A DNA stretch of 64,000 nt from Zygnema circumcarinatum SAG 698-1b (lineage: Eukaryota; Plantae; Zygnematophyceae): contig CM074806.1 of the NCBI GenBank assembly GCA_037447605.1, positions 1,116,001-1,180,000 of the forward strand, written 5' to 3'. The notes under the pieces are model-generated. The model saw only the letters and a program-made list of their open reading frames with translations. It ran no database searches and was not told the origin of the DNA. The translations under genes and the position numbers were made by a program. Shown here piece after piece: positions 1-64,000 of the stretch (position 1 is its first letter; every line of letters begins with the position of its first letter).

Positions 1-376
1 CGCGTCCTTAAAGCTCCATTCTGAATTAAACTATGCGGCAGATTATCCTTTCTAATAGAGCCCATTCAAAACTCCAATCAACTCTAACCTCATAAGAGTG
101 AATATCCCAATATCCTAATTTAGAGTGCCTCACCTTCCTCTCCTGCAATCCTTCCGCCTCCCAACCATTCACATTCACGCCAATGAGGCTGTAATCCCCA
201 CCATACCTCCAATTTCTCGCTATATCTCTCATCCTCTCCCCCTTCCAAACCCTAAAAATCCCTCTCAGCAAACCAATATTCCCATTCTTGCAGTCGCCAC
301 CATCCCAACCCGCTTTCCCCTCTACCCCACTTCCCTCTTACCCCCCCCAATTCTAAGAGATAAACATCAGATATAC

Positions 377-583
377 CTGCAACATGGCGATGAAGACGCT
401 CCCCCACGCTCCCGCCCCAATGCCCACAATCCTCAGCGGGTCTCCATCCACCTTCCCCAGCAGTGCCCGCAGCGTGTCAAGCCGCTCCTCCGCGCTCCGC
501 CCATGCACAGAATTCGTCGCCTTCTTCCCTCCCTCTGCAGGCGAGGGCCCGTTCCCTGTGGAGACGCCATTGGTAACAGCCAT
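377..583 (-). CDS. GPDHC1: NAD-dependent glycerol-3-phosphate dehydrogenase, cytosolic plant type; first coding exon only, gene runs off the window start
   Basis: ATG at 583 gives MAVTNG...[38 protein letters not shown], with the Rossmann GxGxxG motif and the N-terminus typical of plant cytosolic GPDH; GT donor (CAG|GTATAT) at 376. Confidence 0.85.
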
Positions 584-705
584 GGCGGCGGAGGAAGGGG
601 AGGAGGAGGAAGAGCCTCTCGGGTAACAAAAAAGAAAGTGTCGGCGTTCTCGCGATAGAGAGAGAGAGAGAGGGCCCTCCACTGGGGGCGGCAGGGAGCC
701 GCCTA

Positions 706-764
706 ACACGTGGCGGCCCGGCATTGGACGAGGACGCATGGTACACGTGGCGGTCCTTCATTGG
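706..764. promoter_or_regulatory. Paired ABRE/G-box elements with CCAAT boxes upstream of GPDH
   Basis: ACACGTGGC at 706-714 and 743-751, ATTGG at ~723 and ~760, 120-180 bp upstream of the ATG. Confidence 0.5.
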
Positions 765-1655
765 CCCACGGCCCGCCGTTTCCGGGCACGCGCTGCTTTT
801 GGAGGGACAGCGGGATGCGTGCGACCGTTGAACGGAGCGTAGAACAGGGCAAAGGGGCCACATAGAAAGGGGGAGCTTATCTACGTAACGAAGAACTGTG
901 GTACATGGAAAGGACGGTTACCGTTCAGTTACATTTCTTTTTAGAAAGGTCAACTTTCGCCCACAGCCTTTTTCTTTTGCGCTTAGGTCCTTTACGCCCA
1001 ATTCCTCGTGGTTCGCCATGCTGTTGAATTTGTCCATGTACATCTGAAGGCATCATCGCCATCGTCAGATCAATAGCAAATCTTTCTTCCTTTAATTAAA
1101 TTAAGATACGTAATTAAATCGAGATCAATGTCACATCATCTTCTCTTAAAGATTAGATATCGTAGTTAGTATTTATATATACTGTATATAAAAGCCACCA
1201 GAAATATCATCGGGTCAATGAAAAAAAGTCGTTCAAGCATACACTACTATAACAATAACGAGCACATTTTGAATTGGTTTGAAACAAACGAAAGTGAGAC
1301 GACAAGCATGGCAGTGATACAACAGCGGCGCATAGTGGGGATAGAGGGGGGCTCTGAAACGGCTGCTCTGAAACTATGAAGACTTCCTATACCGCCAAAA
1401 GCGTAGTAGTACTCTGTAGAATTACAACATCTACGAGTTCACCGGTTTGCTGAATACGAGCTAAGTAAATTAAAATTTAGAGACAGAAGCTTTTATGTAC
1501 TTCTCCCTTATGTAGGTACCACTGCAGAGGGTCGTACAACCTGCTCCGATCTACATCTTTACACAAGTTACCACAGTCGTTTCCACAGTCGGAAACAGTC
1601 AAACTCAATCAAAACCAGGTTAGGTACAAGGTGTTGTCAGCAGAAGAGTTCTCAG

Positions 1656-2840
1656 TTAGTTGCCGGTCTTCGCTTTCTTCGCTGCGGGCTGCTTCGCAGG
1701 AGACTTCCTCACTGCGGACTTGCCGGTCTTTGTGGCCGCCTTTGGTACAGTGGTCTTGGAGCTGGTGCTCTTCTTCGCCAAAGCCGCTGGCTTTGCTGTC
1801 CGCGTGCTCATCCTCCTTGGTTTGGAGGCAGCGGCAGGCTCTGCAGCAGCAGCAGCAGCCTTCTTAGACAAAGCTGGCTTCTTCTCTACAGGCGCTGGCT
1901 TCTTCTCTACAGACGCTACCTTCTTCGCAACCTTCTTTGCAGGAGCTGGCTTCACAGTCTTCGGTCTACCAGCCTTGATAGCCTTCGGAGCAGCCTCCAA
2001 CTTCTCTTTCTTTGCAGGCTTTGTGATGTCGGCTGAAAGCTTGTAGCTCGCCTTCACCTTTACCAACTTTCCTTCCTTGACAAGCCTCTTCAGTTGAGTT
2101 GCGAGAAGCTTCTTCCAGTTTAGTGGTAGGCCCTTTTGCTTCTCTTCAATAAACTTAGAAATGGCATGCGGGCTTGACCCGGTCCTTTCTTTGAGGGTGA
2201 GAAGTGCCTCCTTAATCATCTGCAAGCCAGAACTAGACGCTTGACTAAGTGTAAGACAGACCAGGACAGTACATCGCTTGAAAGGTCAGGCGAGTCAGGA
2301 CATGATTCAGGGCGCTACAGAAAAACGGTATCCTAATAGATAACTCATACAATGACTAGGAATAAAAAGTGCTGGATCGTAGGACTCCTGTAAGCACCTT
2401 TGACTAAAACCGTCTGGCAAACACCACCAAGACCCGTTTGAATCAACATATCAAGTAAGGACAATAACTTAATACATTTCAGCTCTCTTCAAAATAAAAC
2501 GTAAAAGTAGGCGGCAAAGCCAACAATTACACAAAGTTCAGACAAGTACACACAGTCCACAACATGTACGTCGAACATATGATAACTGCGAGCATGTTCC
2601 AAAGGAAAATAAGGCCCAAACTGAGAGGTTTGAATGAGCTACCTCTAGATATGGAGGATGCGAAGGTGGTGCTTTCGGGGCTTTCGGCTTCTTCTCTTTC
2701 GGTTCCTTCACCGGCTTCGGCTTCTTCTCTGCCTTCGGAGGCTTCTCAGCCGTGACAGGCTTTTCCGCCTTAGCCGCCTTCGGCAAGTTCGCTGGCTTTT
2801 CAGGTGCCGCTGGTTTCTCTGCAGGAACAGGCTCAGCCAT
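1656..2840 (-). CDS. H1: Linker histone H1, two exons (2840-2643, 2219-1656), ~253 aa
   Basis: PEK/PKA-rich N-tail, SHPPYLE|MIKEALLTLKERTGSSPHAISKFIEEK...KVKASYKL winged-helix domain, K/A/P-rich C-tail; GT-AG intron 2642-2220 keeps frame. Confidence 0.95.
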
Positions 2841-2989
2841 GGCTTCTTCCGAAGCACGAAACTACTCTAAACTGTCAAGCACAGCCTTCCTGTAAGAGCC
2901 TAATTGCAGACTCAAAAAAAAAAAGCCAAGAGCCCTAAAGGATTTGAAAGAGTATATTACTGGAAGCTTAAGCAATGCAAGACGGTATC

Positions 2990-3066
2990 CTCCCTCCTGC
3001 CTCTCTCCCTCCTCCCTCCCTCCCTCCTCCCTCCCTCCCTCCCTCCCTCCCTCCCTCCCTCTCTCT
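2990..3066. repeat. (CCCT)n tract, (GGGA)n on the H1 sense strand
   Basis: About a dozen CCCT units read directly, 150-230 bp upstream of the H1 ATG. Confidence 0.9.
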
Positions 3067-4765
3067 GCCACCCTAAACCTAATTCTCAAATTATGATGCT
3101 CAAAATTCATCTCCCCGAGGAGTTCCTCCGCAAATTAAAAAGTGAAATTCAACAATCAAAACATTCGAAGCCAGCTTTTCAATTGGTGGATTCGAGTGTC
3201 ACCAGATCGAACAGGATGCATATCTACCGTGCGATTGATCGCATCGCTGCCGTCCGTCATCCCAAGGGGTACCACCTGCATGTGTTTCCTTTTTTTCGGC
3301 TCGTCGGCCTACCTTTGGATGTGGCTATCGGACGGTTTAGAAGACGAGACAGATCTAGATCGACGGCTGGCATCGCACCGCGTGACCTGAAGCCGTTTGC
3401 TGGGGATGTAAGGACCGGCGGCTTTTGTGCTTCGGTCGTCCCTAGGGCAAATGCTGGCCGCTTACGATGCATGCACTCATCGGTTGGATGAGTTCCCATT
3501 CCCATGAGTGGTACAATGGAACATGGGTGCAACATTCACAAGAAGGTGACCATGGTAGTCATGGTACCACAAGTACACCTTGACCTTGACATAAAGTGCT
3601 ACAAACCTAATTTGCACCAAAAATTCCAAATGAAACGATTTAGATGCAAAATGTCGATGCCGAATGTCACTGCAACCATTACATTACCATGCAGTCATTG
3701 GACTATCAAACTCTAGATAGGTTCTAGCGTGGTTCGAAAATGGGCTATGCGAATTCTGGAGAGTCTGAATAACTGATGTCTTCAAGATCGTATTCACGAC
3801 CCTTGGTGTTTACTGTGTGACCGGCAGCAGACGACGGATATGGCAGAACAGTGTACATGCTTTTTCACCCTTCCTATCTGCACGTTGAGTCAGACAGTGT
3901 CATTATCTGGAGCCAGGAGAAGGCTGTTAAATCGGCGCACCAATGAAGTGTGAGAAACGGCACTGTACATAGTATGCATAGATCATTTCTCAGGTGTTCC
4001 ATATGGCGCATTCAGCATGGAACCGGATGAGAGGAAGGAGGTGGAGGCAGTTGGACTGCCATTCGATAAAAAAACAACCGCGGCTTATAGCCTTCTACAA
4101 TTCAAACAGACCTAAAGCCTCCGCACCTACAACCTGCATATTCAATGCTAGCTAATATGGGCCTAGAGATCCTTTCCGGCCCTACCTCACTCCATTCCTT
4201 CGTCACAGAGCTGCACTATGTGATTAGTGCAACCCACATGCGCAGTTCTAAACACGGCTTGTTCCACTGTGCCCACAACCTGTGCTGTGTATCTAGCCCC
4301 CGCGGCTTATCTCTGTAACTCTACGGACGAGCTCAACCTGACAGCTTGATCACGATGAAGGTTCCTCAGTCTATCAGCAAGAACGCAGGAAACATGAAGC
4401 CAGCGAGCTAAGCAAAGGTACCGCAGACGAGAGCGGTGCAGGTTTACAGTTCATATACTGTGCCGATAAACATTACTTCCTCAAGAATGCCTTCCAGTGC
4501 TGTACCTCCACGAAAGGGCGAGGCGGCATCTTCACGCTGCAGTCACAATTCACATGATCAAAAATAATGTGACTCTGAAGGCTGTTTGGCTACTCTATAT
4601 AGACTCCATCTTGATTTTGATTTCTTTTGAAAAAAAAAAGGGTAAATGGCCCCACCCTGCAAGGACAGAAGTGTGCTGTAAGGAAGCTTCGAGCTAATAG
4701 GAGGGGCACCCAATCACCTTTATGGACAATGTCCTACGATCCCGATAAGGAAGAGCCTGGGCATG

Positions 4766-6711
4766 CTATATTGCAGGAACGACCTCTCGGACTCGATATA
4801 TCCGTCTATCTTGGGACTCGAAATATGTCCGCATGGAAATGTCAGCAACGAGGCCCATACAAAAAACCTGCTTCGGCGCCAACAAGAGACATAATCAAAG
4901 GTGGGTAATTGGAACATGAAAACCAGTTGATGCGAAACAATGCCTTGACATTATGGTGGTTTGTAGAAGAAGGGCACACTAACCTGAGCGCCAATTATAA
5001 GCAGGTGGAGTGCTGCAACCAGGTGGGAGAGGGAATACGACCAAGCGACATTTAAACAGCCATAAGTTTTCCAGGCTACGAAAAACGTGTGGCAAAACGC
5101 TGCCCCAAATCCTCCTGAGCACAACAAACAGAAGCCGCCTAGGGGCCCAATAAAGTGCAGCGGCCGATCACGGAACTTCGAGAGGAAAAAGACTGTGAGG
5201 AGGTCCAACAGGACGCGCGGTATCCTTGACAGGCCGTACTTGGAGCGTCCCGAAGTACGTGGGTTATGACGGACCTGCAGAACAAAAGAAACAGAATAGT
5301 GCAAAAGGCCCCTACGAAGTACGTCAAATACAAGCAAGGTGCTAAACCATATCGGGTGTGTCAAGAAGTCACACTAGAAGCCCTGCCAATTCTAGCCAGC
5401 AAGTCCGACTAGTTTGACAATTTCATTCTCAAAGAGAGAAAAATCTGCTGCTCACCACATGGCGCCCTTGGTGCCCACCTCAACTTCTGCAATAGATGCG
5501 CCTTCCATGGCTGCCAGAGCTGGCAAGAATCGATGCATTTCTCCATACAGCCGGAGAAGATTTACAAGAGGTGCTCGAAACGCCTTCAAGGAACAGCCAT
5601 AATCATGCAGCTTCACCTGCACGCCCGCTGGTAGATGGAACCATTATTTCATGTTCTAGTAAGCTCCGAAACTAAAACAAACTTAATTTGAAAAATGAAC
5701 GTAGTGATTATGAGGGCGGATCACTTCCCAAATGCTCTACGAGTAATGTCCTCCTTCAGAAAAGGTAAATCAATTTTACCCCTGTGACTTGTCCGATAAG
5801 CCAATTCGCCACTTGAGAAGGAAGGTTTCTGGTAACAGCATTGTCTTTGCGCGTTTTCCTCCACCCGCAAACCATATCAAATCCATTATCGTCTCTCTGA
5901 CCCCGAGCTCCCCAGGTATGTAAGACCTCCCCTGGCCTTGGCCCAGAGATGAGCACATCCAGCAAACGAGGGATGTCATCAGGATCATTCTGCAGGTCCC
6001 CGTCCAGGCTGACTACTATGTCTCCAGCTGCATAGTCAAACCCGGCGGCCATGGCAGCTGTTTGTCCAAAGTTCCGACGAAGCATGACTGCTCTCACATG
6101 CTCCAGCTCGCCTGCCAGGCCTTTCAAAACTCTTGCACTTCCTGCAGGCCAGAGGGACCCCAGAAAGCAAGGATAAGCTGATGTGCAGTTTATCTCTTAC
6201 CAAGCCTCTGTTGACAGTATGCATATGGAAACGTGACGATATAGCTTTTGCAGAAGACAGACCAAGCTCAACAGGGATAGGAAGCATTCTGCTTACCATC
6301 TGTGGAGCCGTCGTCGATACAAACGATCTCGAAAAGACCACCTCGTTTCTTCATAACAGCCGTAATCTTTTTCACGAGTATACTAATGCTTCCAACTTCA
6401 TTATACACAGGAATGATAATTGACACAGTTGGAGCAGTCGCAGAAGCTAAGTGTGAGGCATCAAGAAACGTGTATTGACGTTGAGGAGTCACGGGTACAG
6501 TCGAGGAGGCATAGCATTTCAAGTGTCTCCTTGCTCGACGACACTTTCCCTCATTCCATGATCCACTTGGAGCGTAGAAGCATGTAAACCTCGACGATTG
6601 TGAGATCGACCGGTTAAGCCATTGGCTGGACCTGTTGGACACAATGCTGCATCCATCAGGGACTACATGGTGAACTTGATTGAGCCTCTCTCGTGTTTCG
6701 CTTAGTCTCAA
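4766..6711 (-). CDS. Family 2 glycosyltransferase, bacterial ArnC/GtrB-like polyprenol-phosphate glycosyltransferase type; 5' end unresolved (may extend to ~7420)
   Basis: Exons ~6711-6297, 6141-5780, 5616-5479, 5274-4984, 4867-4766 splice (GT-AG) into VSIIIPVYNE...IDDGSTDG...RRNFGQTAAMAAGFD...SLDGDLQNDP...HDYGCSLKAFR...LYGEMHRFLPALA...SKYGLSR, hydrophobic segments, then MRTYFESQDRRIYRVRE; no in-frame ATG in the first visible exon. Confidence 0.85.
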
Positions 6712-7619
6712 AAAAATTATTCACAGTAAAGCTAACCGAAAGGCTTTTCCGAAGGGAGAGTAGGCTGCCCGCACAATCCTATAAGAAACATAAATGCCGA
6801 TCGCGATGCAAACTTATTAATCTGCTAGGCATAAATCGAGCGAACCAACACTTCCACACTCGTAGATTGGTCATCCAGTTAGCACAACATCACTGATTGC
6901 TGCTGATCAGCTTCAATGCGTCTGCAGGCAACTTGACAATGATAACTGCAGTGTCCGCAGCGCGTGTCTGTCGGCTTCCAGCGTCACCTTTAAGAAGCTT
7001 ACACGATATTCAATTTCAAGACTTTTCCATCAGAGAACCGCAATGCACAATGGTCTCGAAACTGTTGACTGGAGGATCAGATGTCATCACCTAAATCGCA
7101 GGCATTAGGCCGTCCCTTTCAAGAGAAGTCGGGGAGGCAGAGTCCAATGCTGCAGAGGACTTACAGTAGGCATTTTTCCTGTGTGAAAGCTCCATTGGAC
7201 CTACGAGCAGGTTTTGCACTGACGACGATTCCCTGGAACGAACAAGCCACCGGCGATAATGTACGATCTCTTGGGGGTAACGCAGCACAAGCACCGCGTG
7301 GTTCCAAAAAGCAATCCATGGACGCCGCTAAATCCAGTGGGCGAATGGCTGACTTCATTCCGCTGCTGCAGGCGTCGCGTCCCTCAGAGGAGGCGTAGAA
7401 GCCACCATGGCGGCCTTGCAACTGGGGGCTTCAAGGTCACCCTAACCCTAATCCCCGATCTATGGTCAGAGTTACAGTTACAGTTACAGTCTCAGCTACC
7501 GTGCCGTTCAACTACAAGTCGTGTTTTAGCTGCTTTTCGTCGTTTAATGTGAACGTAAAAACATCGATAAGAAAAAAAAGAGATATTTAATACGGATTCT
7601 TAAAATTTATGCTGACGTG

Positions 7620-7945
7620 ATGGTCTCTGATTGGCTTGACCGAGCGAATCCGGCCTCGAATCTCTCTCGGCCGGCTCGACCCCCTATTGCGCCGGAACGG
7701 GCAGAAAAAAAAATCCAAAAAGTCAAAAAGGGAGGCAGACCTGCCCTTCTAAAATTATTTTCTTCCTGCCCGGACTTCAGATGCCGCCACGTGTCACCCC
7801 GCCTTCAAAGTTTGGATCAAAAGCGCTAAACGACAAACGCTTTGTCTGGTAGCGCCGCCTTCGACGAAAATTGGACACGTACGCCAGCCAATGGGAGGCC
7901 TTTCTGACGAGCTTGGACCAATCAGAGCTCGCCACGTGTCGTCCT
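7620..7945. promoter_or_regulatory. Divergent promoter between GT2 and GFAT with G-box/ABRE and CCAAT motifs
   Basis: GCCACGTGTC at 7786-7795 and 7931-7940; CCAAT at ~7888 and ~7918; ATTGG at ~7630; genes are head-to-head. Confidence 0.5.
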
Positions 7946-8263
7946 GCTGCCACCCTCCCTGGGCTATGAGCTCCCCCTTCCCTGAAGAGAGGTTAAAGCT
8001 CTGAAGGTGTGGCAGTGTACAGGATTAGGGTTACAGTGGCGGCCATCTTAGGGTTGCAGGGGAGGTGGGAGGGGGTGGGAGGGTTAAGGCGAGGGGGAGG
8101 GAAGGCAGTGAGAGAGGGCATTGTCTCGGTGGGGGTGAGTCTAGGGAAGGGTTCAGAGCGTCTGAGAGGGGTTTCGGAGAGGCGGAGGGGGAGGAGGGAG
8201 GGGAAAGAGAGGGGGAGGAGGGGAAGGGGAGGGAGAGGAGGGAGCGCAGGCTCGGTTGTTGCC

Positions 8264-11722
<3,459 letters not shown>

Positions 11723-12636
11723 GGGCCTTTTCCACTCTCGAGCACATATATGTGAAATTGTAATACGGATAGTGAACTGAAATCACCTGTCTCAGTTTTG
11801 CGGCTAATACCGACGCCATGGAAGAGGACTGAGGCCCGCGCCACACGCGCCATATGGAGCCCTCAGCATTGAATGGCACAATTCGCCCCTCGTTGGAAAG
11901 ATGTGGAAAGGGCTCCCATGACTGTTTCAATTGTGGTTCTTTTGTCCACTTTTTTTGGACCCAACAAAACAAGTGGAAATGGTCGGTCTGAAGCTGTTCT
12001 GGCTCAGATTCTTCCTCCTACGTGTTAGAATGGAATGAGTCTCCCTTAATGTTGCCTTTATATAATGCGTATTAATTTCGTTTTGTAGTCTAGTTTCAAG
12101 TAGCAAAATTTGGCTCAGCGGGGAGCAGGCAAACTTTTCGAATTCAACCTTGATGTTCCTGATTGGCTGTCTATACGATAGGGACACTCGTTAAGCTGTG
12201 ACAGCCTTGTGTAATTGGAACTTTTCTACTTTGGACTCATCGCTTGCTCTTACCGCCCCTTCTGCCGATTGAAAAGTTTCCTTTTGAAATGTCCCTTTCG
12301 CCGATGTGACGGGTGCATGTTCACAGTTGTGCTAGAAGCAGATGACTGTTGTGAATTACGCGTTTACATAATTGAAGAGACACTAGTATAGGTCAGAGTC
12401 TTGGCAGGCTGTACATGTTGGATAGCTGCTCCCTTATGAAGCTATTTTTCCTTGGTTAAACGCGGGTTGTACACATGCTTTGAGTTTTACAGCCGCTCCA
12501 GTTCTGCTAGAAAAAAGTAAAGGCACCATTTAAGTAAAGAGTAGTAGCGGCCTGAAGAGGGTATCTGTGTCGCTCCATGTGACGAACTGAACTAGTTGAA
12601 CCCGGCTACAGATTGATCCGCGTCAATGAGAGTCTT

Positions 12637-15600
12637 TTACTGCGCCTCAATACTTTGCAGGAAGGGTGTGGTCAGGGAAGAATCGTCAATAGCTGCATCG
12701 TTTTGCATTGCTAGATCAGCTGCCTCTGGCTGCCCCAAAGCTTCATATACTGCCGGGGCGTGCATGCACTCGGGAGTGTATGCAAGTACCAGCTCCGCTG
12801 TACTGGGCCCCTCGTCAACCTGCACCGGAATCACTACACGTTAGCAACATACAGACGATATGAACCTGAGAAAACCAAAAGCAGGTAACAGAAGATGGTC
12901 ACTTCACCCCGAGCAATGCAAGCCCAATAGATTATCGGTATGAAAATCTGCTCACCGGCTCTCTCACCACCTCAAGGGGAGGATGGTTAAAGGACTTGTG
13001 AAAGCGATTGGTCGACACCCATGCATAGATAGTGGTAGCGAGCGGGAGCGGGACAAGGAAGAATGTGGTTAAAGACTCGTTGATCCCAAAGTACGCGATG
13101 AGGGTGATCTGGGCTGTCATCAACGCTGCCACTATGCGTGCATGGATTCTTGGCCACATTTTGCCGCCTCCATCCCACTCTGGTGCATACACGTTTAGCA
13201 CCTGACCACCACTCAAAATTTTCTTAGCAATCGTGCATACAGGCTAAGTCATCTGCTTTGAAGTACACGGTATCAAAACATTGCAAAAGAATGGCCATGA
13301 CAATCTAATTCCTTTCTCCGTGCTTCCATCCAGACCCTGCCACGAATTTCGTGCTCAAATTGCGCTTGAGGGACAAAGCATGCTACCTGATGCCGGTAGA
13401 TAAGGAGTGCGAAGAAAAAGTAGAGACTAGTGAATACAAGAATCATCGGGGCAATCACTGCATAGCAGAGGCCCAGCGTTATTATGAGAAGGTCCTGAAG
13501 CCACCCAGCAACCAGCATACGAACCCATGGCTCATTTCCAACGTCTCAAGTGCTTCTCGACGAGCTGGTCTTTGAATGAAAAGAGAGAAAGAGACCTACC
13601 GGTGGCACAATGAGATAGTACGGTATAGAAACTGGAGCAAAAGCCTCCTTTCTCTCCTCCTCTGTGACCAAGTACCGACTTCTGAACTTAAGGGTGAGTA
13701 AAGGCGTAAGTCGTGACAGTTCGAATCCATATCGAACATAAAATCTGTTCCCCAAGCAATTACCATATGCAAGAAAATCACTCGTAAAAGAGGAGGCAAC
13801 ACTCGGAGAAATATCACTCTTGCACTTCATGAATAGAGAAACGAAGAGAAGACAGGTTCTTACATGAGGGCGACATATGAAATAAAGAACGTGGCATTGT
13901 TTGGCACGGAACTGCCCAGTATATCCAGCACTTCTCGAGGCTTCTCAAGGATCTGCTGAAGAGAGCTGGCGAGCGTGCCAGTTATGGTCAGGCCTATGAA
14001 GACATTGAAGACTAGAAAGGAATACACTTTTTCTAACGTGCTATGCCATACGTCTCCTTCGCTGGGGAATGCCTCCAGCACTGATAACCATAAGAATCCA
14101 TAGGGCACAGCTGCAATGCTTCCATACAATACCAACTGCGGGAGATATGCTTCAATTGAGGATTTGATTAAGGGCCTGCAGAAAGAGAAATCCCCCACCC
14201 AAGCATTTGAGGAAGTATAGACGGGCATCCTCCTTTATCCAAAACTAAAGCATGTCTCAAGCATACTTATACGCAACCAGAGGTCTATTGTGGTCTGCGA
14301 TAATGCATTGTTGCAGGACCTTCCTGCCTGGTTTGCCAACATTACCATTCCAAAATGGGCACCAAGAACGTGAATGTCTTCTCAAGGCTGCTCAAGGTGG
14401 CCAGAGCTGAAACAAGTCCCACTGGAATCTGAAAGCACCCTCAGAGAAACATTAATCCTCCAACCATGACCAGCAAAAGCAAACCACGTGCTAATCGGTT
14501 AACCATCGGTGGAACACATAAGTGTAACTTACCAAAAAGAAGATGACTGTGATCCCTACAGATGCCACCACGAAAGTCTTACGAACCGCTCGTTCATAAA
14601 GTGGAACTGCCACATCTCCCCAACGCACAGATTTGGGATCTGGTGCAGGAGATGTCACCCACGTATCTGCAAGCCGGGCATGCACAACTTGTGCTGCCTT
14701 CGTTGCAGCTTCACGCCTGCAACGATTGACATTATAAATCAATGTGCTGCAATATGGACGAAACTCATCGCTCATCTGACACCGTCAGATGTAGAACAAG
14801 CAGAGTTTCCCCGCAACATTGAAGGACGAAACTAATGAGAGTAAGCTCACGTCTTAAAGAAGACAAAAGCAGCTGTAGTAGCGCTGCTTCCAACTGCCAT
14901 CATTTGCTCCTTCTGTAGCACCGGTTGAAGCTCGAGAATTTTGCGCTCATAGTATTCTAAACAATCAACTTTGCTGCCTCGAATATTGAAAGTCCCTGGC
15001 CTGCACGCCATCCTTTTTCCACTGCTTTCTGCCACTGCCTCTGCATGCCGCTTCTGCCGCTCAAACTTCTTCAGCTCATTCCACGCCTTCACAACCTGCC
15101 ACGCATGGCCCGTTTTCCCACCTAACCCTGGTGATAGTTCAATGAGAAGGCGAATTATCTCCTATACAAAAATCCAGCCACCCACTGCAAGGAATGGAAT
15201 GGAATGGAATGCAGCAAACTCACTCGTGCAAGCGGGAGCACCACCACAGATTTGTCAAAGCTGAAAGGATAGAGCTGTCGAAAGAAGCCATCGACTTGCT
15301 CCTGACGTGTCTGACCAGCTGGCGGCCGAGGAATGTCGCGCACCAAAACAGTGTATTGTTCTGGACGAGCTTTAGCAGTACCGAAGTGGTCTGCAAGCAT
15401 CTTTGTCACAGTATCACTGGCCTTAAAGAGTATAAAGAAAGTCCAGGCCGACATCCACCAGGCTCCGGCAACAAAGGCCCACACACGGGAGCTCGTTTTC
15501 TGGACAACCAGGGCGATTAACAAGAGTGGAAACTCTTTCAGATGACTGACTGACTCTTTCAAGTGTCAAGACTAATACTCGATTCCTTGTGCAAGTAATC

Positions 15601-16717
15601 GAACGTAGGTCAATTCTTCAACTTCAAGGACGGAAAGTTACTCACTGACACATTTCCCATGCCGAGAGTGTCGAAAGTGTCATAAGCAATTCGCTTGTTA
15701 GGATCTCGCTGCTGTGCATTGTAGTCAGCGTAATGGTGGTCGGTGGCACATATAGGCACAAGTACTAGCAAGCCGTACACTGCAGCAGCAATGCTGATTC
15801 TCAGTGCTGCACAGCACAGAAAACAAAGGCATTGATGTTAGCGTTACTCATTATTAAGCTCGAAGATATGTTCAGAGTCACTATCGGCTTTCAGTGATGG
15901 ACACAAAAAAAAAATTCATCATCGTATGCATCCTTAATGATACACTGCTTCGTTTTCTTATGTTTCACCACTGAAACTGCAGCATCTGTAGAAAATCTCC
16001 TTTGGTCACTTCCCTATGGCAAAAATTGTATCCTTTCCTAACTTCAATTAACGTGCAGAAGGTAAAAAACTGTCTTTTCTTCAGAATTCGAATAAAAAAA
16101 TCGTCTCCAATGAAATACAAGATGGTGCGCTGCTGTGTTGCGGTTGAATTGTCACAAAGGAAACCAATGCCGTAAGCATTAGCAGCACCTATCACTAAAG
16201 TTTTCATTAAGGCTCAAAGGAAAATCTGCACAAATAGTGTTAAAATTGATTCTAGCATACTTACAATGACTTTTGCACCCTCAAAACCCACTCCAAGCAT
16301 CTAACAGAGGTCTACAGAAATCAAGAATGATCATGTACGTTATATGTGCTCATGAAGAAACTAAAAATGTTGCCATTTGAGCTAATTCATACGCATCCAT
16401 CACGCCACTGCTTCTTTCAGGTTCAAACAAAGTAAGGGACACAAACCTGTGCCGAGAAAGCGGATGTAAACTGCAGCATCTAGTCCTGCAAAGTCTGCAA
16501 CCTCCTCGTCGGAGCTGAAGAGCGCTTCCCACAGCCAGTGCGGAATTCCATGGTGAAGGCCCCTTGGAGACGGCCCGAGGCCTTTGGCCAGGCGGGCAGG
16601 GAAGTAGACAACGTCGTTCTCCTTCTGTCGCGAAAAGTAGAGGAAGACGAGCACGAGGACGAGGAAGAGGCTGAGAGATGTGCCCACTGACAGAAGGAGA
16701 CCTGTAAAGGACACCAT
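12637..16717 (-). CDS. OSCA/CSC1/ERD4-family (TMEM63) hyperosmolality-gated channel, ~11 exons
   Basis: MVSFTGLLLSVGTS...VYFPARLAKG...GLDAAVYIRF, RPEQYTVLVRDIP, APDPKSVRWGDV, LGSSVPNNATFFISYVAL, YAVIAPMILVF, YAPEWDGGGKMWP; stop at 12637-12639. Confidence 0.92.
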
Positions 16718-16950
16718 GGTGGATGCCTCCCTCTTCCTTGAGCCTTCCTGCTCACTCCCTCTCTGTGCCTCCCTGCTCTCTCCCTCTTCCTCTCCCTCTC
16801 CCACTCCCTCACTGTGCCTCCCTGCTCTCTCCCTCTCCCTCTCCCTCTCCCTCTCCCTCTCCCACTCCCACTCCCTCACTGTCTCCCTGCGCTCTTCCTC
16901 TCCCTCTCTCCCTCCCTTTCCCGCCCTCCCACCAAAGGCCAAAGCAGCAC

Positions 16951-17030
16951 TCCACGTAGCAAGTACGACACTTGCAGCATGCCACGTGGCGTCGTGCGAA
17001 GCACTTGACCGAAAAAGGCGATACGTGGCG
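16951..17030. promoter_or_regulatory. G-box/ABRE cluster upstream of OSCA
   Basis: CCACGTAGC (~16952), palindromic GCCACGTGGC (16981-16990), GATACGTGGC (~17019). Confidence 0.45.
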
Positions 17031-17220
17031 GCTGCGGAGCGCCGCTGCGCTCCGTTCTGTGCTCACAGTAACGTTGCAGCCGACGGTGAACGGCCGCTTG
17101 CGCAGCGAACTAGACAGGTGTCACTTTTGGGTCAAAGGTCAAAAACGGGCACAGGACGGCCGAAACCACGAGCAGGAAAGGACGGTGCCACAAACTAACA
17201 AACCACACGGGGCCTTTCCA

Positions 17221-17608
17221 GGGGAGGGGTCAGACATTGCCCGGAGGTGCAAAAGGCTGCTAAATTGCTCTAATAGGGGGAGTCAGACCTTGACCATCGC
17301 TTACGAAATTCCCGAATTCCTTATACTAAAAGTCACTTTTTTCGTGTACGAATTCCGGGTCGGGATCCGCGGCTCCGCCGATCCCAGCAGTACTAAAATG
17401 CGTACCTAGCAAATGCTTAATTTGCCCGACAGGCTTACGAAATTGATTTGGCGATGGTCAATGTCTGACTCCCCCAAATGAATTCGCGGCGCTCCAAAAT
17501 TGCCGAACCGGCGCTGAGTACTAAAAACCCACGCCGTACAATGCATAATTCGCCCGACTGGCTTACAGTACTAAATTGATTCGGCCATGGACAATGTCTG
17601 ACCCCCCC
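17221..17608. mobile_element. Small non-autonomous TIR element(s) with GGGGGAGTCAGAC-type ends; two left and two right ends nested
   Basis: GGGGAGGGGTCAGACATTG (17221), GGGGGAGTCAGACCTTGACCATCGC (17276), GCGATGGTCAATGTCTGACTCCCCC (17451-17475), TGGACAATGTCTGACCCCCCC (~17588-17608); homologous segments recur at 50807-52168. Confidence 0.7.
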
Positions 17609-17788
17609 TAATTTGAGGATGGTGTCAGCACAAGGCACTTCTCGTCAACAATTGCCAGCGAGGATCGAAAACTAACCAATAGTAAGCTGCCATGTTCGCA
17701 CTTCCATCCACGTCATTGTCCACGTGACCCTGGAAGATTAGACGCCTGCCCGGCTAGCCGGGTCGCAGTGGAGGGGAGGGCGGCAGCC

Positions 17789-19853
17789 ATGGCGCTGCGC
17801 GCATCGCTCCGCGCGTTCAGCCATGGCGGAGGCCTTTCGCGGGGGAGCCTCGCCATAGTGAGGGGCGTGCCCGAAAGCTTCACGCAGTCGCTCTGCATGG
17901 AGAAGCCGGCGGAGCCTATTGACGTGGACAGGGCGCGGCAGCAGCATGCCGCGTATGTGGCCGCATTGCGAGGTGATTGAACTGTAGCTGGAACTGTATG
18001 AGGCTGCAATCGATGGTGCATGGGATCCTCAATGTTTCTGAGATCCAGGCGGTGCTGTGATGGGTCTAGGGGAGTTGGGGATTGGATTTGGGGTTGAGGA
18101 CTGAAGGAGGAACAGTGAGCGAGAGGAGAGGGGATGTAAATATTTGGACTTTGAAAAGTACGTTTGGAATGTATCAAATGAATTTTTTTTTACTTGTCTT
18201 CTTCTACCATTAGTTTAGTCATGTTGATTAGTTTGTAGCTGCTTCTGAACATCTAGCATATGAAAATGGATTTTGTTGAATGTGATACTATTTGCATAGG
18301 CGGATTTGTTCGCTGATTTACTGATTTCCTGTGCAGGACTGGTGCAGGAAGTTGTGGAGCTCCCCCCCGATGAGCGTTTTCCGGACTGCCCATTTGTGGA
18401 GGACTCAGCTGTTGTGATTGGGGAAAAGGCTATTGTTACGCGCATGGTAATAATGAAAGCCAATTCTTCAACGTGTGGAATTATCTAAATTCCTTAAGCA
18501 TGCACTCCACTTCCCCTCTCCACTTCCTCTCTCCACTTCAACTCGCCCTTCCTTAACAATTTGTTACCGGTGGAAATTTAGCACAATTTTGTCCGGTCAG
18601 CGGTCCGAGAGGCTTTAAAAGGCATCGGAGCTGCCGGGTTTCACTTATGGATCCAATGGCTCGGATTAATTTGTGCTGCTAGTTTCGTATCCACTTTGGC
18701 GCAAGCATTGCTAGGTGAGAAGTTGTAGATAGTTGCACACTTGAAGTAAATCAGGAGAGGGAGCAGGGTGCAGAAACACGGCGCGGGGAGGAGGTTGCTG
18801 TTGAGGAGGCATTGAGGAACTTGGGCCTGAAAGTGACCACAATGAAGGAGCCTGCATGCCTTGATGGAGGGGACGTGCTGCATGTGGCGGAGCACCTCTT
18901 TGTTGGAGTGGGCCGGTAGGCTATCTCTCGTGGGAACTTTTTGGACCCACATGCTTTAGCAAATACAGGGAACCCTGTGGAGAGAGCAGATTTGTATGAT
19001 TCGTCGAGAACGAGTCGAAGTTGTTGTCACAGAGTTCTCTTTGTTCAGGGCTTCTCCTGCTTGGTTTCTTTAGCATAAGCCAGCCTTCAAAAACTACTTT
19101 GTCGTCATCGGTCAGGGAGGTCTCGTGTTGACATTGGTTGGAAAGTGTGGCTGAAATGTGCGTTTGTGTGTGCGATGCAGCCGCACAAATGCCGAAGGCG
19201 TGGCTGCTCTGCAGTCTGCATTTCCTGAAGTGCCCGTTGTAGCAGTACCTATTCCTGATGGGCCAGGCCTGCATCTCAAGTCCGGTGAGTCTATCAAAGG
19301 AACCATCACTTGCTGCCGGCACTGTCTTTAGTTTTCCATCCTGTGGCTCAACGACCAGAGATGATTCGCCATCATGTTCCTCCTCCCTCTCCTCAACGCA
19401 CCAAGAAAGTCATAACGTAATGTCAATACAGACCTATCCTGCGTCCAACAATGCCGCCCGGTCTCCTCTTTCTCCTCTCCTCTTGCTCCCAATAAAAATT
19501 TGCAAGCCCTTGTTAGCCAGATTGTTCTACCTACAGCTGACTTTTCTGATGGGGGGGGTGCAGTAATCTCGTGGGCTGGCGGTAAGACTCTGCCGGTAGA
19601 GGCTTCACATCAGGGGAGGGAGGTGTTCAGGGCCATTCAGAGGCGAGTTCCCTCTCTGGAGAGCTTCGAAGTTCCGGAACTCGGCTCTGCGCTGAGTCTG
19701 TTTGTGGGAGGGAAGCTCCTGTGCCCGTCTGCATACCCCATGGCTTTCAAAAAATATGTGCAGCAGTTTCCCTCGTCATGCATGGGAGTCGATTTGTCAG
19801 AGTTTCACAAGGCGGATGGCGGCATGACGTGTTTGTCTCTCAATATCGAATAA
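17789..19853 (+). CDS. Dimethylarginine dimethylaminohydrolase-like (amidinotransferase superfamily), 5 exons
   Basis: Spliced product: AIVRGVPESF...DVDRARQQHAAYVAALR|GLVQEVVELPPDERFPDCPFVED...RRGEEVAV...LDGGDVL...VGRRTNAEG...GLHLKSVISWAG...EFHKADGGMTCLSLNIE; Asp, His and Cys catalytic-type motifs all present. Confidence 0.85.
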
Positions 19854-20010
19854 ACGGACCTCACTCGGACTGTTTTATCTCTTTATTGTCCAATGAAAGT
19901 CCAGAATGTGAATGAAATTACTTCTCAGTGCTTCACTTCAGTGGTTAGGATCATCTCAGGAATGAGTCTAAGTACTAATTGATCTGGAGCATGTGAGGAT
20001 GAACTCTAGT

Positions 20011-20133
20011 CCCTAGTCCCTGTTCCCCCCTAAACCATAAACCCTCACCAAACCCTCAACCCTCAACCGCCTAAACCTTAAACCCTAATTCCTGAACCCT
20101 GAACCCCCTAAACCTAAACCTTCAACCCTGAAA
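20011..20133. repeat. Degenerate plant telomere-like tract (CCCTAAA variants), interstitial
   Basis: Run of CCCTAAA, CCATAAA, CCCTCAA, CCTTAAA, CCCTAAT, CCCTGAA, CCTAAA heptamer variants. Confidence 0.7.
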
Positions 20134-21508
20134 CGATTTTATTCAGTTGAACCAAGCACGGTAATACTGAATCGAACTGAGCACAATAATATTGAACTGA
20201 ACCGAGCACGATAGTATTGAATTGAACGGAGTACAATAATATTGAAATGAACCGAGCACAATAATATTGAATTGAACCGAGCACGATAAATATTGAATTG
20301 AACCGAGCCCGATAATATTGAATCGAACCGAGCACAATAATATCGAACCGAACTGAGCACGATAGTATTGAATTGAACCGAACACAATAATATTGAATTA
20401 AACCAAGTACGATAATTAAATTGAACCGAGCACGATAGTATTGAATCCGACCGAGCACAATAATATTGAATTGCACTGAGCACGATAGTATTGAACTGAA
20501 CCGAGCACAATAATATTGAATTGAACCAAGCACGATAATTGAGATGAACCGAGCACGATAGTACTGAATTGAACTGAGCATAATAATATTGAATTGAACC
20601 GAGCACGATAGTACTGAATCGAACTGAGCACAATAATATTGAATTGAACCGAGCACGCTTTAATTGAATTGAACCGAGCATGATAGTATTGAATTGAACC
20701 GATCACGATAATATTGAATTGAGCCGAGCACGATAGTATTGAATCGAACAGAGCACAATAATATTGAATTGAAACGAGCACGATAATTGAATTGAACCGA
20801 GCACGATAGTATTGAATCGAACCGAGCACAATATTATTGAATTGAACCGAGCACGGTAATACTGACTCGAACTGAACACAATAATATTGAATTGAACTGA
20901 GCACAATAATATTGAGTTGAACCGAGCACGATAGTATTGAATTAAACAGAGCACGATAGTATTGAATTGAACCGAGCACAATAATATTGAACTGAACCGA
21001 GCACGATAATTGAATTGGACCGAGCACGATAGTATTGTATCGAACCGAGCACGATAATATTATATTGAGCCGAGCACGATAATATTGAATCGAACTGAGC
21101 ACAATAGTATTGACTTGAACCGGCACAATAATATTATATTGAACCGAGCACGATTGTATTGAACCGAACTGAGCACGATAGTGTTTAATCGAACCGAGCA
21201 GAATAATATTGAACTGAACCGAGCACGATAGTACTGAATCGCGATAGTTCAACTGAACTGAGCACAATAATATTGAATTGAACCGAGCACGATAGTACTG
21301 AATCGCGATAGTTCAATTGAACCGAGCACAATAATATTGAATTGAACCGAGCACGATAGTATTGAATCGAACGGAGCACAATAATATTGAATTGAACTGA
21401 GCACGATAATATTGAATTGAACCGAGCACGATAATATTGAATCGAACTGAGCACAATAATATTGAATTGAACCGAGCACGATTTTATTGAATTGAACTGA
21501 GCACGATA
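20134..21508. repeat. 25-bp minisatellite, consensus ATTGAATTGAACCGAGCACGATA(A/G)T, roughly 55 copies
   Basis: Directly visible tandem units; followed by (GAT)/(ATT) simple repeats to ~21590. Confidence 0.95.
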
Positions 21509-22209
21509 GTGATGATTGATGATGATTCATTATTATGGTTATTAATATTATTATGATGATTATTATTATTATGATTCATAATGAGGATGAATATTCAAAT
21601 GGGCGAGGCGGATGGAAAAAAGTGTTCGACGATGGATCATATTTCTGTTGTAATCTTCTGTTGCCCTCCGATCTCAACATTGTCATAGTGCTTATGCCCC
21701 TTCTCTGGCAGTTTACGACAAGGTTCCTACGTATAAAAGAAGTGGCCCTCGAAACGTGAGATATATTTTTGAGGAGATGTCTGTCGACAAGAGTCCCTCC
21801 CTTGCATTAAGCAAGTCAAGGACCGTCAAGAGGGCACGAGGGGGGTCTCTAAAGCTCCCCACCTCGATTCCATGCTAAAATTTAACCCCTCCCTGTTCTA
21901 AGTGTACTGAAGCTGGCCCTTATTTCTAAGGGGTAGGCCCTTTGTCAGAAGATTTCGACAGCGGCCTTCCATTTGCTCCTTCAATCAGTCCTGCCTTCCC
22001 ACACAAATGGAAACACGGGGAACTATGGACTCATTTCCTCCTTGAATAGTACACGACAACAGGAATCCTTCAGTAAAACTGACATGGGGCGTGATAGGGA
22101 TAGACTCGGCGAAGCACAGAGGAAGGCCCTGAAAAATGGGTTTTCCACAGTGCTACCTGTTCTGTGCAGAGGGCTCGAACTCGATAAATACCCTGAAGGC
22201 TCCCTTTGA

Positions 22210-24642
22210 TCAGGTGTGAGGGGCATCCCGGGGCTTAAAGGTAGAGGGAGGGAGTGAGGTCTCAAGTGCAGCAGTCTGCTTCTGCAACGCCTCCACTGCC
22301 TCATCTGAATACTTCTCGGGATTCGCCTTCCTTTTCTGGACCATGAGCCTCGTCAAATGCTGCAAGCATGCGAGATGCAGTTTTTTGACTTGAACATGTT
22401 CCACTACCGCTGGTGGAAGCCCCTCCTGAAAGCACACATGCACAATAGTCAGTGGCAACAGTCCTAAGACTACGCAATGGACAAAAGCCATTGTGATGTG
22501 GCAACGTCTCAACAAATAGAAGGGGAAGAAAAAAGGGGGCCAGGGACTCGACGAAAAAGGGACAGTGCCATGAATCCTAACGAGCATGATTCTCTTTCTA
22601 ACCAGCATTGCTTGCACTCTTCTCTCCTTCCCAAATGAGGCATATCAAAGGATGCTACAGGCACCTTGCACAGCAGATTCAAACATCGACGCAGCACTCC
22701 CTCTGCTTCCTCTTGAACCTCCGATAACTCCACCTGCAGGCAAACAGTTTCTCCAGCCATTCAATCCTAAAACTACAGTCGTAGTTCATGTCAATTGTCA
22801 CTTTTCTTTTCTTTGACATGCTTGTACCGCGTCCCCCCTCAGTAACATGGTGCTGTGTCCGACTTTACACACAACCCTCCACTTACCCCCACGACGTCAG
22901 GGAGCTCAGTGACAGCTATAAGTGTTTCTCCCAAAGCAACAAGCGGGCGGGCCTGCCGGAATTCCCTCCCATTTCAAGCGTGTCAGCCTTGAAAGTAAAC
23001 TCTAGGTGCATTCGCAGTTTGCAGTTTCTCTGCACACTGGCCTTTACCCCACTTTGAGGTGACATTTACTCCTAGATGAGAACTCCTGCACATTTTCTTC
23101 TATCCACCGAAGCAACAGAAATACCGTGTTTGCTAAATCTAAAGCAACTCCTCTTCAATAGTAGAGGTAGAGAGCGATGTTCATACCAAGGCCACTAGGG
23201 AATTTATCAGCAGTCGGGGATCGGTGAAAGACATGGAACGCTCTACCTGCTGCCACCGTTTGTCTGCGATTCTGCTCCCGACCAATATCACCTCCCAAAT
23301 GTTACTCCCCCTTTGGCCTGCACAGGAAGAATGCTGACGATATCCAGGACTAATCCTAAGAAACTCATAACCTTAAGGGGGAGCAGCATGCTCACCGAAT
23401 GGCTCGCCGGCACAGTGCTGCAGCCCGCTGATACTCCTCCATGGCCTCCAAAAAACTGAGTTTAAGTGCTAAGTTACCACCCTTCAGGGCTGCGATCTGG
23501 GCAAGCTCTGCTATTATAGAACCCACCTGGACGAAAAAGGCACAAAGCAGCAAGACTTTAAACACAGATCTATTTTATCATCACGAATGGCAGATAACAA
23601 ATAATGGTGTCTCTGTAATAGCCAAGCACCGACTTAAGAACTTTCCTCCAGCAGTTCACCTGAGGATGATCTCCCCCCAACACAGCAATTCGAACTCGCA
23701 AACACCTGCCCATTTCATGCCATCAGCTTCAGGTGAGTGATAGTAGCTTTTAGCCGGTTACTCGAAGGGGCAATCAGTTTATACCATGTGCAGCTATAAG
23801 CAAAAAGCAGAAGTTAAAACTCTGCATGAATGAGCTTGCTCATGAATCTCCCGGAAGAGGCTGAGCTCATAAAGAATGAAGAATGTGACTTGTCCCACCG
23901 TTCCATAAGCTGCTTTGCTTCTTCCAGCTTCCCCCTGACCCTCAGAGTGGCTGCTAGACTTTCAGCTGCTGAGATTGCAGCCGAGGATTCAACACCCTGC
24001 ATGTTCCCACAGGAGAAAAAGGGACAGCTTTAACCCCCAAGTGTAAAGTATAAACACAATAGGAGTTAAGGGTGTTGCTGAGAAAGCAAGATGTGGCGGT
24101 AGGAAAGGGAGAGACGTCCAAGGATGGCGGCAAAGATAAGATCTATTGATCACACCACACCCTCATATAACTGTTTTGGGAAAAAAAAAATTGCAAACAA
24201 CGAGCATAGTCCAACAGCAGAAGCGTTTGCACCTGCACTGTTTCTACAATGTGAAGGACTTTCCGTTGTAGACTCTCTGCCTCTTCCAGCTGCCCATTGG
24301 CTGCCAGTATCTGCACATGGGGGAGAAGGCAGTCCCCATTGAGGACACAACAAAAGGGAGACCAGCCTTCACTTCTCTGTCGAACAACGCTTATTATGCC
24401 ACTCGAGGGGCATACACACATACACACTCACCATCCCCTCTCCCCCTCCCTCCTGCTTATTCTATCGTCGACTTTCCCTTCCCCCCCTTCACCTCTGCAA
24501 GGCGGCCTGTCCTCCGCACTGCAGGCACTGTGTGTCCTCCTCCGCCTTCCTGAGACCTCACAGGAAATGCACAATGAATCAGCAACAAAAACAAGGTGAT
24601 TCCTTCATCCTGCCATGCTGGAAGCAGAGCTTCGTTCATCAC

Positions 24643-24676
<34 letters not shown>

Positions 24677-26164
24677 AGGTAGTGCCATAACAAGGGTCTC
24701 AGAAGCAGACCTCCAGAACTTTGAGGGAGCTCCGAATGAGAGTTTCAGCGTCCTCCACCCTCCCCAGCAGACGTAGAACCTGAACCCTTCCATGAGCCCT
24801 TATGAGTTATAAGCCTTTCCACCCCTTCTCTGAGCTTCCAAATGCATTGCCAAAAGCTCGTTTTCCTCATTTTCAGAACAATTCTGTATTCACTCAGCAA
24901 ATGCTGAAACGATTTTCTTGAAACTGCTACGAAGTGACATGAGAGGAGTTGATTAAAACCTCGCCAAGGTGGAACATGGTGGTGGCGCACTCCGGGTGCT
25001 GAGGACCTAAAGACTCCTCTTTAATCTGCACACGTGTTTGAGGGCGATTCCATTGGAAATTATTCGACAACTACAACTTCCAACTATCTGCAACGCAAAG
25101 GCAGTAAATCTTGCAGGTTTTCCCGGTCGAGTTGCGCACCTTTAGGGCTTCCTGCACACACCATGGCAAGAGACTATGCCTCAGGCCGCAGGAACAACTG
25201 ATACTCTCTTATGTTCCTGCATAAGGGTACAAAAAGGAGTCTTAAGCATAACTATGGACTGTTAAGGTCCAGCCTGAATAGTACGGAGGTATCATAAAGC
25301 TGAATGCGCTTCTCATGAGGATGATGGTTCAGCCAAACAAGCTTCAGCTTAATCAAAAGCAACAATCCGGCTGCTTGAGCATCTGCTTGGCATAGATGTA
25401 CAAACAACATTCACAAACACATTTCACAAGCTGAAGAATGACAAGTGAGGATGGGTCCATGGTGGCATGGAGAGACACCTCATAGCACTTTAGCGCATCC
25501 TCATAGCGGCGTTGCTGTAGATAGAAGCCCCCCAAATTGTGCAAGGCCAGACCCACACTGCAAGTTACAAACCCCCTCCTCCCTACTTCTCATTTTCCAT
25601 CTCACCATAGGCCAAAGTCAGGACATCTGACAACATATTCCAATGCTGTTCAATGCTGCATTCACTCCTACACCGTCCAACCATGTACAAATATTTAAAA
25701 CGCATGTGCTGTTCTGTACCGAGGTAAGGTTCAACATGGCATGAAGAGTGCAAGTCACGTGAGTTGGGTACTGAACCTGTAGTGCTGTGGACCCATAGCC
25801 GCCTTCAATCGCTGAATGGCTTCGTTGTATAGACCTTCAGCACGATCATATTCCTTCCGCACTCGGTAAAGCTCGGCCTGCCCTCTCGCCCGTGCTTCTC
25901 CGACTTCAGAACTGCATTGAAGTTCAAATCTGTGTGTGCTCCCCTATGTTCCCATCCGCTAATTCTTCCTTCTCCCTGCCTCTTTAAATCTCGTTACGCT
26001 ACCAACCAGATTGTTACATGCTGACGCCACGTGTGGGTCCTCTGAGCCAAAGCCCTGCTTAGCCTCCTCCACTGCACGTGTGAAGTATCTCTCAGCCTCC
26101 TCCGTGCGACCCTGCACGCACCTCAGCCTTGTGAATATTACTGTTCTTTTGTCCCCTTCCAAAC

Positions 26165-26229
<65 letters not shown>

Positions 26230-27674
26230 GCTTCAATTGATCGTGACACACTTTCTGGCACTTATCTCTATCGTGTTCAATGAACAGGGACCTTGTGTTC
26301 GTGAATTAGCTCAGCTTACCTGTGAAAAAAGGTCACGGCCGGTGTCTGTAAAGACCCGCCACCGAGCAGTGTGAATATTGGAGATGACTTCTTGCTGCTG
26401 CTCCTCTACCGTCTGTGAGGAGGCTGCTGTGTCCTCGGCTTCTGCGAGTGCGTTGCTGTATGCCAGAGCTGAATGCAGAAATCAATAAACTGATCAGAGG
26501 CAGAGCTATATGTGTCTTTGCCGTGTGTGGTGCCTGTCTGTGGTTGTTTTCAAGGCCTACATCAAGATTGTGGTCATGTCCATAGTCTTGTAACAAGCAT
26601 TGAAACTAGAAAAGGAGGACCTCGTATTCACAATAGTCATGAAATAAGCCAAAACTCATCCGAAAGCAGAGGACGAGGAAATCCATTTGCCATTTGGCTT
26701 CTGAGTGTGGACAGAATACTTGTACGGTATGAAGACTGAGCAGTTTGGAAAAGAAGTTTGGAAAGGCAAAAAGGTATTGTGAAGTTGCAAATGGAACAAT
26801 GGCGCTAAGCCGTGAAAGAAAAATTCGATTTTTTTTTCAAAATCGCTACAACGAACCAGCACTTTGTTTCACCAGCACTTTTGTGGCTGGTGAAACATGC
26901 TTACATTTAATGAAGCAGAAACTGGTTATGCGTTGCGTGATGCACGCAACTAACGCTCAGACTCGATGCCTGAAACGTATATATGGATCACATTATAGCA
27001 TGCAAATGTCACGTGGTCACGGGCCACGGACTTTTTTCAAATTTCCTCGATCTTACGACGGTAAAAGGAGCCCTCCGATAGGAATTGCCTTTTTTAAATG
27101 GAAACATGAGCTTTTCTAATTCAATGTTGAGAAAGGTTTGAATAAAGGCTTTAAAGCTGGAAATCACGCTTCACGAACAATGTATTGACCCAATGGATGT
27201 TTTGTCATACAAGCCTACCCCGTGTGCTTAGTTTCATACAACCCATCGAAGACTCAATCATTAAAAAATAAAACTGAGTTCGAGCCTAGCGTCTCCTCAC
27301 CCGCAGTGAAGGGCAGGCACCACGGCATCCATGAAGCGCCACCATGGCCTCCCCGTGTACCCCTTCCAGAAGTTGCCACGGTCCATGCAACCATTCCTAC
27401 ACGACATACGTTTTCTCATTATTGGTGGCTTGAAAAATCACGTGCAGAATAAATAAAAAACAAACTGATAACCACAGAATGCGGGCAAGCAATGGTGGAG
27501 AAAGGCAAGCAAACCGGAGAATGCTGCCGGTGGAGGCGGAGGAGCAATGTTTGAGAAGGCAGGGAGCTGCGGAGCTGAATGAGTGGCTTCAGATAAGAAA
27601 GATAAATTGAATAGCCGACATGTCGGAGAGGGAGCTCGGCTCAAGAGGAGGCTTGTACGAGTTCGAGCAGCCAT
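22210..27674 (-). CDS. TPR-repeat protein (kinesin-light-chain-like TPRs), probable organelle transit peptide; ends approximate
   Basis: Exon fragments QGRTEEAERYFTRAVEEAKQGFGSEDPHVASACNNL, AELYRVRKEYDRAEGLYNEAIQRL, ALHNLGGFYLQQRRYEDALKCYE, ILAANGQLEEAESLQRKVLHIVE, LAATLRVRGKLEEAKQLME; ATG at 27674 (MAARTRTSLLLSR). First and last exons are inferred. Confidence 0.7.
26164..26230. repeat. (GAT)n microsatellite in a TPR-gene intron
   Basis: About 22 GAT units with one GGT interruption. Confidence 0.9.
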
Positions 27675-27860
27675 GGCTGCCGCGCTTTCGGCCGGGACAA
27701 CCGCGCCTCTCTACTGCACTGTGGGAGCAAGCAGCCCCGCTCTATGTGGCCAGCCACGGTGGCAATAATAGTGATGAAACTATAACTGAACGTGAACGGG
27801 TTCCTGTCGTTCTGAACTAGTTTGGTGAAAGCACGCCACAGGCATGTAAGCCAGCTAGCA

Positions 27861-27953
27861 TCCAACGGCCCAAATTGACAGCCGAATGACATCTAACGGC
27901 TACCCAAGTGCACATCCAACGGCCATCCCTCCTTACTCCCGAATCCAACGGAC
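27861..27953. promoter_or_regulatory. Cluster of MSA-type elements (YCYAACGGYY) upstream of the TPR gene
   Basis: TCCAACGGCC 27861-27870, TCTAACGGCT 27892-27901, TCCAACGGCC 27915-27924, near-match TCCAACGGAC 27944-27953. Confidence 0.55.
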
Positions 27954-28453
27954 ATAAACATGCCACTTCTCATCCCTACATATGTGTGCGTACCACAATT
28001 TTTTTTGTCGACTTTTTTTTATGGGTTCTGTTCCATGTGCGTGCATGTGTCCCCTCACACCTCTTTGGGACCAGACAGCCTCACTGTACTGCGCTTGTGG
28101 TAACAAGTACAAAGCTAGGTCCACAACACATTGTCTCTTGCAATTGGCACTTTGCATTTTCTCCTTCGTACATACAGAAGAACGTGTAGGGATGGGTAAC
28201 AAGAATCAAGATGGGCCGCACTTTATTCAAATCCTCGCTTTACTTCAAATCATTCCCTCTCGCACTACCCCTCTTCTTGGCCCTGTTCGTTAACCACGAT
28301 GCTAAGACAGAGGTCCCTTAGAGCCACAATCTCCTCCAAAAAATAGATCATCTGATGGACCTCCCCCTTCACATACACACATACGGAGTACAAGGGCTCG
28401 CGCATGCTGCAAAAATCACCATATATCCCTAAAATTGATGGCTTTGGGTGGTC

Positions 28454-31400
28454 TCATAGGCGGTAGAGGGGCGTGATGCCCAGTAGGCTAAAGCACTGCC
28501 TCATCACTGTGGCAGTGGCTTCACACAGCAGCAGACGGCTCGCTTCCTCCTCGCTTCCCACCACCTGCCATCATTGGAAGCAGCAACTCTTTCTGTTACG
28601 ATTACAAGAAGACCCAAAAAACAAAACTCTCGAAAACTGCTTTTTTCGGAGCAAAAAATTCCATTGCTCAACAGCCAGTGACTCACCTGGCAGTTGGTGT
28701 AAAATGTGGTGAAGGTTTGCGAAAGGTTATACAAATATTCGCACAAGGTGTTCGGCAACAAGTCTCCTATAGCAGCTTCTACAACCTGCAAAAAACAACA
28801 GAATGTCAGGTTTTTTAGCTTAAACATAACTTGGAGGATAATCCAAGCTCATGGTAGTTTCAAGTTTTCAACCCTAAAACATTACCTCAGGGAAGCGAAC
28901 AAGGTCAATGGCCAAAGCCCGCTCGCTTGGATGCTGCAGTTGAATAACACCGCCCGCAGCAGCAGCCTGCACATGCTCCCATTGGTTTCCGTTCCGTCAG
29001 CTTCTCTGCAAGTTTCCTTATGACCCAATAAGCATGGAAGAGAGGTCGATAAGCGAGACTACCTTTTTAAGTTCCTCAATGTCTCGGTCGGACTTCCGAA
29101 TAATGGAGCAGATGCGCGCATGCGCGTAGAGAAGATAGACAGCTGTGTTCCCCTGCAGCCATGCACATGGATTCAGGCCATGGCAGTATGAAGGCAGAGC
29201 CATAAAAGACCAATGGCAGCAGGAATTTTTTTGAGATTTGAGCAGACATAAGCGGGCGTATCTTACTCTCATATCCAGCATCTGTTCAAAGTCAAATGTG
29301 TAATTGGTCAAACGGTTGTTCTTCAAATCTGCATACCTGCATTAGGAACAGAGCTCAATCAGCAATGTGCTGCTTACATCCGACGAAATAACATCAAGGG
29401 CATGGCATACTCAAGGGTGCATTTATCCTCGACTGCACTATGGGAACATATGTATCACTCACTTGACTGCACCATAGCCTAATGCTGCAGCTGCATGATT
29501 GATCTCCTCCTCTGTCCACTCCCCTTCTCGCCCTGCATAGGGTCCCCCTCAAGTACATAGATCAGCCTTCATGTCAGCGATAAAGAAGAAAGTGAGAGAG
29601 AGCAAGAGAAACACCGAAAATTCTCAAAAAACTCTTTCGTACAGGCCTGAGACTTCACCTCTCTCAACAAGGCCCTGTCGGCTGCGAGCAACTGCCTCAT
29701 CTAGGAGGTCAACAAGTCGAACAACTTCTGAACTCCGAGTTCGGAACCGTTTTCCGTCAGTGCCCAAAACGAGCCCAAAACCAACATGGCTAAGCTTGGG
29801 GTAGCTTCCGTCTCTCTTATGAAATCCTGCAAGTTCTGCAGCCTGTCCACGAGAAGTATACCCTCCTTGAAAGTTAGATTAGTCAAATAGCTGAACATGC
29901 TGTCAGGTGTTACTTCCATCAATGAATCAGAATAAGGACAAGGAATAATTGATATTGAACAGCTTAGAAGAATTTAGATAAGAAATACACGAAATTTGAG
30001 GCCGATTCACATGACGAAGGATTTTACCTCGAAGATCATTGAGAAGTGTTCCGATTGGCCCACGTCTGTTACATAGACGATCCACTCACCCTTTTCTACA
30101 TTGGTCCGATACCTGCAATGATCATTTCTTGTCAGCATTCAGTCGTCTCTCTGCCATATCTATGCTTTCAGCAAACCACGAGGAGAACGAGAGAGGAGGA
30201 TTTTGAGGTCACCAGGCACAAGCCATATCTGTAGTCGCATAGTTGAAGCCTCCATCAGACTTAATCAATATCAAAGGCAGTCCACGCTCATCCGTTTCCA
30301 CCTCCTCCATTTGCTGACCCGGACCGATTTCATCATCTAAGTCCGCGCCATCTTCCTTCATTTGCACTTTCTCTTGCGCTTTGGGCTGACTCTTCTCCTC
30401 CTTCTGATTGCCTTTCTCCTTCTTCCCGTCCTTCTTTCCTTCCTTCTTCACTTTCTTCTTGCTGGGCAAAAATATGCAACGCGCTCCCCTGCTATCCTCT
30501 ACCAGCTCTTTCTCCTCAAGCATCTTCACAACGTCGGGAATGTATGGATTGTAGAAGCTCTCCCCCTGTACCATACACAGTTAGGCTCCTTTCCCTCCGA
30601 TTCAACTCATAGCTTGAGGGGGTTTACTAGTGCAGACTTTTTCAAACAAGGGAGTCTATATGCTATGCAAAACGAAACCAACAGAGTCTTTTTCCAAGAT
30701 TGAAAAGGAAAAAAATGCACCAATTTACGGCAGCTTTATAAATCTGAAAACGAATTCCACTCTCCCTTCCTCCGTCCAAAGCTCTACTTACTCTTTCCTC
30801 AAGTCGAACCTCTAGTCGTTCATAGACCATCTGAAACTCACGCCGGCTCACGTCACAGATTCGCGCCCATGCCGCTCGGTACTTTTCCTCACCTCCCTGC
30901 CACTCTCTCGAGTTCGGAAAAGTCAAACAAAGAAGGCAAAGGCTGTGTCCTATAAGTTTCTGAAATGCCGATACTCTTTCAACACCCAGTGAAGAGCTGG
31001 TAAAAGACGACAGCTGTCCTTTTCCTGTTGCCCTCAGACCACTCCTGAGAATAGTACGGTTCTTACCTGCAGCTTCACCACTGCCTTCTGAGCCCTTTCT
31101 TTAAACTCCGGCTCAGAATCAAATCGCACCTTGGCCGCCTTGTAGAAGGCCTGCACACATGTAACAGCTGCTCTGGCACAGTCTCAGTTGTATGCTCAAC
31201 CTAAGTTTTCCCATTCAAACATGTCACCAACCAGAACCTGGGAACAAGATTGGAAGGTTTCCATGCTAAAAATTCAATGTACTTCTGCTGAAAGCGGAAA
31301 GCGCATGGGCACGAGAAGAAGGTGCTGTAATCTCCAGAAACGTCTGAAAGATGTATGCCGAAAGAGAGTAAAGCAGTGTACTACATGCAAACAGTATTGC

Positions 31401-33294
31401 CATATCGAGGTGCTGCTGCACAACTATGTGGATAACTTGGAAACTCAAGGGAGTTCTTGCAATGAGGTTCTGCGATCAACTTGGAGGCGAGACGAAGCTC
31501 AAGTTTCGAGTTGGGCGCAGGGTTTAAACATGAAAACTCAGTTTGTGCGCAGCAGTTCTGCAATTGCCCTTAAACAATGGTGACAATGGACCACCTTCCC
31601 ATCCGTAAACTCCAGCCCCAATGTACAATGTCCAAAGCCAGAAAACATATTCCTGTAGATATTCCAATCCATTGAAATCCGAGGATGCCTGCATGACCCA
31701 CCTGCAGGTCTCCGATGCCCTGATCGCCAATCTCCTCCCAATTGGGAAACTTATCAAATAGATTTTCGATAAGCATTCCAAACTGCGGCCTCCGGACCAA
31801 CACTCCCCCTTCCCCAACGCTCGTCAGACCAGGCCCTTATTACCGAAGGAATGGTAATGAAGAAGGCCTAAAAAACTTACGGTAATATGCGAGGCACTAG
31901 TGTTCAAGTGATCCCTGAGCCTTGTACTCTAGTTCAAGCATGAGGCACAGCCAAGTTCGCAGAAATGCACATAAAAGACGCACCTGAGTGCCCCAGTCAC
32001 CGACGTGGTTGCGGCGCAGCACCTCCACGTGGCAGTACTCAAGCATGCGGGATAGCGTGTCTCCAATGATGGTGGAGCGAAGATGTCCCACGTGCATTTC
32101 CTTAGCAATGTTTGGAGAAGAGAAATCCACCAATGCCCTTTTCACTGGCAAGGAGGGAGCCCACGTGTCTATACCGAAAACGAGCATTTGCTCTATTCGC
32201 TGTGAACCTCCCCACCAAGCAACAGGTGCTGAGCTTACAGGACATGCGAGCTTCAACAGAACCCCAGCAGATTGTCTCTAGTTAGTCATGCTCCTTTCAA
32301 TAACAAAACCTATCCATTTGCAGTAGTCGCTGAAAGCAGGTGACATCACGCGGAGTCTTACCTGTTGTAGCCAGGCCTGGGAAAGCACAATGTTCACAAA
32401 TCCGGGTCCTGCAATGCTGGCCTTTTCAATGACGGAAGACTGTGGAAGGCTGCTGATAATGGCCTGCAGGTATTACCGATTCAACGGGCACACCTTAAAC
32501 TGGCTTGCATAACATGTTGCATAAAGTGCAGCTTTATGCCATTTCTGTACTGAAAAGGATGTGTTAGGGAGATGCGGCGGAAAGATGAGAGAAATGTACC
32601 TGGCCAACAGCAACAGGGTTTTTGAAGGGAGTGGAGGAGCCCTTGATTTTTGCCCATATTCCCATAGCATTGTTACTGCCAACACCCGCCCACGTCGAGA
32701 AATAACACCGCATCGTCAAGCACAGCAAGTCAGGAGGACACTCTGAAGGTCAGGAATCTTGCAGCCTTTGGAAGTAAGAGGCAGAACGGGAGAATGAGAG
32801 AAGGGAAGGAGGTAGGGAGGGATGCGGACACCATTGATAGTCACCAAACTTAGGGTTGGCGCAGCTCGCTACCAAGGGCTCCAGCCCCTGAAGGTCGGGG
32901 AAGGTCGTTCCGAGCGCTTCTGCAACAAGCCCCGCCACAAGCAGCCGTACACTGCCCTCCCTGCGCCCGGCCTGCCCTACTTTTCCCCCTGCTCAGCTCC
33001 AAAGAACAGCAGAAAATTGTTGCAGTGCAGGACAGCAGACGCCATCCTCACCTTATCTTCAACCGCTTTCTCCTGCACCGTTTCCGTGGCCGCTGCCATG
33101 GCGATGGCACCCTCCTGCCGAATCCTAATTGACAGAGGTCGCCTGTACAGGAGCACAGGAACCTTCCCTAGCGAGGGCCTTGGCTGCAATTGAGAGTGGG
33201 CGGCCGGGCAATGTGATGGAAGGAGGTTCAGGCGGACGGAGGGGGGGGCCGAAAGGGGACACCTGGCGCATGCAGAGGCGCGCAGGGCGTTCAT
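28454..33294 (-). CDS. ArgRS: Arginine--tRNA ligase, multi-exon, two candidate in-frame starts (33294, 33099)
   Basis: [34 protein letters not shown] (HIGH-type motif), [48 protein letters not shown]...[39 protein letters not shown]-terminal [12 protein letters not shown]. Confidence 0.96.
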
Positions 33295-33544
33295 GGATGG
33301 GCGGAAGCTCTCTGAGGAAAGACGCAGCTTGAGGAAACCCGCCCCCTCACTCTCTCTACCGGAAACGGAGCTGCGGTGCCGTCAGTCGCTCACTAGGGCT
33401 GGGGGAGGCGCTGCGCTTGAGCTGCTTCTGTTCGCTGTCGGTAGTCCAGTTGGAGTCAACAGGACAGGACTGAACCTCCAGCCCTCACGTGCATGTGCCC
33501 ATGTGCATGCATTCATGGGTCCTTTGAGTGCATGCACAAACATT

Positions 33545-33765
33545 GCTTGCGATTTGCAAACCATTGATTCTGGATCCAACCAAATTGGATCCAATGGTTG
33601 CAGTAATTGACAATGGTTGGACGAGTTAGCCAGCCAATGGATGGTTGCAACCATAAGCAATGGTTGGGTGGGTCGAGAATCAATGGTCCAATGGTTGCAG
33701 TCATTTGCAATGGTTGGCTAGGCCACCAGCCAATGGTTTGGTTGCAAGCATTGGCAATGTGAGGT
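33545..33765. repeat. CAATGGTTG-motif array, copy 1
   Basis: At least seven CAATGG(N)TTG motifs; begins TTGCGATTTGCAAACCATTGATTCT, identical to the start of copy 2 at 37249. Confidence 0.8.
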
Positions 33766-33766
33766 G

Positions 33767-35388
33767 TTTCGCGAATCGATCATGATCCAATGGTTGCATA
33801 AGCTCCAAGTCAACGAGCGGCTTTCACTCCAGTCACACACAGTCCAGTCAGTTCACTCCAATCGTGAATTTTCTTTCATCAAATTGACTGGCCGCAGACT
33901 ACCTTTCGCCCTTCCAATAGAACCGGCTCAGGGAGAAAGGCTTCTTCTGCATGGGGAGGGGAGAAGAACAGTAAAAACTATGGGCAAAAACACATTTCAC
34001 GTTCAAGAAGGTTTTAACTTTTACACACTTTTCGGAACAAGGACAGGACAAGATCTGGCTGGCAAAACGAGCATGAACATACCAAAAAGGTGCTGCAAAA
34101 AAATCGACAGTGAGCCATACAACATGAAAAACACTTCTGTTCTTATGAAAGAAACAAAATTGAGGATAACACTAATAGACCAACGCGGCGACTGCAAAAT
34201 ATTTCTTGCGAGCGCTTTATTAAAATCTCATTTAAAAAAAAAAAAAAATGAAAAATGCTACGTGAGGCTCAACTACAATTTCAGTTCTAGTTTCAGTTCC
34301 ATTTCAGTTTGGTCAATCAGGATGGTGATTTTTTTGCTCCAACATTTATTATGTTGGCAGTTTCCATCGCTACTCCTCAGTTTCAAGTCTATTTGAAGAG
34401 TGTAACTGAACATGGAACTGGTTGGAGGACCAGCATGTTTCATATTTCATTTTTTTTTTTTTTTAAATGAGATTTCAATAAAGTGCTCGCAAGAAATATT
34501 TTGCAGTCGCCGCATTGGTCTATCAGTGTTATCCTCAATTTTGTTTCTTTCATAAGAACAGAAGTGTTTTTCTTGTTGTATGGCTCACTGTCGATTTTTT
34601 ACAGCACCTTTTTGGTAAATTCATGCTGGTTTTGCCAGCCAGATCTTGTCCTGTCCTTGTTCCGAAAAGTGTGTAAAAGTTAAAACCTTCTTGAACGTGA
34701 AATGTGTTTTTGCCCATAATTTGTACTGCTCTTCTCCCCTCCCCATGCAGAAGAAGCCTTTCAGCTTCTCCCTGAATCGATTTTAGTGGAAAGGGGAAAG
34801 AAAGTCTGCAGGCAATCAGTTCGAGAAAGAAAATCCACGACTCGAGTGAAAGTCGAAAATCCACGACTCGAGTGAAAGTCGCTCGCTGACTTAGAGCTTA
34901 TGTAGCGAAACGCTATACATGTGTTGTACGGCCTAGTACTTACATCCGCGGTTGCCTTTTAATGGTAAAGCACTTAGGTGGTTACTGGGAGGTCCTGTGT
35001 TCGAACCCTGCTTGGGGCGGGTTTGTTACATTGGTATCAGAGCCTAATTCCCGGTATTTGCGATCCACCCTAAAAACACCGTGATCTCCGAGCATGGTAC
35101 TGTTGGCCAGAGGGTCTGAACCGTACAGAGGGGGCATGTGTTGAAGGAGCTTGAATGCAGCTCGTGAAAACCCTTGAGCTGTGTGCTCGAGGACGAGCAC
35201 GGTTTAGGTGGGGAGGAATGTAGCGAAACGCTATACATGTGTTGTACGGCCTGGTACTTACATCCGCGGTTGCCTTTTAATGGTAAAGCACTTAGGTGGG
35301 TACCGGGAGGTCCTGTGTTCGAACCCTGCCAGGGGCGGGTTTGTTACAGCTTATGCAACCATTGGATCATTGATTGATTAGCGAAAAA
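33767..35388. repeat. Long palindrome P1: ~490-bp imperfect arms around a 176-bp core; right arm interrupted by a TRIM
   Basis: 33975-34257 is the reverse complement of ~34434-34720; outer ends GATCCAATGGTTGCATAAGCTC and GAGCTTA|TRIM|GCTTATGCAACCATTGGATC; core 34258-34433. Confidence 0.85.
34901..35348 (+). mobile_element. Complete TRIM (448 bp) with tRNA-like LTRs
   Basis: 130-bp LTRs 34901-35030 and 35219-35348 (TG...CA, 5 mismatches), PBS TGGTATCAGAGCC (initiator-Met type) at 35032, PPT AGGTGGGGAGGAA at 35206-35218, 5-bp TSD GCTTA on both sides. Confidence 0.95.
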
Positions 35389-35488
35389 TGATTACTCGCA
35401 AAAAATTGCCAAGGGGGGGGTGGGGGGAAGAATCGGGTGAGGGAAGTGGGGAATTAAAGGGCCTTTGGATGGATACAAGAGAGGAGTT

Positions 35489-36109
35489 GTCGCTCATGAT
35501 TTGAGAGTTCATTGCACACGAAGGAAATTGAAAGCAACGAGGATCAATCTCAATCTCATGCCTGTAGCTCTGATGTGGAGGGCCGAAACATAGGTCCCAT
35601 CCATCCAAAGCATAAGGGATTGGTGAAGGATGGTCGTAGCCTCAAGTGTCATCTCTGTCCTTGACAATTTGTAGCAATGGTTGAGTCAATGGTTGAGTCA
35701 AAGTTCTTTTTTTATTCGGTGTCTACGTGAGCCTCAATTGCAGTTTCAGTTTTAGTTTCAATTCCATTTCAATTTGGTCAACTAAGATAGTGATTTTTTG
35801 CTCCAACATTTATTATGTTTGCAGTTTCCATCGTTACTCCTCATGTTCAAAGTCTATTTGAAGAGTGTAACTGAACATGGAATTGGTTGGCTGACCAGAA
35901 TAAAAAAAGAACCTTAACTCAACCATTGCTATAAAATTGTCAAGGACAAAGATGACACTTGAGGCTACGACCATCCTTCAAAAATCCCCTATGCCTTAGA
36001 TGGATAGAACCTATGTTTCGGCCCTCCACATGAGAGCTACAGGCACGAGATTGAGCCTCGTTCCCTTCAATTTCCTTCGTGTGCAATGAACTCTCAAACC
36101 ATGAGCGAC
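35489..36109. repeat. Long palindrome P2: ~220-bp arms around a second copy of the 176-bp core
   Basis: GTCGCTCATGATTTGAGAGTTCATTGCACACGAAGG... pairs with ...CCTTCGTGTGCAATGAACTCTCAAACCATGAGCGAC; core 35723-35898. Confidence 0.85.
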
Positions 36110-36113
36110 AGCC

Positions 36114-36620
36114 GATAAATTATTTGTCGCGTGCATTGCTTGCTTTCATGTTTTGTTTTTTTGAATTTTTGGTTGTCCTTTTCCTTATTGATGGTCAACC
36201 GTGTATGGGAACAACCACACTATTATGTACAAAATCGACATAGGCAGTACAAGACACCGTATCTCGGCAAAACGAGTAGGCGAGGAGGTCTCTGGCCTCA
36301 GCTCAGGAGGAAATCCTACAAGAGTACAAATAATGAATCAAAGTTCTCACCTTCGCCACATGGGCGTGCTCTATGTAGAGCGCATCGCGCCATTTGCAAA
36401 GTTTGTCTTGTAGTGCTGAAACTATTGTTAGAGACCTCCTCGCCTGCTCATTTTGTCGAGATACGGTGTCTTGTACTTTCAAACTGCTGCCTATGTCAAT
36501 TTTGTACATAATAGCGTGGTTGTTCCCATACATGGTTGATCATCAATAAGGAAAAGGACAACCAAAAATTCAAAAAAACAGAACAAGACAGCAAGCAATG
36601 CACGTGACGAATAATTTATC
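36114..36620. repeat. Long palindrome P3: ~180-bp arms, unrelated ~140-bp loop
   Basis: GATAAATTATTTGTCGCGTGCATTGCTTGC... pairs with ...GCAAGCAATGCACGTGACGAATAATTTATC; inner arm ends GGCGAGGAGGTCTCT and AGAGACCTCCTCGCC. Confidence 0.85.
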
Positions 36621-37242
36621 AGCAATTGCTTGTCAATTGTCCTTCGACAAGTGACAATTGCTCACACGTACCTTTCCCTCGAGAAATGGCACTCTTTCCT
36701 GGAGAACCTTGATCCCACGCCGCAAGATTGGGACCTCTGCAGATTCCATAATATCCGTAAACGCTCCACTGTTTGCTGCTACACGACCCCGCTCCTCATC
36801 CAATCCATGAAGGCTTGGGGTGTCCTGCGGCAGCGATTGACGTGGGGCAAAAAAGAAGGAACGAAACGCCTGCATGGCCGCCTGAGGAGAAACACGCCTG
36901 CGCCTGCGAAAAAATATAGTCTTCTGCGGAATACAGTGCACTGAAGCGCCTCGCCTCTCCCCACCCTCTCCAAGCCTCAGCTCCCTTCCCAGCAAAGAAA
37001 GTGAACAGCAAGCCACCTTGCCTGCTCTGAAAAAGGGCAGGACCGACGAACCGTACGGTCCGTGCATTGCATTTCGTACAGTCCTTTGTGGACCCGGTTA
37101 TTCGGCGGGCCGCGCGCCTACTGTACCTCATCTTCAACTGTGGATAGGACTGTACGGATACACAGGTGCCGCCACCGCCGTGGAGGAATGGTTGCGTACG
37201 GTGCGCGGTACGTGACGTGACGTGGCTAGTGGCTAATCCCCT

Positions 37243-37364
37243 TGATGGTTGCGATTTGCAAACCATTGATTCTCAATCCAACCAACCATTGGATCCAATG
37301 GTTGAACTCATTGACAATGGTTGGCTGGGTAGCTTTCCAATGGTTGCAAACATTGGCAATCGAG
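37243..37364. repeat. CAATGGTTG-motif array, copy 2 (shorter direct repeat of 33545-33765)
   Basis: Shared start and shared end (CAA(A/G)CATTGGCAAT) with copy 1. Confidence 0.8.
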
Positions 37365-37799
37365 TGAACGTCAGTTAAACCGAACATTCCCTCGCGTAGG
37401 TTTTCGCAGTCGCGGCGCGGTCCGCGCGGCGCCCTCAGACCTCGAACCCGCGACCGCACTTCGCAAAAAGCGGCACAAACGGCACCGCGTCGTGTTGCGT
37501 GTCGCGTCACGTCACGTCACGTCACTTCCACCTCGAAGCGGCGCCGCGTCGCGACAAATTCAAAGTGTGAGCCGCCCTTCGACCGTGGTGCGGACAATTT
37601 TTTGTTGCAGCATTCGGCAACCACAGCTCGCCACGTGTGTAGAAACAACAGGCTGCGGATCAAGATCCTCGTGCGTTGCCTTTTTATAGAAATGTCTTCG
37701 AACCTTAATTATGTGAAGTGAACTGAAACGGAAACTGATCGAATACATAAGCTGTTTAATATTGTGTTCTGTTCAGTTGCGCGAGGTGCGATTTAACCA

Positions 37800-39255
37800 A
37801 TTAGAATGCACCACGTGGCCACTTTTAACACGCTGCGACACATACCCTATTTACAACAATACGTCCCGTAAAACATTCAAAACGAACGCTGTCGTACATA
37901 GAAAACGACACGTGGCAATGACAGAATGGGAGCGCGATATACCCCTTTTTCTGCGCATTCGATCCAACGAAACGCACAACCAATCAGGACGCGCGACGTG
38001 GCAACGTCAGACTCGTGGCAACTATACCCCATTTTCATTAGGGTAGTGATATTTCCACCCCTTTTTTGGATCCAAACACCCCTTCCCGGCCGGGCAGAGT
38101 TCAAAAGGGATTAAAAACAGAAAATGCTTTTTTCACACCTTTTTGGAATCGATACCCACCTTCTTCCGTCGGCTGATTTTATTTTTGCTAACCAAGGAAA
38201 ATGATACCCCGTCATCGCATTTTGAATACTGTATCCCGCCTGCCTGAATTTTTTTTTTGCGGGAAAGAAATATCTGCCTGCCCGAATCCGCTCGGAGCGG
38301 CAGATTCGTCCACCACGTAATGTGTGTCAATCGCAGCTGTCGATTCCCTCGCAAGATCACACCACTGCAGATCACCGTTCGATCTGCAGCCGGGCTCGAT
38401 CTTAGCGAATGGAAAGCGCCCACGAGTCCCGCCAAAGCCGGATCGCACGTGCGAGTGCGCGCGTCCCTCGGCCCGAGATCTCGTCATTGTTAGCTCTCAG
38501 CCAATCAACATCTGCCACGTGTTTAATTTTCGACGTGGAAAATTTTGATTGGTTTAAGATCTCAATGTACGATTTTTTGGGTTCCTCAAGTTCGACCGTA
38601 CGACATTTGTACGGACAAACGTTTGAGAGGACTTTTGGCGGGATACGTCGGCTCGTGCCATGCGCTGTGACCGAGCCCGGCTGCAGATCAAATAGTGATC
38701 TGCCGTGTTGCGATCTGCGAGGGAATCGACGGCTGCGATTGACCGCACGCGTGAAAAAAAATTCAGGTAGGCGGGATATTCAAATGGGGTGACGGGTTAT
38801 CATTTTCCTTGTTTCGCAGAAATAAAATCTGCCGATGGAGGGTGGTATCGATTCCAAAAAGGTGTGAAGAAAGCATTTTCCGTTTTTAATCCTTTTTGAA
38901 CTCTGCCCGGCCGGGAAGGGGTGTTTGGATCCAAAAAAGGGGTGGAAATATCACTACCCTTTCATTAAATCCATCTTTGACAACCTAACCGAATCCGTAC
39001 GCCACATAAAACATCAAAATCGAACGTTGTCGTACGTAGAAAACGACCCGTGGCAATGACAGAATGGGAACGCGATATACCCCATTTTCTGTGCATTCGA
39101 TCCAACGAAACGCACAACCAATCAGCACGCGCGACGTGGCAACGTCAGACTCGCGGCAACTATACCCCATTTTCATTAAATTAATCTTTGACAACATAAT
39201 CGAAGCCGTCGTACGGATCAAAACGATGACTAAGCTTTTGCCTACGGCAACGCAA
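37800..39255. repeat. ~515-bp dispersed repeat containing two ~190-bp subunits, copy 1, split by a MITE
   Basis: AATGCACCACGTGGCCACTTT...GCTTTTGCCTACGGCAACGCAAAAA recurs uninterrupted at 50170-50685. Confidence 0.8.
38041..38959. mobile_element. Foldback MITE with very long TIRs (GGGTAGTGATATTTCCACCCC...), Mutator- or hAT-like, copy 1
   Basis: Termini GGGTAGTG...CACTACCC; 8-bp TSD TTTCATTA; empty-site equivalent (CCCCATTTTCATTAAA) visible in the neighbouring subunit at ~39165; no ORF. Confidence 0.9.
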
Positions 39256-40849
39256 AAAAGGGAGGTTAGATTTGTACCGTGATGAAGTGACAGAAATTCC
39301 ACGTAGCTTGGCACAGCAGAAACCAACGACGTCCAAGCCGAACTGAACGCAAATGATCAACGAACAAAACTATTTATTAAGTCAAGCACGTAAATAAGGC
39401 TGCCGTAACAATGGATTCGGCAAACGCTACCGCTTGTCAAACTACAAATAGAGCAGATACGTATCTGTCAAACACGACACGGTACATTAGAGCTGTTTGT
39501 AATTTTACCAACACGATTACCGTTTCGGGAGTTGTCAACCGAACCATTCAAATCTTTAGCGTGTCCATAGTTTGACAACACAAGCCGTTACGGCTTACCA
39601 ACACATAAATCGTACAAACATCCCGTTTCAAGCATTGTCAACCGACAATCACAATCCTGCGATTACGAAAATCGTACAGAAAAAGACCCACATCCTCGTC
39701 CACAATGATTGTCCAAATACAGCCGTTTCGTGCCAGTACGGTGACCACGACGATTGACCTACCGATTGCCCTCACGTTGTAAATCCTTTGACCGTCAGGT
39801 CTCTTTCACCATTTTCCGGCTACCGTCCGTACAGCCGTTCGTTCAGATTCGCGGACCCACGCATGAGTGGTCCACATGGCACCACTTGATTCGTGAGTCG
39901 CATATCTCGAGGCTACTCCATCTTTTCCGCCGTTTCGTCTGCCGACGCGCGGGCGCGAACAAAAATTGACGGAAAAGGAAAGTTACGAAATTCAACAAGC
40001 CAACCGGTCGGCCGCGCGTCGCATCTGGCGCCGTCAGAGCGCGCTGTTTCCATGAACGACGCCGCCGGGCGAATCGCATCGTATATGCTGCGGGCATGGC
40101 GCTTACACGGTTAGGTCCACTCCGCCGAACGCGGTGGAACCCGCTAGATACCTCTAGCGCTGACACACGACGGTGATCCGCCACGCGGAAAGCTTAACCG
40201 CCACGGCTAGCAAGAGCCACGCGGCGTCTCGCCACTGGCCGCCTCGCCACGGTTATTGTTCCGCTGGCGGCGCCGCTGCTGGTCGGCCGCGCGTCGCATC
40301 TTTGCGCGTCGAAGGTGTCGCATGAACGACGTCACTGGTGGCCGCACCGCGCCCGTCGCGAATTTTGCACCGCTCGACAGCCACTATTGATTCATGATGA
40401 CGCCGTTTCATCCCTCGCCGCGCGAGACACCGCGCAGTCGTGACGCCGCGTGGAGTCAGCGGCCACGCGCGGCCGCCGGGCATTGTCAACCGACAATCAC
40501 AATCCCGCGATTACGAAAAACGTAAAAAAAAGAGAGCCGAAATAGAGCCAAATAGAGCTGTTTTCGCGGCCCCAGACGTGATCGGGCCGACGCACGCTTC
40601 GACATGATCTAAAATCCGCCGCCTTAGAACAAATCGGCGATATCATCTTTCCCCGTTTCTCCACCTCCACCCGAAATTCCATTTACACTCACCGCCTAGC
40701 CTGAAATTGCTGGTGGTGCTGCCGTTTTGTTCGTAATCAGCCAGAATCAAACCTTATGTCGCTATGTTTCTCCGCCGCTCGGCCGGGCCGCAGAATAACC
40801 GCTGCATTTCTTCCTACCAGAGAAACCGAAATGACCGACAAATAATGAT

Positions 40850-41199
40850 TGGTGGAGGAGGAGGAGGAAAGAGGAAGGAGGAGGAAGGAACATGGAGTGT
40901 GGTGAAAGGGAGAATGGTGGAAGGGCGAAGGAAGAAAAAGGAGAGGGTGTTGAGGAAGGAGGAGGAGGAAGGAGGGTGTTGAGGAGGGTGTTGAGGAGGA
41001 AGGCGGAGGAAGGAACATGGAGTGTGGTGAGAGGGAGAATGGTGGAAGGGCGAAGGAAGAAGTTGAAGAGGGTGTTGAGGAAGGATGGAGGCTACTAACT
41101 AACATGTCAGTCAGTCAGTCTGTCAGTCTGTCCGTCTGTCTGTCAGTCAATCAGAAGTCAGTCAGTGTCTGTGACAGTCGATTTTCTGTGTGTGTGAGT

Positions 41200-41272
<73 letters not shown>

Positions 41273-41490
41273 TGTGTGTGTGTGTGTATTTTCGTGTGTG
41301 ACTTTTACAAACAAAAAAGTCAACAAACTAACAAGCCAGTCAGTCAGTCAGTCAGTCGGTCAGTCAGTCAGTCAGTCAGTCAGTCAGTCAGTCAGTCCGT
41401 CTGTCAGTCAGTCATTCAGAAGTCAGTCAGTGTTTGTCAGTCAGTCGGCCAGTCAGTCAGTCAGCTAGGTTGTCCGTCCATAGTCAGTCA
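40850..41490. repeat. Simple/low-complexity block: ~125-bp purine-rich duplication, (AGTC)n and (TG)n
   Basis: GAGGAAGGAACATGGAGTGTGGTGA at ~40880 and ~41005; TG run 41185-41285; AGTC runs 41105-41165 and 41335-41465. Confidence 0.85.
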
Positions 41491-41676
41491 GTCCTCTGGA
41501 CTTAAAAGATTTTACAGTCCTCTGGACTTTAAAGAGAAATCGCTGGAAATCGCTGGAAATTTTGAAAAGCTGGAAATTTTAAAATCCTGGACATCTGGAA
41601 ATTTGGACATTTCGCAGTTTTGAAAATTACCAAAAAAAAAAAAAAATGATAAAAATGACATCATGATGTACATAAC

Positions 41677-42037
41677 GTTCGTACTTACGCTTGACTTATG
41701 TGTTTTATAGCAAATAACCATGGACAGATTTCGGAAGGACCCGGTCCTGGAGATGACGATGTTCAAAAAGATCGAGAAAATTTCGGAAACATAAGATCAT
41801 GATGAAAAAAGGTTCGTACTTACGCTCACACTCTTGCATTGTATAGCAAATAACCCTGGAAAGATTTCGGAAGGACCCGGTCCTGGATATAGCGATGTTC
41901 GAAAAGATCGAAAAAATTTCGGAAACATAAGATCTTCATGAAAAAAGGTCCGTACTTACGCTCACACCCATGTATTGTATAGCAAATAACCCTGGAAAGA
42001 TTTCGGAAGGACCCGGTCCTGGATATGGTGATGTTCG
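41677..42037. repeat. ~135-bp tandem repeat, ~2.6 copies
   Basis: GT(T/C)CGTACTTACGCT at 41677, ~41812, ~41948, each followed by TATAGCAAATAACC...GATTTCGGAAGGACCCGGTCCTGGA. Confidence 0.85.
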
Positions 42038-42117
42038 CATTCTTTACATTTTCTTCATCATTTTCTTCATCTTTTTCTTCATCATTTTCTGATTTTTTTT
42101 TTTTTTTTTTCATTTTT

Positions 42118-42167
<50 letters not shown>

Positions 42168-42185
42168 TGTGTGTGTGTGGGTGAA

Positions 42186-42218
<33 letters not shown>

Positions 42219-42457
42219 GAGTATTTTCGTGTGTGACTTTTACAAACAAAAAAAAAAAAAACAAAAAATCAAACTAATAAATACAACATGAGGCCACATG
42301 TTGTAATATTTAGATTGATTATGTTTTTTTTTTCTTTTTCTGTGAGTGTGAATGTGAGTGTGTGTGTGTATGTGTGTGTGTGTATGTGAGAGAGAGAGTG
42401 TGTGTGTGTGGGTGAATGTGTGTGTGTGTGTGTGAGTGTGTGTGTGGGCGTGTGTGT

Positions 42458-45400
42458 TGTTGGAGCATGGATCTGCTCGCTGCTCCCGGCGCCACCTCGC
42501 GTGTCGCCCTCCATTGGAACTCCGGTTCCCACCGATGAAGACATCTTCACTCTCTCTCACTCTATCTCACTTCACTCATAGCCCATAACTCACAGAATGA
42601 ACGCAGAGACGAGCACAGCGGAAATCACACACGAGAGAGTATAGGAGAAAGCTCACGGCTCTAAAACTCCTTTATAATAAGAATGTCACCCACATGAAGT
42701 TCTCCCCCTCTCACTAGCTACTTCTCCCCTTACTCACTACCTTGCGACACAAGCAGGGCAGCCCAGCAACACGAGCAGGCACAGAATAAGTCACGGGAAT
42801 ACAGTAGTCTAATGTGGTTATCCTTCATAACAAAGCTAAACCCTATATACCGCCATGGCCGTGTTACGTGACATCTTCCTTGTTGACCGATGTCACGTCA
42901 CGGCCGCCCTCATGCGTTCAGCAGCCAGGTACGCGTTCAACAGCCAGCATTGCGGTCTTTCGTAAACCTACGCCAGTACCGACCTAGTCAGGTCGTCCGT
43001 ACAGTTCCGCCGCCCATCCGAGCTCGTTGTCCGTCCGAGCGCGAATCTTCCGCCGCCCGTCCGTACGCGTCCGCCGCCCGCGCGCGCATGTTCGATTCGC
43101 GCGCGCCGTACACATTCGCGCCGTCCGCGACAAAAAACTCCGTCGTCGCATTTCCGCGCCGTTCACATCTGTCCACGTGGCTGCTGACTCGGTCCCCTTC
43201 GCAGTTGACCTCGTCAGAGTCCGCGGACCGCACTAAGGGTCTGACGCGGTTTCGCCGACATCACCGACATCCTCCGCGCCCGAAAAGCGTACGGGCCACC
43301 GACATTTGGCCCGACCATATTCCCTAGGACACCTACTAGCAGATCTCATGTTTCCCAACTGAGGACCACAACAATGTTAGTGTGAACCCATACTATGTCT
43401 AACTATAGCACACTAACACTAACAATCCCCCTCTTGGGACTCAGTTCCTCATGGGCCCTAGCCCAATGAGTCTGCTATTCACTAGTAGCGTCTCACCACT
43501 AACTCCCTTAGTCAACATATCCGCAGCCTGCTCCTTCGTCCCCACGAACTTCACAACAATCATCCCCTCCTCTACTAATTCTCGCACATAATGGTATTGT
43601 ACTCTAATGTGCTTTGTCCTCTTATGAAACACAGGGTTTTCAACAAGAGCTATGGACGACTGATTATCCGTGAACAAAGTCAAGGGACGTTGTGGCCTCT
43701 TACACTCATCAAAGAAATGTTGGAACCAAACTCCCTCCTTCGCTGCGTGACATGCTCCCATGTACTCGCCTTCGGTGCTAGACAACGCAACCGAATCCTG
43801 TAGCTTCGAGCTCCATGAGATCGCTCCACCTGCGTTCAGGTAAACAAATCCGGAGGTCGTGTTGTACGGGACTAGAGGCCGTACAACGTTTGGCGTGTAG
43901 TCTCTAGCGGATAATGAACTAGACGCGAACATGAAGCGACAAGGCTGGTCGCGCGACCAATGTGACGCGATAAGTTCTGGGACCGTGACATGACGAAACG
44001 GAGTATCGGCGCGCCCGGGGCGACGCGACGATATGTCGCGCGGACGACACTTTTCGGTCGCACAGACGCAGGCGCGCGCGCGGGCNNNNNNNNNNACAAG
44101 CCGGTCCACAGGACGCTGTCACGTAGCTTAGTCGTAGGAAGTATATAGAGAGTAGCATTCCTCAGAGTAACTAACCTCATACCACATGCCAATGGGGGTG
44201 TGTAGCGAGTTGAGGCCGAGCCTGTAGTTAAGAAGAGGAGTAGTGCTGCCAGTCTTGGGAAAAAGAGAGTGGGGTAGTGCAAGCTGCATTAAGCGGCCAG
44301 GGGCTGCTTGAATCTGTTGTACTTCACCTCCAAAGAAAATCAGAGTTTTATGCCCGGTGGGGCTTTCTCTATCTTGACGTCTCTTGTCTTGCATCTGTCT
44401 TGAGCTTTCCTTTCGCGAACAGCTGCTGCGAAGATGTCTACGACTCAAGAGCCGAGTGGAGGCGACTCTGTCGAGGGTGGTTCCACCATGGAATTACCAA
44501 CAGGTCGATCGCGATGTGTCCACGTCACCTCCCCAGTCAGAGTCGGTGTATCCGATCACTCTGTTCGGCCCTCTCTCGTAACGAAGTCCGTACTCCAGGG
44601 TCCCCCGTACGAACCGAAAGATTCGCTTTACGGCCTCCCAATGCTCAGGGCCGGGATTCTCCATGAACCGACTTGCGGCGCTCACAGCCTTCGCCAAGTC
44701 CGGTCGGGTACCAATCATTAGGTACATTAAACTTCCGATAGCAGATCTGTACGGCACTCCGTACNNNNNNNNNNGTTGAAGAAAATTCCGGGAACAAATC
44801 CCGGAGGCATCCTTGCCCTCATCGCGTCTCTCTCGGCCATCTCCAAGTCCTCAGACTCCTGCCCGTGCAAAGGTACAGTTTCGACCGAGTCTTCCTCATC
44901 CGACAGGTGAGTGTGTAGTGGGGCCGTCTCCGTCGATTTCTCCGGCTCCCCCGCTTGCGGCACTTCGGGTTCGACTCCCGCCTCCGCCTCGACGTTCGGC
45001 ATTGCTCCCGAGTCAGCTCCTTCGCTCTCCGGCATGCTGATCTCCTCCAAAGCCGGGACCTGAGAGGCTTCAACGCCTTCTCCGCTGGTCTCCACGTCCT
45101 CATACACAATCTCCAATCCTGCCTTTTGGGGCTGGGTCTCACCTAGCCGTGTCACCGCCCCTTTCTCGTCCACCGTGATGTCCCTCGAGCTCTGCACTTC
45201 CTTCGCTCGCGGGTTCCAAATCCTGTAGGTGCGACTGTCCATGTTGTAGCGGTATATCCTTCAGCATTTCATGGTCAAGCTTCCTCTTGTCTCGCCGCGG
45301 CCTTTGTCGACCGGCGGCGCTCCGAAGCAACCAGTGGGAAACCGTGGGCTTTCTCCACTCCACACCTCCTCAGGAACCTGATCCTTGAGCACAGAAGATG

Positions 45401-48400
45401 GGCATCTATTCCTAAGGTAAGCTGCGGTCATCACCGCCTCTCCCCAGAAAGAAGCCGGGAAGGGGGAATCTATGAGCATGGTCCGCGCCATGTCCCCAAC
45501 GTCTGACCCACCCGCGCTACGGCGGCGGCTCCGTACTTTGGGGAGTAGGGAGGCAGAGAATTCATGCCTAATTCCACGAGTCTTGAGGTACTCGCCGAAC
45601 TCCTTCGACTTGAACTCCCCTTTGTTGTCCGAGCACAGAGTCTTCAGTTTCTGTCTGCTCTCTCGCTCCATCTGAGTCTGCCAATCTCTGAAGGCTTCTG
45701 AAAGCCTCAGACTTGTTCTTGAGAATTTTCACCCAAATTTTCCTGTCGAGAAATGTGATGAAGTACCGAGCTCCTCCACTCGTTGCCGGTGTCACGGGGC
45801 CACAAAGGTCGGTGTGAACCAACTCCAGTTTCTCCTGCGCATGGTACGCCTCCTCTCCACTCCTCGCGAATGGTTTCCGATGCGCCTTCCCCTCTACACA
45901 CTCCTTGCAAATACCGAGCTCCTTCTCCACGACATCTACATCTAACCCATGGACCAGCCCCTTAGCAGCAAGCTGTTGCAACCCTCGATGGTTAAGATGT
46001 CCAAGTCTACGATGCCAAAGATTTATGGCAGTTTTAGCCACAGCCATCACATCTTCATCCTCTGTCCTTCTATAATGAAGATAATACAGGCCTCCCTTCT
46101 CATATCCCTCAAACAGCCGCTTCCCCGTCACTGCGTGAGTAGCTACACAAAACTTCTCCTTGAACGTGATCTCGTACCCCCTCTTACACACCTGGCTAAC
46201 AGACATGAAGTTCTGTTTCAGCTCGGGGGTGTGGAGTACATCACCGATACACAAACGATCCTCCCTCTCCTCTTCGTAGATGACAGAGCCGTCTCCGAGA
46301 ATCATCTTGACTACTCCACCCTTCGTGACTGTCACTCCCTCTCCGGTTGCCGAGTGAACGGATCGAGTCCTCTCTAGCGTGTCCAGCGTGGAGAACATCT
46401 GCTTGTCGCCACACATGTGTGTGGAAGCGTCTGAATCGATCAACCACGGCCGCTTCAGATCCTAAACCTGGATCTTCCCAACAAAGTCAGAATTTTCGGG
46501 CCTTTCAGCCATCATCAGATTGGTCTCATTCGACCCTCTGCATTCGGTGCTCTTGTGACCTCACTTCTTGCACTTGAAGCAGATCCCCTTGAAGCCTTTC
46601 TTCTCCTTCTTGCCGAATGCCGGCGCACCTCCTCCTCCCCGATCTTAGGGACNNNNNNNNNNAGAGAATTCATGCCTAATTCCACGAGTCTTGAGGTACT
46701 CGCCGAACTCCTTCGACTTGAACTCCCCTTTGTTGTCCGAGCACAGAGTCTTCAGTTTCTGTCTGCTCTCTCGCTCCATCTGAGTCTGCCAATCTCTGAA
46801 GGCTTTTGAAAGCCTCAGACTTGTTCTTGAGAATTTTCACCCAAATTTTCCTGTCGAGAAATGTGATGAAGTACCGAGCTCCTCCACTCGTTGCCGGTGT
46901 CACGGGGCCACAAAGGTCGGTGTGAACCAACTCCAGTTTCTCCTGCGCATGGTACGCCTCCTCTCCACTCCTCGCGAATGGTTTCCGATGCGCCTTCCCC
47001 TCTACACACTCCTTGCAAATACCGAGCTCCTTCTCCACGACATCTACATCTAACCCATGGACCAGCCCCTTAGCAGCAAGCTGTTGCAACCCTCGATGGT
47101 TAAGATGTCCAAGTCTACGATGCCAAAGATTTATGGCAGTTTTAGCCACAGCCATCACATCTTCATCCTCTGTCCTTCTATAATGAAGATAATACAGGCC
47201 TCCCTTCTCATATCCCTCAAACAGCCGCTTCCCCGTCACTGCGTGAGTAGCTACACAAAACTTCTCCTTGAACGTGATCTCGTACCCCCTCTTACACACC
47301 TGGCTAACAGACATGAAGTTCTGTTTCAGCTCGGGGGTGTGGAGTACATCACCGATACACAAACGATCCTCCCTCTCCTCTTCGTAGATGACAGAGCCGT
47401 CTCCGAGAATCATCTTGACTACTCCACCCTTCGTGACTGTCACTCCCTCTCCGGTTGCCGAGTGAACGGATCGAGTCCTCTCTAGCGTGTCCAGCGTGGA
47501 GAACATCTGCTTGTCGCCACACATGTGTGTGGAAGCGTCTGAATCGATCAACCACGGCCGCTTCAGATCCTAAACCTGGATCTTCCCAACAAAGTCAGAA
47601 TTTTCGGGCCTTTCAGCCATCATCAGATTGGTCTCATTCGACCCTCTGCATTCGGTGCTCTTGTGACCTCACTTCTTGCACTTGAAGCAGATCCCCTTGA
47701 AGCCTTTCTTCTCCTTCTTGCCGAATGCCGGCGCACCTCCTCCTCCCCGATCTTAGGGACNNNNNNNNNNCTTCTTGCACTTGAAGCAGATCCCCTTGAA
47801 GCCTTTCTTCTCCTTCTTGCCGAATGCCGGCGCGCCTCCTCCTCCCCGATCTTGGGGACTCTTGTTCGCCCCTTAGCGATGCACGCGGTAGTGGCGATCT
47901 TGCCACCGCGTGTAACGCTCAGCAGTCGTTCTCTCGGTCGACCCGGCGCACCTCCTCGCCGGTCTTATGGTAGTCACGGCGCTAGCACCTTCTCCTCGGT
48001 GCTCCCGGTGTCTTGGACGGTGTCCTCCTCCTTGATCCTCCGCTTCACTTGCTCAAGGGTCATTTTAGGAGTTCGTTAGGGCAGGTCCTAGCGGCTACTT
48101 GTGCTACATCAAATCAGAGGTCAATCCCCTAGGCGTGATCGCATGGTCACTCTCTAGCGGTTTACTGGCCAGAGCTATGAACCTCTCCATCAAGGTATCA
48201 GAAGCGACCATATATTCACTGTTTCTCATCAGTCATCTTCATCTTCCCAAGCTGCGTGTAAAGACTCACTATCGTAACGTTATCCTTTACATCATACATC
48301 TCTTCTAAGCACCTCCACATGGCATGTGAGGTCTTGAGATCATACAGCATGGACGAAGGACTTCCCCTCACACTCATGGCGTCTGGGTGGCGCTTTGTTG

Positions 48401-49609
48401 TCCTTGGCTCCATCTGGCCCGGCGCCACTTAGATGTTCAGCTTCTTTTGCTCCGTCGTGAAAAACCACTCCATTGCACGGTGCCTTGATGAATTGCGTTG
48501 GCGTGCCCCAACAGTCCCCTTGCCCCACGAGCAAAGGAACCAGCCGCCATCTCCACCCCTTGTAGTCTTGACCGTCGAATGCGGGAATGCTGAACTTCAC
48601 GTGGTCCTCGTCGCCACCATTGGCTCTGATACCACTTGTTGGAGCATGGATCTGCTCGCTGCTCCCGGCGCCACCTCGCGTGTCGCCCTCCATTGGAACT
48701 CCGGTTCCCACCGATGAAGACATCTTAACTCTCTCAGCTCTATCTCACTTCATTCATCGCCCATAACTCACAGAATGAACCCAGAGACAAGCACAGTGGA
48801 AATAACACACGAGAGAGTATAGGAGAAAAGCTCCACGGCTCTAAAACTCCTTTATAATAAGAATGTCACCCACATGAAGTTCTCCCCTCTCACTAGCTAC
48901 TTCTCCCCTTACTCATACCCTTGCGACCTGGCGGGGCGGCCCAACAACCGGCGGTACGAGGAATAAGTCACTTGGGACTGGTAGGCTAATGTGGGTATCC
49001 TTCATAACAAAGCTAAACCCTATATACGCCATGGCGTGTGCGTGACATCTTCCTTGTTGACCGATGTCGCGTCCGCGGCCACTTCCCTCATCGTTGGCGG
49101 CCGAATGCGTTCAGCATCGACTGCGGTCTTTCGCAAACCTACGCCCGGCTTACCGACCCTGGTCAGTCGTCAGAATGCTGATCCGCCGCCCATCGAACTT
49201 GTCGTCCGTTCGGCCTTGAACTTCGCTACGCCCGCGTCGATGCAGCGTCCGCGCCAGCCCATCTTATATTGCGTTTAGCGCACACATTTTATTCAGCGCC
49301 CGTCGCGGCGAAAATCTCCGTCGTCGCATTTCAGCGCCCGTTCACACTTATCCGGCGTGGCTCTTTGACTTCGGTCTCCTCCGTAGTTGGTGACCTGCGT
49401 CGGTTCAGCGGACCGCACTAAGGGACTGACGCGTTTCCGCCGACATCACCGACATCCTCCGCGCCCGAAAAGCGTACGGGCCACCGACATTTGGTTCGAC
49501 CGTATTTCCTAGGAACACTACTAGCAGATCTCATGTTTCCCAACTGAGGACCACAACAATGTTAGTGTGAACCCGTACAATGTCTAACTATAGCACACTA
49601 ACACTAACA
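42458..49609 (-). mobile_element. Ty1/copia LTR retrotransposon, degraded and assembled across several N gaps
   Basis: LTRs 48637-49609 and 42458-43424 (TG...CA); PBS TGGTATCAGAGCC; PPT AAGAGGGGGAT; TGTGT flanks; gag (IPAFDGQDYKGWRW, CFKCKK*GHKSTEC), protease (IDSDASTHM), integrase (LWHRRLGH, ELVHTDLCGP), RT end (PYRSAIGSLMYL...RPDL), RNaseH (ISWSSKLQ...SSTEGEY...DNQSSI...KRTKHI) in copia order, with stops and frameshifts. Confidence 0.95.
43860..44502. mobile_element. Nested solo LTR (or gap-collapsed LTR element) inserted in the copia RT/RNaseH region
   Basis: Termini TGTTG...CAACA, 5-bp TSD GGTCG (43855-43859, 44503-44507); removing it restores SRST|SGFVYL; contains a 10-N gap. Confidence 0.85.
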
Positions 49610-49814
49610 TGTGTGAGTGTGTGTGTGTTTGTGTGTGTGTTTTTTTGTGTGTGACTTTTACAAACAAAAAAACAAAAAACAAAATATCAAACTAATATAT
49701 ACAACATGAGGCCACATGTTGTAATATTTAGATGATTGTGTTTTATCACACACAAAGCGCAAGACGGAATATTGGCACATTAAATAGAGCAGACTGATAT
49801 TATTAGTTTTCAGT

Positions 49815-50140
49815 TTTTCCCATTTTAGGGCTACGTGGCAACACCTGACTGGATAACAGACATCCAAAAACACACTACATCACCAACGTGGCAATTTCTG
49901 ACTGGATAAGAATTATAACTTATTCAGTTCGTGCTCATGTTGTAATATTTAGATTGATTTTTTATTTTTGTTAAAAACCACACACAATTTGCGAAAACAG
50001 AATGAGGCGTACTCATTCTGTTTTCACCGGACTATGTCTGATTTTCATTTTGGGGCTACGTGGCAACACCTGACTGGATAACAGACATTCAAAAACACAC
50101 TACATTTCCAAGGTGGCAATTTTTGACTGGATAAGAAGTA
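49815..50140. repeat. ~225-bp period duplication
   Basis: GGGCTACGTGGCAACACCTGACTGGATAACAGACAT.CAAAAACACACTACAT at ~49828 and ~50052. Confidence 0.75.
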
Positions 50141-50164
50141 TAACAGATTCCGTTCGTGCTAACA

Positions 50165-50685
50165 AATAGGAATGCACCACGTGGCCACTTTAAACACTCT
50201 GCGCAAATACCCTATTTACAACAATACGTCCCGTAAAACATTCAAACCAAAAACTGTCGTACACAGAAAAAGACACGTGGCAATGACAAAATCAGTACGC
50301 GATATACCCCATTTTCTACGCATTCGATCCGACGAAACGCACAACCAATCAGAACGCGCGACGTGGCAACGTCAGACTCGCGGAAATTATACCCCAATTT
50401 CATTCAATTCATCCTTCACAACCTAACCGAATCCGTATGCCACATAAAACACGCCGTCGTACGTACAAAGTGACACGTGGCAATGACAGAATAAGTACGC
50501 GATCTACCCCATTTTCGGCGCATTCGATCCAACGAAAAGCACAACCAGTAAGGACGCGCAACGTGGCAAAGTCAGACTCGCGGCAACTATACCCCATTTT
50601 CATTAAATTAATCTTTGACAACATAATCGAACCCGTCGTACGGATCAAAACGACCGCAAAGCTTTTGCCTACGGCAACGCAAAAA
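50165..50685. repeat. ~515-bp dispersed repeat, copy 2 (uninterrupted)
   Basis: Direct-orientation homolog of 37800-38040 plus 38960-39255. Confidence 0.8.
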
Positions 50686-50806
50686 TCCGTTTCTGGTCGC
50701 CGCACGTCCTTTCCGGCGCCTCGTTTGGGTCCGAACAAAATCGTGCGAAGAAGTGTCCTTCCTTTTCAGTAAACCGCGGGTCAATCTTCGCAACATTGAC
50801 CCATTA

Positions 50807-52168
50807 GGGGGAGTCAGACCTTGTCCATCGCCAAACCAATTCCGCGAGCCCGTCGGGCCAATTCCGCGTTGTACGGCAGGCCTTTTCCGCCAAAAGTGGA
50901 CGTTCGACAGGCTCGGGCGCCGCGAATTCAAGAGAGCAATTATTTTAGGGTAGTGATATTTCCACCCCTTTTTTGGATCCAAACACCCCTTCCCGGCCGG
51001 GCAGATTTCAAAAAGGATTAAAAACGGAAAATGCTTTTTTCACACCTTTTTGGAATCGATACCCACCCTCCATCGGCAGATTGTATTTTTGCGAAACAAA
51101 GAAAATAATAACCCGTCACTCCATTTGAATATCCCGCCTACGTGATTTTTTTTTTTCGCGTGCGGTCAATCGCAGCCGTCGATTCCCTCGCAGATCGCAA
51201 CGAGGCAGATCACTATTTGATCTGCAGCCGGGCTCGGTCAGAGCGAATGGCACGGGCCCACGTATCCCGCCAAAGTCGTCTCAAAAATTGTCCGTACACA
51301 TGTGGTACGGTCGTACCAAAATTTTTGTACATTGAGAGTTTGGACCAATCAAAAATTTCCACGTCAGAAATTTAACACGTGGTAAATGTTGATTGGCTGG
51401 GAGCTGACAGTAGAACAAGATCTCGGGCCGAGGTACGCGCGCACTCGCACGTGCGATCCGGCTTTGACGGGACTCGTGGGCGCTTTCCATTCGCTGAGAT
51501 CAAGCCCGGCTGCAGATCGAACGGTGATCTGCAGTGGTAAGATCTGCGAGGGAATCGACAGCTGCGATTGACAAACACGTGTGAAGGACTGACACCCGCG
51601 AACGATCTCGTGCCGGACGGATCTTCCGCCCCGAGCGGATTCGGGCAGGCAGATATTTCTTTCCCTCAAAAATAAAATTCAGGGAGGCGGGATACAGTAT
51701 TCAAAATGCGGTGACGGGGTATCATTTTCCCTGGTTAGCAAAAATAAAATCAGCCGACGGAAGAAGGTGGGTATCGATTCCAAAAAGGTGTGAAAAAAGC
51801 ATTTTCCTTTTTTAATCCCTTTTGAAAGCTGCCCGGCCGGGAAGGGGTGTTTGGATCCAAAAAAGGGGTGGAAATATCACTACCCTTATTTTACCTTTGT
51901 ATCACCGGGCCAGGTTTGACTCCCCCCTTTTCACCCCCCCGCGCTCCCTCCGCCGCCCGCCGCCCGCCGCCCTCCGTTTTGTCGCCACGCGCGCCTCACA
52001 CTTGCGAGAGGCGCTCGCACGTGCGTGACGCGCATGGCGACAAGGCGGGGCACGATTCCTCATCGGGGGGAGCCGTGGTTTCCGACCCGAATTCGGAAAT
52101 CGAAATCAATACCTTTCCGCCGGCGAAATCTTTCAATTCCGCGGGCGATGGTCAAGGTCTGACTCCCC
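50807..52168. mobile_element. GGGGGAGTCAGAC-ended TIR element, TA-flanked, carrying a nested MITE
   Basis: TA|GGGGGAGTCAGACCTTGTCCATCGCC at 50807 and GGCGATGGTCAAGGTCTGACTCCCCC|TA ending 52168; extra internal end-like motif at ~51907-51926. Confidence 0.75.
50948..51885. mobile_element. Foldback MITE, copy 2, opposite orientation to 38041-38959
   Basis: Same GGGTAGTG...CACTACCC termini; 8-bp TSD TTATTTTA. Confidence 0.9.
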
Positions 52169-52925
52169 CTATTGCCTTAGCACAGCTGACTTCGTTTCCG
52201 TTCGGTATAGGCTCGAAAATGCCATGAATTTTAGTACCTAGTAGCCTCCGTTTTAGAACTCCTTAAAACTCGATATTCGTAACATTTTACTAAGTCTGCC
52301 ACTAACGATTCGGGCTATGACCTCAGTAGGTCATTTGTAGGCCACGCCGTACCGGTTTGAAATGTTATCTATTCCATAAGTATTTGATGACATCGCCGAT
52401 CGAGATCTATGCCAATTCTATTTTGTTATTCGGTTTGGTGGTTCTGATATTTCGTGAACAACGCAATCAAAATGGCCCTAAGGAAGGGAAAGGGAAGAGT
52501 CAACTTTTAATCCATTCAGTGCAAGCATCAGTAAACAATGACCCAACATTTATAAGGGGTAGAGCCAATAGCACTGGGCTGCTCCAAGCACGTGAAACAA
52601 AGAACGATGCTCATAGACTCTCTGCATCGACGGCATTATCCCTCATCCCCTCTCCACAGAAACTTTTATCATCGTTCTGCCGTTGTTGCAATCTCTTCTC
52701 CACTTTTTTACATCGTGCCTTCATATGGAACACTGGCTTCATCCTGACAGTCTCATGACCTCCCACATGCACCTCTCGATATGTGTCGCACACTTGATGT
52801 GCGAGCGCCTTTCAAAACGGAATTCCAATACAACAAAGGGGGTAGACAAGGGCGCCTCCACCCCACTTCAAAAATGTGATAAGCCGAATCTTTGATCCGT
52901 GCTCCGCGGTGACCAGTGAAACAGT

Positions 52926-55900
52926 TTACTTCTCCAACTTGCTGCGCCGCATCAATTGGACAAATTCGTTGAAAACTGCACAAACCAAACCCCAGAGTTT
53001 ATCCACACGGTCAGTCTTCTGCTGTGAGCACAAGCAAGACGTAAATTTAGCCCCTCGTTGACAAAGTCTGAAACCAGTGCGAGTCTACCCTGGTCTACGC
53101 TATTAACACCAGTTTCAGAAAAGGTGAGGAGTACTACGGCTTACTTGGATCCGAGTCGTGAGGTCCTGGAGACGACTCAGGGTGGTACTGAATGCTCATA
53201 GCATTCACTGCAGGATATGAGAGGCCGGCACATGTTCCATCATTGAGATTAATGTGAGTCACTTCCACCCCCTCCGGCAGAGTTGAAGGGTCCACCGCAT
53301 AGTTATGGTTCTGCACACTCCACGACACTGTCAGAGACACACTCCAGGATGATGACAGAGCTGTCCCATACACATAAGAAGAAGTCATTCCACAAACCCA
53401 CCTTCAACACCCACCTGTCTCTCTCAACATGCGTGTGCAGCGTAGGGTCGGCAACCAAACTAAGACAAAGGGACTTCTGGACCTAAGAATCTAAGTAGTT
53501 TCAGCATTTACCTGTGCACTGATTTCCACTCTTCCGGTGCGCAGATCCCTCACGGGATGGTTCCCTCCATGGTGTCCGAATTTCATCTTGAAGGTGACCC
53601 CTCCCAGTGCCTGTCCCAGCAGCTGGTGGCCCATGCAGATGCCCAAAACAGGGGCCTTCCCCACCACCGCCTTCACGCTCTCCACAGCGTACGGAACAGC
53701 GGACGGGTCGCCGGGCCCGTTGCTGAAATGCAGTACAGATAGACAGTCTCCAACATCAGCACCTCTCATGGAAGCAACTCTCAACATTCCACAACTCTCG
53801 TCGCTGTCAGAAAGTTTGCATAAACTGTTCAACGCACCTGAAGAGGACTCCGTCGGGGTTGAGCTTGACCACCTCCTCGGCAGGCCATGTGGAGGGCACT
53901 ACAGTGATCTTGCAGCCATAGGATGCCAACCGTCTCAAGATGTTGTGCTTTACCCCATAGTCGTAAGCCACCACCTGCACACGCACTCGCCCTTCACATG
54001 AGCATCCACTATTGCTCTCAACAATGCTTTGCTCTACCTCTGTGTTCCTTCGTTTTCAGAACATCAGCTATTTTTTCTTCGTCTCATTTATGGCAACTAG
54101 CCTGCTTCCTATACCTTGTCCATCATCGCTAGTGACTACACAAGGTCAGAAAAAGAGCTCACATGCAGAAGATCATCTCCATCCTTGGCTGCATTGGCAC
54201 TGAACTCCCATGAATCCTCCGTTTTGTCAGACCAAACGTATGGGCTCTCGCATGTCACAGGTGTAATCAAGTCACGTCCTGCAAAAGACACATGACACAT
54301 GCCATCATTTTCTCATAGAATACGTTCTCATGCCGGTTGAAGACTGTTAGCTTGGAATCTTCCAGACATTTTAACCCACCGGAAGATTGAAAGCTTGAGC
54401 AGCAACCCAACTCAGGTCCAAAAGATAAAGCTGGACTGGAGCATTCAGGTAACACCTGTAACCAAAAGTGATACTTGAACTTTTTCATACTACTTTACGT
54501 TCATACTAGTCACTGTTAACGACCAGGTGGGGACTTCCCACGACACGACGACCCTAGAGATGCCCCTCGACTGTCTGCCTTACACTCCATGCTCCCAACT
54601 TGTGCCCATAGTGGCCCACCCTGCTCACCCCACTCTGTCAGCTCCTCTACTTACTTACCCACAATGTTAAAACTACGAGCCGTCTCAACCAGCTCCTCAT
54701 CTGTCTTGGAGGCGTCTGTGGTGAGCACCCCTGCATACCGCCACAAGAGCAAAACAGTCAGTCTCCCAATGAATATGTAAGGGAATATGTATACCAATAC
54801 GTAAAGCCATGCCCTTCAGAGACATTTGCAGGAGTGTAACTAAACGCTACTGTCAAAGCAACACCACTCACCATTCAAACTGCCTTTCTCCCGCAGCCGC
54901 ATGGTAATAGCACGTGTGTCAAGATCACCTGAAACCCAGATTCAGGGCTCAAAATCAGACTTTCGACTCCCCTCGGCAAACCAAATCCCACGAGCTCAGC
55001 CTCACCAGCTCCACTGGTTGGCTCAACAAAAGGCACCTCTCCAGTGAAGGAACTTACTGATGCCCATGACATTCCGCTGCTTCAAATAATCAGGAAGAGT
55101 TTGTGTCGCTCTCCAGTTAGACACGCTGCATCCCGAAAACGGACCAAAAGAGTGAATTCAGTGTTCTTAGAACCCCTCCTGAAGAGGCCAAGGTTAAGTG
55201 CAAAGAATGGTCGTGGTAAAAGGACAAGCCCATCGTCTAAGCTACAAAGAAATTGAAAGAGGTTTTATGCACAGAAGGCTCGGCTGAACAGAATTTAAAA
55301 ATAAAGTGGAGCATGCACACCATGGGCTGAGGCTGCGCACGACAAGGCCGGATAGATGGCAAGTCTGGGACTCCTCATCACCTGCAGACTTACAAAATTA
55401 CAAATAAGGTCATTGGACAGCTTTTTCGCGCCGCCCTCATCACACACAATGCCAAAATGACTACTTTACCCACAAACACAGCGAGCATGAGTACAAGCAA
55501 AAATGAAGACGACACAAATTTCTTCTTGAAATAGAATTTAAATCTCCACGAAGTTCAGCTCAACTCAGTGGAAAAAAGTTGGCCTCCCTCACGCACCAAA
55601 GTTGACACCCGTGTTTCCGATATGAGGTACAGTCATAAGCACGAACTGTCCGGCATAACTTGGATCTGTGAGAATCTCCTGATACCTGCACATCCGCAAT
55701 CTCTACCACACTCATTTCCAACAATTCCTGCTTCAGACAAAAACAACCTTAGCTTTTTGATGGTTCAAACGAAACTTGCCACAGAACCAAACAAAAAAAA
55801 AAAATGAAGTGACGAAGAAGAAGCAAACCGAGTGACGGGGGGTATATAACGAAAAATCAAGGCACCTGAACATAAGGGGGGCGAAATCACATACCCTGTA

Positions 55901-56573
55901 AGGGAAGTGTTAAAAACGACTTCTCCAACTTGAGTGCCCCGAGCCCCGAATCCCTTTCCCCTCCACACCGACCCGTCTTCCAAGACGAGCCTGCAGTCAG
56001 AGGTTTTCCACGGCCTGTCAACGGCTGCACAGATGTTCCAACAGAACAAAAGTCACTTAAAAATAAGCATCCACAATTAGAATATAAACAGAAATCGCAA
56101 AAGGCGCAAGCGCTCTTCCTTTAATACCCTTTCGTTTAAAATTCTCGTATTTAGCAATTCTTCGCGCTTCTCCAACCACGTTTCAAGCACCATCCAAAAA
56201 GTTAATTAAAACACTTTTAACACTTTAACACTCTTTTCCTCTCCCATGTTCTGACCTCCTCACGGTGGTCTCTTCGACCCTCTTATCTCGCTCCCTTCTC
56301 CCTTCTCCCCTCCCGCACACCCACTCTCTCTCTCTCACTCGCCTCCTTCTCTGCTCTCCCTCCCTCACACTCACCAACAGTCGCCCGCACGACAACAGCA
56401 GCATACTGCCCCCCGCCTCTTCTGACCACCACCAGCCTCCGCACAGCCTGTCCCTTCAACCCCTCTCCGAACGACCCTGAGCTCGCCCAGCTCACACTTC
56501 CCAGCTGCGCCGCATTGCCCTCTCGCCCTCCCACAACCCTCAAAGCCACTCCGGGAGCCGCCACCGTAGCCAT
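52926..56573 (-). CDS. carA: Carbamoyl-phosphate synthase small subunit with plastid transit peptide, multi-exon
   Basis: [12 protein letters not shown] transit-like start; [94 protein letters not shown]; last exon [18 protein letters not shown]. Confidence 0.95.
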
Positions 56574-56937
56574 TTCTCCCTACCTTCCTCTCTCTCGTCC
56601 TCTCTCCCTCTCTCCCTCTCTCCCTCTCTCCCTCTCTCCCTCTGCCTGCTCTCTCTCACTCTCTCCCTCCGCTTCCAGCCCCAGCCAGCTAGCAAGCCCT
56701 TCCTCCTCCCCGCTGCAGCCCGGCCCCAAGATCTCCCCTTGCCCGCCCGGCCGGCCCGGCCTATGCCTATGGCTGCGGGCCAGGGGTGGGGGCACGGCAT
56801 ACCCCCGACCCATGCCCCGGGGCACGGCCGCCCGCCCCCCCCCCGCCCCCCCGGGGACCGCCAGGGGGGGCATGCCCAGTGACGTGACTACATTGAGCAA
56901 CTAAAAATCGGCCCAAAACAGAATATAATACTAAAAA

Positions 56938-57030
56938 AGGTACGATATCAACGTACGAAACGTACAGATTAAGGTACGAATAGTACAGATAGTACGGACT
57001 AGAGTATGAAAGGTACGAACGGTACTCTGC
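56938..57030. promoter_or_regulatory. Dense GTAC-core array in the CarA/TGD2 divergent intergenic region
   Basis: Eight GTAC cores in ~90 bp, more at ~57211 and 57306-57334. Could be SBP/SPL sites or transposon subterminal motifs. Confidence 0.35.
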
Positions 57031-57680
57031 ACTTGGAGGCGTCCGGACGAGGCGTGCCCCCGGGCACGGACGGCGAAAATGGGGGCACGACGGGGCATGG
57101 CCCGTTGCCCCCCCCAATGCCCCCAGCCCTCCCCCGGGCCAGGGGAGGCCCCCCCCGGCCCGGCCAGAAAGGCGGCGCTGCGGCGGCTCCCCGCGGCGGC
57201 GCCGGAATCCGTACGCAAGCCCAGCGCCACGTGGCGCCAAACCGCTCTCGTGCGGCGGCACGCGCCCGCAATGGCAAAAAAATGACGGCGGAGGGGCGGT
57301 CTGCCGTACCGTACCGTCAAAGTATAATCCGTACAGTTTGTGGGCATGCGGGCCGGCCAATACGAGCAGACGGGAGGCAGCGGGTGGTCTCGCGGTGACA
57401 TGTGTGGCATGTGGCCATGGCCAACAACAACAACAACACGGGGACCACGAGGAACCAACCGCTTCACAAATGAGCTGGGAAGGTGTGAGCTGGATATTGC
57501 GTCCAGGCCATCAACAACAACACGGATCTAATGTCAACGGCCATGGGAACAAAATCGTTCAAGAATTGCACAGGTTGGGGGAGAGTGACCAAGGGGAGAA
57601 ACGGCCGGCCGGGGCAGCGGCCAGCCAGGCCCGCCCTGCACAAGACGCCATTGGAAGGGAGCGCCTTAAGGAGGGCAAAG

Positions 57681-57718
<38 letters not shown>

Positions 57719-57887
57719 CTCCTCCGGTGTAACGGCCTCAGTCAACGGCGAGGGAAGCAGAAGGGGGGCCCGCAAAGGCAGACGCACTACAACATAAGAA
57801 CATGAAACATTGTCGCGGCATGTTTGCACGCACGCACGGCCGCTCAAAGCCCAGCGGCGCGTCACGAACGCCATGGCCCGGCACCAT

Positions 57888-57970
57888 GCAGCATGCATGC
57901 ATGCATGTGCATGCGCCAGAAACCACGGACCCACGGACCCACGGTTGGCGCGGTTGGTGCAACACGTGGA
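57888..57970. promoter_or_regulatory. RY repeat (CATGCA)n next to an ABRE-like G-box upstream of TGD2
   Basis: GCAGCATGCATGCATGCATGTGCATGCG at ~57888-57915; ACACGTGG at 57962. Confidence 0.35.
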
Positions 57971-58346
57971 ACAACGGCGTGCTGGCGGCCAAGGTCGGTG
58001 GTCGGTGAACGGGTGGTAGCCTCCTAGGGCCACGCTGGACGACCAGTCTACGTGGCAGCATACCATTGGTTCATGTCCCTGATATCCCGACGCGTAGAGG
58101 CCTCGTGTGAATGGACAGCTTTCGAGGTTGCTGTCCGTGCCACGTGTGAGATTTATGTGGTCCCTTCTGCGTGTACAGCTACAGTTTTTTCCTTCGACGT
58201 AACTGAGCCGCCGTTGCGCAGACAGTCACGATTTTGGATTTGGACTGAATTGGGACATGGAACGAGTTGACCTCTTGAGCTCCCTCCCTGCCTCCCTCGA
58301 CTGTTGGGAGTGCTGGGAGAAGAGGGCATTAGGGAGGGAGAAAGAC

Positions 58347-60111
58347 ATGGCGCTCTGTGCCCTAAAGGCGGGCGTCTCTGGGGCTCGGCTGGGCACCGGA
58401 TGCAGCGCCCAGCTCGCCGCTGCAGGTCGCAGCAGGGTCACCTTTTCAACTGCGTTGCTGCCTGGCAGTCGAAGATTTCTTGCTTCGACGTCCTCGCTGC
58501 CTTCACTGGAGCTGTCCAAGGGGGCAAGAAGAGAGGGGCCATGGAGCATCAGAGCAAGCAGCGATGCTGCGGCAGCGGTGAGGGAGACGAGGGAGAAGGT
58601 GGGGCCGCTTCAGTCGTTACTCAATGCAATAGCTCATATTTGGAAGCAGATTGTGCAGCCGTTAGGGAACTTTGGGTTCGGGAAGCGCAGCATATGGGAG
58701 GGTGGAGTGGGCCTGTTCTTGGTCACAGGGGTATTTATGCTAGCCCTGCTTTTAGGTTGGATAAGAGGGCTGCAGCTGCAAGGGAGAACTGAAAAGTATC
58801 GAGCCACAGTAGAGTTTGCGCAGGCCTGCGGAATAACAGTAGGCACGCCTGTTCGCATCCGAGGTGTAAGTGTTGGGACGGTCGTAGGGGTGCAGCCATC
58901 TCTGGCGAAGATTAATGTGGAGGTAGAGGTAGGAGATGCAACTGTTGTAATTCCACGCAATGCACTGGTGGAGGTAAACCAGTCAGGGCTAATTAGTGAG
59001 ACGCTCATTGATATTACCCCGCAGCCGCCTTTGCCGAAGCCGACAGTTGGTCCACTGAGCCCTCACTGTGCAGAAGAGGGACTTATAGTATGCGATCGGG
59101 GGCACATTGTAGGCCAGCAAGGTGTGAGCTTGGATGAGCTTGTGGGTATCTGCACCAAGCTAGCCCGGCAGATGGACAAGGGCGGTATGGAAAATGTGTT
59201 TGATGCTATGAACAGAGTGAGCAGCGCAGTTGAGGACGCACGACCTCTGTTGGATAAGGTAAGGGAAAGAATTACCTGTGCATAGCTTATTCGTTTTGAA
59301 ATTATTATTTACTTCAACTATTTTGATTCGGACCTGCTGATTATCCGAGGTTATTCTGCAAATGTAAAGCTGCTAATTTGGAACTGTCAAGTTTATCATA
59401 AACTTTCGTACACTCCTGTTTTGATCTTTAAATTACAACCGAGTTAGTCTTGTTCATACTGGTCAAGTTCGTAGTGCATGGCATACCCAGCTCTGACAAT
59501 ATCCGAGGTTTCTTTGCTGGGGTGGGCATGAATATACAGGTAACGCAAATGAGTTCCGACTTGCAGCCGCTAATGAAAGATCTTCGTGATGGCGAGCTCC
59601 TTAGGAATCTTGAGAGTCTTACAAAAGTTGCCACAGAGACGGCCAATGACTTGAGGTGAGAAGGAAAGGAGAGGAGGGAAAAGGCTGCTGTGCATGTTGA
59701 TAGTGCTGCAAAAGCTGTACTTCTTCGTTTTCAAGGTATTAACTGGAGCCGGGGGATGGTGATATGAAAGGGCAGATCTCTGAACAGTTCTGTGCTGAGC
59801 GGTGAGAATACAAAGTTACTGCGACAATCTGTGGCCACATTGAGCCGCACTTTGGAGCATATTGAGGTATGCAGTTGAGGAAGAGGAGTGGGTAACAGTG
59901 AGATTTAAAAAAGCCAGGAGGTATGGCAATTTGATGAACAGAACACTCTCCTCATACTGAATTCCCAAACAATGGCAGTCTACTAATGCTGTGTCATTCG
60001 TTGCGCATGCAGAGTATCAGTTCTGATGTGAGAGGACTGACTGGTGATTCCAGCACGCAACACAACCTCCGGCAATTGATTGAGTCTCTCAGCCGTCTCG
60101 TCAATGACTAA
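58347..60111 (+). CDS. TGD2: Trigalactosyldiacylglycerol 2, plastid MCE-domain lipid-transfer protein
   Basis: Transit-like MALCALKAG..., FGFGKRSIWEGGVGLF, ACGITVGTPVRIRGVSVG, IPRNALVEVNQSGLISETLIDITP, CDRGHIVGQQGVSLDELVGICTKLAR; later exons LLRNLESLT, ISSDVRGLTGDSSTQHNLRQLIESLSRLVND-TAA. Confidence 0.95.
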
Positions 60112-61164
60112 TTTTTGAATTCTGAACCTAGGTCCTGCGTGACTTGCTTCTGGAATTGGATGACTCTGGAACACCGCCCCATAAAACACCCATGGCTGCA
60201 GTCAGAGTTGGGGATGGAGAGATGAAGGACAGACGCGGGAACTATTCTTGAAGCGTGTGCGGAAAGCTCTTCTTTCCAGCCAAGGTGTGGCAATACAATT
60301 TTGCAAGCTGTGACAGATGAAACTCTGGGGCCGATATTCGGTTCAAACGAAGTAAATAGTAGCAAATCAGCTGCTGAATGCATCTTCCACACCTTAGAGC
60401 CCTCCACGGACCCCTTGCGGCGTCCATCGTTTACTCATCTTTTGGAGGCGAGGGGCTGACAGAAGCTTTCGGAGCTCTTGGGGGTGTTCGGTACAGTCTC
60501 TGCTTGCTGCTAAAAGCGCAGGTCTTTCCATTCTTTTATTTTGACCAAGGTCCTAGAAGGCATGTAACTTCGCATCGATGAATACCTTATTGTAGCCAGT
60601 CAGATGGAGGTAGCAGGTAGGGATTACTAAATGGCTCCCGCTTTGGCCACAAATTTCTCAACCAAGTCTCTCAACGGAGTGTTTTCTTATGCTGTGTTGT
60701 TTTGTATCGTGGGATTCTGGTGCTACGAAAGAAAGATCAACTTAAAAAATAGGAGGATCAGGAAACAATGTAATTCTCGTGACACCCATCATAAAGGGCA
60801 TCATCAAAAGGCAATAACAGCAGATGAAGACAGGGGGATGGTGCATATATTCAATTGATTCAAGGACAGCTCCGTCGCCGTTTCAAACAAGGAACCTTCC
60901 GGTCTAACCGCGCGTCCATTTGAACAAGAACTTTGAACTTTGCAGCATGCCGCTGTACCCTACATGGGAAGTCGGCCAGCGGAAGGCATGACCTCTACCC
61001 ATCCATCCATCCATCCACAAGAGGAGGTCAGAAAATATGCGACCATGGGACAAAGAATTCGCGAAGGCGCTATGTGCCCATTTGCCCATTTGCCCATGTG
61101 CCATGTGCCACGTGTCATCTGCAGCAGCAGATGACCGGCAGAGGAATGATGGCAGAGGGTTGGC

Positions 61165-63749
61165 TCATTGGAGAAGGCTGAACAGGTTGGCGTAGGCCAT
61201 AGGTCGCACACTCGGATGCGGCTGCAAATGGGTCACCAATGACAGCTGTCAGACCTTGAAAGTTACGACTTCTTCTTGTTGATCTTGCCAAAGTTCTTCG
61301 AAGCTAAAGAGTTGACAAAAAAAAGGCCGCTTGTGATATCGCTCAAGCACAAGCCCCCATAGACTTATCAACCTCTATATTTAAATCTCAACGTACAGTC
61401 CTTGCTAGACTCTGTTTTTATCGCAGCAGAGCAGACCAGACTCCTTAGGAAAAATAGCTCACCACGGCTGTAAATTTGGTGAAGCGGGGCCGCATGTCGG
61501 GAGCTTCAAGTTTCAAAAAGGCAGCCTTGTTGCCCATCTGCGATGGATGTCCCTCCACCACAGCACATGATTCGTCACAGAAATAAAAAATTCCAGAAAC
61601 CACCATCATCCTGATGCAGTTTTCCCATCTCCCTCTTTCAAGAGCTTACCTGATCGCAGTAGTTGGGTGCAGAGAATACAGTGATAAGCTGGCCATTATG
61701 TTCTTCGTCATAGCCCTCATCCTTGACCTCATGCGATCTCACCACCAGCTCTGCTCACAGCCCATTCCAGCACAACCTCATAGCCATCAGTAACAAAGAG
61801 AAAATTGAAAATAACAATCTCCTTATTAATGTTCTCTGCACTACAAGACTGGGCCGTTGCTCCTACTCACCAAGTCCATTATCTTTTAGAAACCGTGACG
61901 TGACATCTGGTCCAAATGCCACTCCTACTCCACGTTTGCTCGGAGCTCTGCCCAAAGCAGGCTGGGGATCACTCCAAAGCAGCTCACACATAAGCCCTGT
62001 AAAGGCACACTCTTCAAGCTCATCAGAATACACTATAGCCAATTCTAACGTGACTCGCGAATAAGGGCAACTTGGTCTGCCTCCATGTAAATACTACACG
62101 ACGTCAGAGACCATTTCATTCTTCTTTTTTCATTCGCCTTTCTTTCGTTTTTCATTCTTCACTTCTTTCTTTTGCAGCTCTCAATCTGCTTTTCCAAAGC
62201 CCACTGCTGACGAATTTGGATCGGCTTCCCACGACAACTAACGACGACCAGCTGGTCATCAGAGAAATAGAGAACAGAAAACGATAGAGAAGGGAGAGCG
62301 AAGGAGGAGAGGGGGGGTGTCTGGGAGGAGAGAAAATAGAAGGTGAATGCAGAAAACGGAGTCAAGCTTGTCCAAATCACCTTCATCAGGAGGTTCTCGA
62401 AACCTATTAATAGCTGCAATGTCACTGAGGGTGACACCGTCACGGCTGAAGAGGCCACCATGGACTGTGAAAACGCGACCATTTAAGACGTGCGCAAGTG
62501 GAAGGCAGCAGAACACGTCTGCAAAAAGTTCTACCATGGTTTCGTTGAATGTGTGACAAGTCAAGGCGTACCGGCGGTGGAGGTAAAGCAAAATGTCTTC
62601 TTGAAAGAAGCATTAAGCAGGTAAGCAAACAAGTAAGCAAGCCATTGAATCGAAGCGCTGAAAGGATATTTGCTCTTCACTTCGCCATCGAAGCCGTATA
62701 TCTTATTCATGCTTCTGCTCTCATGATTCCCTCGTGACAAATAGAGCCCTGCAGCATCCAGATCTCATTAAGAAGTGTCAAGAGAAATCCACTTACTCAC
62801 CTTCAACAGACAAACCTGGAGAGATAAGCTGCGAAGAGAAAACAGCAACCTTACTGCTGGCGATTACCAAGTCTGCCTACCTGAAGGATAGAGACACTTG
62901 AGTGCGAAGAGGGTGAAGATACACTCCACAGAGAATGAACCCCGATCCACAAAATCTCCATTGAACAAGTACGGGTTATCTTCTGATGGTAGGCCATTAA
63001 GCTCAAAAATGTTAAGCAGGTCATAAAATTGCCCGTGGATATCACCGCATATTGTAAAATGTGTGCCATCGGGAACAGAAATTTCCACCAGACTAGGCAT
63101 GGCTTTAAGCAGATCCCGGACCTGCAAAAGGATCTGGAAAGCATACCTGCACCACTCAAACCGATTTGCCCACATGGCAGGTCAGACAAATTTTGACCCT
63201 GGTACAGCGCATGTACTTGAATAGTGAAGGACCAATATGAAAGAACGAATGAAGCTGTCGCGGAAGGAAGGGGAAGCTACGCACCGCTTATGGATGCTTT
63301 TTTGGCTTTTAAATTCATCCATCATTTTTTTTACAAACTCGAGGGTTATTCTATCACCCTCTATCCTTGGGCCGGTGTAAGCTGCCTCCACCTCTGTACC
63401 ACCCACCCATTGCATCCATTAAAACGAAGCTGCAAAGGTTTTTTCTACAACACACAACAGAGCTTCCACTGCATACCTTCACGCTATAGATCTGAACCAT
63501 AATTTCACAGCGATAACTTTCATAGACACTTCCAGGAGTGAAGATAGAAACCGATAAACGGCAAGGTCTTATTGCCCAACGAGTAAACTGACCTATTTCT
63601 GTATAGTCAATAGCGAGCTCCGGCCCTCCTCCTAGGCCATCCACATCTGGATGAGCAATAGCATCTCTAAATTTCTGGTCTTTCACTGCCTTCTCACACT
63701 CCTTCACCCTTCTCCGAGCATCCGCATCACGCGGAGCAGCTTTGGAAGC
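61165..63749 (-). CDS. PP5: Serine/threonine protein phosphatase 5 (TPR plus PPP catalytic domain); 5' part lies beyond the window
   Basis: TPR end ([15 protein letters not shown]), [66 protein letters not shown]-terminal [21 protein letters not shown]. Confidence 0.95.
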
Positions 63750-64000
63750 CTGGAGGGTTAGGAGCACACCCACTCACGAGGTTAAGTACAGCACTTCGTC
63801 GGCAAGCTGCAAGTCTACAATAGAAGGGCGGGCTTGAAATCATGGTATTTGCAGTAGTAGATCACAGTTTAAAAAAAGGGGGGGTTGTGGAGGAAACACA
63901 ACCGCAGAGATCTTGTTGAACAACAACCAATCAGAATCCTTAGAATGAGGATCAATTCTCTCGCCCTAAATTCCATAGCCAACGATTAACGAGCCACACT

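Follow-up and report, generated by a model that had tools for sequence, protein, structure and literature searches.

A shared 176-bp core at the centre of two palindromes with unrelated arms in nuclear DNA of the green alga Zygnema

We analyzed a stretch of nuclear DNA from the streptophyte green alga Zygnema, referred to here as the window, which is 64 kb long, has a GC content of 49% and contains few long open reading frames (ORFs). No tRNA genes were found in the 64-kb window, and searching it with Rfam gave no match at the gathering threshold. An exon of arginyl-tRNA synthetase is located on the minus strand at 30209–30574 and a copia-type retroelement occupies approximately 43.4–47.5 kb. 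Between them are three palindromes that lack target-site duplications (TSDs), lie within 2.9 kb, and include two that abut. Palindrome 1 extends from 33751 to 35412 once a 448-bp LTR element has been taken out of its right arm, a G-rich spacer at 35413–35487 separates it from palindrome 2 at 35488–36110, and palindrome 3 follows directly at 36111–36623. The three palindromes are bracketed by two arrays of CAATGGTTG / CCAAT type. The left array (33544–33805, plus strand) consists of units of about 47–50 bp, with its last 55 nt inside the left arm of palindrome 1, and the right array (37246–37364, plus strand) is a direct repeat of it, with 82% identity over 120 nt. Exact CAATGGTTG sites occur 14 times in the 64 kb, where 0.8 would be expected, and every one of them is found in a 3.8-kb block at 33592–37346.

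Palindromes 1 and 2 carry the same unit at their centers. The first copy of this core is at 34258–34433 on the plus strand and is a non-coding 176-bp sequence with 40% GC that starts CTAC-GTGAG and ends CAG. The second, at 35723–35898, is a 176-bp unit in the same orientation, about 1.3–1.46 kb from the first. A blastn alignment of the two showed 88.7% identity over 177 columns, with 18 substitutions (13 transitions and 5 transversions) and two 1-nt gaps. The similarity starts with CTACGTGAG and ends with GACCAG in both copies and is gone within 0–3 nt outside these points on either side. At all four junctions the border of core similarity coincides with the border of arm pairing to within 0–5 nt. 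Because the four homology borders are also the four arm borders, we consider the core to be a discrete unit that is causally tied to the dyad. No third copy was detected in the 64-kb window, either with blastn at a word size of 7 or with nhmmer --max, where the next match had E = 0.13. A search of metagenome contigs with an exact 20-mer of the core returned three matches, which we attribute to chance because identity was limited to about 20–24 nt in each, the only further similarity being one weak 48-nt stretch at 77%; viral contigs gave no match to an exact 22-mer.

The left arm of palindrome 1 (33751–34257, plus strand) is contiguous with the left array. The right arm is read on the minus strand and is split by the LTR element into an inner part at 34434–34900 and an outer part at 35354–35412, the latter repeating the end of the array in inverted orientation, with a 23-nt pair of 100% complementarity, and stopping abruptly at a G-run. 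Given that the array runs on into the left arm and that the right arm breaks off at the G-run, we take the left arm as the original and the right arm as its copy. Thus for palindrome 1 one arm continues into its original flank and the other ends at a breakpoint. On either side the pairing of the arms reaches right up to the core with no base left over, and a 7-nt stutter, CATGTTT followed by CATATTT, lies in the right arm where it adjoins the core. An A15 and a T15 tract adjoin the core within 10 nt. Folding of palindrome 1 with the LTR element removed predicted a single hairpin of −784 kcal/mol, as compared to −288 kcal/mol for shuffled sequences, with TTATT of the core as the only terminal loop, at position 595–600 of 1209 nt.

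Divergence between the arms of palindrome 1 is 9.9% overall and is unevenly distributed: the 330 bp nearest the core differ by 4%, the adjoining 100 bp by 28% and the sequence beyond by 7%. Put as identity, this is a mosaic of about 96% at 33929–34257, 72% at 33829–33928 and 93% at 33784–33828, and either patchy gene conversion or a history of two steps is needed to account for it. The right arm alone carries an exact 26-bp tandem duplication (34829–34880), which falls inside the 100-bp block of 72% identity. We considered whether a younger inner foldback might start with CAGGGA at 33923, and rejected this candidate since the 8-bp TSD that it would require agrees in no more than 5 of 8 positions, a level of agreement that the palindromic context by itself provides. 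One ORF, of 210 aa (33764–34396) and one of the six longest of the window, crosses from the palindrome 1 left arm to the core. It showed no relatives by Pfam or by word search and is probably a chance ORF because a frameshift disrupts the corresponding frame of the other arm; Pfam applied to eight ORFs of the arms and flanks gave nothing credible.

The insertion that splits the right arm of palindrome 1 was identified as a miniature LTR retroelement of 448 bp (34901–35348, plus strand) with TG...CA ends. Its 131-bp LTRs are 96% identical (3.8% divergence), it is flanked by a 5-bp TSD, GCTTA, at 34896–34900 and 35349–35353, and it has a tRNA-Met-type primer-binding site, TGGTATCAGAGC, at 35032. 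A tRNA-like stretch is also present in the LTRs, but ARAGORN does not recognize it as a tRNA.

Palindrome 2 has a left arm at 35488–35722 (plus strand), in which a 12-bp tandem duplication holds two CAATGGTTG copies, and a right arm at 35899–36110 (minus strand). The arms are 92.4% identical (7.6% divergence). At the junction with the core five bases, GGTGT (35718–35722), are unpaired on the left side only, and a T7 and an A7 tract adjoin the core within 10 nt. Palindrome 3 has arms of 92.9% identity (7.1% divergence) around a 136-nt loop that is unrelated to the core and is not self-complementary.

We compared the arms of palindromes 1 and 2 with each other and obtained Smith-Waterman scores of 17–18, as against means of 17–19 for shuffled sequences (z about 0), with the score coming from the 9-mer CAATGGTTG alone. 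Each outer arm of palindrome 1 has one copy of this motif, and the inner arms of palindrome 2 have three in all. Neither palindrome's arms recur elsewhere in the 64-kb window. A systematic scan found no TSD at palindromes 1, 2 or 3, and the same scan recovers the 8-bp TSDs of a control foldback family elsewhere in the window. Based on the continuity with the array, the absence of TSDs and the absence of other copies in the window, we conclude from the sequence that the arms are, in all probability, local DNA duplicated in place and not the arms of an imported transposon.

A preliminary description of this locus had reported two closely similar 176-bp cores, each at the apex of a long inverted repeat, with A/T tracts beside both, arms in which a single shared motif was the only similarity noticed, and no TSD at either palindrome. 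Our analysis agrees on each of these points, with both cores within 0–5 nt of the center of their palindromes, and the TSD result applies to the cores as well. The same description correctly recognized palindrome 1 as a long inverted repeat, though its extent proved to be larger after removal of the LTR element.

The core itself shows self-complementarity over nearly its full length, with z = 2.6 for copy 1 and z = 3.1 for copy 2; shuffled sequences reached the score in 4 of 200 and 2 of 200 cases, respectively. The pairing is weak, at present about 60%, and most of the mismatches are common to both cores, indicating that they are older than the split of the copies. A central mini-hairpin at 34339–34357, with a 7-bp stem and a TTATT loop, is offset from the arms' dyad axis by no more than about 2.5 nt. 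The ends of the core pair only loosely, with the outermost two bases at each end (CT...AG) being complementary. We read the core as a worn, weak concentric palindrome that is likely to be a discrete self-pairing unit. Only one compensatory pair was found between the two cores, which is about chance level and gives no sign of a selected structure. Stop codons interrupt all six frames of the core, the longest open stretch being about 45 codons, and a word-based protein search with a 56-aa core ORF found no relatives. Rfam covariance models run against the core gave nothing at or near any gathering threshold.

The core was also compared with the known classes of small mobile element. A scan that demanded a 9-of-12 terminal match and a flanking direct repeat found neither a TSD nor a clean terminal inverted repeat (TIR) at either copy, and a cut-and-paste MITE was rejected because no candidate combining TIR and TSD emerged. 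Helitrons are recognized by a 5' TC, a 3' CTRR end and insertion between A and T. The core was rejected as a Helitron because its ends read CT...CCAG and CTGG...GTAG on the two strands and its flanks are not A and T. A SINE or poly(A) retroposon was likewise rejected, given how the core ends, which way the A/T tracts are oriented and that no TSD is present; a reading of the two arrays as LTRs failed for the same three reasons. Both cores read CTAC|GTGAG...CAG| at their borders, which are intron-like GT...AG borders, and a pyrimidine tract is absent.

For comparison, the window contains a foldback-type transposon family with two copies, at 38041–38959 and 50948–51885, which are 88% identical and in opposite orientation. 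Its termini are GGGTAGTG, and its loops of about 190 nt carry a CCAAT box and an ACGTG box in convergent orientation. The two copies have perfect 8-bp TSDs, TTTCATTA and TTATTTTA, and their arm divergence is similar to that of the palindromes. Foldback transposons and MITEs resemble the palindromes described here in being non-coding, about 0.6–1.2 kb long, and built of long inverted arms around a loop of 140–200 nt. However, members of such a family share their arms and have TSDs, whereas palindromes 1 and 2 have the loop in common, unrelated arms and no TSD.

Our tentatively preferred explanation, which takes in the observed geometry, the sharpness of the borders, arms of local origin and missing TSDs, is that the core is a discrete self-pairing unit: when a break occurs at its border, it would fold back on itself and prime the copying of its own flank. 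The core would have been present twice at the locus, and at each copy the DNA of one side would have been mirror-copied in place onto the other. The process would begin with a break or a free 3' end at a core border, after which the single strand would fold on the weak stem of the core and bring the 3' end against the opposite flank. Fill-in synthesis would then copy that flank for 0.2–0.5 kb, and the extended end would be rejoined to the chromosome, leaving a long hairpin palindrome with the core as its loop and whatever adjoined the core as its arms. Because the arms in this model can be any DNA that adjoins the core, the loops would match and the arms would differ. How the DNA broke, was primed by folding back and was rejoined, and in which order, we infer from two copies that lie about 1.3 kb apart.

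The mechanism is established in its general form: an interrupted inverted repeat with a nearby break leads to an inverted duplication centered on the repeat (PMC3315005, PMC10622511), and replication template switching is known to make hairpins de novo (PMC10710096). Such fold-back-primed inverted duplications share with our locus a small interrupted palindrome at the exact center of the mirrored flank, the lack of TSDs, and arms that consist of local DNA (PMC3315005, PMC10622511). A short interrupted inverted repeat is likewise present at the dyad center, as a 7-bp-stem hairpin within a core that is self-complementary as a whole (z = 2.6–3.1) and concentric with the arms. The published cases differ in being chromosome-scale and in ending hairpin-capped or dicentric (PMC3315005, PMC10622511), whereas here the arms are 0.2–0.5 kb, interstitial and old, and the same repeated unit has been used twice. 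Since the published mechanism yields large terminal or dicentric products, the short interstitial products seen here require an extra rejoining step, which we assume. The 7-nt stutter in palindrome 1 and the 5-nt offset in palindrome 2 are as expected of primed synthesis or end joining. On the other side, the weak self-pairing of the core, at about 60%, and the small number of copies, two at a distance of 1.3 kb, which give no sign of dispersal or of a general association, count against fold-back seeding, and a one-step origin fits the mosaic of palindrome 1 only with later patchy gene conversion, which also counts against the explanation we prefer.

Among the three roles that had been put forward for the core in the preliminary description, the triggering of inverted duplication of its flank gives the best fit, with arms that are local, TSDs that are missing and CT...AG ends that can pair. 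A second role, that of a mobile unit which targets cruciform tips, survives in part. Insertion by an ordinary transposase is unlikely because there is neither a TSD nor a clean TIR, and what is left is capture of the core at a broken tip. This is the main rival to fold-back priming, and we regard it as unlikely. It holds that spacerless, AT-rich palindromes extruded as cruciforms or hairpins were cut at their tips and that the same piece of DNA, for example an excised small transposon, was trapped in both by end joining. Breakage at the center of AT-rich palindromes is an established phenomenon, A/T tracts stand beside both cores, the ends of the core are exact and lack a TSD, as would be the case for an excised element ligated into a break, and the junctions have small irregularities, all of which speak for capture. 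It would need two perfect palindromes and a third source copy, however, and neither was seen. Palindrome 3, the only palindrome at the locus that lacks the core, has a spacer of 136 nt in place of a perfect center. This shows that palindromes here form around a spacer of similar size, and nothing suggests that they started as perfect palindromes, so that palindrome 3 with its own spacer counts against capture. Both cores, moreover, are at tips and no ordinary insertion of the core lies within the 64 kb. Additionally, repair of a tip usually trims the arms asymmetrically, and here the arms pair up to the core.

Another account, which seems to us distinctly unlikely, is a single complex replication accident in which serial template switching made both cores and all three palindromes, or in which one loop was copied into the tip of its neighbor. 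The crowding of three TSD-less palindromes into 2.9 kb, two of them abutting, would be natural for such an accident, as would the similar divergences of 7.1–10.3% across the cores and the three palindromes and the common orientation of the cores at a distance of 1.46 kb. Random switches would not, however, be expected to reuse both borders of the core to the base, and no arm sequence was carried along with the core. Template-switch hairpins (PMC10710096) likewise arise by copying local sequence as its reverse complement and form a long foldable hairpin locus, but such events usually involve tens of bases and are not tied to a recurrent central unit, unlike the palindromes described here.

The third role in the preliminary description, a cis site used by several foldback families, is disfavored because the palindromes have no TSDs and their arms are found nowhere else in the window. 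In its general form this account would have two foldback transposon families, or a chimera between families, that share an internal loop as a cis site or cargo and were inserted whole, and we consider it quite improbable. The genome is rich in foldback elements, and this very window has one family represented twice, with loops of about 190 nt. Those copies have perfect 8-bp TSDs, in contrast to the palindromes, and insertion of whole elements fits neither with a left arm of palindrome 1 that carries on the local array nor with arms that have no other copy in the window. Lastly, an artefact of assembly or library preparation, in which a fold-back chimeric read with an adapter-like center would account for the same center between unrelated inverted arms, the typical shape of such chimeras, is scarcely credible, given that the cores differ by 11%, mostly through transitions, that the arms differ by 4–28%, mostly through substitutions, that one arm alone holds both an exact 26-bp tandem duplication and an LTR element that has a TSD of its own and LTRs that have diverged, and that the nearest N-runs are about 8 kb away.

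Long hairpin loci, which are sources of siRNAs and of young miRNAs, are usually ascribed to an unspecified "inverted duplication". The inverted-duplication model for the origin of hairpin-RNA and miRNA genes, including Mu killer, resembles fold-back priming at the core in that a local sequence is copied as its reverse complement to form a hairpin locus, but it is not linked to a unit that recurs at the center. A recurrent unit at the dyad of unrelated local palindromes would give inverted duplication a concrete sequence cause. A bolder version of fold-back priming, which we think improbable, is that the core is a small mobile "hairpin-maker" whose end cleavage and self-priming turn adjoining host DNA into a long inverted repeat. 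If this were true, it would create new hairpin-RNA (siRNA) loci from arbitrary DNA. If, on the other hand, the core has only two adjacent copies genome-wide, the finding would amount to one complex local rearrangement.

The arrangement also recalls the intron-spliced hairpin RNA constructs used in silencing, in which different arms are placed around one common GT...AG spacer. Like them, the palindromes have differing arms and a common spacer that begins GT and ends AG. If a mobile hairpin-maker were real, these borders might allow the loop to be spliced out, by analogy with the engineered constructs. Those constructs are man-made, whereas the copies here are 11% diverged and have received later insertions.

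Ranked by divergence, the cores come first at 10.3%, followed by the arms of palindrome 1 (9.9%), palindrome 2 (7.6%) and palindrome 3 (7.1%), with the LTRs of the inserted element last at 3.8%; these values do not give the order of the events.

Two further regions of the window stand out. Within the copia-type retroelement, two 291-aa ORFs lie 1.1 kb apart on the minus strand at 45568–47551, each overlapping a 142-aa ORF on the plus strand; the ORF at 45568–46443, which was the one of the two that was scanned, contains copia-type Gag-pre-integrase domains. The N-runs of the window are confined to this retroelement, as four 10-N runs from 44086 to 47770, and because these runs interrupt the region the assembly at 45568–47551 is uncertain. 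Elsewhere in the window, a degenerate interstitial telomere-like run of CCCTAAA at 20028–20134 adjoins a 25-bp satellite of approximately 56 copies at 20133–21508, where the GC content dips to 39%.
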